A DNA stretch of 64,000 nt, taken from Octopus vulgaris (lineage: Eukaryota). The stretch is taken from assembly GCA_951406725.2 (NCBI GenBank), contig OX597819.1, positions 39,618,001 to 39,682,000 on the forward strand. The letters are read 5' to 3'. The position numbers and the translations under genes were made by a program. The notes under the pieces were generated by a model that worked only from the letters and a program-made list of their open reading frames with translations, was not told where the DNA came from and did no database searches. This document shows positions 1 through 64,000 of the stretch, piece by piece (position 1 is the first letter of the stretch; every line of letters starts with the position of its first letter).

Positions 1-504
1 TCTAGATGCAGTCAGGATGTCTGCGTGTGCAACAGTAGTACTGTCCCAGATGTTAATTGCTCATAGGGACACCGTTTTTCGTTATGCAACCGTGATACAT
101 TACCAAGTATATTAAAGATTTATGAGTCAATACTGTGCTCCACGTCTGTTAGCAGTGCGGTTAAATCACTTTTTAAAGTTTTTCCTACTGTGCTGGCTAT
201 AATTTTCGTAGAAAATCTGTAGAAGTAACTCTATGAAGTACGGAGTGGGAGCGCTAAGCAGTGATAAATATAAACGCTATGTTACTACCAGTCCACATAT
301 GCTTGAGGCACGTTCAGACTGAAGAACTAGCCAATTCACTGTTTAGTCATGAAGAAAATTTTTCGCTGTAGAGAAATGGTGTGGATATACCTAGATCAGG
401 TTGCAACGCGAGAGATGCCAGCATTTCAGAGTAGTTGTCTCCTCTTCGGTCACAGGTACCAGGCAGGTGACGCTGCGAACTGATCAAAGAGATTATTTCT
501 TTTA

Positions 505-782
505 CTAGCTGGCTCCGTGCCGTCAAAAATGACGGCTAATTGTAGTATTTTATATATAAATATGGATTGTAAATCAAATTAGTACACTTGTCAATGTTCA
601 CATACTTCCCTTGTACATACATACACATACACACATATACTGACACCGAGTTAAAAGCCCTGTTTGATTTTTCTTTTTAGTGTTGATCGTTCGCCATCCC
701 ACCAGTTTGCCATCACATCACCCCTTCCTTTCCCATTCATATGTTGTGAAGGAGAAAAACACAAGAGTATTACTATAGTAGA
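505..782 (-). mobile_element. Short non-autonomous Helitron (~280 bp)
   Basis: On the minus strand it starts A|TCTACTATAG (782) and ends with hairpin GCCGTCA-TTTT-TGACGGC (519-536), a 10-nt spacer and CTAG|T (508-505). This gives the TC...CTRR termini, subterminal hairpin and A/T insertion site typical of Helitrons. Confidence 0.75.
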
Positions 783-2364
783 TGCTATTTCAGTTACCGT
801 ACGGTGACTGATAGCGCTATGCGACTGTTCATCGTAACTCTATAAAGTAACTCTATAAAATGTCCTAGATGTGGAAACAATACTCACTGTGGGCTTCACT
901 GAAAGCTTTGTAAAATATCAATTTACCTCATCCATCGTAAACCCTGGAAATGTTGGTCCTTACTGCAATATGTAAATTACACAGAATTAAACAGAAACGT
1001 TTTTTTAAATCTATATGTTGTACAATAATACCAATGTCCATGAAATTTGGGTTTGCGACTTTGGTTTTCCAATTCTTGGTTGAGCGTTTTCACTTGTTCA
1101 TTGAACATTTCTTTCCGCCAGATACCACTTTTCACCCGTTATGTCTTTCTCAGATTATTTGGAATACAGTAGAAGCAAACCCGAGGGCGAATTCCACAAC
1201 ATAGTTCAGAGTTCATAAATGTATAGTAATAATATAAATACATATATGCAGTTATATATGTGCAAGTATACACACACGTGTATGCATGCATAAGCATAGA
1301 GACACAAACATATCCTCATTTTATTTATTTATTTATTTAATATTTATTTATTTATTACGATTCTTTAAATTTCTCCAGGGAAGAAAGAATCAGTTGGTCT
1401 GTAACAAATTTACACACACAAAAAAAAAATAATAATAATTAAAAGTGATCATATAATTAGATGGAATCAAATAATTAGATGGAGAATTTTTTAAATATCT
1501 TGCACATTTATTTCCGCTCGTCTTACAATTTGAATTTTCAAAACTTGTAATAAATTTTTATTTACTTTGTTTCGAGAATCTCAGTTGTTCGTAGTTTCTG
1601 CCGCCAAATTTACTGACAAAGTTTCCAGTAATCATAGGTACAAATGTGAACCTTTTGTAAGAGTACGAGAATAGCTGTCGGTTCTAAAGCAACTGTCAAT
1701 AATTGTTTCGTTTTTCCTATCGTCGTCTAATAAGATATTTTACATCTGCTTGTTAAAACTGTATTGACTGCAACAAAAATACAGGCTTTCCAAGATATAC
1801 GTAGGCGGTGTGGTTTAACACGACAATCTGACAGTTGGTTACCCTTAGTAAAGTTGAATTTGTTCCAAGCATTCAAACCAGATTTTATTTCCCCCTAACT
1901 CACGTGTTTCTAATCCAAATTGAACTATAGATGTCCATTTCAGTTGGGGGGCTCTGCAATGACCATAAATGCTGTTTCCTCACTGACTAACTAATAAAAA
2001 AAATATCATACACATATTTTAAACAGATCTGGAAGCTTTGCCTATGTTCTTAAAATTCTTCTTGCAAGAAGATATATGTTCAAGATCAATGAATTTTGTT
2101 ATTCTTTAGGACAGTTCATCTCACATGTGACGTTATATATTGTTTCCACAATTCTATCATATTCCATAGGAAGGCAATATACGCATAATAGTCTTAGACC
2201 TGTACTACTTTGCATCCATATCTTGTACTAGGCCCGTAAAAACATAGTGCTTAAGACAATTCGGAATGTAATAGTCAGTGATGGAGGTTTTATACACCAT
2301 ACAATGATGGCCTCATTCTCAATATTAAACATACATATTCAATCTTATTCTTTTATTATATATA

Positions 2365-2410
<46 letters not shown>

Positions 2411-2412
<2 letters not shown>

Positions 2413-2800
2413 CGCAGGAGTAGCTGTGTGGTAAGTAGCTTGCTTACCAACCACATGGTTCCAGGTTCAGTCCCATTGTGTGGCATCTTGGGCAAGTGTC
2501 TTCTGCTATAGCCACGGGCCGACCAATGCCTTGTGAGTGGATTTGGTAGACGAAAACTGAAAGAAGCCTGTTGTATATATGTATATATATATATGTTTGT
2601 ATGTGTGCGTATATGTTTGTCCCCCTAGCATTGCTTGACAACCGATGCTGGTGTGTTTACGTCTCCGTCATCTAGCGGTTCGGCAAAAGAGACCGATAGA
2701 ATAAGTACTGGGCTTACAAAGAATAAGTCCCGGGGTCGATTTGCTCGACTAAAGGCGGTGCTCCAGCATGGCCGCAGTCAAATGACTGAAACAAGTAAAA
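2411..2800 (+). mobile_element. tRNA-derived SINE, family A (octopus-type, CORE-like CTTGGGCAAGT motif), full length
   Basis: Head GGCGCAGGAGTAGCTGTGTGGTAAG with B-box-like GGTTCAGTCCC, internal (TA/TG)n and tail ...GACTGAAACAAGTAAAA. Near-identical copies at 7097, 11191 and 44511. Confidence 0.9.
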
Positions 2801-3056
2801 AAAATATGTGTGTGTGTGTGTGTGTAGGCTCGAAACGTTAAAGACTTTTTCACTTCCCGAGCGTTATACTATAACACATCGTTTTGTTGTCAACACCACC
2901 TGTCTTCGTCTTTTGTTTTTTTGTGATATATATATATGTACATACATACATACATACATACATACATACATACATACATACATACATACATACATACATA
3001 CATACATACATGCATACATACATGTCTTCCCTTCTCTGGATCTTTCCTTCTCCTAT

Positions 3057-3091
3057 GTTTCCGACGAAGAGCTCCGCTCGAAACGTTAAAC
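3057..3091 (+). ncRNA. Minimal type I hammerhead-like motif (family E, core CCGACGA)
   Basis: GTTT-CCGACGA-A-GAGC-tcc-GCTC-GAAA-CG-TT-AAAC: stem I GTTT/AAAC, stem II GAGC/GCTC, palindromic ACGT stem III. It lies in a ~165-bp repeat (3024-3190) that recurs at 48810-49022. Confidence 0.55.
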
Positions 3092-3183
3092 CCTCCTTCT
3101 TTCCTTCTTTCCTGAGCGTCCAATAATAATATATTTGTTCCACATCCTCGCATTTTTGTGTTTTTTTGTGTTTTCTTGTTTGG

Positions 3184-3245
<62 letters not shown>

Positions 3246-3249
<4 letters not shown>

Positions 3250-3363
3250 CCTGCTCGCTTAGCCAGCGGGGTGGCGTCATTCGAAGGCTAAAACAATGCG
3301 AACGCATTGTGACCAGCGATGTGTAAAACATCTGATGGTCTGGTCGGTCACGTGATCACGTGA
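3246..3363 (+). mobile_element. 3' part of SINE family D
   Basis: TTGGCCTGCTCGCTTAGCC... matches the copy at 56128-56250 and overlaps the end of the tRNA-headed minus-strand copy at 63109-63318. Confidence 0.7.
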
Positions 3364-3552
3364 TATATATATATATATTGCTTGTGATTTTCATATTTCT
3401 TGCCGACAAAGAGACGATCTCCAACTTAGTAATAAACCTTGTTTTATTTTATTTATCTTTTTTTGTTTCAAATTTAGACGTCAGCTTGATCAACGATTTT
3501 CAACCGGAGTTCATACGACCCTTGGGACTCCATAAAAGGTTTTATGTTGAAA

Positions 3553-4180
3553 CTAGCCTAAGGTGACCCGCTCTACGCGCGGGTAAGTGTGTGGTTGTTA
3601 CTTTCTGTTGCTTCCTTTCTGTTTTTTATCACCACATTTTCCCTCTTTGTTTCTCTCTCCTTTCTCTCTCACTTTTCCACTCTCTTACACTTCCTTTCTC
3701 TCGGACTCTCCATCGCTTTCTCTTACTCTCTATCTTTATCTATCTATCTCCCATTTATAAACAACAAAAGATCTTGAGTAAGTTGAGAAAGAAAGTAGTT
3801 TGAAAGATCAATCATAAATATCAGGCAGTGACAACGGAAAGGTTTGCTTCAAGGCAGACAGCAAAACACTAACATTTAAAAGGGACTGACGAACTTGCGA
3901 GCTGAATAAAAATAAAAAAATATTGGAAACCAAAGTTTGAAGAGATAGAATCTGAGGATAGTAGAGTCACCATGGCTGGCATTTCTTAACGACGGACAGC
4001 AACGTAGTGGCAGTTTAACGGCTGGCGTAAAATTTTGAACTTGATGTAAAAGAAAATTCCTAAACACCAAGTTTTGAAGTGGTTCTTTCTCACGATAGTA
4101 GACTCACCATGGCAAGCATTCAAAACTTCTTCATGATGGACGGCAACACATTGAAGATTTAAGTCGTATTTAGTAGACAA
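3553..4180 (-). mobile_element. Helitron-like element (3' end clear, 5' end uncertain)
   Basis: Hairpin ACCCGC-tctacgc-GCGGGT (3566-3584) lies ~10 nt from a terminal CTAG|T (3553-3556) on the minus strand, and there is an internal CT-rich tract. The right boundary is a guess. Confidence 0.5.
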
Positions 4181-4369
4181 TAGGAAAATAGAATAAGGAA
4201 ATGAAGGCTCGGGATGTTGTTAAACCATTTATATCTTGACGTCTTCTACATATGTTTCGACCGATGCACCCCAAAAGTGTTTTAGGAGTGCATCCGTCGA
4301 AACATATGTACAGGACTTCAAGATATAAATAGTTTAACATCCCGAGAGTTTATCTCCTTGTTCTATTTT

Positions 4370-4373
<4 letters not shown>
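4181..4373. repeat. ~190-bp imperfect fold-back palindrome containing the 3' half of an HHR in each arm
   Basis: TAGGAAAATAGAA...GATGCACCCC is the reverse complement of GGAGTGCATC...TTCTATTTTCCTA. GAAA-CATATG-TA is at 4299-4310. It abuts (TA)n. Confidence 0.85.
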
Positions 4374-4405
<32 letters not shown>

Positions 4406-5435
4406 ACAGAACAAGAATCTTTTTACTTAAAATATTGCAGCTAAGGATAGAATTTCAAATAAACTATTTAGATTTAGAAAATATTAGCTTTTATTAAAAC
4501 TGAAAATTTGATTACAAGTCATTACTTCCATTTGTTGTTACTTGTTACTTCTATTAAAATTAGAAATAACTCAAAATATTTTTTGCACTTTAAAACAATT
4601 CATTTTTTTAAATGATTAATTAATAATTAGAAATTTGAAAATATGTTATAAAAAATAATTGTAGTACTTAATTAGTACAATAAATAGAATAATACAAAAA
4701 TTAGTTATATATTACAGTAAAATCTACCTATAACAACAAATTCACAGTAAAATTTGCTTGAGTTATTGCCTAAGTTATTGCCAAGTCTTCACATTTTTAG
4801 TCTTGACCCAATACCTATTTTTTACATAATGAATTTGCCTACCATATATACTATTCTACTTTGTGTAAAACTTTAGCTATATTGGTACTTCTGGCTAGGC
4901 TTGAAAAGGGCGACGTTTATCGTTTTAATACTAGAGAGAGTAATTTGAACGGTAAAGGGTTAAACATAAAAAAGATATGATCATAGCTTTGTTGGCTTTG
5001 ACTGGTATGCACAATGAAGACTGACACGGCTAGTAGCAAGAGCCACAGGTTTCAGCATATTTCGTTAAGGTGTGATATTTATTCTCAGCTAAAACTTTGC
5101 TAACCTCGGATGAGCAGAACCCTAGATTTGCTGAGAAATTACTTTACTATTGTCACAAAGCGAAGTTATAGTGAACCGACACCCAGTCTTGGAAACCTTT
5201 GTTGTCATTTATCAGATTTATAAGATGGCAATTAATCAGAGTGCGTGTGGATTTTGTGTGTTTGTGTGTATGTGTTTGTGTGTATGTGTTTGTGTGTGAG
5301 TGTGTGTGTTTGAGTGTCTGTTATCTTCTCACGTCTGCTAGACATTAATCATTTAAACCAGACAAATCAGCTCTTTAGTGAAATAGATATAATTTCCTTG
5401 TTTTCATATTATATTTTTGTGTGGAAGAAAAGAAG

Positions 5436-5466
<31 letters not shown>

Positions 5467-6354
5467 TGTGTATGTGTGTGTGTGTGTGTGAATGAGGGAG
5501 CACGACAACAGTCTGAGAATCAGGCAAAGCTATACAGACAGGTACACATACACAAGCACACCTACATATATAAGAATATATGTATGTATGTATCTATGTA
5601 TGTATGTATGTATGTATGTATGTATGTATTATGTATGTATGTGTGTGTACGTGTGTATGTATATATACATGTATAAATGTATGTATATATATGTATGTAT
5701 GTATGTATATATATATATACACGTTTATGTATATGTGTATGTATGTACAGTGAAAGAAAGAAAGAAAGAGAGAGTAAGAAAGAAAGAAAGGAAGAAAGAA
5801 AGAAAGGAAGAAGGAAAGGAAGAGAGAGGCAGAGAGAATTAGATAGAGGTGAAACAAAGGTGCAGTCAGAATGAGAACGTGTCGAAAAGAATATAGAGGA
5901 CAACTTTACGTTTTTCTTTATATACAGAACAATAAAACGACAATTGAAATAAATGAAAACAAATCTAAAAATCGCTGCATGACTCAGCAAACGAAATAAA
6001 TTCTGTATTGGCAGCTATGACTATATATATATATATTTTTTTTTCTTTCTGATATTGTCTTAAATCTGTTTTAGGTATCTTCAAGGTACGTCAAAAATAA
6101 CAGGTAATAAACGACTGAATGCTATTACAAGGCACAATTTTTAGTTTGCAATCTCTGAGAGATCTGATAACAATCTACACAAAAGTGCGCTTATATTTGA
6201 CAGTGAACTAGAGTTTAGATAGTTTTTTTTTCTCTATTTAAAAAAAATTTTTTTTTGCATTTTATGCACCTGGTGTTAGCGTGTCAACGTATTAGCGTAT
6301 CTTCAAGGCTGCAGAAGCTAGCACAATATTGTGTATATTGAATACTATTTCTGT

Positions 6355-6480
6355 CCAGTTTGACTTTACTTTTCATCCTTTCGGGGTCGATAAAATAAGT
6401 ATCAGTTGTGTACTGGGGTTAATGTAATCGACTAGCCCCCTCCCCCAAATTTCAGGCCTTGTACCTATAGTAGAAGATAT
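6355..6480 (+). mobile_element. SINE family B 3' fragment (Meta-domain-like core)
   Basis: TTTCATCCTTTCGGGGTCGATAAAATAAGTATCAG core shared with the copies at 19823 and 60931. Confidence 0.8.
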
Positions 6481-6481
6481 T

Positions 6482-6843
6482 ATTACCTCCGCCTTAGCGA
6501 AGACGGAGGTATTGTTTTCAGACATGTTTATTTGTCTGTCTGTTTGTTTGTCCGTGGACAAAATATCTCAAGAACCGCTGCATGGATGAAACTTTCAGGG
6601 ATCTTTGCCCTCATGACTAGTACGAACTGATTAGATTTTGGGATCGATCCGGTACCAGACAAGGATTCTGGATTACTTTTCCGGTTTTTATTTTTACTTC
6701 ATTTTTGAAATCAGTCAGGTTCTTTTTAGTATTCTCGTTTGTGAGAGCAGTCGAGTTTACTTCAGATATTCTCATTTTAAAAATTATCTGAGGACGTTGG
6801 TGTTGCCTTGGATTAGGTTTGCGCTCTCTAAGTGCTCTTGTTA
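6482..6843 (+). mobile_element. Non-autonomous Helentron/DINE-1-like element (HINE)
   Basis: 5' TTACCTCCGCC...CGGAGGTA hairpin, (GTCT/GTTT)n microsatellite, degenerate 3' subterminal repeat CCTTGGATTAGGT, 3' stem-loop GCGCTCTCTAAGTGC and T-rich ends. Confidence 0.65.
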
Positions 6844-7096
6844 TTATTATTATTTGATGAAAACTCACAACTTATTTTGCTGGGTATGATGAAAAATGTC
6901 AGCTGTCCACAGCCAGTAGACTAACGTGAAACTTGTTTATTGGTCGTGCTTCAAGAACCCTGCGATGAATTCTTGCAATTCTAAGCAACGCTGATTTTTG
7001 TAGGTGTTTTATTCTTACATTTATACTGATCTTTTTTGAGCCATGTTGGTAGTTGAGTTCTGATACATCCACGTGCGCATTAAAAAGAAATTATTA

Positions 7097-7506
7097 TTCT
7101 TTTATTCTTTTACTTATTTCAGTCATTTTACTACAGCCATGCTGGAGCACCGCCTTTTAGTCGAACAAATCGACCCTAAGACTTATTCTTTATAAGCTTA
7201 GTACTTATTCTATCGATCTCTTTTGCCGAACCGCTATTTTACGGGGATAAAAACACACCAGCATCGGTTGTCAAGCGATGCTGGAGGGGGGGAGACAAAC
7301 ACAGACACAAAGACAAACACACATAAATGTATATATACATATGCGACGGGCTTCTTTCAGTTTCCGTCTACTAAATCTACTCACAAGGTTTTGGTCGGCC
7401 TGAGGCTATAGTAGAAGACACTTGCTTAAGGTGCCACGCAGTGGAACTAAACCCAGAAGCACGTGGTTGGGAAGCAAGCTTCTTACCACACAGCTACGGC
7501 TGCGCC
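7097..7506 (-). mobile_element. SINE family A, full length
   Basis: Reverse complement of the element at 2411-2800. Confidence 0.9.
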
Positions 7507-7573
<67 letters not shown>

Positions 7574-7574
7574 C

Positions 7575-8015
7575 ATTATGATTTTGTTGGGTATGATGGA
7601 AACTGTCAACTGCCCACAGCCAGCAGACTAAGGTAACACTTCTTTGCTGATCATGCTTTAAGAACCCGGCATAGAACTCTTGCAGCTGCAAGCAATGATG
7701 ATTTTCGTAGATGTTCTATGTTTACATTTGTACCAATGTTTTTGAGCCATGTTGATAGTTGAGTTCCAAGTGGGCCAATTACTATTGGTATCACATCCAC
7801 TGTCTTCATTGCCCACACCCTGCGTATTTCCATCTTGAAATCGTCATAGTTCTTTTTTCTCCTTGATCCTGTTTTCATCAGAACATGCTATGGCGATTCT
7901 CATGCAAGCTTTTCTCTTTTTCATTCACCACAACAATGTCAAATTTCCGGCGCTTGATTTGATGGTCACACTGAATCATTGCATCCCAAGGATTTTGCGA
8001 TCTTCATTCTCTGTA
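7575..8015 (-). pseudogene. 3' end of an R4/Dong-type non-LTR retrotransposon (restriction-like endonuclease C-terminus)
   Basis: Translation ...YDDFKMEIRRVWAMKTVDVIPIVIGPLG...LRKSSLLAAARVLCRVLKA* followed by a (TAA)n tail at 7507-7575. A more decayed copy of the same end is at ~6860-7085. Confidence 0.75.
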
Positions 8016-8021
8016 ACTCAT

Positions 8022-8535
8022 TTATTATTATTATCATTATTGAATGAGAGAGCAGTGCATGCCATCTAATGACACTGGAGTAAGATATACGAAGCCTGGT
8101 ATACCCATCATGACTACCCGTCTGATAAGGGTACACCAGGCACATGCATCACAACCATATGTGCGCGACATAGTGAACTCATATCAAGGTAAACATCACA
8201 TGATCTTGCAAGTGGGACCCAGTTAGAATCTTCTTCAGGTCGAGTAGTCCATCCCGCTCAAGAGGTCTCTGAATAAAGGCTGCTTAAGGATGATGAACGA
8301 ACCGCCCATATTTTCTGAGCTGAATTATTCAAACCTCAAATGATTCCTCTCAGCTATGATGATCTCCCACTACTTCTGCTTGTGATCAGAAATGCACATA
8401 TCATCAGCCACAAAGGGACATGCTCAACTGACAAGCAAATCTGTGGTATTGAGCAGAATATTTGATGAAGTCTGATTTTCATACCAAGAGAAAGCACGTA
8501 CATGTTAACACTTCCAATCAGTTAAGATCAGAAAG
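8022..8535 (-). mobile_element. Probable retroposon 3' portion with (TAA)n tail, unclassified
   Basis: Higher-GC block ending on the minus strand in a TAA repeat, with no recognisable ORF. Confidence 0.4.
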
Positions 8536-8766
8536 TTTCAATCAAATTTCTACTGCATCACCTTCGACACCTCTTTGTTCCTGAGATGTATGCAATATTT
8601 TGTGCTCTTGTTTCCTTTTGTGGGGAGGGCGTGGAGGAGTGCAAACTCTTCCCAGTATAGTATTGCATCAGGTTTTGCAGTATTATGTGGTATTAGTATT
8701 TGTATTGTGTGTTGTGTGTCATGCGAGTTGCGTTCTGTTGAGTATCCGACCTGTAGAGTACATGTA

Positions 8767-9026
8767 AAATTAAATAAATGCGCCCTTTTAAAGCCTAGCC
8801 AGGCTCATGGGCCCGGTTTCCCGGTTTCAATGGTGTATGTGTTCGCCAGCTGGACGGGACGCCAGTCCATCGCAGCGTTACTCATTTTTGCCAGCTGAGT
8901 GGACTGGAACATCGTGAAATGAAGTGTTTTGCTCAAGAACACAACGCGTCGCCCGGTCCAGGAATCGAAACCACAATCCTACGATCATGATGCTGACACC
9001 GTAACCACTAAGCTACACGCCTCCAC
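8767..9026 (-). mobile_element. tRNA-derived SINE family C (V-domain-like core) with 12-bp TSD
   Basis: Minus-strand head GTGGAGGCGTGTAGCTTAGTGG...GGTTTCGATTCC and core CTGCGATGGACTGGCGTCCCGTCCAG. TSD AGAGTACATGTA at 8755-8766 and 9027-9038. Partial copy at 28580-28700 (+). Confidence 0.9.
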
Positions 9027-9249
9027 AGAGTACATGTAGGTTTTTTATTATTTTATTGCATATTTACTGTATAGAGGGTGTATTGTGTTTGTGGATTGAT
9101 GTATCTGGGTTGTACTATGGCGTGGGTTATTCCTAGCAGAGCAATTTTGGGGGATAGTGTGTAGTGTTGAGGGTTCTGATATAGCTTCTACGTTTTCACT
9201 CATACGATTTTTATCACTCCCGGCATGTTAACGAATAAAAATTCCCCCT

Positions 9250-9358
9250 ATATTGAATACTTCAATTTCAAGATCTTTGTACTTTGACAATTTCTCGACT
9301 ACGTTTTGGGTAATATATTGGTCAGAAGGAACAGCAATGTCAGACGAGACTGCAATGC
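9250..9358 (-). pseudogene. R4/Dong-type endonuclease fragment
   Basis: DIAVPSDQYITQNVVEKLSKYKDLEIE matches the D..VP.D......EK..KY.DL motif of RLE LINEs. Confidence 0.6.
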
Positions 9359-9410
<52 letters not shown>

Positions 9411-9607
9411 GACAATGAATATATACATTTTGTATATGGTTACACACAAGCATGTCTATAAATTGTGTGCGGATGTGTATACATATATTCATTTATGTAT
9501 GTATATGTATGTAATATGTATATATGTATCTGTCTTTCCGTCTGTCTATCTACATACACACACATATACATACACGTGCGTGCGTGTAGGTGTCCGAGTG
9601 TGTGTGT

Positions 9608-9668
<61 letters not shown>

Positions 9669-9835
9669 AAGACAACCCACAGCTATAATTAAACAATGCT
9701 ATTTATTAACACACATAGCAAACTGACAGCTTCCCGGCGATGACTTTACAAATCTCTATACAACTCCAGTCAGCCAAAAAATTCGTCAATTTAGCCTGAC
9801 ACAGACTTATTCCTTCGTTATTTACATTCTATATT

Positions 9836-10282
9836 GACGTCGTCGTCGTCGTCATCGTCGTTGTCATCATCATTACCATCATCATCATCATCACCATCAT
9901 CTTCGTCGTCATCATCGTAATCATCACCATCGTCGTCGTCACAATCCTCATCATCGTCATCATCATTAGCAGCAACTGTAGCAATAGTATCATCGCCATT
10001 GTCGTTGTTGTCAATGCTGTCGTCATCATCGGCATCATTGCTCCCTCATCATCATCGTCATCGTTGCTGACGTCGTCATCATCGCCGCCATCCTCGTCGT
10101 CTTCGTCGTCGTCGTCGTCGTCGTCGTCCTCGTCGTCTTCCTCGTCGTCGTCATAATGATCATCGTCATCAGCTTCACCACAGTCACCGATACAGTCGCC
10201 ATCATCGTTGTCGTCATTGTCGCCGCCATTTTCATCATCTTCGTCGTTGTTGTCGAAGCATCAATCCTTATCATCTTCATCT
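9836..10282. repeat. Degenerate (GTC/ATC)n trinucleotide tract
   Basis: Direct inspection. A similar tract is at 43150-43400. Confidence 0.9.
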
Positions 10283-10381
10283 TATTTCTCTATCATTCTA
10301 GGCGTTAGATATAACAGACAAATTATAACTAGCTGTCTCGTGAAAGAAATTACCATATTGGATAGACTATATAATGCTAGA

Positions 10382-10573
10382 TACTAGGGGTGCTGTAGAG
10401 TTCCTGACTTTGAGTAAAAGAAAATACAGGAGGATCAGTTAATTATGATTTTTTTCAACATATTCCGCGCCCTTATTTTTTCTAAGCCCTGTAAAAGAAC
10501 TCAGAAGTTTGGGCTTCCAACTAGGCCTTTCGCAATACCCTTAAAATCAGGAAAGTTTCAGCACCCCCTCGTA
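10382..10573. mobile_element. Mariner-type MITE
   Basis: TA-flanked TIRs CTAGGGGTGCTGTAGAGTTCCTGA / TCAGGAAAGTTTCAGCACCCCCTCG. A second copy is at 53223-53431. Confidence 0.8.
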
Positions 10574-11037
10574 CATAATGGTCCAGAAAAGTACGGGGTT
10601 GTCATGTCTGGAACGCCTTTAAGGAGAACGTGTCTCTTCGGTCATGGCTCATCTGATGCTAAACAATAAGACCGAGACATAACAGATTTTAAGGCAGGCT
10701 CCACAACTACCTACCATTATATTTTCTTTTATTCTTTCTCCTTCACTCGCCTCAGTCACTGGACTGCGACCATACTTGTGCAACTCGACCATACTAGGGA
10801 TCCATACAAGTGTTTTGTCGAACAAATCGACTCCACTGCTTATGTTTTCTTCTTTTTTAAGTTTGGTACTCATTCTATCTATCTCTTGTGCTCAACTGCT
10901 AATGTACGGACGTAAACAAAACAATACCAGCCGGCAATGGGTTCTAGGGCACACAGACACACACACATGCATGTATTATATATATTTATATGGTTCAAAT
11001 GTACGAAAATAAAAGGCAGATAGGTGTCGTGATCAAC

Positions 11038-11113
<76 letters not shown>

Positions 11114-11190
11114 GTAGATATATGTATATATATATATCTATATCTATATCTATATCTATCTATCTTTCTATCTATCTATATATCTATATA

Positions 11191-11610
11191 CTCTTTTACT
11201 CTATTACTTTTACTTGTTTCAGTCATTTGACTGCGGCCATGCTGGAGCACCGCCTTTAGTCGAGCAACTCGACCCCGGGACTTATTCTTTTGTAAGCCCA
11301 GTACTTATTCTATCGGTCTCTTTTGCCGAACCGCTAAGTAACGGGGACAGAAACACACCAGCATCGGTTGTCAAGCAATGCTAGGGGGACAAACACAAAC
11401 ACACAAACACACACACGCATATATATATATATACATATACATATATACGACGGGCTTCTTTCAGTTTCCGTCTACCAAATCCACTCACAAGGCTTTGGTC
11501 GGCCCGAGGTTATAGTACAAGACACTTGCCCAAGGTGCCACGCAGTGGGACTGAACCCGGAACCATGTGGTTGGTAAACAAGCTACTTACCACACAGCCA
11601 CTCCTGCGCC
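11191..11610 (-). mobile_element. SINE family A, full length, low divergence
   Basis: Reverse complement of the family A consensus, with tail repeat (TTTTAC/CT). Confidence 0.92.
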
Positions 11611-11616
11611 AATATA

Positions 11617-11652
<36 letters not shown>

Positions 11653-11814
11653 TGTATGTATGTATGTATGTATGTATGTATGTATGTATGTATGTATGTA
11701 TGTATGTATGTATGTATAAAGCTACGAGCTGTGTAGATAATACTGGTTCGACTTGGTGCCTCAACTTAAGTACCTAATTCAACTGAATCTTAATTATTTA
11801 TGTATCGACATACA

Positions 11815-12135
11815 TACAAGGTGGTGCAGAGAGGGCGGATGTTTTTGAAATGGCTATTATTCAACCCCAAGGAGAGGGACATATGTCTGACAGGTACCAT
11901 TTGGTCCGTGGTGTCTCAGCAATTTTTTTTCTTTTCAGGTGAAGCCATGGCGCTGTTTGCCTACAACAGTTACGGGAAGATTAACGAGTCTGTCACTGCA
12001 GTCCAGTGTGAGTTTCGGCACCACTTCAGCTTTCACCGAAATCAGGCTGTTCTCACCCGTGACACAACCGTACGCTAGGTGAATGCACTTCGTACACGAG
12101 GTACAGTAATGAATAGGAGACTAGTAGAAGTGCCA
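11815..12135 (+). pseudogene. Tc1/mariner-superfamily 5' fragment (N-terminal HTH)
   Basis: TACAAGGTGGTGC terminus and translation NESVTAVQCEFRHHF...TRDTTVR*VNALRTRGTV. Confidence 0.55.
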
Positions 12136-12346
12136 ATTTTTCGCTGGCTAAGACCAGCATCAGATTGCCCTCTTTGAAAATCTGACAGTTCTGCTGAATT
12201 TTTTGTGTGTGGCATGGTTACTCTTCGCAAATGCTTAATATAATGGCACCTGGAATGAAAAAGAATAATTACATTGTAAATTATACACCTCTGAAAATAT
12301 AATAAGACGCTTAGATCAGAAATTTTGAAAATTAAAGGTGTACGTT

Positions 12347-12350
<4 letters not shown>
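12135..12350 (-). pseudogene. Tc1-like 5' fragment
   Basis: MPHTKNSAELSDFQRG...LSQRKI resembles a Tc1 transposase N-terminus. The terminus TACAAACG abuts (TA)n. Confidence 0.5.
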
Positions 12351-12393
<43 letters not shown>

Positions 12394-12410
12394 TTTTGGG
12401 AAAGTGATTT

Positions 12411-12580
12411 TTTTTGCCAAATAAACACATGCACTACATATTCGTTCTTCACTCGTTTATTACGGTTCTTATTCTAACTCGTATCCATTGTCCGGACAGT
12501 GGACATGAGTTAGAAAAAGAACAATAATAAACGGGTGAAGAACGAATATGTAGTGCGTGTGTTTATTTGGCAAAAGAAAA
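12411..12580. repeat. ~170-bp spacerless palindrome
   Basis: Centred on TGTCCGGACA (12489-12498). The arms TTGCCAAATAAACAC...TCCATTGTCC and GGACAGTGGA...GTGTTTATTTGGCAA are roughly 90% complementary. Confidence 0.9.
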
Positions 12581-12643
12581 ATGAGCATCCCGAAATACAA
12601 CAACACCGGTTTCATATCAGGAATCTTGCAAAACGAATTCATA

Positions 12644-12685
<42 letters not shown>

Positions 12686-12691
<6 letters not shown>

Positions 12692-12964
12692 AGGATAAAT
12701 TTTTTTCGAAAAATTTTTTGCCAATGGCCAGCATATTAAAAAATACCTTTAAAGGTTAAATTATAAACAACTTATAAATAAGGGCAAACGAAAAAATTTC
12801 TAATGCCAAATATTCCGAAAATTGGAATTTTTTTAGAGATTTCTGTCGACCTTTTATCGAGTAGCGTGTGTACTGGGAAAAAAATTATATGGTAAATGGA
12901 CAATATGTCCAATTTTCGGCATATTTGGCATTAGAAATTTTTTCGTTTGCCCTTATTTATAAGT

Positions 12965-12967
<3 letters not shown>
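12686..12967. mobile_element. (TA)n-embedded element with 60-bp inverted repeat (Penelope-type inversion structure)
   Basis: 12767-12826 is the reverse complement of 12908-12967, and the element is flanked by (TA)n on both sides. Confidence 0.55.
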
Positions 12968-12999
<32 letters not shown>

Positions 13000-13104
13000 A
13001 GTATATATATATATATATCTTAGCAATATATCTTGAGATTGCTATATATTAGATCCCTGGAAGAAAGCTTCGAATGACAACACGTATATATATATATGTA
13101 TATG

Positions 13105-13136
<32 letters not shown>

Positions 13137-13644
13137 TGTACATATGTATATGTATATATATATATATACACACACACATATATATATATATATATATGCA
13201 TGTATTCATATATATATATATGCGTATGTGTATGAGTGTGTGTGTGCGTGCCAAGTCCTCTCAAGGCTTCGGTCGGCACGGAGCTATGTTAGCTTCAGAT
13301 TGACTGAACCCCGTAACTAAGTGGTTGGGTACTACAAAATTCATTCACAGGGAGTTTGAGCTTCCTAACTGCACATATAACTTCGGCTATTCAATGCTTT
13401 ATGACTGGCAGCATTAATCATTCATCTACAATTCTAGAATTAGACTTTGCCATCTCCAACCTAGAATAGGGCTCCTTCATATTCATTCGCAATGGACTAA
13501 GAGATACGCATACTTACATGTATGCATATATGTACTTGTGTATACACACAAACACACACACATATATATGTATATTCACACGCACTCTATCACACATATA
13601 AGCATGCATGCATTTACATACTTGCACATACATATATACGTGTA

Positions 13645-13712
<68 letters not shown>

Positions 13713-13804
13713 GTTCGCGTATGTATATGCATATAATAGATATGTATGTGTGTGTGTGTGCATGCGTGTGTGTGTATACACACATGGTGATGGATAACAA
13801 TATA

Positions 13805-14416
13805 CTTTTCTACTCTAGGCACAAGGCCCGAAGTTTTTGGGGTGGGGGAGGCCGATCGATTAGATCGACCCGAGTACGCAACTGCTATTTAATTTATCGA
13901 CCCCGAAAGGATGAAAAGTAAAGTCGACCTCGGGGGAATTTGAACTCAGAATGTAGACAGACGAAATACTGCTAAGCATTCCGCTCGGCGTGCTAATGTT
14001 TCTTATTTCTTTATTGCCCACAAGGGGCTAAACATAGAGGGGACAAACAAGGACGGACAAAGGGTTTAAGTCGATTACATCGACCCCAGTGCGTAACTGG
14101 TACTTAATTTATCGAACCCGAAAAGATAAAAGGCAAAGTCGACTTCGACGGAATTTGAACTCAGAGCGTAACAGTAGACGAAATACCTATTTCTTTACTA
14201 CCCACAAGGGGCTAAAAACAGAAGGAACAAACAAGGACAGACAAACGAATTAAGTCGATTATATCGATCCCAGTGCGTAACTTGTACTTATTTAATTGAC
14301 ACCGAAACGATGAAAGGCAAAGTCGATCTCGGCGGAATTTGAACTCAGAACGTAAAAACACGAAATACGGCTACGCATTTCGCCCGGCGTGCTATCGTTT
14401 CTGCCAGCTCGCCGCC
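13805..14416 (-). mobile_element. Head-to-tail array of three SINE family B units
   Basis: Three repeats of CGACCCCGAAAGGATGAAAGGCAAAGTCGACCTCGGCGGAATTTGAACTCAGAACG, with one complete head ...CAGCTCGCCGCC at 14416. Confidence 0.9.
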
Positions 14417-14538
14417 TTGATGAATAACAATATAAACATATACATGAACGTAAATTTCATATTTTATGAACTGTGTGATCAAGTGCACCCTATATACATA
14501 TACATATATACATACATAAATATATATATATATGTATG

Positions 14539-14648
<110 letters not shown>

Positions 14649-14921
14649 TTCATAAATACACACACACACAAACAATTATATATATGGGAAAATTACTGAC
14701 ACACCTCCTGTCATGAGTATATGGATAAAGCAGGCCATTAGTGTAAATAGAAATATTTGTATCCATATGTGTATACTCACATACTCGCATGTGAGTAGGT
14801 ATACGCACGCATATAAAACTTATAGATGCATAAGGACATAAACACACAAACACATATATATGTACATTCCTTACATACATTTAAGCATACATATATATTT
14901 ATAAATATATAAATTCACAAA

Positions 14922-15007
<86 letters not shown>

Positions 15008-15098
15008 TGCACAAACACGCATATATGCATACACAAAAACATATATGTAGAGATAGATAGATAAATGATAAATAGAAAGATAATTAGATGGATATATG

Positions 15099-15250
<152 letters not shown>

Positions 15251-15838
15251 TTGATACGGACAGACATGTGCGTTTGCCCTGTGTGCATGTATATAGAGAT
15301 ATAAATATTTTTTTGAAAAAAGTATGCATACATGTGTATGTACATATGCAAGTATGGATGTTTGTAAGTACGTGTGTATGTATGTATGTATGTATGTATG
15401 TATGTATGTATGTATGTATGTATGTATGTATGTATATGTATGTGTATGTCTGTCAGTTTATCTATCTATCTATCTATCCATCAATCTATCTGTCTGTCAG
15501 TCTGTCTATCTATCTATCTATTTGTCTATCTATCCACATACATACTTATGAAATAGTTGCACAAAGATGCAAGTGGAGAATTTTTTTAATGCTGCGTTAG
15601 TTCTTTTACTTTATTTTATGTTTGTTCTTGTCAGCCCCAAATCGAGAAATCCTGTCAACAACACTTTTTTTTTTCATTGAAAAGAAAATATATTCAAAGC
15701 AACTCTACTGCGTATAACATAAAACAATCTTACTTATAATATCAACTATATTCTTCTTAACAGTATAAATACAATATATATTTAGACACACATGCACATA
15801 CATATATACACACACAACACCCTCACACATACATATAC

Positions 15839-15869
<31 letters not shown>

Positions 15870-15934
15870 GCGAGAGCGAGAGATAGGTAGATATGTATAT
15901 ACATAGTTATATATAAAATTTATATATATATATA

Positions 15935-15976
<42 letters not shown>

Positions 15977-16826
15977 ACACACACATTTATATATATACAT
16001 ATATAAATATATTTATATGTATATAAAATATATATATGCGTGCATCTGTGTGCGTGTGTGGGAAGATACATACACACACTCATATCACATATACATACAT
16101 ACATACATACATACATAAATACATACACAGACATACATACATACATACATACATACATACATACATGCATACATACATACGTGCGTACGTACGTACATGT
16201 TGCCAATTGACAACATAAACACATGCTAAAACGTAGCATTTCATCCTTGTTTTATTTTCTTAAGCTTTTCAAAGTGTAGTTTTTGTTGTTGTTGTTGTTG
16301 TTGTTATAGTCGTATGGTTCGTTGTTTGTTTTGTTGTTTGTGCTGTTGTCGTTGCTTCTGTTCTCTTTCAGCCACACATGGTATTGTTGGTGGTACTTTT
16401 GACAAGCACGCTGAAGACTTTGTGGACAAAGGTGAGAAGCCAAGTCATACAAGGAGACGCACAACAGTAGAGGCAGCCATTACACGAATAACAACATTAA
16501 CGCACAGTCAATGCAACAAACGCGCATGCGTGAGTGTACATGAAATGCGCCATCACTACACACACTTACATATGCAAACCCACATACATGTATACATACA
16601 TTTCTATAAATACGTGATGCATATATATATGTATGTATATATATATGTGCATATATGTGTGTATATACATACAAACATGCATTTATAACAAATTAATGTT
16701 AAGTTTGTTAAGATTTAATTCGCAATAGTAACTGACAGCAGTTACATATGGTTGGCGTCAGACATGTGTGAACAATGCTCAAGAGTCAAAACTTGAAGCC
16801 TACGTCGACAATATGCATTTATTATA

Positions 16827-16865
<39 letters not shown>

Positions 16866-16903
16866 TCCAGCATGACCACAGCTTCAAAGCTCAAATACGT
16901 TAA

Positions 16904-17003
<100 letters not shown>

Positions 17004-17030
17004 GTGTATGTATATATAATTATATATATT

Positions 17031-17062
<32 letters not shown>

Positions 17063-17065
<3 letters not shown>

Positions 17066-17221
17066 TGGTAAAAACGGTAAGATAACAAAAGAAAGAATGA
17101 AACCTCAATATTATGTAAATAGAGGAAATTTATCTATAAAATAATATATGTTGTGGATTTCCACTTCGGCATCTGAAACTCAGAGTTTTATTTTGACTAT
17201 TGAGTAATTGTAACATATTAT

Positions 17222-17222
<1 letters not shown>
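17063..17222. mobile_element. Family G element (inverted two-part insertion, partial HHR)
   Basis: 17063-17143 is antisense to the 3' end of 40301-40471, and 17144-17222 is sense to the HHR 3' half. Flanked by (TA)n. Confidence 0.75.
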
Positions 17223-17295
<73 letters not shown>

Positions 17296-17741
17296 ATGTG
17301 TATGTATGTATGTATGTATATATGTATGTATGCATGAATACATGTATATCTTATTTACACTAGATTCTTATCTGACGGTTCGCGTTTATCCGTATAGTTT
17401 GAAACTCGAATCATTAAAAAGGAGTTAAGTTTAAATACAATATATATATATATATATATATATGCTTTATATCGTCGATTGTTTACTCTCTTCCTCACTC
17501 ATAGTCAGTATTCTTTCAGCTTACCAACCACATGATTCCGGGTTCAGTCCCAATGCGTGGCACCTGAGTGACCGCTGCAATAATTGTATGAATCTGAGAG
17601 GGGAATATGCTGCACATGTTGCATAAAATCACACTTAACTGATACTCAAAAGCCAGGCACTTTCCAGTACCCCTTCGTAGACGCCATGATAGATCGTTAG
17701 CTACTACACATTTTTTTTTCTCTCCTTGTTTTTTCTGTGTA

Positions 17742-17779
17742 CCTTTCGGTAGAAGAGCGTAGGCTCGAAACGTAAAAGG
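17742..17779 (+). ncRNA. Minimal HHR-like motif (family F, degenerate core CGGTAGA)
   Basis: CCTTT-CGGTAGA-A-GAGC-gtag-GCTC-GAAA-CG-TA-AAAGG. It lies in repeat 17686-17870, which recurs at 53765-53962 and in part at 2826-2926. Confidence 0.45.
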
Positions 17780-17878
17780 CTTTTTCTATTCCTGAGCGTT
17801 ATACTAATACATCTGTGTGTTTGTACACCACCTGCCTTCGTCTCTTGTTTATTTTCATAAACTTTCCCTTTATATATA

Positions 17879-18376
17879 TGTTCGAAGGTTATATGGATAC
17901 AGTTTGTGTATCAAATAGCTAACTTAAGGCGATGGCCTCATGGAGCTAATAAGCGGACAGCTTTATTCTTATTTTTATAAGAATGCCATATTAGTATGGC
18001 GATAACTATTATTTTCCGGGAACGCTGCCGTTGTTCTCTTTTAGAGAGACTTAGTAATTTTAATATTTCTATTATTGAAAACAAGTGGATGTATTCCACC
18101 GAAGCTAGGTAAATAAAACCTTTGAACAGAGATTGTCAGAAGCGAAACCTACTGGTCTGGCTACGCTGCATTGAAAAGGGGCAATACCCCGAAACGCGTC
18201 TGTAGCTGACGGTCAAGTAGTGTGGAGCGACTGACCTCCCTTGTTCGAAGGTTATATGGATACAGTTTGTGTATCAAATAGCTAACTTAAGGCGATGGCC
18301 TCATGGAGCTAATAAGCGGACAGCTTTATTCTTATTTTTATAAGAATGCCATATTAGTATGGCGATAACTATTATT
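17879..18376 (+). mobile_element. Partial-tandem (about 1.4 units of 364 nt) HHR element, retrozyme/pLTR-like (family C)
   Basis: ~134-bp apparently identical direct repeats at 17879-18012 and 18243-18376 enclose an HHR. (TA)n on both sides. Confidence 0.8.
18165..18206 (+). ncRNA. Minimal type I hammerhead with U3-A8 covariant core
   Basis: GCTGCA-TTGAAAA-GGGG-caata-CCCC-GAAA-CGCG-TC-TGTAGC: stem I 6 bp with one G-U, stem II 4 G-C pairs, palindromic ACGCGT stem III, predicted cleavage after 18200. Confidence 0.7.
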
Positions 18377-18516
18377 ATATATATATATATATATACACAC
18401 ACACATACATACATACATACATACATACATACACACACACATACACACGCGCACATGCTCATACACGCACGCGCACACACACATACATACCTACATACAG
18501 ACAGACAAACAAACAA

Positions 18517-18605
<89 letters not shown>

Positions 18606-18819
18606 CAGATAGATAGATGCATTGTACATTGCTGTAGTAAAGACTCTTACTTAGGCAGAAATGAATTATCTACAACTGTCCTCTTGTCTAAAAATAAGCG
18701 GTGTTCCTCAGTCTTATATTAATTCCAGTCTCCTCTTCACATTTACAATAATTCGCTTATTTCGAAGAAAACAATTCAATAAATCAAAACATTTTTTACA
18801 TGATATTAAAAAAAGATCT

Positions 18820-18985
18820 TCTTCGGTTATGAATGACCATGAGGGTACACCTAGAAAGTTATTCTCTGAGGCACAAGTCCAGACAAGGTTGTTTGTGGAA
18901 GACTAGCAGTCGCCCAATGCATGCCAGCCTCCCCTCTCTACGCCACCGAAGTTATCCAAGTGAAAAGCTTGGCACCAATGACATG
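18820..18985 (-). mobile_element. Probable SINE/retroposon 3' fragment
   Basis: GC-balanced block resembling RTE-tailed SINE ends. Only one copy in this window. Confidence 0.35.
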
Positions 18986-19099
18986 ATATTTAATATATTT
19001 ATATTTGTCTTTGTTGTTAAAATCCATACCACTGGGCACTCTGAGTTATGTATCTTCCCTGAACTTCCTTTTCATTCTGTAACTTATCCTACGCCATAA

Positions 19100-19517
19100 A
19101 TGTTGGAACGGAAGTTTTTTCTAGCGGTGTCATATGAAATTGTTACCCATAATTATGACCCTAGTATCGATCTATTGCATTTCAATCTATTTTAGGGTTA
19201 GTTAGGGTTAGGGTTAGAGGTGGGGGAAAGGTATCTTTTTTTCTTCACAAATGTAACTAAACCCAATTTGTTTCTTAAACGAGGGTCATTTGCATACGGC
19301 ACAGAATGCTTTCACCTCAATATACGGTCATTGATTGGTTGAAATTGCAGAAATTGAAGAAAAAAAACAACAAATATCTTACAAACTATAGAATTTTCTC
19401 AATAAAACCAAAAGAAAGAGATGTTTTATAAACACATTCTACCAGTATACCAAGTTAAAAAATTTTTAGTTACCTAGAAATTATGTTAAAAACTGTCGTT
19501 CAAACCGAAAAGATCCC
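19100..19517. mobile_element. Non-autonomous TIR element with internal TTAGGG repeats
   Basis: Left TTGGAACGGAAGTTTTT versus right AAAAACTGTCGTTCAAACCGAAAAGATCCC (partial inverted match), plus (TTAGGG)3 and variants at 19192-19219. Confidence 0.55.
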
Positions 19518-19822
19518 AAGGTAGTAACACGTGCTCACAACCCTTTTGTTGTCTTCAGAAAATATATATTACATAAATATAAACCTTTAACACGCATGCG
19601 TTACTTAGGGATTCAGTGAATTTTTTGCTAACTCATTTTATACAATTTCTTAAATCATTCCAATATTCTGTGCCTCGCAGTGTCCGTCTTCTGCTATCTT
19701 CTTCCCAACTAGTTACTTCATGTGCAAGGCTTTCTCCTCTTCTATAGATACACCCCGTCTTTTATCATTACACTAATTTTATTTAATCAATAGATGTTAC
19801 ATTAACTATTTCTCTCATTTTA

Positions 19823-20054
19823 AGGCGGTGAGCTGGCAGAAACGTTAGCACGCCGGGCGAAATGCATAGCCGTATTTCGCCTGCCTTTACGTTCTGAGTT
19901 CAAATTTCGCCGAGGTCGACTTTGCCTTTCATCCTTTCGGGGTCGATAAATTAAGTACCAGTTACGCACTGAGGTCGATGTAATCGACTTAATACCTATG
20001 TCTGTCCTTGTTTGTCCCATCTGTGTTTAGCCCCATGTGGGTAGTAAAGAAATA
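19823..20054 (+). mobile_element. SINE family B, full length, 16-bp TSD
   Basis: Head GGCGGTGAGCTGGCAGAA, B-box-like GAGTTCAAATT and Meta-like core GCCTTTCATCCTTTCGGGGTCGATAAA. TSD TATTTCTCTCATTTTA at 19807-19822 and 20055-20070. Confidence 0.92.
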
Positions 20055-20399
20055 TATTTCTCTCATTTTATCCTTTTTTACATGATCTTGCTACATAATT
20101 CTTAATATTTTATGAAAGATTTTTATTGAAAAGTAACGAATTTAGCATCAGATTTAGTAATACTGGGCCAGAATCGATGTTCATATAGTAATATTGATTT
20201 ACAAAGGTGGTTTAAATTTTTATCTTCCTGGTGAGTGCTCCTTCTGAGTTTTTAATTCTTTTTCCAAACTTAAAGCCAAGTAAGCCATCATTAAACGTAG
20301 TCGTAGAAATTTTGGATACGTCCATGAAAAACAGAACTCTCGGTTAGACAGAACCTGCTTATTAAAGATAAAGAAAGAAAGCATAGATAGAATGAACTC

Positions 20400-21100
20400 T
20401 TTGACGCAATATTTAACGTTATTTCTCCAGCTGAGTGGTGGCTGGACTTTGAAACACGGGAAATCATACATGCAGAAAGTCACAAAGGTTATAAAACAAC
20501 TAAAGAATTATAAAGCACCAGTATTGATGGAATCGAATTCGGAAAGGTAAAAACTGATGAACTCGCAACATCAATTATAATAACAAGACCGTTTACTTAC
20601 ATCTAGAGATTGGTTGAAATACCTGTTGGATGATAGAGAGGAATTATATAATTATAATACCTAAGAGGGTAGATTTGTGTTAATATGGGAACTGGAAATG
20701 TAACACTCTATCTATTTCTTTACTACCCACAAGGGGCTAAACACAGAGAGGACAAACAAGGACAGACAAACGGATTAAGTCGATTACATCGACCCCAGTG
20801 CGTAACTGGTATTTATTTAATTGACCCCGAAAGGATTAAAAGCAAAGTCGACCTCGGCGGAATTTGAACTCAGAACGTAGCGGCAGACGAAATACCGCTA
20901 AGCATTTCGCCCAGCATGCTAACGATTCTGCCAGCTCGCCACCTTAAAATGTAACACTCTATCATCTATTGTTATGATGCTGTTCTGCAAAGTAATGGTA
21001 TGTAGAATCGAGTGCATTGTTGACATGATTCTAAAGGGGTATTAAAAATGTGGCAGAGGTGAGAGAGAATATTACCAAATCTTTATAAGTGATATCATGC
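20400..21100 (+). pseudogene. Highly decayed RTE-type RT fragment, interrupted by a SINE
   Basis: KAP.IDGI-like codons at ~20512 and GDL...NW..VTL-like codons at ~20668, with many frameshifts. Confidence 0.4.
20713..20946 (-). mobile_element. SINE family B, full length, 17-bp TSD
   Basis: TSD AAATGTAACACTCTATC at 20696-20712 and 20947-20963. Confidence 0.92.
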
Positions 21101-21794
21101 AACAGCAAACATTGCCACAGATAATGAGAAGATATGCTAAAAAGTAAATGAATTTATTTTTAACATGAAAGAGCTCAAGACTGGCATTATGTAATGAGAT
21201 ATACGGTCTCACCTGCGTTTTGTATTTGTTATAAATTATGTGACGGAAAAAAAGTGTTGCAGGAAAAAGCTCGCGGGATTTAATGGACGGTTAATTTGGC
21301 GCTGGTCAACTTAAATTATACCCAGGATCTGGAGGTGATTATAAGCTAAGGAAAACAGAAAAAAATGCAACAGATGTGTGTGTGTGTGTGTGTGCGCCTG
21401 CGCGTCCGCTTGTGTGTAGACGCAGGCATGCCATGCGGTTGAAATATTCACCTCGCAATCGTGAGAACACAAGTGTGCTTTATACCATTGTCATAGAGTG
21501 TTCTAAAATTTGCGCATCAAATTAAGTAGAGGGATGAACTGTAGCTGTAAGTGAAGGGTTCGAACTTATTACAAATTGAGAATTAAAGGTACACTTGTCA
21601 GCGGGATACTTAGCCAAGAAGTACAGTGGCACTACTGAAGAGGAAAAGCAAAAGATCGAGCTAATGAATGCTCACATACATACATACATAGACACATATA
21701 AGACATTTGCCGAAGGTACTCCGCAGTGGGACTTAGTCCGGAACCATGTGGTTAGGAGGCAAGCTTCTTACCACACAGTCACATCTACGCCTAT

Positions 21795-21848
<54 letters not shown>

Positions 21849-21930
21849 GGTCCCGGGTTGAGTCGGGGTTAACCACAGTAAATAAGGTACTCAATACATA
21901 GCAGAGTAAATTAATTTATTATATAGAAGG

Positions 21931-21981
21931 AGCTTCTACAGGACTAGAACTGTTTCATTCAAAAGAAATCATCAGGAAGCT
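21931..21981 (-). ncRNA. Type I hammerhead ribozyme (family A)
   Basis: Exact reverse complement of 22400-22450. Confidence 0.75.
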
Positions 21982-22399
21982 AGTAGACAAGAGTTGTTTT
22001 GGCATTTATACATTTAGGCAGGTTTAAATGGGTGGTGGTGGGGGACTTTTTTGGGGGTAGGCATGGCGCAAAACTATCATTATTAGGGGAGTGGTCAAAG
22101 GAATCGGTGGTAAAGTAGATAAAAGAATAAATAAAAGAATAAAAGAATAAATAGAAAAATGGAGTTTTAGGTAAGTAAGGAGTCTCTCACTTGTACATCT
22201 ACATATATATATATATAAATTGATCAAAACAAAAACACGATGCCAAGGATCCAGCGGCACACATGTTTCGGGTCCCCATATAATGACCACTCCCCTAATA
22301 ATGATAGTTTTGCGCCATGCCTACCCCCAAAAAAGTCCCTCACCACCACCCATTTAAACCTGCCTAAATGTATAAATGCCAAAACAACTCTTGTCTACT

Positions 22400-22450
22400 A
22401 GCTTCCTGATGATTTCTTTTGAATGAAACAGTTCTAGTCCTGTAGAAGCT
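22400..22450 (+). ncRNA. Type I hammerhead ribozyme (family A), canonical core
   Basis: AGCTTC-CTGATGA-TTTC-tttt-GAAT-GAA-ACAG-ttctagtc-CTGT-A-GAAGCT: stem I 6 bp, stem III 4 bp, GUA cleavage triplet (after 22444), weak stem II with a U-U closing pair. Confidence 0.75.
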
Positions 22451-22460
22451 CCTTCTATAT

Positions 22461-22513
<53 letters not shown>

Positions 22514-22676
22514 TACATATACATATACATATATACACATACATACACATACATATATACATATATGTACATATATATAAATACATATATATACGGACAT
22601 ATATATATATACATATGTACATATACATACATATGCACAGATATATGTATATATATATATATATGTGTATATATAT

Positions 22677-22707
<31 letters not shown>

Positions 22708-22708
<1 letters not shown>

Positions 22709-23358
22709 CTAAGTAATTAAGGGTTTAGCAACGATTTGCCTCACCAAACACCGAATTTAGAAATAGCAGTCAAAGGGTTATAGCTATTCTTTCTACTAAA
22801 AGGGAGATCTCAGTAAAACCACAGCACTTGAAAGACAAACACAGACAGGCAAGAGAGAAAGAAATGACGGCAATCTATCATACAATTTTAAGTCACCTAC
22901 GGACGTACGTTTCGAAATTAAGTTTTAGGAAAGCATAAGAATTAGATAATTATGTCTTACCCAACTTCTTTTCTCATCAGCGTAGGACACTACAATTATG
23001 AATAATTGTATATTAAATTTCGAGGTACTAGAAGACATCATCTCAACTCAGTATCAGAGCGAGCTAAAGCCGTTACCAGTATCACCAAATTCAAAGTGTG
23101 AATGAAAGTTTGTGTCACCAACCCCCTCCCACCAGCGTGCAGCCAAGACAAGATGTTGTGGTCATTTACTGGGATGAAATATGGTTATCAGTAATAATAT
23201 AGGGTGAAATTAATTAATTTGGAATAATCATTACTTTCACCAAGTAGATTTCGGCATGTAAAAGCCTCATTCGAGGAAAGTTTAAGTAATACTAAGTAAT
23301 TAAGGGTCAAAGGGTTATAGCTATTCTTTCTACTAAAATTAATTTCACCCTATATTAT

Positions 23359-23362
<4 letters not shown>
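22708..23362 (-). mobile_element. HHR family B element: ~583-nt unit with terminal redundancy and inverted tip
   Basis: ACTAAGTAATTAAGGGT at 22708 and 23291; GTCAAAGGGTTATAGCTATTCTTTCTACTAAAA at ~22769 and ~23306; 23190-23215 inverted at 23337-23362; (TA)n flanks. Confidence 0.8.
22896..22986 (-). ncRNA. Type I hammerhead ribozyme (family B), canonical core, long stem II
   Basis: Minus strand: CCTACG-CTGATGA-GAAA...(long hairpin)...TTTC-GAA-ACGTACGT-C-CGTAGG. Stem I is 6 bp, stem III is palindromic, and the triplet is GUC. Confidence 0.8.
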
Positions 23363-23426
<64 letters not shown>

Positions 23427-23601
23427 CTATGTATGTTTGTAGGTTATGAGAGGTAATGGTGTCAATAAGACCTAAAGGTGTCAGGTAATGCTTAGTAAGT
23501 GCTATGGACAGACAATAGTTAAGCTCCAGATTCGGAGATTATGCGAATGAGGAGTTCAACGTAGGTCATATATCAGCATATGTATATATAAAAAAATGTA
23601 A

Positions 23602-23668
<67 letters not shown>

Positions 23669-24200
23669 CATACGTGTGTGTATGTGCGTGTGTGTGCGTG
23701 TGCATGTGTGTAAGTATATACTTACAAAGGCATGCACACATCATATATGTATCAGTGTAAATATAAATATATATTGTATATATTTATGTATATGTATATG
23801 TGTGTATATATGAGAATAAATAAAGATACAAGCATATATAATCTCTCTTCCAAGTCCTTTTAAAGATTCGTCTCTGCTTAAATTATGTCAATTCTAAAGG
23901 AAATTATATCCAAGTCGACCTAGAAGGCGTTTAAGAGTTTTATCAATTTCAACACATCGGAGTTATGACACATGACAGGAAATGATTTATATTTTCTGCA
24001 AATTGTTTTCGTGGGAGGTCACCTGTCTTAGATCGTCCGATGATCGATTAAGTATTTTTTTTTTTATCTATCTGAATCGGTAAACTATTAGTGCTATTCG
24101 CACACCATCAGCAGTATACACACACACACACACACACACGCACGCACATACATATATATACAGACACACAGACACACACATATATATGTATGTATTTATG

Positions 24201-24248
<48 letters not shown>

Positions 24249-24366
24249 GGTGCAGGCGTAGCTGTGTGGTAGGAAGCTTGCTTCGTAACCACATGATTCT
24301 GAGTTCAGTCCCACTGCATGCCACCTTGGGCAGGTGTCTTCCACTATAGCCTCATGCCGACCAAAG
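24249..24366 (+). mobile_element. SINE family A 5' fragment
   Basis: Head plus CTTGGGCAGGT. Other fragments lie at ~10750-10960, 17520-17565, 21700-21792, 51738-51895, 59485-59550 and 60525-60670. Confidence 0.85.
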
Positions 24367-24367
24367 T

Positions 24368-24435
<68 letters not shown>

Positions 24436-24460
24436 CACATATATATATACATATATATGT

Positions 24461-24496
<36 letters not shown>

Positions 24497-24809
24497 AAGA
24501 TGCTATGGTATTTACATATAGTCACAGATAGAGAGATAGAGAGGAAGGGAGAGATTGATTGATTGATTGAATGGCTGAGTGAGTGATATAGATGGACAGA
24601 CAGGTAGGTAGGTAAACAGACAGATAGATAGACAAAAATATATACACATATATTTGTGTGTGTGTGTTTAAGACCAAGTATTTTCAGTAGAAGCCGTGGT
24701 ATTCTTGTGGTTTGTATGAGTCTCACACATACAAATACACACAGAGACACACGTATATGCTCACACACTCTCACACTCAGGCACACATCCGCACATACAC
24801 ACACACATA

Positions 24810-24879
<70 letters not shown>

Positions 24880-25322
24880 CATATGCATGTATGTGTGTGT
24901 ATGCGCGTGTGTACAACGAGAAGCAATATAGAAATAAAACGGAATATAAAGATAAGAGAATGTAAAATAATGGAATGAAGAACCTCATCCATAACTCTGA
25001 TGGATAGTTTATTGATTCATTATCAACACCTTTCAATGATGACTGGGTGAATTATCATATTCTTAGAAATAAGCTGATTATCTTTCGTATTAATACAATT
25101 AAACAATGAATACCAATGTCTGCTTTGTTCCGACGAGAATTCCTCGTAAAGCAGCAGCACATGCAGAAATGGAGGCACCATAAAACGTTTTCTTGTCTCA
25201 TTGATTAGATTCAATGCGTTAATAACTGCAATTTCTACAATCCAATTGTTTTATTTAAGTCGTCGGCATTCAGGGTATACCAGCGTGCCCCAAAGACGTC
25301 TAACGCTATCCTACTACTACTG

Positions 25323-25372
<50 letters not shown>

Positions 25373-25776
25373 GCTGCTACTTCTACTACTACTACTGCTG
25401 CTGCTGCTGCTGTTGCTGCTGTTGTTGTTGATGTTCTGGTTGTTGTTTTGTATGGAATTTAGAAGCATTAAGCACGAAGTTACGCCATTTTGCTTAGTTG
25501 CAATTTCATTTATTATTGTTATTATTTTCTTTTTGTTTTAATGATATATCTCGGATTTTATCAGATTCCAAGAGAACAATATTCCTGATAGTTTGGTGTC
25601 TATCCTTGTAACACATATATGTATCAGAAGAATTTGTTCTAGCTCTCTTCTTTCTCTGTCTCAACGCTCACACACAGACACACACATGCATGCACGTACA
25701 CACGCACTCACACACTCATATCATGTTGACAAGATTCAACATAATGTCTACGTAAGTATTGGTATTAATGCCTATT

Positions 25777-25777
<1 letters not shown>

Positions 25778-25818
<41 letters not shown>

Positions 25819-26221
25819 AGAAGAAGAAGAAGAAGAAGAAGAAGAAGAAGAAGAAGAAGAAGAAGAAGAAGAAGAAGAAGAAGAAGAAGAAGAAGAAGAA
25901 GAAGAAGAAGAAGACGAAGAAGAAGAAGAAGAAGAAGAAGAAGAAAAAGAAAGAAGAAGAAGAAGAAGAAGAAGAAGGAAAGAAAGGAAGAAGAAGAAGA
26001 AGGAAAGAAAGGAAGAAGAAGAAGACGAAGACGAAGAAGAAGAAAAAGAAGAAGAAGAAGAAGAAGAAAAGAAGGAAAGAAAGGAAGAAGAAGAAGAAGA
26101 AGGAAGAAAGGAAGAAGAAGAAGAAGAAGAAGAAGAAGAAGAAGAAGAAGAAGAAGAAGAAGAAGAAGAAGAAAAGAAGAAGAAGAAGAAGAAGAAGAAG
26201 AAGAAGAAGAAGAAGAAGAAG

Positions 26222-26251
<30 letters not shown>
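25778..26251. repeat. Compound (GAC)n-(GAA)n-(CAA)n microsatellite, ~470 bp
   Basis: Direct inspection; about 400 bp is almost pure purine on the + strand. Confidence 0.95.
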
Positions 26252-26256
<5 letters not shown>

Positions 26257-26837
26257 CAGCGACAACAACAAGTGTTGCCCATCTGCATGTGTCCCAATCA
26301 ACCAGCTTCGTCTTCTCAACTTCTTACAAGATTAAAGTTGGCCGTGATTAGGAATCCCCAGAATTTTGAGCCATTTCCTAGCTGATCAAAGTGATCATAC
26401 TTAAAATCGACATCTCGTAGACAAAGTTTCTTTCCGTATGCTTGTTAAATTTGGTGATTAATATATCCGGCTTAATTTTAAGTGTTTCTCTTTACTTATA
26501 GATATCGTGGTATTACAAGAAAAGATCTACAATAGTCTCTGGCTCGTAGATCTGTACATTATTAAGTGCCTTTTACTATAGTCTTTAGTTGAGTTATGCT
26601 TTGTAAGAGGAATGATAGATTTGGTAGACGGAAACTGTACGTAAACTTTATCTTAGGAGTGCGTGTATTAGTTTGTTTCGGCGTGGGCGTATATAAATCT
26701 AAACGTACATACATACATACATACGTGAATACATGAATACATACATACATACATACATACATACATACATACATGTATACATGCATACATACATACATAC
26801 ATACATACATACATACATACATACATACATACATACA

Positions 26838-27314
26838 TTATGGTTGTCCCCTCGTTATCGAGTATGGCCATTGCACAAAGCTTAACTGTTACTGGTACTG
26901 TGATCGAATGTGACTTTTTAGCCCAGCTAAAGATCTACAATGTCTTGTACAAAATTGGCAGCTAAAACCTTTACCGGTAATAGCCGGCTGTAGTTGTAAC
27001 TGGGCTTCATGTACCTTTGCATGTCGTTTAAGTCCTCCCACCGAATTACACTCTCTTCCACATGCCCGACGGATTTGATTAGTATGGTGTGTTACACCAC
27101 CACCAGTGGCCAGGTTGTCACTCATCTGTCTCGCTTTATGACGACGAAGATAGCTCTTGAGTCCAGCTTTACTGAGGCAGGGTCTTGCACAGACACTGCA
27201 TGTCAGCATCATAGGAAGACCCTACCAATCTGGAAGTGTAACAGCGATGCCCTTCCTCACATCCCTCCTTACTTTCTCATGTGCAACTCGAGATTTCTCA
27301 AAAGTGGTTGTCTC
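26838..27314 (-). pseudogene. RTE-type LINE 3' end with three C2H2-like fingers and (TATG)n tail
   Basis: TTFEKSRVAHEKVRR...CSVCARPCLSKAGLKSYLRRH...CGRECNSVGGLKRHAKVH...CQFCTRHCRSLAGLKSHIRS. The 3' terminus TGCAATGGCCATACTCGATAACGAGGG is shared with 46655-46700. Confidence 0.75.
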
Positions 27315-27789
27315 ACATACATACATACATACATACATACATACATACATACATACATACATACATACATACATACATTTCTTAGTTTCATGGAAAAGGA
27401 GCGAAAGAAACTGACCCGGATTCTCCAAATCCAGTCTAGTAATGGCACAGTGAAGATTTGTTGGATGTTCCAAAATTTCTCTATCTGAGATTTGTATGCG
27501 AAAAGATGCACATACTTGGATGTACGCATTGACAGTTCAACCAAAAGACCATTTCAAACACATTTTTACAAACACCGGGAACTCTTTGAACTCAAAAAGT
27601 TTTACTTTATTAAAGGACAAAAGCTTATACAACACTTTTGACACTCTCCCGGACGCCAGTGACAGGCCTTACAAGGTGACTGAGACTATTTTGACTGTAA
27701 GTTTTGTGTCAGAATATCTTTCTCCAGTAGGAGCTATCTTCGCCACGGCTTTATCAAAAATGACGGGAGCCTCCTCTGTCCCTGGGAAG

Positions 27790-27958
27790 TACTTAACCCA
27801 TAGATGGAACCTGGGTAGGTACAAACGTTCTGGATCAGAAAGTATCTGGGAGTAATGGTGATTAAGGGGTGACTCCATGCTCCCCACCATTCCAGAGGCT
27901 CCGAACTGGAACTTCGACACCAGATGTAGCTTTTAATATCATATGATACCCAGGACAC
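27790..27958 (+). repeat. Interspersed repeat fragment
   Basis: ACCCATAGATGG...CTGGGAGTAATGG...CCAGGACAC, with a weakly similar inverted segment at ~51170-51345. Confidence 0.45.
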
Positions 27959-27989
27959 ACACACACACATATGTATGTGTGTGTGTGTG

Positions 27990-28032
<43 letters not shown>

Positions 28033-28158
28033 ATGTATGTATGTATGTATGTATGTATGTATGTATGTATGTATGTATGTATGTATGTATGTATGCATAT
28101 ATATGTATGTATGCATGTATGTATTCATATAGGTGTATTAGTTTAACGATCGGGAAGA

Positions 28159-28198
<40 letters not shown>

Positions 28199-28201
<3 letters not shown>

Positions 28202-28353
28202 AAATAATATGTGACAATTACTCGGTAGCCAAGATAAAACTCTGAGTTTCGGATGCCGAGGTGGAAATCCACAACACCATCTCTTCGAAGAGATAAATTT
28301 CCTCTATTTACATAATATTGAGGTCTCTTTCTTTTGTTATCTTACCGTTTTTA

Positions 28354-28359
<6 letters not shown>
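28199..28359. mobile_element. Family G element (inverted two-part insertion, HHR truncated at core)
   Basis: 28199-28287 is antisense to the HHR region and 28290-28359 is the sense 3' end. Junction palindrome ATCTCTTCGAAGAGAT. (TA)n flanks. Confidence 0.8.
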
Positions 28360-28388
<29 letters not shown>

Positions 28389-28840
28389 TCACACTCATGC
28401 ACACACAGGCGCACTGACATATCTGCACACATGCTTATGCACGCAGAAACTCACACTGCATTATGTATTAAGTTCTTTTTCTTCCATTTGTAAAATCCCC
28501 TGTATAAGCGCGTAGAGTGTAGTTTATGTGTGCATATTTAAATATAACCCGAGATGTATGCATCCCCGTCAATTTCGACAGTCCATTTAGCTGGCAAAAA
28601 TGAGTAATCCTGCGACTAAACGGCGTCCCGTCCAGGTGGGGGAATATGTACGCCAAGGAAACTGGGAAACCGCTCCTTATGAGTCGGTATGACACGGAAA
28701 GGAACTCTAATTTACCAAAGATTCTGTCAGTTCGCCGCCTTAATTGAAATAAAAGTACATTAATTCCTGTTACTGAGAACTCTTTCTTCCAACAAACAAC
28801 ACTAAACGTTTTTATCTATCTATTTCTCTCTCTCTATCTC

Positions 28841-28918
<78 letters not shown>

Positions 28919-29523
28919 TATAGATATATATGTAATTAAATAAATAACAAAGGAACAGGAAACGATGCAATGAACTTCATTAGCACAAAGCTGTTTCTGC
29001 TGCCAGAAGCAGTTCACTCAAAGTTGAGTGCATGTGCCTCACCTACTAGCTTCCTCGGAACTTCAAAAATAAAGTGCAAGTTTATTTGGAAAAGCGTTTA
29101 CTTATGAGTATATAGAATATGTGTGTATGTGTGTTTGTGTGTGTGTGTGTATACATGCATACACACATATGTGTATATAAGTATGTTTGTATATAAATAC
29201 GTATCTTTCTTTTTCTCTTTCTATCTGTAGATATATACAAACACACACACGCATACACACGTGCATATATACCTGTGTGTGTGTATGTGTGTGTGTGTAT
29301 GTGTTGATATAAGCATTTCGGTTATAACGAGCTTGGAACGGTATAGGGAAGTAAGCTTGCATAGCGGAAAAAATAGAGAAGCTGCTGCTGCTGCTGCTGA
29401 TAATGATGATGATGATGATGATGATGATGAGTAGTATCATTATGTTCGCGTTAGCGGACTAAAAAATCTCAAATAACACGAACATGAACAGAGACACCAA
29501 AATCATCCGCCGCAGTTAGTAGC

Positions 29524-29593
<70 letters not shown>

Positions 29594-31559
29594 TGCAGCA
29601 GCTCTACAATTAGAAGATGGAAATGATGCTTAAAGACGCAAGTTTAAGGATGTGTCTATCCTTTGTCATCTTTTTAACTTATACGACATGTTGAGTTGTT
29701 CACTCTAAAAGTATTTTCGGTGATTTCCGTCACAGCGGGAGATTTCTGCACTTGTAGATTGGAAACTAATTGAAGGAAACGAAAGAAAGAGAAAATTACG
29801 TATAAAGAGAGAAACGGGAGGAAAATGTAAGAGAGAAGGAGAGATGGTATGAAACCGAGAGCGGAAAGGAGAACGAACGTCAGAAAGAGAAAAGTTAATT
29901 CCGAAAGAAGCGGGAATGGAAATATAAAAAGGAATGAAATTAAAAGAAAGAAGAAACAAAAGTAAAAATGGAATGAAAAGAGAAATGAAGTAAAGGTGAA
30001 ATGAAAGAAATAATGAAAGAGAAGTTTAAATGACAAAAATATGAAACATCATATGAAAGGAAAAATAAGTGCAATGGACTAAAAAAGGAATAAAGAAAGA
30101 ATGAAACGAAAGATGGAAAGTTAATGAAACGACGGAGAAAGAATTGGTTGGAGAAATGAAAGGTGAACTGAAATAAAGTTTAAATGGAGAAATGAAAGAA
30201 GGAAATAGGAAAGACAGGAGAATGAAAGGAAAGATAAGAAAAATGAGAAACGGGCGATGTGTAAAGGTTTCAGATTTAGGCATAAGGCCAGCAATTTCGT
30301 GACATCGACGCCAGTGCTCAATTGGTGCTTATTTTATCAACCCCGAAAGGACGACAGACAAAGTCGATGCCGGTGGCATTTGAACTCAAAACGTAAAGTC
30401 GGAAGAAATGCCGCTAAGCGTTTTGCTTGGCGCTATATTGAAAACGGAAGAAAATTAATCGTGGAAAGGAATAAAATATTCTAACTGAAAGAACAGTAGA
30501 ACAACATTAGGAAAATAGCCATCTATGTACCACGCTTGGTTTATACACACTGCAATATTTCTCCTGAAAAAATCCCCATTTCTTATAGATTTGTTGTGTT
30601 AAAAACAATAAATATCAGACAAAATTCGTCCCTGTGAGCGGCTATTCCCAACATCATTGAAAGTTTCATTCGCTTTTTCCTAAATCAGAGTCGACGAATT
30701 CTCGTCTGAGTATGTGGCTGGTTGCGAGTATGTGCCATTGAAATGACCCCAAAAGTATGTGGTGCTTTCGTTGGTCACTGCTGGGAAAAATTTGTCTCTT
30801 TCTGCTATTTATTGGATTTCTAACACAAGAAGTCTAAGCGATGTCATCTCAGAACAAATGCTGCAATAACTGACCTATCGACAACATGTATATATTAACT
30901 GTGATACATACATAATTAAATATTGCTTTAATTGCTTATACCGTATTAAAAAAATGAACGAAGAAAGAGAAATTAATAGAAATGGATGAAAATTATGAAC
31001 ACGATCCGAATTAACAGCTCAATACTTAGTATGTAGCTGCAGGTTGACGAATAACAGCTGGAAGATGAGTTTGTAGTAGTCAGAGTGTTTCAGGATCGGT
31101 GAAGTTCTTTGATTGGTCCCTAGGTAATGGACATATTACATAGGCATCATATAGTTTTATATACTACGCATATATTTACTTCCGTTGTTTTTTTTTTACT
31201 CTCTCGTGCTATTTCAATCTATCTTGCCGTTGTTTTGCAAATTGACTTACATCCATCACCCTAGTGCTAAATAAAATGCATAGAATACTTTGCTCTGTTG
31301 CTCGAAGTGAGCGAAACGTTTGGAGACGGTTATGGACTTAAGCATCTAAGTCGACGATCTGCTGCGACGCCCAGTGGAAGATGCAAGGTATACAGATAAA
31401 ACTCTGGAACACGTCCATTTCAGTGGAAGCGAGTGTTCCAAACGTTTTTCAACTAGTTAGACAGTCTAGCTGTTGCCAGTGATTGCTGATGTGCAGATAC
31501 GTGCTGGGGCTGCGCTATCTGCAGAAATTCCTGGGTGGTGAGCAGGTGTGGTGCCCCTT

Positions 31560-31810
31560 TTTACCCCTTTCAGCGCTACAGTTGTAGATCAAGACAAGAC
31601 CAGAATTGAGTGCCTGATACCCAGAATGTTGTCCAATGCTCACTGCCCTCTGCCAGTCGAGCAATGCGTTCGTTGATACATACACTTTAGCAATATGTAG
31701 TGAACTAGTGGTGCATAAGAGAGATTACATTCTCGAAGAAACCATAAGCGGCGACGAGAACGAACTGGTTGGTTTGTTCCACTATGGATGTCTTCCGGAA
31801 GTCTGGTTCA
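31560..31810 (-). pseudogene. Decayed RTE-like C-terminal fragment
   Basis: RLPEDIHSG...RSRRR and RLAEGSEHW resemble the RTE RLP...G.R..GR and LA.DR..W motifs. Confidence 0.3.
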
Positions 31811-33051
31811 ATAAAATAAGTACCAGTTGAACACGGGGGTTGATGTGATTGACTAATCCTCTCACACAAAATTGCTGCCCTTGTGGCAAAATTTGAAACC
31901 ATTACTACTTTTAGTAGTGGATTGGTAGAATTATTTAAGCGTTGGACGAAATGCTTGGTGAGTTCCAATTCATTCGCGGTCAGCATTAACATTGCCCTTC
32001 ATTCTCCTGCAACCGATAAAGTAAGTATCAGTCAATCACTAGTTTCATGTCCACCTCTCTCTCATTTTTTTCCTACATGAATGAACAAAGAGAACGCTTA
32101 TACTTGATTAATTCTCTCCTGTACTTGATTGTTATTTCATCAATGTCGGAAAGAAATTGACTGGTGCAGAAAGTGAAGAGCTGGATTAGATTTCAGAAGG
32201 CTTCAAATTTGTGTTGTGGTGCTGGTGGTAGTGGTGGTTCTGGTGTTGGTGATGGCTGTAGTATTTGTGGTTTTTGTGGTGCTGGTGTTGGTGTTGGTGT
32301 GGTGTTGGTGGTGGTGGTGGTGGTGGTGGTGGTGGTGGTGGTGGTGGTGGTGGTTGTGGTGTTGGCGGCGATGGTATAGTTAAATAGACCTCAATAAAAC
32401 AATAGTACTTTTTTTCTTTGAAAATTGGAAGACAAAGACGAGGCAGCGGGATTTGAAACCAGAACCTAAAGAACTGGAGGTAATATTGATTGGAAACAAG
32501 TGTCGTCAGGTTTATAAATCTAGGAAAACAGATTATTAGACAGAAAAGAGAGGAAGAACGAAAGTTAGCCATAAAAAGTGGAGTCGACCAATAAACGTAG
32601 GTAACAAAAGAAGACGTGACTAACTGTTTGGTTCGGACTAAGAACTCTTTGATAGAGCAGAGGAAACGAACGAAGAAATAAGGAACTGAGTGAGGTGTTG
32701 GTAGGGTGAGACAAGGGAAGCGAGAGAAATGACAAGAAAAGTCTTTAGGAGGACGGAGGGAAGACAAATTGATAGAGGAAACTATGTGTTGGTGACAATA
32801 TATATACTTCAAAGAGAAAGTATTAAAATTATAAAGAAATAGAAGAAAGAAGAGGAAGAATAGAAATTGAGAAGGAAAAAAATAGAGTGGTAGAGTGAGA
32901 GAGAGAGGGAGAGAGAGAGAGAGAGAGAGAGAAAGCGGGATCAGAAAACATGAGACAGAGAGAGGGAAACAGGAAACTAGAGTGACAGAGAGAGATTAAA
33001 TGATAATGAAGTTAAAGAAAATAATAATGGTATTAACAATGTTGTTGATGC

Positions 33052-33111
<60 letters not shown>

Positions 33112-33152
33112 AAGAAGAAGAAGAAGAAGAAGAAGAAGAAGAAGAAGAAGAA

Positions 33153-33183
<31 letters not shown>

Positions 33184-33538
33184 AAAGAGAGAGAGAAATT
33201 TGGTTTGAGATGAAAGAACATGGAATGTCTTTGAATCACTGAAGAAAATGGTCTATGTTATCCTTTTGCCATATATTTTTTTCTCTGCTCTTTTCATTAA
33301 GGACCACCTCCCTTTCTAAATAACATGGCGACAGCAGAGTCAAATTTGCACTCTCTATTGCGTGGAGGAAAAAATAGTCGCCTGTGTAGCCGTTGGGTAT
33401 ACATTTTAGAATGTTGCCTATAATTGTTGTCGTAAATAGTGAACTGTTCAAAAGGCGTCACCGCTTAGGTACAAATGTATATATATATATATATATTGTG
33501 TGTGTGTGAACTTACATATCCAAATACCTATCACTTTA

Positions 33539-33569
<31 letters not shown>

Positions 33570-33841
33570 TACACATACACATTCACTACGCTCAAAGACA
33601 CATACTCGCGCACAAACACACACACAAATACACGCACACACATACAAGCTCACATGCAGACACACACATACGTATATATAGTGCATATGTATGAGTAATA
33701 TATATATATATGTATATATATATACGTATATGTGCATATTTATATATGTCTGAATGTATGTAGATACATATATATGCTTATATATGCATATACATAAGTG
33801 TATATATTGTGCATATAGATATACATTTATATCATATACAC

Positions 33842-33907
<66 letters not shown>

Positions 33908-34070
33908 TGTGTATGTGTGTAATATATATTTTATATGTATATATATTTAATATTTTATTTATAAATATATTTTTAGATATTGTATATTATATATATAATA
34001 AATACAGTATATGTATTTTATATATTCTATATATATAACATGAACATTATATATATATATATATATATAT

Positions 34071-34177
<107 letters not shown>

Positions 34178-34423
34178 TTTGTATATACAATGGACATTTA
34201 TAGATTAGAAGTTTACTTCGAAATTCTGTGTTCTGGGTTTGATTCCACTAGGCGGCCGGTCGGATATGGAATATGGTATTGTGGCTTTGTGCAGATCAGT
34301 TGCCATCTCAGTTAAATTTGTTGGTTTAGTGACGTTCTGCTAAAAAATTTACAACTTTTAAAAAAAATCTTTTTTATACTTAGTAAAACTGTATGAAGTA
34401 ATTTTCACAAAAACTTTTAAATG

Positions 34424-34455
<32 letters not shown>

Positions 34456-34477
34456 TGTATGTATGTATGTATGTATG

Positions 34478-34550
<73 letters not shown>

Positions 34551-34554
34551 GCGT

Positions 34555-35752
34555 ATAACTTAGAATAACTTAGAAAGGTTTTGGCCAGTATTGGCCCAGG
34601 CCATGTCTAACTTAATAGCACCACCTGGCGAAGTCTTTCAATTCAGGATTTGGGTACCAAGGCCCATTCGAGCAGAGAGTTATTGTTTGCGGAGACATAT
34701 CCGGGTGTGGGTGGTTTGTCCGGGACTGTTTGAAGGAATTTGTCCAAAGACTTCTTGAATTTTGTGTGGTCAGTTTCTTTTTTGACGTGTCCTGGTGTAA
34801 TGTTGAAGAGAGCGGGTCCAATTGAGGTGAAATAGTTGTGCCGTATTGTCGTTATGTGGTGCGATTTAGATTTTTGTTGTGGACAGATGGCACGTGGTCC
34901 AAGCCTTGGATGTATTTTGAAGGTGATGCCAACATCATTCGGACAGTGCTGATGGAATATTTTCCACATCATACAGATAATGTAGCGTTCACGGCGTCGT
35001 TGGAGTGAATACAGTTTCAGCTTCTCTAGTCTACCCCAGTAGTCAAGGTCTGACATGCCATCTAACTTTTTTGTGATTGACCTTTGGGGAGCTTCAATTC
35101 TCATAATATTTTGTTTTGTGTAGGGAGACCACAGTGGACAGCAGTATTCAAGGTGGGGTCGGGCAAAAGTGGAGAAGAGAAGGATAATAGTGTGGGAATC
35201 TCTCGACTGGAAGGTTCTGAGAATCCAGGAACACATTCTGCGGGCCATGTCAACTTTGCTGCTTATATGTGTAGCCCAGCTTATGTTGTTGTCCACTGTT
35301 ACTCCCAAGTTTCTGATGTTGTTGGATGCCATGAGAATTTCTCCAGAAGGAAGGGAGTATGGGAGTTTCAGAGCGTTCTCCCTTCCAAAGTGGATCAGTT
35401 CGAATTTGTCTTCGTTTAGCAACATGTTATTCTTTTCCGCCCATTGGACAACAGCCAGTAGGTCTGACTGAAGGCTTATTCGGTCATCCACGCCGTTGAT
35501 GACCTTCTGGAGCTTGGAATCATCAGCAAAGGTTCTGATGTTACTGTGTTTGATGGTGTCAGTAATATCATTTATGTAGATGATGAAGAGAAGTGGGCCC
35601 AACACAGTGCCTTGTGGGACACCACTGCTGACTTTGGCTGGGCTGGATTTGACTCCTTCGACTACAACATGTTGGGTTCTGTTAGACAGGAAGCACTTGA
35701 TCCACTGCAGCAGCTTTCCAGTGACACCAATATTGGACAGCTTTCTCAGAAG
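34555..35752 (-). mobile_element. 5'-truncated CR1/Jockey-group LINE; reverse transcriptase C-terminal ORF (34643-35605) open
   Basis: SGVPQGTVLGPLLFIIYINDI...FADD RT motifs, LEYCCPLWSP and LYSLQRRRER. A short 3' UTR ends in (TTCTAAGTTA)2 next to (TA)n. Confidence 0.92.
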
Positions 35753-36589
35753 TACTGGTCCGAATTTTGACTAAAGAAAACAAGTGATCAAATGTTATAT
35801 TTAATTGGAATTTAATCGTCAATGTACTTTCTCTGATTATCTATGACTTCCTTCCATCTATTTACAAGCTTTTTAATCCCATCAATGTAAAACTCTTTTG
35901 GTTTCAAAACGAAGGACTCTGAAATCTCAGTTTCGATCTCCTCCTGGCTTGCGAAAGTTATGTCCCCCAAATGATTCAGTAAACTACGAAACAAATGGTA
36001 GTCTGAAGGAGCAAGGTCGGGAGAATAAAGTGGATGAAGAATTTTTTTCGCAACCAAGCTTCGATCTTCTGTGATGTGATATTTGCAGTGTGGGGTCGCG
36101 CATTGTCCTGATGAAACATAACTCCTTTTCGATTCACTAAAGTGGGTCTTTTTTTCTTCAAAGCTTGGTTCAAACGCTCAAATTGCTGACAGTAGACTTG
36201 AGCATTGATTGCTGCATTAGGTGGTAACAATTCAAAGTGAATTACTCCTTCACAATCCGACCAAAAAGAGAGAAATCTTTTCTATGAAGCTCCCTTCTCG
36301 GTTGTGGTTGAGCCTTTTCCCTTTTACCAAGCCACTGTTTACGACGTTTAACATTTCGATAGAAGATCCATTTTTCTTGATCAGTCAAAAGTTTATAGAA
36401 AAAGGGTGAAATGAGTTCGCGAGAAGGAGAGAAGAGCAGATGTCAACTCGGGATTTGCGGTTGCTTTCAGACAATTCCTGAGGCACCCATTTTCCACGTT
36501 TAGGAACCTTTCCAAGTTGTTGAAGATGACGATGAACAGTTGCATGGTTTGAGCTAAGCTTTATTGCCAATTCTTCATCTTATGACCTG

Positions 36590-36592
<3 letters not shown>
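35753..36592 (-). pseudogene. Mariner transposase pseudogene (frameshifted, 5' deleted)
   Basis: WVPQEL, FHQDNARPHT and HPLYSPDLAPSDYHLFRSL motifs spread over three ORF fragments. Confidence 0.9.
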
Positions 36593-36674
<82 letters not shown>

Positions 36675-38269
36675 TATATATGTAAAGATATAAGCAAAAT
36701 AATTGAGATTCAGATGAATCAGGTACTTGAGTTGTGGCACCAAAAATTAGTGCGGAATTATCCGTACAGTTTCAAAATAAAGTGAATAAAATTAAAATAA
36801 ACAACGTTTAATTGAACAATGCAATCATTACATAAATTGAAATGCAGAGCTATGCTCTGCCGCATAAATAAATAAATAGTATTAATTTAATCAGTCAGAC
36901 ACATTTGTATAAGTTTACCTAAATCCTGTAAGAGGGTAAGAAGACAGACAAAGTCCATGCTGTATTCACTTCAGCTTAGAAGCTACTAAGGACATCAGGA
37001 AAAAAGCTTGTTAGAGGTCTAGCTTGTCACTGATTTTTGGGTCGGTTTTAATTCATAGTCCTGTTTATCAAATTTTTGTATATCAAAATCTAAGACCAAA
37101 GAGCATTGTCTGTTGTTAAGGGACCTGAGGGAGTTGACAGAATCATCGTGGGTATAGTCATAAAACTTGTCAAGATTAATTTGAAATAATATGAAGTAAC
37201 TGTCTATAATGAGGTTTGGTAAAGGAAGATCTTAAATCAAGATGTTAGTTGCCAGTTAAAGGGGCAAGACTCTAATAAAACCAATGATGATAATACAATG
37301 GAAATTTTATCATGAGGTACTATAGTTGAATGATTTAAACAATATTGTTATATTGTATAAAGATAAAATTTAGGGTAATCAAGAAAAATATTAAGAATAT
37401 TATAACCAAAAGGATGAATTTTTGAATACTTTTGAGTATCAAAATTTACAACAATAGGGGGAGAAAAGAAATGACATAGAATTAGTTTAATATTTATTCA
37501 TATACTTAAATATTTACTTATTAGATAGTATCTATGAATATTGATCACTGGTATTTACTGGCATTTAATAAAGGAGTACTGGGTCGACAGAACATGCTAA
37601 CTATGTATTAATTATAATGTAAGAGGTATATTATCAGTTGTAAAGCTACCGGTGCTGTTATATATAAGCTAATATAAATATCTAAGGGTACAAAAATTAG
37701 GTTTATTTTCATAAAGGCTTTTATAAAAATAATATGATCAGGTAGGGTAGAACACCATAGAAAGGAATAAAGAGATTAATCACTAAAACCATGATGAAGC
37801 ATATATACCTTTTTATCGTCAATAGAAAAGAGAAGATTATATAGGAATTGTTTAATAATTCAATCATTTAAAACTAAATTATTTATTTATTAGGTAGTAT
37901 CTATAAAGACTGCTATCTGGTATTAACTAGTGGAATATTTAGGCTATAGAACATGCAAACTACATATTAATTATAAACTAACAGGTATAATATAAGTTTT
38001 AAAAGTTACCAGTGTTAATCCATACATGATAATATAGTTTCATTTGGGGTACTTACATAAAGGTCTTTATAAAAATAACAGGATGGTGGAACACTATAGA
38101 AAGGGATAAATAGATTAATTACTAAAACCATGATGAAGTTAGACTAACTAGGCAGGAATATTCATAGGATAGTATACTAACTACAGGTAGCACTCTAACT
38201 TACTATACAATAATATCTTATATTATATGCAATGTACTTTAATTACTCATGTAACTGAAATCACCTAAA

Positions 38270-38322
<53 letters not shown>

Positions 38323-38969
38323 AGAGAGGGTACGTACGTCGCTATATATATATATATAAAAATACAAACTGGGACAAGAACGCAAAACATTTAGGAGACG
38401 ATACAAAAACACGGACGGGACATTCGAAGCCTTCAATCTTCAGTCAAGAACCGGATCATCCTCGCAATATATATATATATATATAATTACGGAAACAACG
38501 TGCATTCATATAAAGAAATATGTAAAGCTGTATATTCGTCCAAAGAAATGCTGAATTTTTCAGAGTTCTTTTTTTTTCGTTTAATTATTGACGTTAAGTT
38601 ATCTGTGTTGAATAAAAATCATTCTTCTGTAATACTAAACATTTATCTGAAAAAAAAAACCTCGCCAAACGTTTAACTAAAGCATTCATGGAAATCCATC
38701 TATTAAGATCAACAAATTTAGATATTGCTTCCTCTATAGTGTCAGTCTAATTTTCCACGAAGATTATTTTCTTTTTGTCCATGCTTTTCGTAGACTGAAC
38801 GCCTTTCGGTCATATGAGTGATCGTCTCGTGACGATTAATTTGGACCAAAACATTGTATTTGAAACGATCTCATGAACACTTGCAAAAGAATTAGTGAAA
38901 CAAAATTATTAATTCTCAGGTACATCAATATCTGTCTATCTCTCTATCTAGCTAGCTATCTTTTTCCCA

Positions 38970-40190
38970 CGGGGTGTCCCAAAAATATGTATACACACTT
39001 TAACAACTGATAACTCAGCTGATGCTTTTCTTTCCAGATTAAATCCATTGGAATTAATGGTGGCAGTCAGACTAAGCTTTGAACAAAGGAGATTCATTCT
39101 AAGTGTGAAAACGCAATTGAAGTGCAAAGACAGTTAAGAAAGGAGTTTCAAACAGATCCACCAACGCGACTTACCATCACTTGAATTAGAGATAAGTTTG
39201 AAGCCGATGGAACTGTTCAGAATGTCCACGAGAAGTATTCCGGAAGACCAAAAACATCAACAACCCCCACAAGAAGGAATCACCAGAGTCCAAGAAAATC
39301 TGTGCGGCAAGCGAGTCGTGAGGTAGGTATTTCAAAATCGTCTGTTCAACGCATTTTGAAGCGTTGTCAACGGAAAAGTTGCGTTCCAAGATTAGTCCAT
39401 GTTATTAATGATGATAATCCAGACTGATGAGTGCGTACTGTGAGTGGTACTTGGCACGATGTGTAGAAGATGCACACTTTCTAACAAAGATTGTGTGGAG
39501 TAATGAGGCCACATTCAAATTAAATGGTTCAATTGACCTCCACAATTACACCTAATGGGGACCTGAGAATCCGTATGTTATGGTGGAACAACATGTTAAT
39601 TTACCAGGAATTACAGTGTGGTGTGGTTTATCATCAAGAGCATTAAATGGACCATTCTTTTTTTATGCTACCGTGTCTGGTTCTGTTTACTTGAACTTTC
39701 TGCAACAGTCTGTCATGCCAAGCATTAGAGAAGATGAGAAGTTTTATTTTCAGCAAGATGGGGCACTCCCACGCTACCATTGTGGTGTGAGATCCTTCCT
39801 TGATGAAATCTTGCCAAACAGGTGAATTGGACGTTGAATATCCTCCGCGTTCACCAGATCTCACACCACTAGACTGTTTTTTTTTATGGGGATACCTAAC
39901 AGATAAAGTCTACGCTATGAAACCTGCAACAGTCACTGATTTGAGAGCAGCCATTTGAGAGAATGCATGCAAATACCAAACGAATTTTTTCGTGATGTTT
40001 GCAATTCCATTGCTTCACATTGTCAGCAGTGCCTGGACTAGAACGGACGTCTGTTTGAAAACAGGCATTGACAAAACTATAAAATAACGTCTGTAGATTA
40101 TACTAAATTTAAAAATTGAAATTTATTTTAATAAACACCTACTTCAAAAATTATTTAAAGTGTGTATACATTTTGGTGGGGGACACCCTA
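38970..40190 (+). mobile_element. Full-length decayed Tc1/mariner-superfamily transposon (~1.2 kb)
   Basis: TIRs GGGGTGTCCCAAAAATATGTATACACACTTTA / TAAAGTGTGTATACATTTTGGTGGGGGACACCC and broken transposase motifs WSNEATF, FQQDGA, SPDLTPLD..LWGYL. Confidence 0.9.
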
Positions 40191-40199
40191 TATATATGT

Positions 40200-40469
40200 A
40201 TCTGTAAAATAATATGTGACAATTATTCAAAAGCCAAGATAAAACTCTGAGTTTCGGATGCCGAGGTAGAAATCCACAACGCCATCTCTTCGGTTATCTG
40301 GCCAGAAAACCAAAAAGATGGTGTTGTGGATTTCCACCTCGGCATCCGAAACTCAGAGTTTTATCTTGGCTACCGAATAATTGTCACAAATTATTTTACA
40401 GATAAATTCCCTCTATTTACATAATATTGAGGTCTCTTTCTTTCTTTTGTTATCTTACCGTTTTTACCA

Positions 40470-40471
<2 letters not shown>
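40200..40471. mobile_element. Family G element, fold-back (palindrome 40200-40403 centred on TGGCCA)
   Basis: The arms are complementary over ~100 bp, and the sense copy continues to the 3' end TTTTACCAATA + (TA)n. Confidence 0.85.
40233..40302 (-). ncRNA. Type I hammerhead-like motif (family G, core CCGAAGA)
   Basis: Minus strand: GCCAGATAA-CCGAAGA-GATGG...CATCC-GAA-ACTC-a-GAGT-T-TTATCTTGGC. Stem I is about 9 bp with a bulge and stem III is near-palindromic. The + arm copy has a decayed core (CCAAAAA). Confidence 0.6.
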
Positions 40472-40521
<50 letters not shown>

Positions 40522-40532
40522 TATATAGAAGG

Positions 40533-40583
40533 AGCTTCTACAGGACTAGAACTGTTTCATTCAAGAGAAATCTTCAGGAAGCT
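40533..40583 (-). ncRNA. Type I hammerhead ribozyme (family A)
   Basis: Reverse complement of 41714-41764. Confidence 0.75.
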
Positions 40584-41148
40584 AGTTAACAAGAATTGTA
40601 TTGGCATTTATACATTTAGGCAGGTTTAAAGGGGTGGTGGTGGGGGACTTTTTGGGGGTAGGCATAGCGCAAAATATCATACTTGGGGGAGTGGTCAAGG
40701 AGTCAGTGGTAAATTAGATAAAAGAATAAATAAAAAAATAAAAAAATATATATAAAAAAGAATAGAGTTTTAGGTAAATAAGGAGATTCTCACTTATACC
40801 TATACACATATGTATACATATATACACACACATACATACATATATACATACACACATACATACACACACACACATATACATATATATACACATACACTTA
40901 CATATACATATCTACACATACACATATATATATACATACACTCACTCACATGCATACACGTATACACACATGTATATATACACACACGACCACACATACA
41001 TATACACACAGAAAAATATATATACATACACACACATACACATACACGCATACACACACATCTCCACATACACACATGCACACACAGCACACTAGTCCCT
41101 ATATACACATATATACACATACACACATATATATACATACACATACAT

Positions 41149-41188
<40 letters not shown>

Positions 41189-41713
41189 GTGTACCTATAC
41201 ATACCTACACATACACACATATATATACATACAAATACATACAAATATATACATACAAATACATACATTTCCAACCTTGTGTATATATACATGTGTGTAT
41301 ACGTGTATGCATGTGAGTGAGTGTATGTATATATATATGTGTATGTGTAGATATGTATATGTAAGTGTATGTGTATATATATGTATATGTGTGTGTGTGT
41401 ATGTATGTGTGTATGTATATATGTATGTATGTGTGTGTATATATGTATACATATGTGTATAGGTATAAGTGAGAATCTCCTTATTTACCTAAAACTCTAT
41501 TCTTTTTTATATATATATTTTTTTTTTTATTTATTCTTTTATCTAATTTACCACTGACTCCTTGACCACTCCCCCAAGTATGATATTTTGCGCTATGCCT
41601 ACCCCCAAAAAGTCCCCCGATATTTTGCGCTATGCCTACCCCCAAAAAGTCCCCCACCACCACCCCTTTAAACCTGCCTAAATGTATAAATGCCAATACA
41701 ATTCTTGTTAACT

Positions 41714-41764
41714 AGCTTCCTGAAGATTTCTCTTGAATGAAACAGTTCTAGTCCTGTAGAAGCT
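41714..41764 (+). ncRNA. Type I hammerhead ribozyme (family A)
   Basis: AGCTTC-CTGAAGA-TTTC-tctt-GAAT-GAA-ACAG-ttctagtc-CTGT-A-GAAGCT. It differs from the 22400 copy only at N7 and in loop II. Confidence 0.75.
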
Positions 41765-41847
41765 CCTTCTATATAATAAATTAATTTTACTCTGCTATGT
41801 ATTGAGTACCTTATTTACTGTGGTTAACCCCGAATCAACCCGGGACC

Positions 41848-41894
<47 letters not shown>

Positions 41895-42327
41895 TTTATA
41901 TTTGTCTATGGTAACGTTTAGAATATGCAAATAAACTCCTATTCCATTATGCGGGGCATCGTCAAATTATGCTGACTAGTGAGCCAGTTTTTCGGGGTTG
42001 TATCAAGTTGTGCCAACATAATGTAGGATAAATATGATAATAATAATAATAATAGCAATAACCTTAGTATAGAATTTATAAATGTTTAGTGCATCGCTAC
42101 GTGCATTTCCACAAATCACATGGATCACAGTCCGTATCCCTGGGACAATTACAGTGTAGTCCGTAATATCCGTGAGCATCCGGTTGATCATCATCATTAA
42201 ATGGTTCAATTGACCGCCACAATAAAAGTAGTACTTAACCGAACGTAATGAAGGAATCAACCAACTTATGCTCAAACGTTTCTCTAAGATCGAGAAAAAG
42301 AGATGGGTTTTTCATTAACTCTGCTGG

Positions 42328-42358
<31 letters not shown>

Positions 42359-42502
42359 AGAGAGAGAGAGAGAGAGAGGGGGAAACAGACACACACACTC
42401 ACACAAACACGAATTATAACCCTTCCTTCATATTTCTGTCAATTTAGCAAATAACTAAATAATTTCTTTTAACAAACGGTAGCAGCAGCAGCAGTATTTG
42501 TT

Positions 42503-42534
<32 letters not shown>

Positions 42535-42633
42535 TGCATAGCATGTTTTTTAGTTGTGCTGGTGATGGTGATGGTGTTGGGAGATGTGGTGTTGGTGGTG
42601 GTTGTGGTGGCGATATTGGTGATGGTGGTGGTG

Positions 42634-42775
42634 GGCGGTGGGAGCGGCGGCGGGAGCGGCGGCGGGAGCGGCGGCGGGAGCGGCGGCGGGAGCGGCGGCG
42701 GGAGCGGCGGCGGGAGCGGCGGCGGGAGCGGCGGCGGGAGCGGCGGCGGGAGCGGCGGCGGGAGCGGCGGCGGCG
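42634..42775. repeat. 12-bp GC-rich minisatellite (GGCGGCGGGAGC) x11
   Basis: GGGAGC recurs every 12 bp from 42640 to 42760. Confidence 0.95.
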
Positions 42776-44510
42776 GAGGAGGTGGATTTTAATAACAACG
42801 ATAATAATAATTTTCTTATTAAATATTTATTTCTCAAAGTTGACATTCTGTGACATGTTTGACAAATCGAGGCACCTGTTGTATTGTTCACTGTACACAC
42901 TAGCTTCCTGGCTGACTAACAACAGCAGCGGGTTTCCTTAAAGATACAAGAAGAGCGCCTGCCGAAACTCTGCGCACCTAAAGGCGATATTAATAAAAGA
43001 AGACATCTTTAAATGAGACAGAGGAAAACAGCTGAAATATTAGAATACACTGAAATGACCCCAGATCAATATTATGTACTGTTGACATGGTAAAGAAAAA
43101 CTTAACTACTGGTTGTTGTACTGATATAATAGGGTCTGTAATAGTCAAAATCATCACCGTTACCATCGTCGTCATCATTATCATTATCATCATGATCATC
43201 ATCGTCGTTGTCTTCATCGTCATCGTCGTCATCGTCGTCATCGCGCATATCATCTTCATTCTCATTTTTACCTACATCATCATACTCGTCGTCGTCATTA
43301 TCATCTTCGTTGTCGTCGTTATCGTCATCGTCATCATCGTCGTCGTCTTCGTCGTCGTCGTCATCATCGTCATTATCTTCACTATAATTATAATTATCAT
43401 TATCCCCATCCTTTGTCCGATCGTGGTTCTCATCAGATACTTCAGATCTGCTAGGGATGATAGCCAAATCTCTCTCAAACCAATCCTCCTATCCGATTTT
43501 TTTATTTAAAAAAATCTATTGAACAATGTAGTCCTGCATATACAAATAGGTTAGATGGTCACGACTGGAACGTTTTCGACTATAGATCTACTCGTCTAAA
43601 GGTAGAGCTTAAACAAAAACAACCATCCCTACATCAGCATCAGTATAATTTTCTCTGTCGATATCATTAGCACAAATGAGATTTGTTTGGCATCTTACCA
43701 TTGTACTGCGATGTAGGCCACAAAACAGCAGTAAAAAGCCGCATCACAATCTATTAGTTATTATGAATTACAATATATTACTATAATTAATGAAGCAAAA
43801 ATATAAAGTCCCTAAAGTTACAACAATATCGAATATTTCATAAGAAGATACATTAATTCTATAGAAAGATTTAATGCACTATTCATTTTGTGATCTCCAT
43901 CACGTTGAGAGATTTTATCTCAACTCGCAGTAAAATCATATTTTTGAGGGCTCATTTAAAGGAAGAAAGGCAACATCCACGACAATATTTCAAAGACCCT
44001 GAAATAGAGACAAGAAAGATGTGAAATTACCTCAGACCAGAAACCAGGCCCCAGATGCTTGCAACTAAGTGGACTTCGTCACAGATACTTGAGAGCGATG
44101 AAGTTTGACTATCACCCTCAAACAAGAACGGTTTCTCAGGCAGTGCTGCACACAATGTTCATTTACCAAATTCTGCTCACTCTTCCAACTAGTTGTCTCA
44201 AAGTGCTGTACAGGTAGGGGGATCGAACCATAGACCACATCATTTCGGAGCAAGCATGTTAATCACATGGCTATAGCTCGCATTGGATGAATTTACTACC
44301 GAAAACCATGATATAATCGTCCAGTCTGAGATTCCAAAGTACCTGAAAATATTTGGGATCCATATAAGACATGAAATTTTATTGAGGTGAGCATGAAACA
44401 GTTTTGTAAGGTGAGTTGTCATGAATTCTAGCATCTCTGGTTGAAAGTACATATAATTCAGATAAGAATAGGTGTTTTTCAAATATTAAATATATATTTT
44501 TTTCCTTTTT

Positions 44511-44912
44511 TCCTTTTACTTGTTTCAGTCATTTGACTGCGGCCATGCTGGAGCACCGCCTTTAGTCGAGCAAATCAACCCCGGGACTTATTCTTTTGTA
44601 AGCCCAGTACTTATTCTATCAGTCTCTTTTGCCGAACCGCTAAGTGACGGGGATGTAAACACACCAGCATCGGTTGTCAAGCAATGCTAGGGGAACAAAC
44701 ACAGACACACAAACATATACACACACACTTATATATATATACATATATACGACAGGCTTCTTTCAGTTTCCGTCTACCAAATCCACTCACAAGGCATTGG
44801 TCGGCCCGGGGCTATAGCAGAAGACACTTGCCCAAGATGCCACGCAGTGGGACTGAACCCGGCACCATGTGGTTGGTTAGCAAGCTACTTACCACACAGC
44901 CACTCCTGCGCC
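44511..44912 (-). mobile_element. SINE family A, full length
   Basis: Near-identical to 11191-11610. Confidence 0.92.
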
Positions 44913-45399
44913 TATATACTCACTTTTCTTTGTTAATTCTGCGATCATTTAATGATATATCAGGAAAGAGGCAATAGAAGTACTACTAAGCCGAACGTAA
45001 TGAAGGATTCAACCAACTTATACTCAAACGCTTCTCTAAAATCGAGGGAAAGAGATGAATTTTTGATTAACTCTGCTGGCAATTTTAGGATTGATTTCAG
45101 GGTGTAGTTTGGTATTGACAGATGAATTCTATTTCTTGAAAGATAGGAATAAAGTCTCTCACTTCCTAGTAGATGGCCACAATAAGCAATAAACACATTT
45201 GTTTATTTCTTAAGGCTTACAACTAATTGGTTGCTGATTTAAATTATACAACTACCTTGCGAAATTTCAGTTGACTATGAACAAAATGAAGGCTAAAAAT
45301 ATTCGGGTTCCATACAGGAAAATAAGAGTGAAACGGAAGAGAATAAAAGATAGGAACAGAAAGGAATTCAAAAGAAGGGTTGGATAGATTATTGAAACA

Positions 45400-46530
45400 T
45401 AATTAAATGGTTGGAATACCATAATAAACAGTTGAGGGATACAAATATTTCGGTTGATAAAATTGAATTGTTTGAAAACAAATACACCAGAGTGTTATTC
45501 GCAATGTAGAATCAGTTTCATCATCGAAGCACTGCTAGCAGTATGAATATAAGGAAAACAAAGAGAGGTGGCAGATGCCTACTCGATGCAAAAGACTATA
45601 GAAAACTTGGAAAATGTTGAATGGTGAGTAGTAGATTAAGAAAAGTAATGAAAATCATTATATTTACGGACAGGAAAATCAAAGCAAGTACAGAGAGAAA
45701 GAATTGAGAAAAAGAAAAGAAAGATTTTGTTGTGTCTACGGAGAGTCATACTGCCTTAATATCTAACACACGCACCAGTTCAATTTCCATTCGTTTATTA
45801 TTTATATTTTTTTCTTTTCCAAAATGTTCGCTTCTTTTCCAACCTTGTCAATGAATATCCATTGACAAGGTTGCAAAAGCAACGAAAATTTTGTAAAAGA
45901 AAAAATATAGATAATAAACGTGTGAAAATTGAACCGGTGAATGTGCTAGATATTAAGGCAATATGACTATCCCCAGACACAACAAAATTTGCTTCAACGC
46001 ACGAATTCACATAAAGAATCTTGCAAACCAGATACAAAAACAAAGAAAAAGATAATGACGAACAAAAGAGATAAAAGGAAGCAATGAAACAAGAGAACAG
46101 TAAAAAGTGTTATCTGATTAATTTGACTGGCACGCAGATGATATTTTGTAGGATAAAAACAATGGGCTTAATTGAGTGATGAAAAACTGAAGAGAGTTGC
46201 AGAAACCATGATCATAGCTATATAAGAACAAACTATAAAAAATTATATGAAGCCCAATATAGAAAACCAAAATCAAAAACAGTAAGTGTTGGATGTATGA
46301 CAAAGAATATAAAACTGCCACGAAATGAATAACTTTAAACTAAATGGTACAAAAAATGCAAACGAAGCCATTATAGAATTCAAAACACGATATACGTATA
46401 TATATAAGTAGGAAATTTTGATTCAAAGTTGATAAAAAGCATTATTAAAAATGAATGATTTAAGATTTTGCGGTATTTCTCTGTACAAACTGATCATGTA
46501 AACAGATATCTTAAACCCGGTTTTATCATG
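45400..46530 (+). pseudogene. Highly decayed R4/Dong-type LINE (post-RT, zinc finger and endonuclease region)
   Basis: FHHRS...KRGGRCL (~45516-45582) and [23 protein letters not shown] (~46458-46528) resemble the HP.S...GGRGL and KILWDF.IQTD....KPD motifs. Confidence 0.5.
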
Positions 46531-46653
46531 ACTGAGAGACAGTATGACGGATCATAGATATTGCTACGTCTGACATACATACATACATACATACATACAT
46601 ACATACATACATACATACATACATACATACATACATACATACATACAAACATA

Positions 46654-47036
46654 CATGGTGGCTGCCCCCTCATTATCGAGTATGGCCATTGCATGAAGCT
46701 TAATCAATGTTGTTATCGTGCAACGCCTGTGCAAGAAGATTTTTTTTAAGTGAGGAAAGGCTGTGCACTGAGTCAATCCCACTCACTAAGCAACAGCAGT
46801 CATAATCCGAAAAGAAGAACAAGTCAACATCATCGGTAACCACTGAGCCGCAGGTTTTATGTCGGAGTTATCCCAGTTACCTGAGTTACCTTCTCCTAGA
46901 AGGATGCCCCAACAAAGGCTAGGGGTCCTCCACTTCCAATGGTTCAGTTCAATTATTTCTATGTCCCCGCGCATGATACAGCCTTAAGACATTTATTGGA
47001 TGGCCGTTGACTCTCGAGAGTTCCTCCGCCCTTTGA
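46654..47036 (-). mobile_element. Short RTE-derived non-autonomous retroposon between (CATA)n tracts
   Basis: The 3' terminus matches the RTE end at 26838-26883. The internal GGAGAAGGTAACTC...TAAAACC resembles an RTE 5' UTR. Confidence 0.6.
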
Positions 47037-47130
47037 CATACATACATACATACATACATACATACATACATACATACATACATACATACATACATACATA
47101 CATACATACATACATACATACATACATACT

Positions 47131-47380
47131 TAGCTGTCAAGCGGATGTTAACATAAAACTGAAGATCAGCGGAAAAGAGACCACCTATGCTGAACTATTG
47201 AGAAATTTTCAGTTGCTCCATCCAGATTACAAGTTCAGATTTATATCTGTAACTATTGGGGCCCTGGGATATATAGCACACAACCTAAATACTAATCTTG
47301 AGAAATTAGGCTTCTCAAAACCAAAAAGGAGAAAGCTAATTCGAAGACTACAGTAAAAACCTTCCAGAAGTTTATCATTT
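47131..47380 (+). pseudogene. RLE-type LINE C-terminal fragment
   Basis: SCQADVNIKLKISGKETTYAELLRNFQLLHPDYKFRFISVTIGALG. Confidence 0.65.
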
Positions 47381-47521
47381 AAATATATATGAGCATGTCT
47401 AGACATGCAACTATATGCATGAGAATACAAACATAAAACATACAAAATTGCACATGCATACATACATACACACACACACACACGTTCATACATACATACA
47501 AACACACACGCACACACACAC

Positions 47522-47552
<31 letters not shown>

Positions 47553-47829
47553 CATACATACATACATACATACATACATACATACATACATACATACATA
47601 GGAAAAATAACCTGTTGTTGATGCTGAAATTCCAATGAAGGAACCTTGAATCTAGGTTGGAAACCAGTACTTTCCCTATTGGCAAGAAATATTGAAATAA
47701 ACTGAAATAAATTTACATACATACCTTTATCTAGTTTCACATGCTTCTAACACACGTTTTTAACGTCTATTGTACTGTACGTGAAAGATATTTTTAACTA
47801 ATGCTCCTGTGACAATAAAAGAAACTGCT

Positions 47830-47924
<95 letters not shown>

Positions 47925-47928
<4 letters not shown>

Positions 47929-48205
47929 TAGTTTTATTTTTATAGTGTGCTTTCACTTCACTACCGAGCGCAGCTCTATGTGCCTTGGGTATGTGCTGTG
48001 ATTTGCTGTGATGCTCTGATGGTTATTGTATGGAAAGTGTTCTGCGTAGGATGTGTGCAGTGCCTAGTAGTGCAATTTTCTGTATGTTATATGTGTTTGT
48101 AAGTCCTGGTGTTTTTGTTATGTATTTGTCTGAATATTTTTTATCATACCTAATGCACCTACTATGATAGGAATTGTTTCTGTTTTCAGATTCCACATTC
48201 TGGTT
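47925..48205 (-). pseudogene. R4/Dong-type LINE 3' end with (TAA)n tail
   Basis: MWNLKTETIPIIVGALGMI...IQKIALLGTAHILRRTL, with the tail at 47859-47925. Confidence 0.8.
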
Positions 48206-48206
48206 G

Positions 48207-48267
<61 letters not shown>

Positions 48268-48269
<2 letters not shown>

Positions 48270-48518
48270 GTTTGACTTTTGCTTTATATTTGTACAAGTT
48301 GGCTTCAAGTCTCACCCAGAGACCTCAAGAGACAACAGGTTGGAAGTTCGTGTTGTTGTTATGCCTAGTGTGCCATATATGTGGTTTTGTATTTAGTGTT
48401 GTACTAGTGAATGTCTAAAAAAAACGAAAATTATGTTTGTTTTAAAACTTGAGATTATATAGAAAGTATTTTGCGTAGGATATGAGCAGTTCCCATGAGC
48501 ACTATCTTTTGAATTCCT
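48268..48518 (-). pseudogene. Second R4/Dong-type 3' end with (TAA)n tail
   Basis: IQKIVLMGTAHILRKIL, then a 3' UTR and (TAA)n at 48210-48267. Confidence 0.7.
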
Positions 48519-48534
48519 CGGTTCAGTGCCATTA

Positions 48535-49203
48535 TTCTTTTATTCTTTAATTTGTTTCAGTCATTTTGACTGTAGCCATGCTGGAGCACCGTCTTTTAGT
48601 CGAAGAAATCGACCCCTGGATTTATTCCTTGTAAGCCTGGTACTTATTCTATCGGTGTCTTTTACCGAACCGCCAATGTTACAGGGATGTAAACACACCA
48701 ATACTGGTTGTCATGCGATAGTGGGGGAACAAAGATAGACACAAACACAGAAATATATGCACACACACACACACACACACAAATATATATATATATATAT
48801 ATATATATTCAAAATGTGACCGCGTGTGTACCGTTGGCGATTTTTTCCCTCTGTCTTCCCTTCTCTGAATCTTTCCTTCTCCTATGTTTCCGAAGAAGAG
48901 CTCCGCTCGAAACGTTAAACCCTCCTTCTTTCCTTCTTTCCTGAGCGTCCAATAATACTATATTTGTTCCACGTCCTGGCGTTGTTGTGTTTTCTCTTTG
49001 TGTTTTCATGTTTGGATTGACTATATATAAGTGTGTATATGTATATATATATATATGTGTCGGATTTCTTTCAGTTTCCGTCTACCAAGACCACTTGCAA
49101 GGCTTTGGTTAGCCTGAGGTTATAATAGACGATACTTGCCCAAGATGCCATACAGTGGGACTAAACACAGAACCATATGGTTGAGAAGCAAGCTTCTTAC
49201 CAT
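48535..49203 (-). mobile_element. SINE family A split by a family E HHR element inserted in its internal (TA)n
   Basis: SINE tail 48535-48760, SINE head 49060-49203, insert 48810-49022. Confidence 0.8.
48886..48920 (+). ncRNA. Minimal HHR-like motif (family E, core CCGAAGA)
   Basis: GTTT-CCGAAGA-A-GAGC-tcc-GCTC-GAAA-CG-TT-AAAC. It differs from the 3057 copy only at N7. Confidence 0.55.
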
Positions 49204-50105
49204 GTATATTGAGAAGACGAAGAAGAAGAAGAAGAAGAAGAAGAAGAAGAAGAAGAAGAAGAAGAAAATACGATAATGATGATGATGATGATAACGACGA
49301 CGGCGACGACGGTGGTGGCGGCGGTGGCGGTGGCGGTGGCGGCGGCTTCGGCGGTGATGTTGGCGTTGGTGACGCTAGTGGTGGGGGGGAGGCTACGCCA
49401 GTGGTAGTTATGGTGGCGGCAGCAGTGTTGTTGTGGCTGTTGTTGATTTTGGTGGAGGTTGTAGTGGTGGTGGTAGTAGATAGCGGCAACTGTGTTGTCA
49501 CTGTTTTTGTCGCTTAAGAAACAAACAGCGCGACAACAGTCTGTATCTAGAACAATACGTGTTTGTACTGTATAATAATTAATGATAAACAATGAATAAA
49601 TATCACACACACACACACACACACAGACACATAAGGAGGAGATCCCACCCTCCTACTTACTCTCTCTCTTTCTCTCACATTACTATTAATATAATATATG
49701 CATAAGCGGGTGGGATGTTGAAGGTGACCAAGAGAATGTTTTATCTTCGCTCAAGATTCACGTGTATAAGCTAAGACAACAACGGTTCGGCAACTTAAGA
49801 TTCATTGATGACGATGACGATGACGGCAATAGATTAGTTAATTAATTAAAGGCTATGATATGAAACGCCCAGCAACGGGCTTCGTTGCCCGAAAATGCCG
49901 CGGCATTTCAACGAAACAGATGTACGTGACAAAACAACATGGTTTTTTTTAGTGGTGGTGGGGTGAAGTAGAGGAACGAGAAAGGAACAGAGGACGAAAC
50001 GAAGTTGTAGTAGTAGTAGTAGTAGTAGTGGTAGTGGTGGTGGTGGTGGTGGTGGTGGTGGTGGTGGTGGTGGTGGTGTTTGTGATGGTGGTGATGTGGC
50101 GGTGG

Positions 50106-50170
<65 letters not shown>

Positions 50171-50402
50171 GGTGGTGGTGGTAGTAGTAGTAGAAGTAGT
50201 TGTAGGAGGAGGAGGAGGAGGAGGAGGAGTAAAAAATAGGAGAGATATTTATGGATGTACGGAACACCTGTAAAACTAGTGAATCAGAACGAAGAATCTG
50301 TTAAGATACGCCACAACTCCATAACTCCCATCACCGCTGCTGATGATTTACATGATCCAAACGGCTGACACCGATAATATTGACAACACACACACACACA
50401 CA

Positions 50403-50443
<41 letters not shown>

Positions 50444-50677
50444 ACTCTTTCGCTCTCTGTTGTTCCTTCAGCACGGAGACATACGTGGAGGAGGCGCAAT
50501 CAGAGACACTCCAACATAAGATACGATGTGTCTAGACAAAGTTATTTGAGAGCATTAGAAATTGTCTACCTATATATAAGTGTTGAGACAATGCATGCAT
50601 ATTTGTATGTGTGCGTATTTACGTATATATATATGTATATATATCTCTCTCTCTCTATATATATATATATATGTATG

Positions 50678-50711
<34 letters not shown>

Positions 50712-50715
50712 AATG

Positions 50716-50752
<37 letters not shown>

Positions 50753-51893
50753 GTATATATATATGTATATATATATATACATACGTACACATACATACAC
50801 ACACACACACTATGAGAAACAGAGAGAGAAGGAGAAAGAGAGATAGATGGTGCAGTAATGTGGGGATGGAGTTAATAAAGCGAGACGAAGAGCTATGTAA
50901 CAAATGTGGGGTGGGTAGGAGGCAAAGGAGAGGAGAGGGATATGTTAAATAAACATAGGAAGAGGAAGAATTGGAGGAGGATGGAGAGATGGTAGTGGAG
51001 TAAGGTAGTATATTATCGATGATAATTTAGAATATTCGAGGAGGATATTTGTGATGTATAAGATATATGCCATCATCTCCATCGCCACCCGTCGTCATCA
51101 TCGTCTAGTCGTTGCGGTTGTTGTTGTGTTGTTGTTTTGGGGCAACTCGTAAGATAAACATCTTTCTAATAAGGCCTTCGTCGTGACCTTAGAAAAGGTT
51201 TTGGATATCAACACCAGCTCATAAACCTAACTGGTAATCAGAAACAAGGCCCAGATTCCGAAACATGATTACGATTTCTGGACCTTGGTCTGGTAATGTG
51301 TAATGAAGTAGCTGTCTATTTCCTTCTTCTGACCTATTAGATGTATTTAGTGGTGATAATAACAGCGGACTGTTAACCCCTTAAAATGGCAAATTGTTAC
51401 ATGTCCCCCACAGAAGTAAATACCACGATCTTTTAAATAAAAGTTTGAAAAGATAGAAATGGAATCAGGGCCATCACTAAGCACTAGGGCTAACTAAGTG
51501 ATCGCCTGGGGTGATAAAATCGGGAGTCCCACAAATAGTTTACACTGAAGTTCTTAATCCAGTTATAAACGCATTAACTTAAAGAGAATAGGTAAGGTCA
51601 ATCCCGTAACAAGAAGCAATTGAGAACATGGTTGAGGCAAACGTAGAATACTGTTTACTCGTACAACCGGGTCGGAAGAAAATCCTACTTAAAGTACTGA
51701 ACAGTAATAAAATCTAATCTCGTACAAATGACATAACTGTGGTTGAGAAGCACGCCTTGCAACCCCGTGCTATCATATCCAGTGCGACGCAGTGACACCT
51801 TGGGTAAGTATCTTCAGCTATTGCCCCAGGTTGACCAATGCTTTGCGAGGGAAGTTTTGAGCTTTGGTCGACAGAAACCGTGTGGAAGACTGT

Positions 51894-51939
<46 letters not shown>

Positions 51940-52034
51940 CATACAGGGTGCGTGTATGTATATACATATGTATATATATATATATATATATATAGATGTG
52001 TGTATACACACACATATATATGTATGTGTGTATT

Positions 52035-52072
<38 letters not shown>

Positions 52073-52085
52073 TATGTATGTATGC

Positions 52086-52236
<151 letters not shown>

Positions 52237-52625
52237 TACAGAGGTTGCGGCGAATAAAGTGTCGTCTAAATTAAGCAAAAATGAAAATAACACTGGCATC
52301 TCATTTTAACAGATATATTTACCAAAATTACATAGACATATCTTGAAATACTAGAGTAAATTTATTCAATAAAATCGCCATTGGCTTCAACTTCGAAATC
52401 TCCTGCAAATCTTCTGAACGGTCTCCTTGTTTAAATTGCTGAATGTTGCCATAATCCTTGCCTTCAGTTCATCTCTGGTGTTTCAAGGAGTTTTTTTTTT
52501 TGGGGGGGATCACTTGTTCAACTGCGCCACAAGCATAATAATGAAAGGAGTTGCAGTCTGGGGAGTTAGGTGGCCAGATGCTAGGAGTGATGTGGTCGCA
52601 GAAATTGTCTGACAGGCATGACTGG
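52237..52625 (-). pseudogene. Tc1/mariner-superfamily transposase 3' fragment with terminus
   Basis: TPSIWPPN.PDCNSFHYYACGAVE resembles WPP.SPDLNP.DY..W. The terminus is TACAGAGGTTGCGG. Confidence 0.65.
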
Positions 52626-53222
52626 GTTCTCTTGTTTTACTACTCCCTATTTCGCGCTTTTAATGACAAGATAGGAAAACTTCAAAAGACAGCAGCATCC
52701 AGAATTTTTTTTAATTAAAATTTGTGGAGACTTAGGGCGTCGAAAGAACAAACAACAACAAAGTGGACGTACAAAGACAAGACAAACATTAAGGGTCGTT
52801 AGACGAATTGTAATAGGTAACGCCTGGGAGAAATTTTCAAAGGAAATAGAATAAAGAGAAGAAAATAATAGAAGAGAAAAATGTCGGGATGCGAGAGAAA
52901 TGGCGTCCAGGCCAATGGACGTCTTTTCCAGAAAAGACCCGGGCGAAGGAAATGGCCTGTAGTCACGTGTGAGCAACAGGCAAAGGGAACAAGAGAGGAT
53001 GAAGAAAAAAGAGAGACAAAAGATAGTAGGGAATGGGAGAAAGAGGACAGCAAAGAAGGAGGGGAAGAAACGGAAAATATAGAGGATATAGAAGGATGGA
53101 GAGGAAAAATAAGAAAACAGAGTGTGGAGTCGCAGAAATGATATATAAATGTAAGAACGTACTGTGGACAAGGCTACGTGGCATTCGATTATAAATGAAA
53201 CACTCACGCACACATATATACT

Positions 53223-53431
53223 TAAAGGGGTGCTGGAAAGTTTCTGGCTTTGGGTAAAAGAAAATTCAGGAGGATCAGTTAAGTATGATTCTATTACCCT
53301 CTCAGAATCACACACTTATGTCAGCGATCTTTCAGTTTTTTAAGCTCTGTAAAAGAACTCAGAAGGCCGAGCCTCCAATCAGGCCTTGCGTGATACTCTT
53401 AAAGCCAGGAAATTTTCAACTCCCCCTTGTA
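53223..53431. mobile_element. Mariner-type MITE (same family as 10382-10573)
   Basis: TIRs GGGGTGCTGGAAAGTTTCTGGCTTT / AAAGCCAGGAAATTTTCAACTCCCC and shared internal sequence. Confidence 0.8.
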
Positions 53432-53834
53432 TATGTGCGTGCGTGTGTGTATGGGGGGTGCGCGTGTGTGCATGCATGCGTGTGTGTGTGTGTGCGTGTG
53501 TGAGTGTGCGCGCGTGCGTATAAGCACAGTTCTCCGTTTAGTCTCAAAAACTTGAACCTTATATACTGCAACCACAATAATTATATGCATTTGGAAAAAT
53601 CAAAAGAGAAATAGAAAAAAACCAGTTATGCAATGTAAATTTTTAAAAAGTTTATTACATTTAAATGATATCTATTTTTTTTTCTTTTGTGCTTCTTTAA
53701 TTTTTCTTAAAGATTACAATAATTCTCTTAATGTCTTTTGTGAATTTTCACTTATTATATATGGTATGATAGATCGTTAGCCACTACACACATTTTTGTC
53801 TCTCCTTTTTTCTCTCCTTGTTTTTTCTGTGTCC

Positions 53835-53870
53835 CTTTCTGTAGAAGAGTGTAGGCTCGAAACGTAAAAG
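53835..53870 (+). ncRNA. Minimal HHR-like motif (family F, core CTGTAGA)
   Basis: CTTT-CTGTAGA-A-GAGT-gtag-GCTC-GAAA-CG-TA-AAAG. Confidence 0.5.
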
Positions 53871-53962
53871 ACTTTTTCTATTGCTGGGCGTTATACTAAT
53901 ACATCTGTTTGTTTTGTACACCACCTGTCTTCGTCTTTTGTTTTTTTTTCGTAAACTCTCCC

Positions 53963-54016
<54 letters not shown>

Positions 54017-55026
54017 TGTATGTATGTATGTTTTTTGTGTTTTTCTCCCTCACACCGCATGTCGGCTGGTGTGGGTTTGCTCACGTCCTTGTAACATAGT
54101 GGTTCGACAAAAGACATCGATAGCATAAGTACCAGACTTAAAACAGTACTGGGACCGATTTGTTCGACGAAACCCTTCAAGTTTGTGCTTCAGCATGGCT
54201 GTAATCCAATGATTGAAACAACTAAACGGTAAAGAATGATTTACAAGGAACAACCAATGTTGCCGGCGGATAGTTAGTAATTAACAATAAGGTAAGGATA
54301 AGAGGTATTAGCAAAGCTTGTGTGCATAGATGTGTGTGAAAAACTTATGTACATGGTCTTAGAGTGAGAAAGGAGATAGAAATTGTTGAAATGAATACAT
54401 AAAGTTTTCGAGGAGACCAATGCTTGATAGAAAGCTTGCATTGTTGCAGCTGTAACAGATTTCAACCTCGTTTATACCACTTTAATCCATTCGGATAAAC
54501 GCATACAGGAAAAAGATAACTTCCGTTTGGCTGGGCGTATATAAACAAAGCGAAAGGTCACAACTTATACGATATGGATTATTAAGCTTGTGTTTTGTAA
54601 TGGTTGTGGTAATAAGTTTCGTAACTTACACTAATTTGATAATTTGGAACTGATATTAATGACAACATAAACTGGGTTCCAACCCTCAGCACATTTATGC
54701 GAACTCAACTTGATCTACAAAGAACTGTCACCCTATGCTTACTGACTATAGGAGTACGCTACGTATATGTTAGAGAATATTTTAAAATATTTACTCCGAC
54801 GACCTAAGTAAACAATGCCACGAATCGGTTCTGGGCATATGCTTACCATCCCTGTTCTGCACTATTAACCACTGCAGAGGGGAATATGCATTTTTATCCT
54901 TGCCTAGACAGACACATAGTATATCTGACACTATGCATCTATACATTACACTATCATTTGACAGCTATCCATGAATTTGATCAGGGCTGGCCTGGGATTA
55001 AACAACAAGAACAGCAACAGCACTTC

Positions 55027-55044
<18 letters not shown>

Positions 55045-55057
<13 letters not shown>

Positions 55058-55335
55058 CGTCACTAAAACTCAAGAACTACCCAACCGATTTCATTCAAAC
55101 TTTGCACATGCCTTTGCACAGTGTCATAGGCCAAAATAATTTTCAATTTCTTGCCTAATGCGAGTCTGGAGCAATCACTTCTCTCTTACACTATTTCAGT
55201 ATTACGTGTCAAAAGTGATACAATTACATCTCTATTGTAATGTGAGATAATACTTTCAATATTAATAATGAAACTATTAATACTTTCGCTATGTTAGTTC
55301 GCTATATATTAGTTTAATTTCTATCACTTTTACTA
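55045..55335 (+). mobile_element. Helitron/HINE-like 5' fragment
   Basis: (TG)n followed by AACTCAAGAACTACCCAACCGATTTCATTCAAACTTTGCAC, similar in style to 6555-6600. Confidence 0.4.
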
Positions 55336-55537
55336 TGATATATATATATATATGTATGTATATGCATGTATATGTATGTACATGCATGCATGTATATGTA
55401 TGTATACATATATATGTATATATATGTGTGTGTATACATTATGTATATATGTGCATATATATGCATATGTATATATGTATATTTATTTTATCTAGTTTCA
55501 GCTCACGAGCTGTGGCCATGCTGGGGCACCGTATGTA

Positions 55538-55585
<48 letters not shown>

Positions 55586-55782
55586 TGTATGTGTATATTT
55601 TCAATGTGTACAATTAATACGGAAAAAAATAGTTACCAGGTTAGCGAAAATTCACATAAATGCCAAGGATGTTACAGACTACTCATAAAGGTTGAAATTT
55701 CAGAGTTAAGTGAAATGTTCTTGTATAACATAGATAAATTAAGAAATGGAATTAAACTCAGTTTTTATTCAAATCTTCATAC

Positions 55783-55868
55783 TTCCGACATATGTTTCGA
55801 AGAAAACATTGATATTATTCCGGTGAGAATAAAATGATGTAAAACAATGCGACCATCTCGTCAGGAAA
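55783..55868 (-). ncRNA. Type I hammerhead ribozyme (family D), canonical core, long stem II
   Basis: Minus strand: TTTC-CTGACGA-GA...(hairpin including TTATTC/GAATAA)...TC-GAA-ACATATGT-C-GGAA. Stem III is palindromic and the triplet is GUC. Confidence 0.6.
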
Positions 55869-56091
55869 AAAAAAAAGAAAACAAAACAGATCAATAAGCC
55901 ATTTTAACCGAATGTGATTACCGAGTATTTGATGAAGTGGAACGCTGGCAAGCTATTTTATATAAAATAAAAATTAAAACCTGCGTTTAACTCCATTTCT
56001 TAATTTATATATATGTGTGTGTGTGTGTGTGCGTGTGTATAGATGTATATGTATATATATATATGTACGTGTATATGTATATATATGTGAG

Positions 56092-56130
<39 letters not shown>

Positions 56131-56264
56131 ACCTGCTCGCTTAGCCAGCGGGGTGGCGTCACTTGAAAGCTAAAACAATGCAAAGCACATTGTGACTAGC
56201 GATGTGTAGCAACATCTGATAGCCTGGTCGGTCACGGTGACACGGTGAGATATATATATATATT

Positions 56265-56301
<37 letters not shown>

Positions 56302-56354
56302 ATGCATGTATATATATTATATATGTATATATAGATATACATATATATAATAAG

Positions 56355-56760
56355 TCAGTGGATTTGGATGACGGAAGCTAAAACAAGATATCAAGTATAT
56401 ATATATATTTATGTGTGTGTGCGTGTATGTGTATGTGTGTGTGTATTTTGTGTGTGTGTATTTGTGTGTGTGTGCGTGTGTGTGTGTGTGCATATGTGTG
56501 TGTATTTGTGTGTGTGTGTGTGTGCGCGCGCGCGCGTGTGTGTATTTGTGTGTGTGTGTGTGTATTTGTGTGTTTGTACCTCCACCATTGCTTGACAACC
56601 GATGTTGTGTTTAGATTCCCATAGCTTAGCAGTTCGGTAAAAGACTCTGATAGAATAAGTACTAGGCTTACGAAAAATAAATCCTGGGGTCGATTTGTTC
56701 GACCAACAGCGGTGCTCCAGCATGGCCGAAGTCACATGACTGAAACAAGTAAAACAATAA
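56355..56760 (+). mobile_element. SINE family A 3' part with expanded internal (TG)n
   Basis: GTGGATTTGG...GACGGAAGCT and tail GCTCCAGCATGGCC...GACTGAAACAAGTAAAA. Other tails lie at 54045-54235 (+) and 57133-57330 (-). Confidence 0.85.
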
Positions 56761-56807
56761 AAAGGCTATGCCATTTTAATTCCGTACAAGGCCAAGTGTA
56801 TCTGCTA

Positions 56808-56909
<102 letters not shown>

Positions 56910-57340
56910 TTATAGATATATATATATATACAAATTATATCGGTACAGCTCGGTGAAACCCAAAAAACTTGTACACCAGCCAGCATCATTAGACTGTATT
57001 AGACTGTAGCCGGCATAATAGTATGGGACCTTTAATTGCAAATTAAAAATTTTCTCGTAAATAAATTTAAAAGATATACAAGCATATACATACATACATA
57101 TACATATATATATATACATACACGTATCCTTTTATTTTTTTACTTGTTTCAGTCATTTGACTGCGGCTATGCTGGAGCACTGCTTTAATCGAACAAATCG
57201 ATCCCAGGACTTATTCTTTGTAAGCCTAGTATATTTTCTATCGGTTCTCTTTTGCTGAACCGCAAAGTTACGGGGACATAAACACACAACATCGGTTGTC
57301 AAGCGATGGTGGGAAGACAAACATAGACACGTAAATACAT

Positions 57341-57435
<95 letters not shown>

Positions 57436-57953
57436 TACATATAAGAGGGAATTACAACTATGTGGAAACCCTTACGCTAGAAGATCCGCTATGATCTTAC
57501 CACTAAGAATTGTTCTCTAGAAAATTTAGCAAACACCAGAAATGTAAGCGAGCAAGGCAAATGAAAAGTAACAAAAATATAGATTAATCATAAACAAATG
57601 TTTCACTATCAACAAATTACGTAATTTTACTTACGCAATTTATCTGTAGATCCGGCAAAGGCTACGGCAGTAAATTATTTTATGCAGTATTATTTCCGGT
57701 AATTTAGCGCGCCAAAACAAAGACTTTTGGAAAAATAACCATAAGTGTAATAGATAGAACTGCAGGCACATTCGACCTCGTGTTAATGGCAGGTGTGTAA
57801 TTCTGCAAATTATATTTGTATGGACGATCATACTGAACATCTACATTACTTTTGTGCATCTGTTATTTCATTATTGATCTTGTTAAATGGAGCTATTTAT
57901 TTATATGTATACATACATATATACACACATACACACGCGCGTACACACATATA

Positions 57954-58008
<55 letters not shown>

Positions 58009-58016
58009 CGTACATA

Positions 58017-58908
58017 CTAGGTGAAATAAAAGAGTTCCGGGACTAGTTTTGTAGCGCGCCAAGAGATGGCAGCACAAGGTTACCTGCGCAATGACAGCTA
58101 GCAGTGACCTTCATAAGGCAGTGTGCTGAGTGACATCGCTGCGTTTACTTCAGAAGTTGTGAAGTTTATGTTTTTGAGATCATGTGTATGTTGTAGTCTG
58201 GGGTTTTGTCATTGGCGGGAACAAAGAACCAACATGAAATTTTGCGTTAAACTCTGGAAGTCTGCTACAGAGACATTGAGCATGCTTCAGCAAGCTTACG
58301 GTGATGAGGCAACGGATCGTATGCTATGCTTCGAGTGGCACGGGCGCTTTAAAAACGGAAGAACTTTCCTGGAAGACGACGAGCGATCTGGAAGACCTGC
58401 CACGACCGTCACCCCCGGAAATGTGACATTGTGCATCGAGAATTCGTCTCCCAGGGCTAGACCCTCAATCGAGAGTTCTACTGTAAAGTTTTGAGGGAGA
58501 GCATTCGGTGAAAGTGACCGGATGTGTGGAGCGCGAAGAATTGGATCCTTCATCGTTCTCCTCACTCGTACATTTCTCACCACACCCCCACCACCACCCA
58601 CCTCAAAGGTATCGCTTCTACATCCGCTCTATTCGCTAGATTTAGCACTATCTTTTCCCTAAAATAAAAATGCAGCTGAAAGGTCACCGTTTTAACAGCG
58701 TTGTCGAGATCCAGACAGAATCGCAGAAGGTCCTCGACTCGCTTACGGAAAATAATTTCCAGGCCGAATTACAAACGTGGCAGGAAAGCTGGGACCGATG
58801 TATTACTGCGCAAGGTAACTATTTCGAAGGAGATGGTGTTAAAACTTTGGTAAATAAGTTATTTTTTACTAAACATAACTAGTCCGAGAATCTTTTGATA
58901 CCACCTCG
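58017..58908 (+). mobile_element. Internally deleted mariner element
   Basis: TA-flanked TIRs CTAGGTGAAATAAAAGAGTTCCGGGACTAG / CTAGTCCGAGAATCTTTTGATACCACCTCG and motifs EQRTNMKFCVKL...WHGRFKNGR..LEDDERSGRP, HPLYSLDLA. Confidence 0.9.
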
Positions 58909-59703
58909 TACACACACACACACATAATTACATAATCTACTTTTAAGAATTGCCTTGAATATTACTATTAATCATACTTATGAAACGGAATATTTTATCA
59001 AATGGTGAAAATAATGTTTGCTTTTTATGAGCTTGTTTGAACATGAACTAGCCAAAATCAATATGGCGGTATTTGTTCCGGCTCTTTACGTTCAAATTCT
59101 GTAGAGGCTAGCTTTTTAACATGTCAATCTTTTCCGGGATCGTTAAAACAAACCACCAGTCAAATAAAGGCTTGTTTTTAATCAACAGGCGTCGTGTATC
59201 AACATAAATTGGATCGGTCTGCCACGGTGGAGCCCGAAGCCACGTGAACCGAATCGCTGACACGCGAAATGCCTCAGTAGTTGTAATGCACTACTGTAAC
59301 GACAACGTCTACTTCTAACACCTTAAATTATTATCAATACACACACACAGGCATCATCATCATCATCATTAACTCGTACATACACACTTTCTAAAAAAAA
59401 AAGCACACCCATTAAGGGATAATACATTAATGCATAAAAAGTACTTCTTTACGGTCCGTACATGAAATATATAAACACTAAATTAAAGGTGCCACGCAGT
59501 GGGACTGAACCCAGAGCCATACGGTTAAGAAGTAAGCTGCTTAACACCCACCCACCCCTGTTTATGTAATTGTTTAATAGTATAGTTGCTATTGGACTCT
59601 GACTAACACCAATAGTATTCTTTGGTAATTGAAAAAAATCATAAATATATACTCTAATTTGCGCACGGAGTTCTCTTTTTTGTCGTTGTAAACCAAATGT
59701 GCT

Positions 59704-59738
<35 letters not shown>

Positions 59739-59794
59739 ATGTTTATGTATATGTATATATATATATTTATATATGTATATACACTCACATACAG

Positions 59795-59832
<38 letters not shown>

Positions 59833-59852
59833 GTATATACACTCACATACAG

Positions 59853-59908
<56 letters not shown>

Positions 59909-59913
59909 ATATG

Positions 59914-59974
<61 letters not shown>

Positions 59975-60002
59975 TTATATATGTATATACACTCACATAC
60001 AG

Positions 60003-60052
<50 letters not shown>

Positions 60053-60280
60053 GTACGCATGCACGTAGTATATTCCTAATAGATGACGTTACAAGACAAT
60101 GTAACATGAGATAAACTACTGGAATTCCTCTATTGTGTTCAGTGAACCGAATCGATGTCAGATTAGTAAAGTGAAGAAAGAAGTAAAGATCAAGAAGTTC
60201 ATTAACTTGTTTACAAGTAATAGTGACAGATTGTGTTACAGACCATTGCGTTGGCAATTTAGATAGGATCGTACTGTCAA

Positions 60281-60328
<48 letters not shown>

Positions 60329-60463
60329 GTATGTATATATGTATGTATGTATGTATGTAATGTATGTATGTATGTATGTATGTATGTATGTATGTATGTA
60401 TGTATGTATGTATGTATATAAAGCACCCATATACAAATATACACTCAGTCATACATACCTATG

Positions 60464-60519
<56 letters not shown>

Positions 60520-60683
60520 AGGTTATGTGGTTGTCAGGTTCGCTTCAGAAACAGGTTTTCAGGTTCAGTCCCACTGCGTCGCACCTTGAGTGACTATCTT
60601 GTATTGTTAACCTCGTTCAACAAATACTTTTATGAGAGAATTTCGGAGACGGAGCAGTGTGAAAGCCTGACATAAAAAAAAAA

Positions 60684-60899
60684 TTGGCCAAAAGTCACCC
60701 GACAGTCAATCAAAACTATTTAATTCCAAGTTTCACTTATGTTTAACAACAGAATAAATTTACTAAAAGCATGTGTTTATGAAACATCGTGAAAATTGTT
60801 CATTGAGCAACGCAGTTTTCTATTCGAGTCAATACAGAATTACAGACAGCATTTATGGAAGTTTGATTTACTGTCGGGTGACTTTTGGCCAAACCTGTA
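60684..60899. mobile_element. Tc1/mariner-type MITE
   Basis: Perfect 23-bp inverted repeat TTGGCCAAAAGTCACCCGACAGT (60684-60706 / 60870-60892), with right end CCTG|TA. Confidence 0.8.
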
Positions 60900-60930
60900 T
60901 GTATATAAGCTCAAATGGTATTTCTCTATA

Positions 60931-61162
60931 AGGCGGCGAACTGGCAGAAACGTTAGCACGCCGGGCGAAATGCTTTGCCGTATTTCGTCTACCGTTACGT
61001 TCTGAGTTCAAATTCCGCCTAGGTCGACTTTGCCTTTCATCCTTTCGAGGTCGATAAATTAAGTACCAGTTACGCACTGGGGTCGATATAATCGACTTAA
61101 TCCCTTTGTCTGTCCTTGTTTGTCCCCTCTGTGTTTAGCCCCTTGTAGGTAGTAAAGAAATA
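60931..61162 (+). mobile_element. SINE family B, full length, 12-bp TSD
   Basis: TSD GGTATTTCTCTA at 60917-60928 and 61163-61174. Confidence 0.92.
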
Positions 61163-61570
61163 GGTATTTCTCTACAGGTGGGTCCTTTCTTTTGCTGATT
61201 ATTTTCGTCACATGACTGGTAGATCAGTAGGGATTTCCACAACAGGGTAACTTTTTTTTTATATTGTGATTTCATAAAACAACATCGGGCCGCTTGTATT
61301 TTACTTCGATTATTGTTTTTGTGTTTGCTTGTGCATTTATAAATGCCAGTATATAAGCATGCATATATATGTATATTCGCGTGTATGTAATTTGGCAGTG
61401 TATGTTTTTGTATGACTATACGTGCATCTATGCACTTGTTTATCAACACCTGCCTCGTTACGAAGTCGGAAATGATGTTGCCGCTGTTTGTTTCTGGACA
61501 ATTTGGCTATGAAGGTGAGAGGCTTAGCAGTGTTGTGCCAGCTGTTTATTGGACTTGTCTGTATGTATAT

Positions 61571-61627
<57 letters not shown>

Positions 61628-61630
<3 letters not shown>

Positions 61631-62310
61631 TAGGTCGTCAAGTATTAAATTTGTAGTAAGGTATGTGGTAAACTTTGATAGCTGTTCATTTTGCGCTTTA
61701 TAAAGTATTTATAAATCGTTTTTTACGATTTTTGTTTGGAGATGGAAGTTCGTACAGTCTTGAAATATGAGCTCTTTCTTGGAAATACACCTTTACAGAC
61801 AACTCAGAATACTAATAAGGTATTTCATTCTAATGGTATTACACAACAGGCAGTATCACATTGGTTTACAAAATTTCGTTCTGTTAACTGACTTCACAAA
61901 TGAGCAACGTGGTCGACCAGAAACAAAGGTGGATAACGACGAGCTGAAAGTCACCGTCGTGTCAGATCCACCTCAAAGTGCCCATGAATAATCGTTGTTG
62001 TTTGCTGTTAGCTTGTAAACAATATTGACTCACCTAGTTCAAATCGGTAAAGTGAAAAAGTTGGATAAGTGGGTTCCACATGAACTCAATGAAAATCAGA
62101 AATAGCAACGTTTGGAAGCCTGCATTATGCTACTTTCTCGTCACAAAAATTAATCATCTTTGAATTGAATTGTAACGAAATGAGAAATGGATCCAATACA
62201 ACAACCGTAAACGTTCAGCACAATGGTTAGACAAAGACGAGTCACCAAAACACAGTCGAAGAAGCAAAATTCATCAAACGAAGCTGATGGCCTTGATAAC
62301 GTTGTGTTAA
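61628..62310 (+). pseudogene. Decayed mariner transposase 5' half
   Basis: TATTAGGT terminus and motifs GRPETKVDNDELK, KKLDKWVPHELNENQK. Confidence 0.85.
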
Positions 62311-62376
62311 CATACATTTTCGGAAATATTGGTACTGATTTCAATGATATTGTGTGTGTGTGTGTGTGTGTGTGTA

Positions 62377-62439
<63 letters not shown>

Positions 62440-62709
62440 GTGTGTGTAATTAGAAGAAAAAGGGATTAAAATATCCATGCAGACATCAATAAATTACTCA
62501 GTTTTAAAAGAATTTGGTTGACAATATCGAACAATCTGGCACCAGTTGATGTATGTAGAATGACAAGTAGATCCAAGTAACCTTTAGAATTTCAAGAAAT
62601 TCAGAGTAATTGACAACAAAAAATACGTATAGCGAAACTTACGTCTTTATTGTAGATTTCACTTTAGAAAGCCAACTGTAACTTCTATTCTATTAACACA
62701 CACACACAA

Positions 62710-62713
<4 letters not shown>

Positions 62714-62742
<29 letters not shown>

Positions 62743-63109
62743 TGTATGTATGTATGTATGTATGTATGTATGTATGTATGTATGTATGTATGTATGTATG
62801 TATGTATGTATGTATGTATGTATGTATGTATGTATGTATGTATGTATGTATGTATGTATGTATGTATGTATGTATGTATGTATGTATGTATGTATGTATG
62901 TATGTATGTATGTATGTATGTATGTATGTATGTATGTATGTATGTATGTATGTATGTATGTATGTATGTATGTATGTATGTATGTATGTATGTATGTATG
63001 TATGTATGTATGTATGTATGTATGTATGTATGTATGTATGTATGTATGTATGTATGTATGTATGTATGTATGTATGTATGTATGTATGTATGTATGTATG
63101 TATGTATGT
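62714..63109. repeat. Perfect (TATG)n microsatellite, ~395 bp
   Basis: Direct inspection. Confidence 0.97.
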
Positions 63110-63318
63110 GGCTAAGCGAGCAGGCCAACAGACGAAAGAGTGAGAGAAAGTTGTGGCGAAAGAGTACAGCAGGGATCTCCACCACGCTCTGCCGGGGCCT
63201 CGTGGAGCTTTAGGTGTTTTCGCTCAATAAACACTCACAACGCCCGGTCTGGGAATCGAAACCGCGATCCTACGACAACGAGTCCGCTGCCCTAACCACT
63301 GGGCCATTGCTCCTCCAC
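63109..63318 (-). mobile_element. tRNA-derived SINE family D (head and body)
   Basis: Minus-strand head GTGGAGGAGCAATGGCCCAGTGGTTAGGGCAGCGGACTCG...GGTTTCGATTCCC. Confidence 0.85.
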
Positions 63319-63349
63319 ATATATATATATATATATAGAGATACACACA

Positions 63350-63488
63350 CGATGGGATTCTTTCAGTTTCCGTCTACCAAAGCTACTTACAAGGCTTTTG
63401 GTCTGCCCACACTTGCCAAAGTGCTGTGCCGCGCTGGAACTATGTGGTTGGGAAGCAAGCTTCTTACCGCACAGAAACGCCTGCACCT
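63350..63488 (-). mobile_element. SINE family A 5' half, degenerate
   Basis: CAGTTTCCGTCTACCAAA...GGGAAGCAAGCTTCTTACC. Confidence 0.8.
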
Positions 63489-63684
63489 GTGTTTATCCAT
63501 TTCTTTCACCACCTCGCGATTATTCCTTCTTAACGTTTCGTATCACCTATAAAGAATATGAAATCATTAACTGTTGGGTTTCATACGGACGGTAAATGAG
63601 TCTACGGTGAACCAAGTCTCAGCATTCCAGTTGTGTTATTGTCCTGATTCGATAACTTAATGTTATTTATATTGCCGGCTATCA

Positions 63685-64000
63685 AGGAGGCGAGTTTGCG
63701 GAGTCGTGAGCACGCCAGAGAAAATGCCTAACACCATTTCGTCCGTCTTTAGGATTTAAGTTCAAATCCCGCCGAGGTCGACTTTGCCTTTTATACTTCG
63801 AGGTTATTAAAATAAGTGTCAGTTGAGCACTGGCGTCGATGTAATCGGCTTATCACCTCCCCCAAAATTGCTGGCCTTGTGTCAAAATTTGAAAAGAATG
63901 TTACAAGTTATTAGAGTAGCGAGCTAGCAGAATCGCTAGCACGCCGAGCAAAATGCTTAGCGGCGTTTCGTCCGTCTTTGCATTCTAAGTTCAAATTCCT
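63685..64000 (+). mobile_element. Two tandem SINE family B copies (second cut off by the window end)
   Basis: GGCGAG..GC.GA.TCG..AGCACGCC heads at ~63686 and ~63918, and the Meta-like core at 63775-63825. Confidence 0.8.

What the first reader, a model, noticed from the sequence alone, without database searches (positions are those of the whole stretch)
21846..22465. Family A: canonical GUA hammerhead on both strands of an inverted pair
A complete HHR (6-bp stem I, CUGAUGA, 4-bp stem III with a CUAG-containing loop) is present twice in opposite orientation, so a transcript from either strand contains one. Between this locus and the 40-41 kb locus the ribozyme differs only at N7 and one loop II base, the positions free to vary, while flanks show several substitutions and indels. 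That suggests selection on the fold. Stem II is closed by U-U rather than the usual G-C.
Basis: partly seen in the sequence, partly recalled or inferred. Interest (0 to 1): 0.75.

Follow-up and report, generated by a model that had tools for sequence, protein, structure and literature searches.

The report
Hammerhead-tipped Penelope retroelement stub
The two mirror-image hammerhead motifs are the ends of one short insertion of a Penelope-type jumping gene with thousands of copies in this genome, a layout already described; the new hint is that most copies stop at the motif's first base, likely the start of the element's RNA, which would mean the RNA is usually copied uncut.

Summary
The two type I hammerheads are real, with 5,557 core matches genome-wide against 0 for the control. 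They are the pseudo-LTRs of a Hydra-clade Penelope-like retrotransposon: full copies carry an RT/GIY-YIG ORF behind the same sequence. The head-to-head pair, one arm with an extra 68-nt tail, in (TA)n, is the published PLE insertion pattern. U-U closure of stem II is common in this clade (14 of 25 families). Paired and core positions are invariant across subfamilies while loops vary (0/38 vs 5/13), but the downstream flank is about as conserved. New hint: 58 of 100 tail-anchored arms stop at +1..+33 of the ribozyme and 3 in the 30 nt upstream. A TATA box sits 29 nt before +1, and an extra G precedes +1 in 42 of 74 arms. The ribozyme is therefore likely the first 51 nt of the capped RNA, and that RNA is likely copied uncut. 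Cleavage is untested. This scan noted similar stubs in three other genomes.

The parts
21799..21845 (.). (TA)n microsatellite, left target flank
   Evidence: 92 of 100 tail ends of the family are followed by (TA)n
21846..22215 (-). Main arm: 5'-truncated element end (edge of low-complexity 3' region, pLTR, tail), sense on the minus strand
   Evidence: 40 scored copies at 95-100% identity
21846..21914 (-). Tail, +68..+136: present in this arm only; its two ends are the likely reverse-transcription start sites
   Evidence: 63 inverted arms end at +60..+72, 32 of them at +68; start-site reading inferred from PMC11167929
21931..21981 (-). Type I hammerhead, minus arm; predicted cut between 21937 and 21936; 21981 = +1, likely transcription start
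22004..22010 (-). TATA-like box, first T 29 nt before +1
22214..22283 (.). Spacer between the arms; 22214-22272 is about 90% identical to another repeat, likely captured by a template switch
   Evidence: L175:279-335 and 724-782
22284..22465 (+). Inverted arm: 5'-truncated pLTR without tail (about -116..+66)
22371..22377 (+). TATA-like box of the plus arm
   Evidence: sequence; 22-nt spacer to +1 in all 100 listed copies (read by eye)
22400..22450 (+). Type I hammerhead, plus arm; predicted cut after 22444; 22400 = +1, likely transcription start
22441..22459 (+). Predicted competing hairpin (+42..+60) that covers the cut site and displaces stem I
   Evidence: ViennaRNA prediction only
22456..22708 (.). 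(TA)n-rich microsatellite, right target flank
40516..41850 (.). Second, independent insertion of another subfamily with the same layout: tail-less arm on -, tailed arm on +, hammerheads at 40533-40583 (-) and 41714-41764 (+)

Best explanation
The locus is a short, ORF-less insertion of a high-copy Penelope-like retrotransposon with Hydra-clade protein motifs, made of two 5'-truncated copies of its hammerhead-bearing pseudo-LTR joined head to head in a (TA)n tract, likely by two target-primed reverse-transcription events. Shown: in full copies (L136, L054) this sequence lies directly upstream of a 713-aa RT/GIY-YIG ORF (ATG at +184) and recurs after a long low-complexity 3' region. Shown: arms end 3' at +136 or about +68, and most stop 5' at or just inside +1, the first base of stem I. 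Inferred: +1 is the transcription start, so the ribozyme is the first 51 nt of the capped RNA. The element protein would nick (TA)n on both strands, start cDNA internally at +136 and +68, and often run off the capped end, which gives roughly 200-bp palindromes joined at the AGCT of +1..+4. This locus is the less common case in which both cDNAs ran past +1, on RNA that likely read through from upstream. Inferred: because these cDNAs cross the cut site (+45/+46), the templates were mostly uncut. The ribozyme is kept by selection on the source elements but is likely slow or switched off (weak stem II, no distal stem I, competing hairpin), acting on a minority of RNAs or as a protein-binding fold.
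For: Family link to the ORF. Hydra motifs RWR, DKT, CxCx5C linker, no CCHH, CxxC and CxH: against section 11 of PMC8557442. Architecture: 34 head-to-head pairs among the first 100 listed core matches, against 3 other pairings within 10 kb; 24 of the 34 have only 4-27 nt between the cores. Of 100 tail-anchored arms, 22 end at +1, 23 at +2..+10, 13 at +11..+33, 3 at -30..-1, 0 at +34..+48, 8 at +49 or later and 31 further upstream (one of the 31, L167, is a misalignment and ends at +1). 706 perfect palindromes are centred on +1..+4 genome-wide. TATA-to-+1 spacing is fixed while 14 of 22 spacer sites vary. G precedes +1 in 42 of 74 arms that abut (TA)n, where the usual native base is T (p=7e-9 against 25%); such G is ascribed to copying of the cap in L1/SVA (PMC3287187). 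A sister family (43% protein identity) behaves alike: 18 of 30 arms stop at +1..+18 and none between -81 and -1, and its stem I also begins at that +1. In vitro, anole PLE RT starts internally at both tail ends and uses uncut RNA (PMC11167929).
Against: No raw RNA reads were available, so neither the start site nor cleavage was observed. The extra G has a confound: ATATATG is also the first base of an arm begun at +136, and no matched control position was searched. The AGCT palindrome and the stem I homology could themselves cause stops and joins at +1. A minor class does end at the cut site: 25 of 30 examined among 66 pattern hits; 15 of these join through stem I homology and 10 do not, and L245 and L261/L262 have both arms ending at +46. 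The competing hairpin is predicted in this family but not in the sister family, whose TATA match is also weaker. D. virilis Penelope has a TATA-less internal promoter (PMC2377424). Pfam gave no RT or GIY-YIG hit for L136 itself, and no tree was built.
Confidence: 0.75

Rival explanations
1. Same element, but the stop at +1 is structural rather than an RNA end: after copying both strands of stem I the cDNA folds on itself or anneals through AGCT and leaves a longer template.
For: Junctions use hammerhead-derived microhomologies; 15 of 30 cut-site candidates join +1 to +46 through the 6-nt stem I match.
Against: It does not predict the fixed TATA spacing or the extra G. Ends form a one-sided wall, 58 inside against 3 just outside. 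The CTAG at +35..+38 and the AGCT at +48..+51 show no such pile-up in the 100-locus sample.
Confidence: 0.15
2. Head-to-head repeats arise by self-priming on an antisense template from a bidirectional pLTR promoter, as proposed for rotifer Penelopes.
For: Proposed in PMC3846280 from palindromes at inverted junctions (passages); 706 perfect palindromes exist here.
Against: The extra G and the TATA spacing both lie in sense orientation. The two arms have different fixed 3' ends (+136, about +68), and many junctions carry filler or foreign DNA, which fits two separately primed cDNAs.
Confidence: 0.07
3. The ribozyme is an efficient processing step: cut RNA is the normal template, or cutting defines unit-length RNA as in retrozymes.
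For: Fold conserved; a few insertions have arms ending exactly at +46; loop III can form a dimer (-12.8 to -15.2 kcal/mol).
Against: 0 of 100 main arms end at +34..+48; two inverted arms near the site were seen (L144, L182). The homology-free class at +46 (about 22 by extrapolation) is not clearly above controls at +47 (3 of 30 examined among 168, about 17) and +43 (6 of 10). No short tandem arrays appeared among the listed matches.
Confidence: 0.1
4. The inverted pair is a host-selected device that puts a ribozyme in transcripts of either strand.
For: Both strands do carry an intact motif and both arms keep the TATA box.
Against: Thousands of young copies share the layout. The locus is 95-99% identical to paralogues. 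A read-through RNA would form a 182-bp duplex.
Confidence: 0.03

Closest known systems
Hydra-clade Penelope-like elements, including Hydra-1_Obim (Craig et al. 2021, PMC8557442; section 11, passages, supplement part 2 and search hits seen)
   Same: C-terminal endonuclease, RWK-like and DKT motifs, CxCx5C linker, no CCHH, (TA)n target, type I hammerhead in the pLTR. U-U closure in 14 of 25 families and the same four stem III pairs in several (counted by eye). One Hydra family is listed with a hammerhead on both strands from an inverted copy.
   Different: Protein N-terminus and hammerhead differ from Hydra-1_Obim by eye, so a different family. The unit is 4,784 bp, not under 3 kb, because of a microsatellite-like 3' region. 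The tail is 68 nt, not 30-40. Loop III has 8 nt with a palindrome. In the parts read, no start site or truncation hot spot at the ribozyme is described.
PLE minimal hammerheads (Cervera and de la Pena 2014, PMC4209133; parts 1-2 of 4 read)
   Same: Hammerheads in pLTRs; pairs 100-700 bp apart on opposite strands; palindromic loop III; low activity in vitro.
   Different: Here stem III is a full 4 bp, stem II is short, and G10.1-C11.1 is replaced by U-U.
Anolis Poseidon PAc (Frangieh et al. 2024, PMC11167929; parts 1-2 of 4 read)
   Same: Two internal RT start sites bounding the tail, AT-rich target, hammerhead dispensable for insertion, uncut RNA the main substrate.
   Different: Other clade; its hammerhead overlaps the start codon, whereas here it lies 133 nt upstream of the ATG and at the likely 5' end.
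Adineta vaga Penelopes (Arkhipova et al. 2013, PMC3846280; passages)
   Same: Head-to-head inverted pLTRs with junction palindromes, a tail on one arm, TATA and Inr-like motifs in the pLTR.
   Different: Explained there by self-priming on an antisense template; the data here favour a capped sense template.
Metazoan non-LTR retrozymes (PMC7229834, passages; bioRxiv 10.64898/2026.07.22.740005, part 1 of 5)
   Same: Type I hammerhead in a high-copy animal repeat related to PLE pLTRs.
   Different: No short head-to-tail arrays; the family has its own ORF.

Membership tests
Type I hammerhead ribozyme | Core CUGANGA, GAAA and NUH in order with three helices, stem I open | tested here: met
   this fold is 0.3 kcal/mol above the MFE of the 51-mer
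Type I hammerhead ribozyme | Usual G10.1-C11.1 closing pair (recalled; also stated in PMC4209133) | tested here: not met
   U-U, invariant in 54 copies; common in Hydra-clade motifs
Type I hammerhead ribozyme | Distal stem I / loop II tertiary contact of canonical fast hammerheads | tested here: not met
   No extension of stem I is seen beyond 6 bp; +1 is the likely RNA end
Type I hammerhead ribozyme | Rfam hammerhead model score | tested here: not met
Type I hammerhead ribozyme | Self-cleavage at the predicted bond | not testable with these tools
   Only contigs were offered; genomic ends at +46 are a minor, ambiguous class
Penelope-like element (EN+) | Single ORF with RT and C-terminal GIY-YIG-type endonuclease | tested here: met
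   In family copies L135 and L136, not at this locus. Homologues carry RVT_1 or GIY-YIG hits; L136 itself has no such Pfam hit
Penelope-like element (EN+) | pLTR-ORF-pLTR partial tandem with a hammerhead in the pLTR | tested here: met
   L136
Penelope-like element (EN+) | Inverted 5'-truncated copy and one-sided tail | tested here: met
   the tail is 68 nt rather than the 30-40 nt in print
Hydra clade | RWK motif, DKT, CxCx5C linker, CCHH absent, CxxC and CxH around the conserved E and N | tested here: met
   RWR in this family, RWK in the sister; the rest read from alignment A1
Hydra clade | Insertion into (TA)n | tested here: met
   92 of 100
Hydra clade | Generally short (<3 kb); described as typical, not defining | tested here: not met
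   4,784-bp unit in L136
Hydra clade | Phylogenetic placement with named Hydra RTs | not tested
   No tree built; the named reference proteins were not held as stored sequences
Non-LTR retrozyme | Short head-to-tail tandem units, each with a hammerhead, no ORF | tested here: not met

The most novel reading that the evidence does not exclude
In Hydra-clade Penelope elements the hammerhead is the first 50 or so bases of the capped mRNA. The thousands of 200-bp head-to-head stubs are twin-primed cDNAs that ran off the cap of uncut sense RNA, so the genome itself maps the start site, settles sense versus antisense templating, and shows that the conserved ribozyme is held off during retrotransposition, as a self-decapping switch or as an RNA dimerisation and assembly module whose palindromic loop III pairs the two templates.
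Probability: 0.5. Interest if true: 0.62.

Novelty: new member of a known kind. Interest (0 to 1): 0.4.

Why it matters
The feature as flagged is ordinary PLE anatomy. Its value is as a large natural data set on two questions that the papers read leave open: what PLE hammerheads do (PMC8557442 calls it unclear), and whether head-to-head repeats come from sense or antisense templates (PMC3846280). A young family with about 4,900 exact tail matches, intact ORF copies, a predicted start site and a predicted off-switch hairpin gives direct 5'-end mapping and cleavage tests.

Tried and rejected
Rfam: no hammerhead match; the miRNA hits are (TA)n artefacts. Pfam on ORF pieces: only weak, off-target hits for this family. 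PDB sequence search: 0 matches. Sequencing runs: no RNA holder listed; only contigs could be laid, so no statement on expression, start or cut ends. An intron 3' splice site at +1/+2 was considered, because the D. virilis intron ends at helix I; rejected because junctions share no upstream exon, at most one or two G. The first cap-G tally was polluted by 11 stem I hybrids among 31 rows and by G donated by the other arm; it was replaced. In one search only 63 of 96 inverted-arm hits are real (3' end +60..+72); 31 with negative 3' ends are low-complexity or distant matches and were left out of counts, and they displaced the short arms of L144 and L182. One search included loci chosen by hammerhead sequence and was redone without them. 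The +47 control pattern mostly caught single-base mutants (27 of 30), so the cut-site comparison is weak. A general inhibitory hairpin was rejected: it is not predicted in the sister family. Target-site duplications cannot be read in (TA)n. A retrozyme reading was rejected (no tandem arrays, own ORF). An earlier count said 16 of 30 homology joins; the recount is 15. Literature searches for the start-site/cap reading in PLEs found nothing that states it; the library lacks most subscription papers and Repbase, and bioRxiv supplements were not seen.

Full report
Observation. The window holds four type I hammerhead motifs in two inverted pairs and no others by my descriptor. At the flagged locus the arms are 21916-22097 (minus) and 22284-22465 (plus), identical but for one base, between (TA)n tracts. 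Numbering from the first base of stem I as +1 (22400 on plus, 21981 on minus), the predicted cut is after +45. Rfam does not recognise the motif and the 51-mer is not unusually stable, but the core plus stem III occurs 5,557 times in the 2.8-Gb genome against 0 for the control.

What it belongs to. A DNA search gave 1,379 candidates, of which the 40 scored were 95-100% identical. Longer stretches of 20 of these loci showed RT and endonuclease frames between inverted arms. A search with that ORF led to copies in which the pLTR runs straight into it (L054) and to intact copies (L135, L136). L136 reads pLTR, ATG at +184, 713 codons, about 2.4 kb of microsatellite-like sequence, second pLTR, tail, (TA)n, with a unit of 4,784 bp. 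The protein has RWR, DKT, a CxCx5C linker, no CCHH, and CxxC and CxH motifs, the diagnostics of the Hydra clade in PMC8557442 section 11. It has 1,117 database relatives among 7,992 scored candidates, most of the listed ones near 40% identity and unnamed. It is not Hydra-1_Obim by eye. I did not build a tree, and I did not determine the species; earlier scan notes call the genome a cephalopod.

The inverted pair. PMC8557442, PMC3846280 and PMC2377424 describe an inverted 5'-truncated copy with a one-sided tail as typical, and PMC4209133 reports hammerhead pairs 100-700 bp apart on opposite strands. Here 34 head-to-head pairs occur among the first 100 listed matches. In 100 insertions chosen only by the tail end (4,905 genome-wide), main arms end 3' at +136 by construction, 92 are followed by (TA)n, and 63 have an inverted arm ending at +60..+72. 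The flagged locus is one such event, with a 68-nt spacer mostly taken from another repeat.

Selection on the fold. In 54 copies from tail- or ORF-anchored loci, variants shared by three or more copies occur at 0 of 38 stem, core and U-U sites, 5 of 13 free sites (N7, three loop II, one loop III), 47 of 102 upstream sites and 5 of 85 downstream sites. So the loop-versus-stem pattern supports the fold, but the whole 5' region to +136 is constrained and there are no compensatory pairs within the family. Across families the same core carries different stems (sister family; File S2 of PMC8557442), and U-U closure occurs in 14 of 25 Hydra families (counted by eye), so it is not an oddity.

Where copies stop. 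Main-arm 5' ends: 22 at +1, 23 at +2..+10, 13 at +11..+33, 0 at +34..+48, 8 at +49 or later, 3 at -30..-1, 31 further upstream (a looser alignment put 32 at +1). 57 inverted arms also end at +1..+33 and 4 at -30..-1. 706 loci are perfect palindromes on the AGCT of +1..+4, and the junction appears in independent contigs. A TATA-like box begins 29 nt upstream with a 22-nt spacer in all 100 listed of 2,573 matches, although 20-24 was allowed. Where an arm starting at +1 abuts (TA)n, the preceding base is G in 42 of 74, T in 13, C in 12 and A in 7; an untemplated G is ascribed to the cap in L1 and SVA (PMC3287187, passages). A confound remains, since ATATATG is also the first base of an arm begun at +136. 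In a sister family with 3,796 exact ribozyme matches, 18 of 30 arms stop at +1..+18 of an initiator-like A (consensus recalled) that is also the first base of its stem I, and none stops in the 81 nt upstream; that sample was chosen by the core, so later stops could not appear. I read +1 as the transcription start. This is inference.

What the ribozyme does. cDNAs that begin at +68 or +136 and reach +1 cross the cut site, so their templates were uncut. A pattern for arms beginning at +46 gave 66 hits; of 30 examined, 25 are truncations, 15 of them joined to an arm ending at +1 through stem I homology (ambiguous) and 10 not, including two loci with both arms ending at +46. Controls at +47 and +43 give about 17 and 6, so there is no clear peak, though rare cleavage is not excluded. 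Folding predicts that stem I pairing falls from 0.93 in the 51-mer to 0.23 at 60 nt and 0.11 at 68 nt, as a +42..+60 hairpin covers the cut site; the sister family lacks this switch. Loop III can dimerise, better in a common variant. This agrees with the anole element, whose ribozyme needs protein and is dispensable in vitro (PMC11167929). I favour a slow or gated ribozyme kept by selection on source elements, with no function at this stub.

Novelty and verdict. The element is a new family of a known clade and the two-strand layout is known. The start-site, cap-G and uncut-template reading was not found or 74 or in the paper parts read (listed under Closest known systems). I had noted it before seeing that three earlier scan notes on other genomes hint at the same; those notes are not independent support. 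Interest 0.4.

Noticed in passing
ORF copies, e.g. L044:1451-1470, L054, L138-L142: A C-run between the RT and endonuclease parts is one base short of the open frame in 15 of 23 copies across subfamilies. Independent contigs hold both forms; the in-frame form has about 10-27% of depth in three runs of unknown kind and 61% in one guessed-RNA run (depth unreliable). Slippage hot spot, trans-mobilised lineage or ribosomal frameshift.
   Followed up: partly
L123-L126, L132, L273-L302: Sister Hydra-type family with many intact 727-codon frames, its own hammerhead (A-A closure, extended stem I), a 72-nt tail and the same mini-palindromes.
   Followed up: partly
window 22214-22272; L175:279-335 and 724-782: The spacer matches another repeat that itself forms a head-to-head inverted pair in (TA)n, possibly another PLE end.
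   Followed up: partly
window 22706-22810 and 23190-23362: Another repeat with short inverted ends in (TA)n and hammerhead-like words that do not fit the standard order; related copies lie in several fetched loci. It may be the rewired hammerhead family of earlier notes; not tested.
   Followed up: no
L135, L138-L142 (position +34): A common loop III variant (21 of 54 copies) lengthens the palindrome to six bases and strengthens the predicted dimer.
   Followed up: partly
L136:3410-5750; L044:2130-4620: The 3' region is about 2.4 kb of TA/TG microsatellite-like sequence shared between copies, so some apparent host microsatellites are element cargo.
   Followed up: partly
window 41582-41655: Exact 37-bp tandem duplication inside the plus arm of the second locus.
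   Followed up: no
window 34643-35770 (-): 375-aa frame that looks like a LINE reverse transcriptase fragment (resemblance recalled, not tested).
   Followed up: no
proteins P0001-P0120: 1,117 relatives, most of the listed ones unnamed and near 40% identity, suggest the Hydra clade is far larger than the 27 families listed in File S1 of PMC8557442.
   Followed up: no
window 22463-22467 region and sister family +79..+84: In both families the tail-less arm ends directly after AATAAA, a possible polyadenylation signal or an AT-rich priming site.
   Followed up: no

Follow-up and report, generated by a model that had tools for sequence, protein, structure and literature searches.

The 655-nt insert at positions 22708–23362 of a 64,000-nt stretch of Octopus vulgaris DNA (the whole stretch analysed, hereafter the window) is probably a dispersed 1.1-unit copy from a non-coding family with a 583-nt unit and a high copy number, a non-LTR retrozyme mobilized as a non-autonomous passenger of Penelope-like elements (PLEs). 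On the one hand, the unit is non-coding, a few hundred bases long and carries a type I hammerhead, and it occurs in multiple copies with head-to-tail junctions in contigs of four runs, as expected of retrozymes. On the other hand, the insert combines a partial tandem with an inverted, 5'-truncated copy, has offset ends (by 101 nt, not 30–40) and lies in an AT-rich (TA)n target without a clear target-site duplication. This combination constitutes the published signature of PLE insertions and hence argues for a retrozyme mobilized by PLEs; the arrangement is ordinary for PLE insertions, and no peculiarity of the locus. The class of element is known, and what looks new is its long, length-conserved stem II.

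Structure of the insert and its surroundings

The window is AT-rich, dense in microsatellites and filled with repeats, and the insert is sandwiched between two (TA)n tracts (Table 1). The unit is present once in the window, and two repeat blocks, one of 19 nt at 22706 and 23289 (spacing 583) and one of 33 nt at 22769 and 23306, recur at 100% identity. The partial tandem comprises 17 and 31 nt of the unit 3' end on either side of a 46-nt deletion (22725–22770) with a 2-nt GT microhomology, and the direct copy overlaps the inverted tip by 2 nt (AA). An earlier note on this DNA had described the unit start as repeating after 583 bp with a deletion of ~45 bp at a GT microhomology; spacing, microhomology and deletion all stand, but the ribozyme lies on the minus strand and the repeated piece therefore belongs to a preceding partial copy, of which it forms the 3' end, and is no unit start. 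The 26-bp inverted copy reported in the same note is recovered exactly, 23337–23362 being the reverse complement of 23190–23215. The only frame of the unit above the length filter (69 aa) matches no Pfam family, and the ATG within the hammerhead core opens six codons and then meets a stop. The unit is predicted to be self-paired (z -2.85; 60 shuffles).

Table 1. Coordinates of the insert, its hammerhead and other features of the window
Feature	Position	Strand	Remarks
Left-flank (TA)n/(CA)n microsatellite, target	22466..22707	.	Target-site duplication not readable in microsatellite
Full non-coding unit, 583 nt	22708..23290	-	Sense taken as ribozyme strand; 19-nt repeat recurs after 583 nt; joints reach back by 581-583 in X4/X5; stops throughout six frames
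3' terminus of unit; putative start site 1 of reverse transcription	22708	-	
Stem I extension	22876..23006	-	Predicted only: after 6 bp, 2x2 internal loop, then 3+6+5 bp
Type I hammerhead motif	22896..22986	-	Core intact, stem I of 6 bp; cleavage predicted after C at 22902
Palindromic stem III ACGUACGU	22903..22910	-	Predicted: 2 bp in monomer, 8 bp between two copies
Long stem II	22914..22973	-	Predicted: 4 bp, 2x2 internal loop, 16 further pairs, 11-nt loop
Source of inverted tip within unit	23190..23215	-	
Outer end of inverted tip, putative start site 2	23190		101 nt downstream of site 1 (cyclic unit)
Partial tandem of unit 3' end	23291..23338	-	22708-22724 fused to 22771-22801; 46 nt lost; GT microhomology
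Inverted 5'-truncated copy, 26 nt	23337..23362	+	Exact reverse complement of 23190-23215
Right-flank (TA)n microsatellite, target	23363..23420	.	
Second hammerhead family	21846-22465, 40512-41850		Cores 21975 (-), 22406 (+), 40577 (-), 41720 (+)
LINE-like RT fragment, mariner/Tc1 transposase remnants, C2H2-finger frame	34646-35770, 35815-36442, 58117-58491, 61715-61888, 39185-39424, 26892-27221	-, -, +, +, +, -	
~400-nt SINE-like repeat	2411-2796, 7112-7506, 11212-11610, 44518-44912 and shorter		8 or more copies, full or partial
~245-nt repeat family, tandem-like copies	13856-14421, 19807-20063, 20709-20960, 60919-61175, 63681-63999		
212-nt near-palindrome	40196-40407		Partial copy at 28199-28287

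Outside microsatellites, the window holds 174 stop-to-stop frames of at least 55 aa. Among the 150 of these scanned against Pfam, no GIY-YIG domain is found and the single RVT_1 match lies 11 kb from the insert. An autonomous PLE, with its reverse transcriptase (RT) and GIY-YIG ORF, was therefore rejected, and the adjacent PLE ORF that the earlier note had suggested looking for is not found among these frames. The ~400-nt SINE-like repeat of the window looks like an octopus SINE. A second hammerhead family, with a short stem II and a longer stem III than the long-stem-II family, has two insertions in (TA)n, each made of inverted copies and bearing a tail of ~70 nt at a single end; its layout is the same as that of the 22708–23362 insert, and it likewise has no Rfam match. 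The LINE RT and DNA-transposon remnants of the window, and the fact that tandem units can also come from rolling circle, might point to a family spread by other machinery, be it a rolling circle of the Helitron type or the reverse transcriptase of a LINE. This origin is scarcely credible, however, for an element whose 3' end has no poly(A) or repeat tail (its target-site duplication being unreadable) and whose hammerhead, inverted truncated copy and offset ends follow the PLE pattern (PMC8557442).

Copies, period and ends of the family

The stretch, or part of it, is contained in 20 of 24 listed runs, which represent four coded organisms and ten studies; none of these runs is recorded as RNA, and they have no bearing on expression. 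Contigs were aligned to the stretch at 82% likeness in four chosen public runs from two coded organisms (X1, X4, X5, and X12), of which X5 is a DNA run and X4 and X12 have a guessed RNA status. All four yield aligned contigs (2003, 76, 1827, and 240), at identities ranging from 99+ to below 90%. With 76 to 2003 contigs per run, the sequence is not single-copy, and the earlier proposal of a multi-copy family with head-to-tail units and a retro-integration origin is supported. Joints going back 583, 582, and 581 nt are found in X4 and X5, loose ends at 23307 run on into the undeleted unit in X1 (16), X4 (2), and X12 (1), and head-to-tail continuation into the undeleted unit start is seen in all four runs; the 583-nt head-to-tail period is therefore a family trait. 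Since the joint is also present in the DNA run X5, it is no proof of an RNA circle. Among the listed contigs, which are short, none spans two hammerheads and none spans the whole stretch. Searches for exact patterns in collections of viral, metagenome, and prokaryote sequences gave no matches, as expected for animal DNA.

The recurrence of the period bears on whether the locus could instead be simply the end of an autonomous PLE that was truncated at its 5' side, with the 583-nt spacing as a local accident. PLE insertions mostly lack their 5' part and retain a single terminal repeat (PMC8557442; bioRxiv 10.64898/2026.07.22.740005), and the loose ends of X4 at 22774 and 22797 (155–164 nt) would be relatives sharing only the 3' end. 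This explanation is nevertheless very unlikely, for diverged copies from all four runs show the 581–583 period again, the share of contigs continuing into unlike sequence is 0, 0.2, 0, and 0.01 across the four runs (in contigs that are short), and the core ATG opens only its six codons. The same X4 loose ends, with a median length of 164 nt at 22774 and 155 nt at 22797, resemble the unit loosely, and they are candidates for a diverged sister family or for an autonomous partner sharing only its 3' end. Summed contig depth steps up at ~23191 in X4 and X5 and down at ~22927 in X1 and X12. In X4, two contigs have an end at 23192, on an AT-rich flank. The reading of the depth steps as a second family end at 23190 and a truncation near the ribozyme was set aside, as contig depth cannot rank parts.

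The ends of the insert provide information on its formation. The 78 duplicated nucleotides (19 + 33 + 26) show no mismatch to the unit, and the absence of mismatches in the 74 that do not overlap places their divergence below 4% at 95%; furthermore, a minority allele at 22776/23313 is common to the unit and its duplicated block. Both the identity of the blocks and the shared allele fit one template and one event, and the single integration with template jumps put forward in the earlier note is plausible. The 2-nt microhomologies do not add to it, since 18% of random deletions would show one by chance, and the family contains other shortened junctions: a similar one is crossed by a contig from organism B that carries 14 other letters, and a third form, running from 23302 to 22749 with 8 letters between, is present in X1 and X5. 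These observations leave room for a template that was already deleted, and it is possible, if rather unlikely, that the 46-nt deletion pre-existed in the template or arose after insertion, with only the inverted tip dating from integration. The listed indels, however, read as other breakpoints, which would fit repeated skipping at this point, and the duplicated blocks match the adjoining unit down to its minority allele. None of the joints listed for the four runs, whose contigs show presence and not absence, is that of the tip, and bin 23345–23364 is uncovered, with the caveat that the tip letters fit 23190–23215 too.

A hairpin with an A/C-rich loop is predicted on the minus strand at 22758–22795, with the deletion resuming within its loop, and is reminiscent of the AC-rich stem-loop described at the Poseidon RT start (PMC11167929). 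An ACCCT motif is seen shortly upstream of both putative start sites, 22708 and 23190. Two further candidates were rejected. A hairpin at 22721–22752, in the deleted block, was considered as the cause of skipping, but loses one pair when position 22747 carries the majority allele. An intron beside the hammerhead, comparable to that of Drosophila virilis Penelope, was considered on the basis of splice-like motifs at 22896–22827 and upstream of stem I, and no skipping joint is present among those listed.

The hammerhead and its long stem II

The hammerhead (22986–22896, minus strand) has an intact CUGAUGA...GAAA core and a GUC cleavage triplet with C17 at 22902, and it displays the CUGANGA...GAAA...UH core, three helices and open helix I that define type I motifs. 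A strict descriptor matches once in the window and in none of 200 Markov-simulated windows. A looser descriptor yields two matches, the second of which, at 55864 on the minus strand (59-nt spacer; five-pair stem I including a wobble), is weak and probably due to chance. The earlier note had read from the letters a minus-strand motif with a perfect core, a CCUACG/CGUAGG stem I, a self-complementary stem III that could dimerise and a stem II of ~60 nt. All four elements are borne out here, with six Watson-Crick pairs in stem I, a predicted cofold of two copies through 8 bp of stem III, and 60 nt between the core boxes (22973–22914) that form 20 predicted pairs. Rfam returns no hammerhead match at gathering score in the whole window, and none of its 51 matches to E 10 in 21800–23400 belongs to a hammerhead family; the miRNA-model matches among them fall on microsatellite and were discarded as artefacts.

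Stem II is predicted to fold into a hairpin of 20 pairs with interruptions (-10.7 kcal/mol and z -2.0), and 47 of 1000 shuffles are equally stable. The stem that the earlier note wished to see folded does form in prediction, although its modelled stability appears real but modest. The probability of its closing pairs is ~0.7 in four of five sequence contexts and 0.16 in the fifth, with 50-nt flanks, where that of stem I falls to 0.13. Most likely, stem II keeps a canonical 4-bp helix, followed by a 2x2 internal loop in the place where loop 2 contacts stem I, with the remainder as an appended hairpin. Monomeric stem III has a pairing probability of 0.0 in all five contexts, and the free monomer favours an inactive fold (-19.0 vs. 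-15.8), the active fold costing ~3 kcal/mol. The cofold of two copies, in contrast, adopts the dimeric hammerhead geometry (-46.2 vs. 2 x -19.0; with flanks, -53.6 vs. -45.4). Metazoan type I motifs with a 6-bp helix I and a short palindromic helix III work as dimers (PMC4209133), requiring a second copy for cutting (PMC4209133; PMC6155905), and the predicted dimer fold of the 583-nt unit matches this described behaviour. Cleavage of the hammerhead is slightly more likely than not, and it would presumably depend on the dimer.

Four listed contigs bridge the whole of stem II, three of them without gaps and with 1, 16, and 20 other letters, and the fourth with 6 gaps over 334 nt. The length of stem II is thus retained in copies diverged by 13–16%, which indicates that the long stem II is no local insertion. 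Among the 40 listed variant positions (of 120), none falls within the 31 nt of the core and stems I and III (P 0.10) and eight fall within stem II, where four are unpaired, two keep a pair, and two break one. The pair-breaking change at 22916 has a matching partner change at 22971, but on a separate contig end that also carries a U4-to-C change in the core. As unlinked alleles among 40 listed of 120, the stem II variants are compatible with a selected stem but do not amount to covariation.

These observations also bear on the view of the unit as a mobilised or tandemly amplified derivative of a PLE pseudo-LTR, in which the hammerhead would be an inactive or dispensable relic and the 60-nt stem II a neutral insertion that folds. 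The misfolding of the monomer, the z of only -2.0 and the two of eight stem II alleles that break pairs are in line with such a relic, as are reports that one of nine predicted Xenopus dimers cleaved in vitro and eight failed (bioRxiv 10.64898/2026.07.22.740005), and that the Poseidon hammerhead is protein-assisted, with cleavage dispensable for insertion and ribozyme mutants still inserting (PMC11167929). An inactive relic remains improbable, however, in the face of an intact core and stems I and III free of the 40 listed variants of 120 (not significant alone), and of a stem II length kept in three of the four listed bridging contigs at up to 16% divergence.

Relationship to known elements and proposed mobilization

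Like metazoan non-LTR retrozymes (PMC7229834; bioRxiv 10.64898/2026.07.22.740005), the family combines a non-coding, low-GC unit and one type I hammerhead with head-to-tail junctions, dispersed monomers, a short palindromic helix III and a predicted self-paired fold, but its 60-nt stem II, with 20 predicted pairs, differs from the ~4 pairs of theirs. The unit is also longer than the ~170–400-nt circles reported for invertebrates (PMC7229834), and the size of the predicted 583-nt circle counts against the retrozyme explanation preferred here. Its length nevertheless falls within the 51–972 bp of retrozyme consensus sequences in a preprint that derives retrozymes from PLE pseudo-LTRs and in which solo monomers occur (bioRxiv 10.64898/2026.07.22.740005).

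PLE insertions are described as featuring partial tandems, an adjacent inverted 5'-truncated copy, a 30–40-bp tail at one end and a bias towards microsatellites (PMC8557442). With endonuclease-bearing PLEs (Penelope/Poseidon, Neptune, and Naiad) and their pseudo-LTRs (PMC8557442, PMC4209133, PMC11167929), the insert shares the partial tandem, the inverted 5'-truncated copy, the two offset ends, the (TA)n target and a hammerhead located upstream of the 3' end, with the core ATG as in Poseidon. Unlike PLEs, the unit has no RT or GIY-YIG ORF, and its ends are offset by 101 nt, as opposed to 30–40. In the minimal hammerheads of PLEs, helix II has 6–8 bp, the core is followed by an additional base and helix III is nearly absent, whereas the hammerhead of the 583-nt unit lacks this base and has 2 bp in helix III. 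Identity with Naiad was considered and rejected: ten motifs of the unit were not found in the supplement covering Naiad, Chlamys, and Hydra (PMC8557442), and two octopus Naiad 3' ends appear unrelated by eye.

The 20 predicted pairs of stem II compare with 4–8 in the papers used for comparison. Helix II has 4–5 bp in most type I motifs and 6–8 bp in "long" viral ones (PMC13725137), 7–8 bp in schistosome PLE motifs (PMC4209133) and often 2 bp (PMC3088659), while one viroid is credited with an "unusually long" helix II (PMC3705267). The hammerhead resembles the type I motifs of chrysoviruses and megabirnaviruses (PMC13725137) and the motif of the Chrysanthemum chlorotic mottle viroid minus strand (PMC3705267) in combining an intact core with a helix II above 4–5 bp. 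The viral motifs differ, however, in their 6–8 bp and stable helix III (PMC13725137), the account of the viroid gives no helix II length (PMC3705267), and neither virus nor viroid hammerheads are animal repeats. Among the matches listed from a mainly open-access literature, neither an animal repeat with a 60-nt stem II nor this particular family was described.

In the proposed mechanism, head-to-tail copies would be transcribed from the minus strand, and two hammerheads would pair via the palindromic stem III and, following the predicted fold, cut after GUC. This would release 583-nt monomers, possibly circularised, an activity known only for other retrozymes; the formation of 583-nt circles is accordingly put forward as a tentative prediction, somewhat more doubtful than cleavage itself. 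A PLE reverse transcriptase/endonuclease would nick the (TA)n target and start internally at 22708, copying a full round past the uncut cleavage site and 48 nt more while skipping 46 nt, and the other target end would be primed at a second site, 23190, to give the 26-nt inverted tip. The letters of the insert cross an uncut cleavage site, exceed one unit and pass their own start, from which it can be deduced that the template RNA was either circular or a multimer left uncut; a linear monomer produced by cutting would have its end 194 nt away from the start site, which rules it out as template. A Poseidon protein has been reported to nick both strands of AT-rich DNA in vitro, with two internal RT starts bounding the tail (PMC11167929). 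We infer a PLE partner for the 583-nt unit, and such partners are plausible in the octopus host, for which 190 Penelope-like families have been annotated, 31 of them recently active (PMC13282606). The word "ribozyme" is absent from the text of that O. vulgaris repeat paper, and the 583-nt family may sit unnamed in its repeat library (PMC13282606).

At this one locus, a non-coding passenger preserves the two ends of a PLE-type integration, with two candidate RT start sites (22708 and 23190), which lends support, in an invertebrate, to the movement of retrozymes by PLE enzymes, an idea so far tested only weakly. Furthermore, standard models fail to see a type I hammerhead with a long stem II, here in a high-copy family, and published counts of animal hammerheads may miss such families; PLE hammerhead descriptors, in turn, use spacers of 7–17 nt (PMC8557442). 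The giant squid genome has 235 Rfam hammerhead matches (PMC6962438). A more ambitious reading, which we regard as unlikely though worth stating, is that the family is shared by related species, with stem II as a conserved 60-nt protein-binding or tertiary module, an active dimer-gated ribozyme and 583-nt circles; the internal loop of stem II would then replace loop 2, a proposal held with equal reserve. Were the conserved-module reading true, Rfam and short-spacer descriptors would miss a whole architectural class and animal hammerheads would be under-counted. A natural stem II insert of this size would show how far the hammerhead fold tolerates, or uses, added domains.
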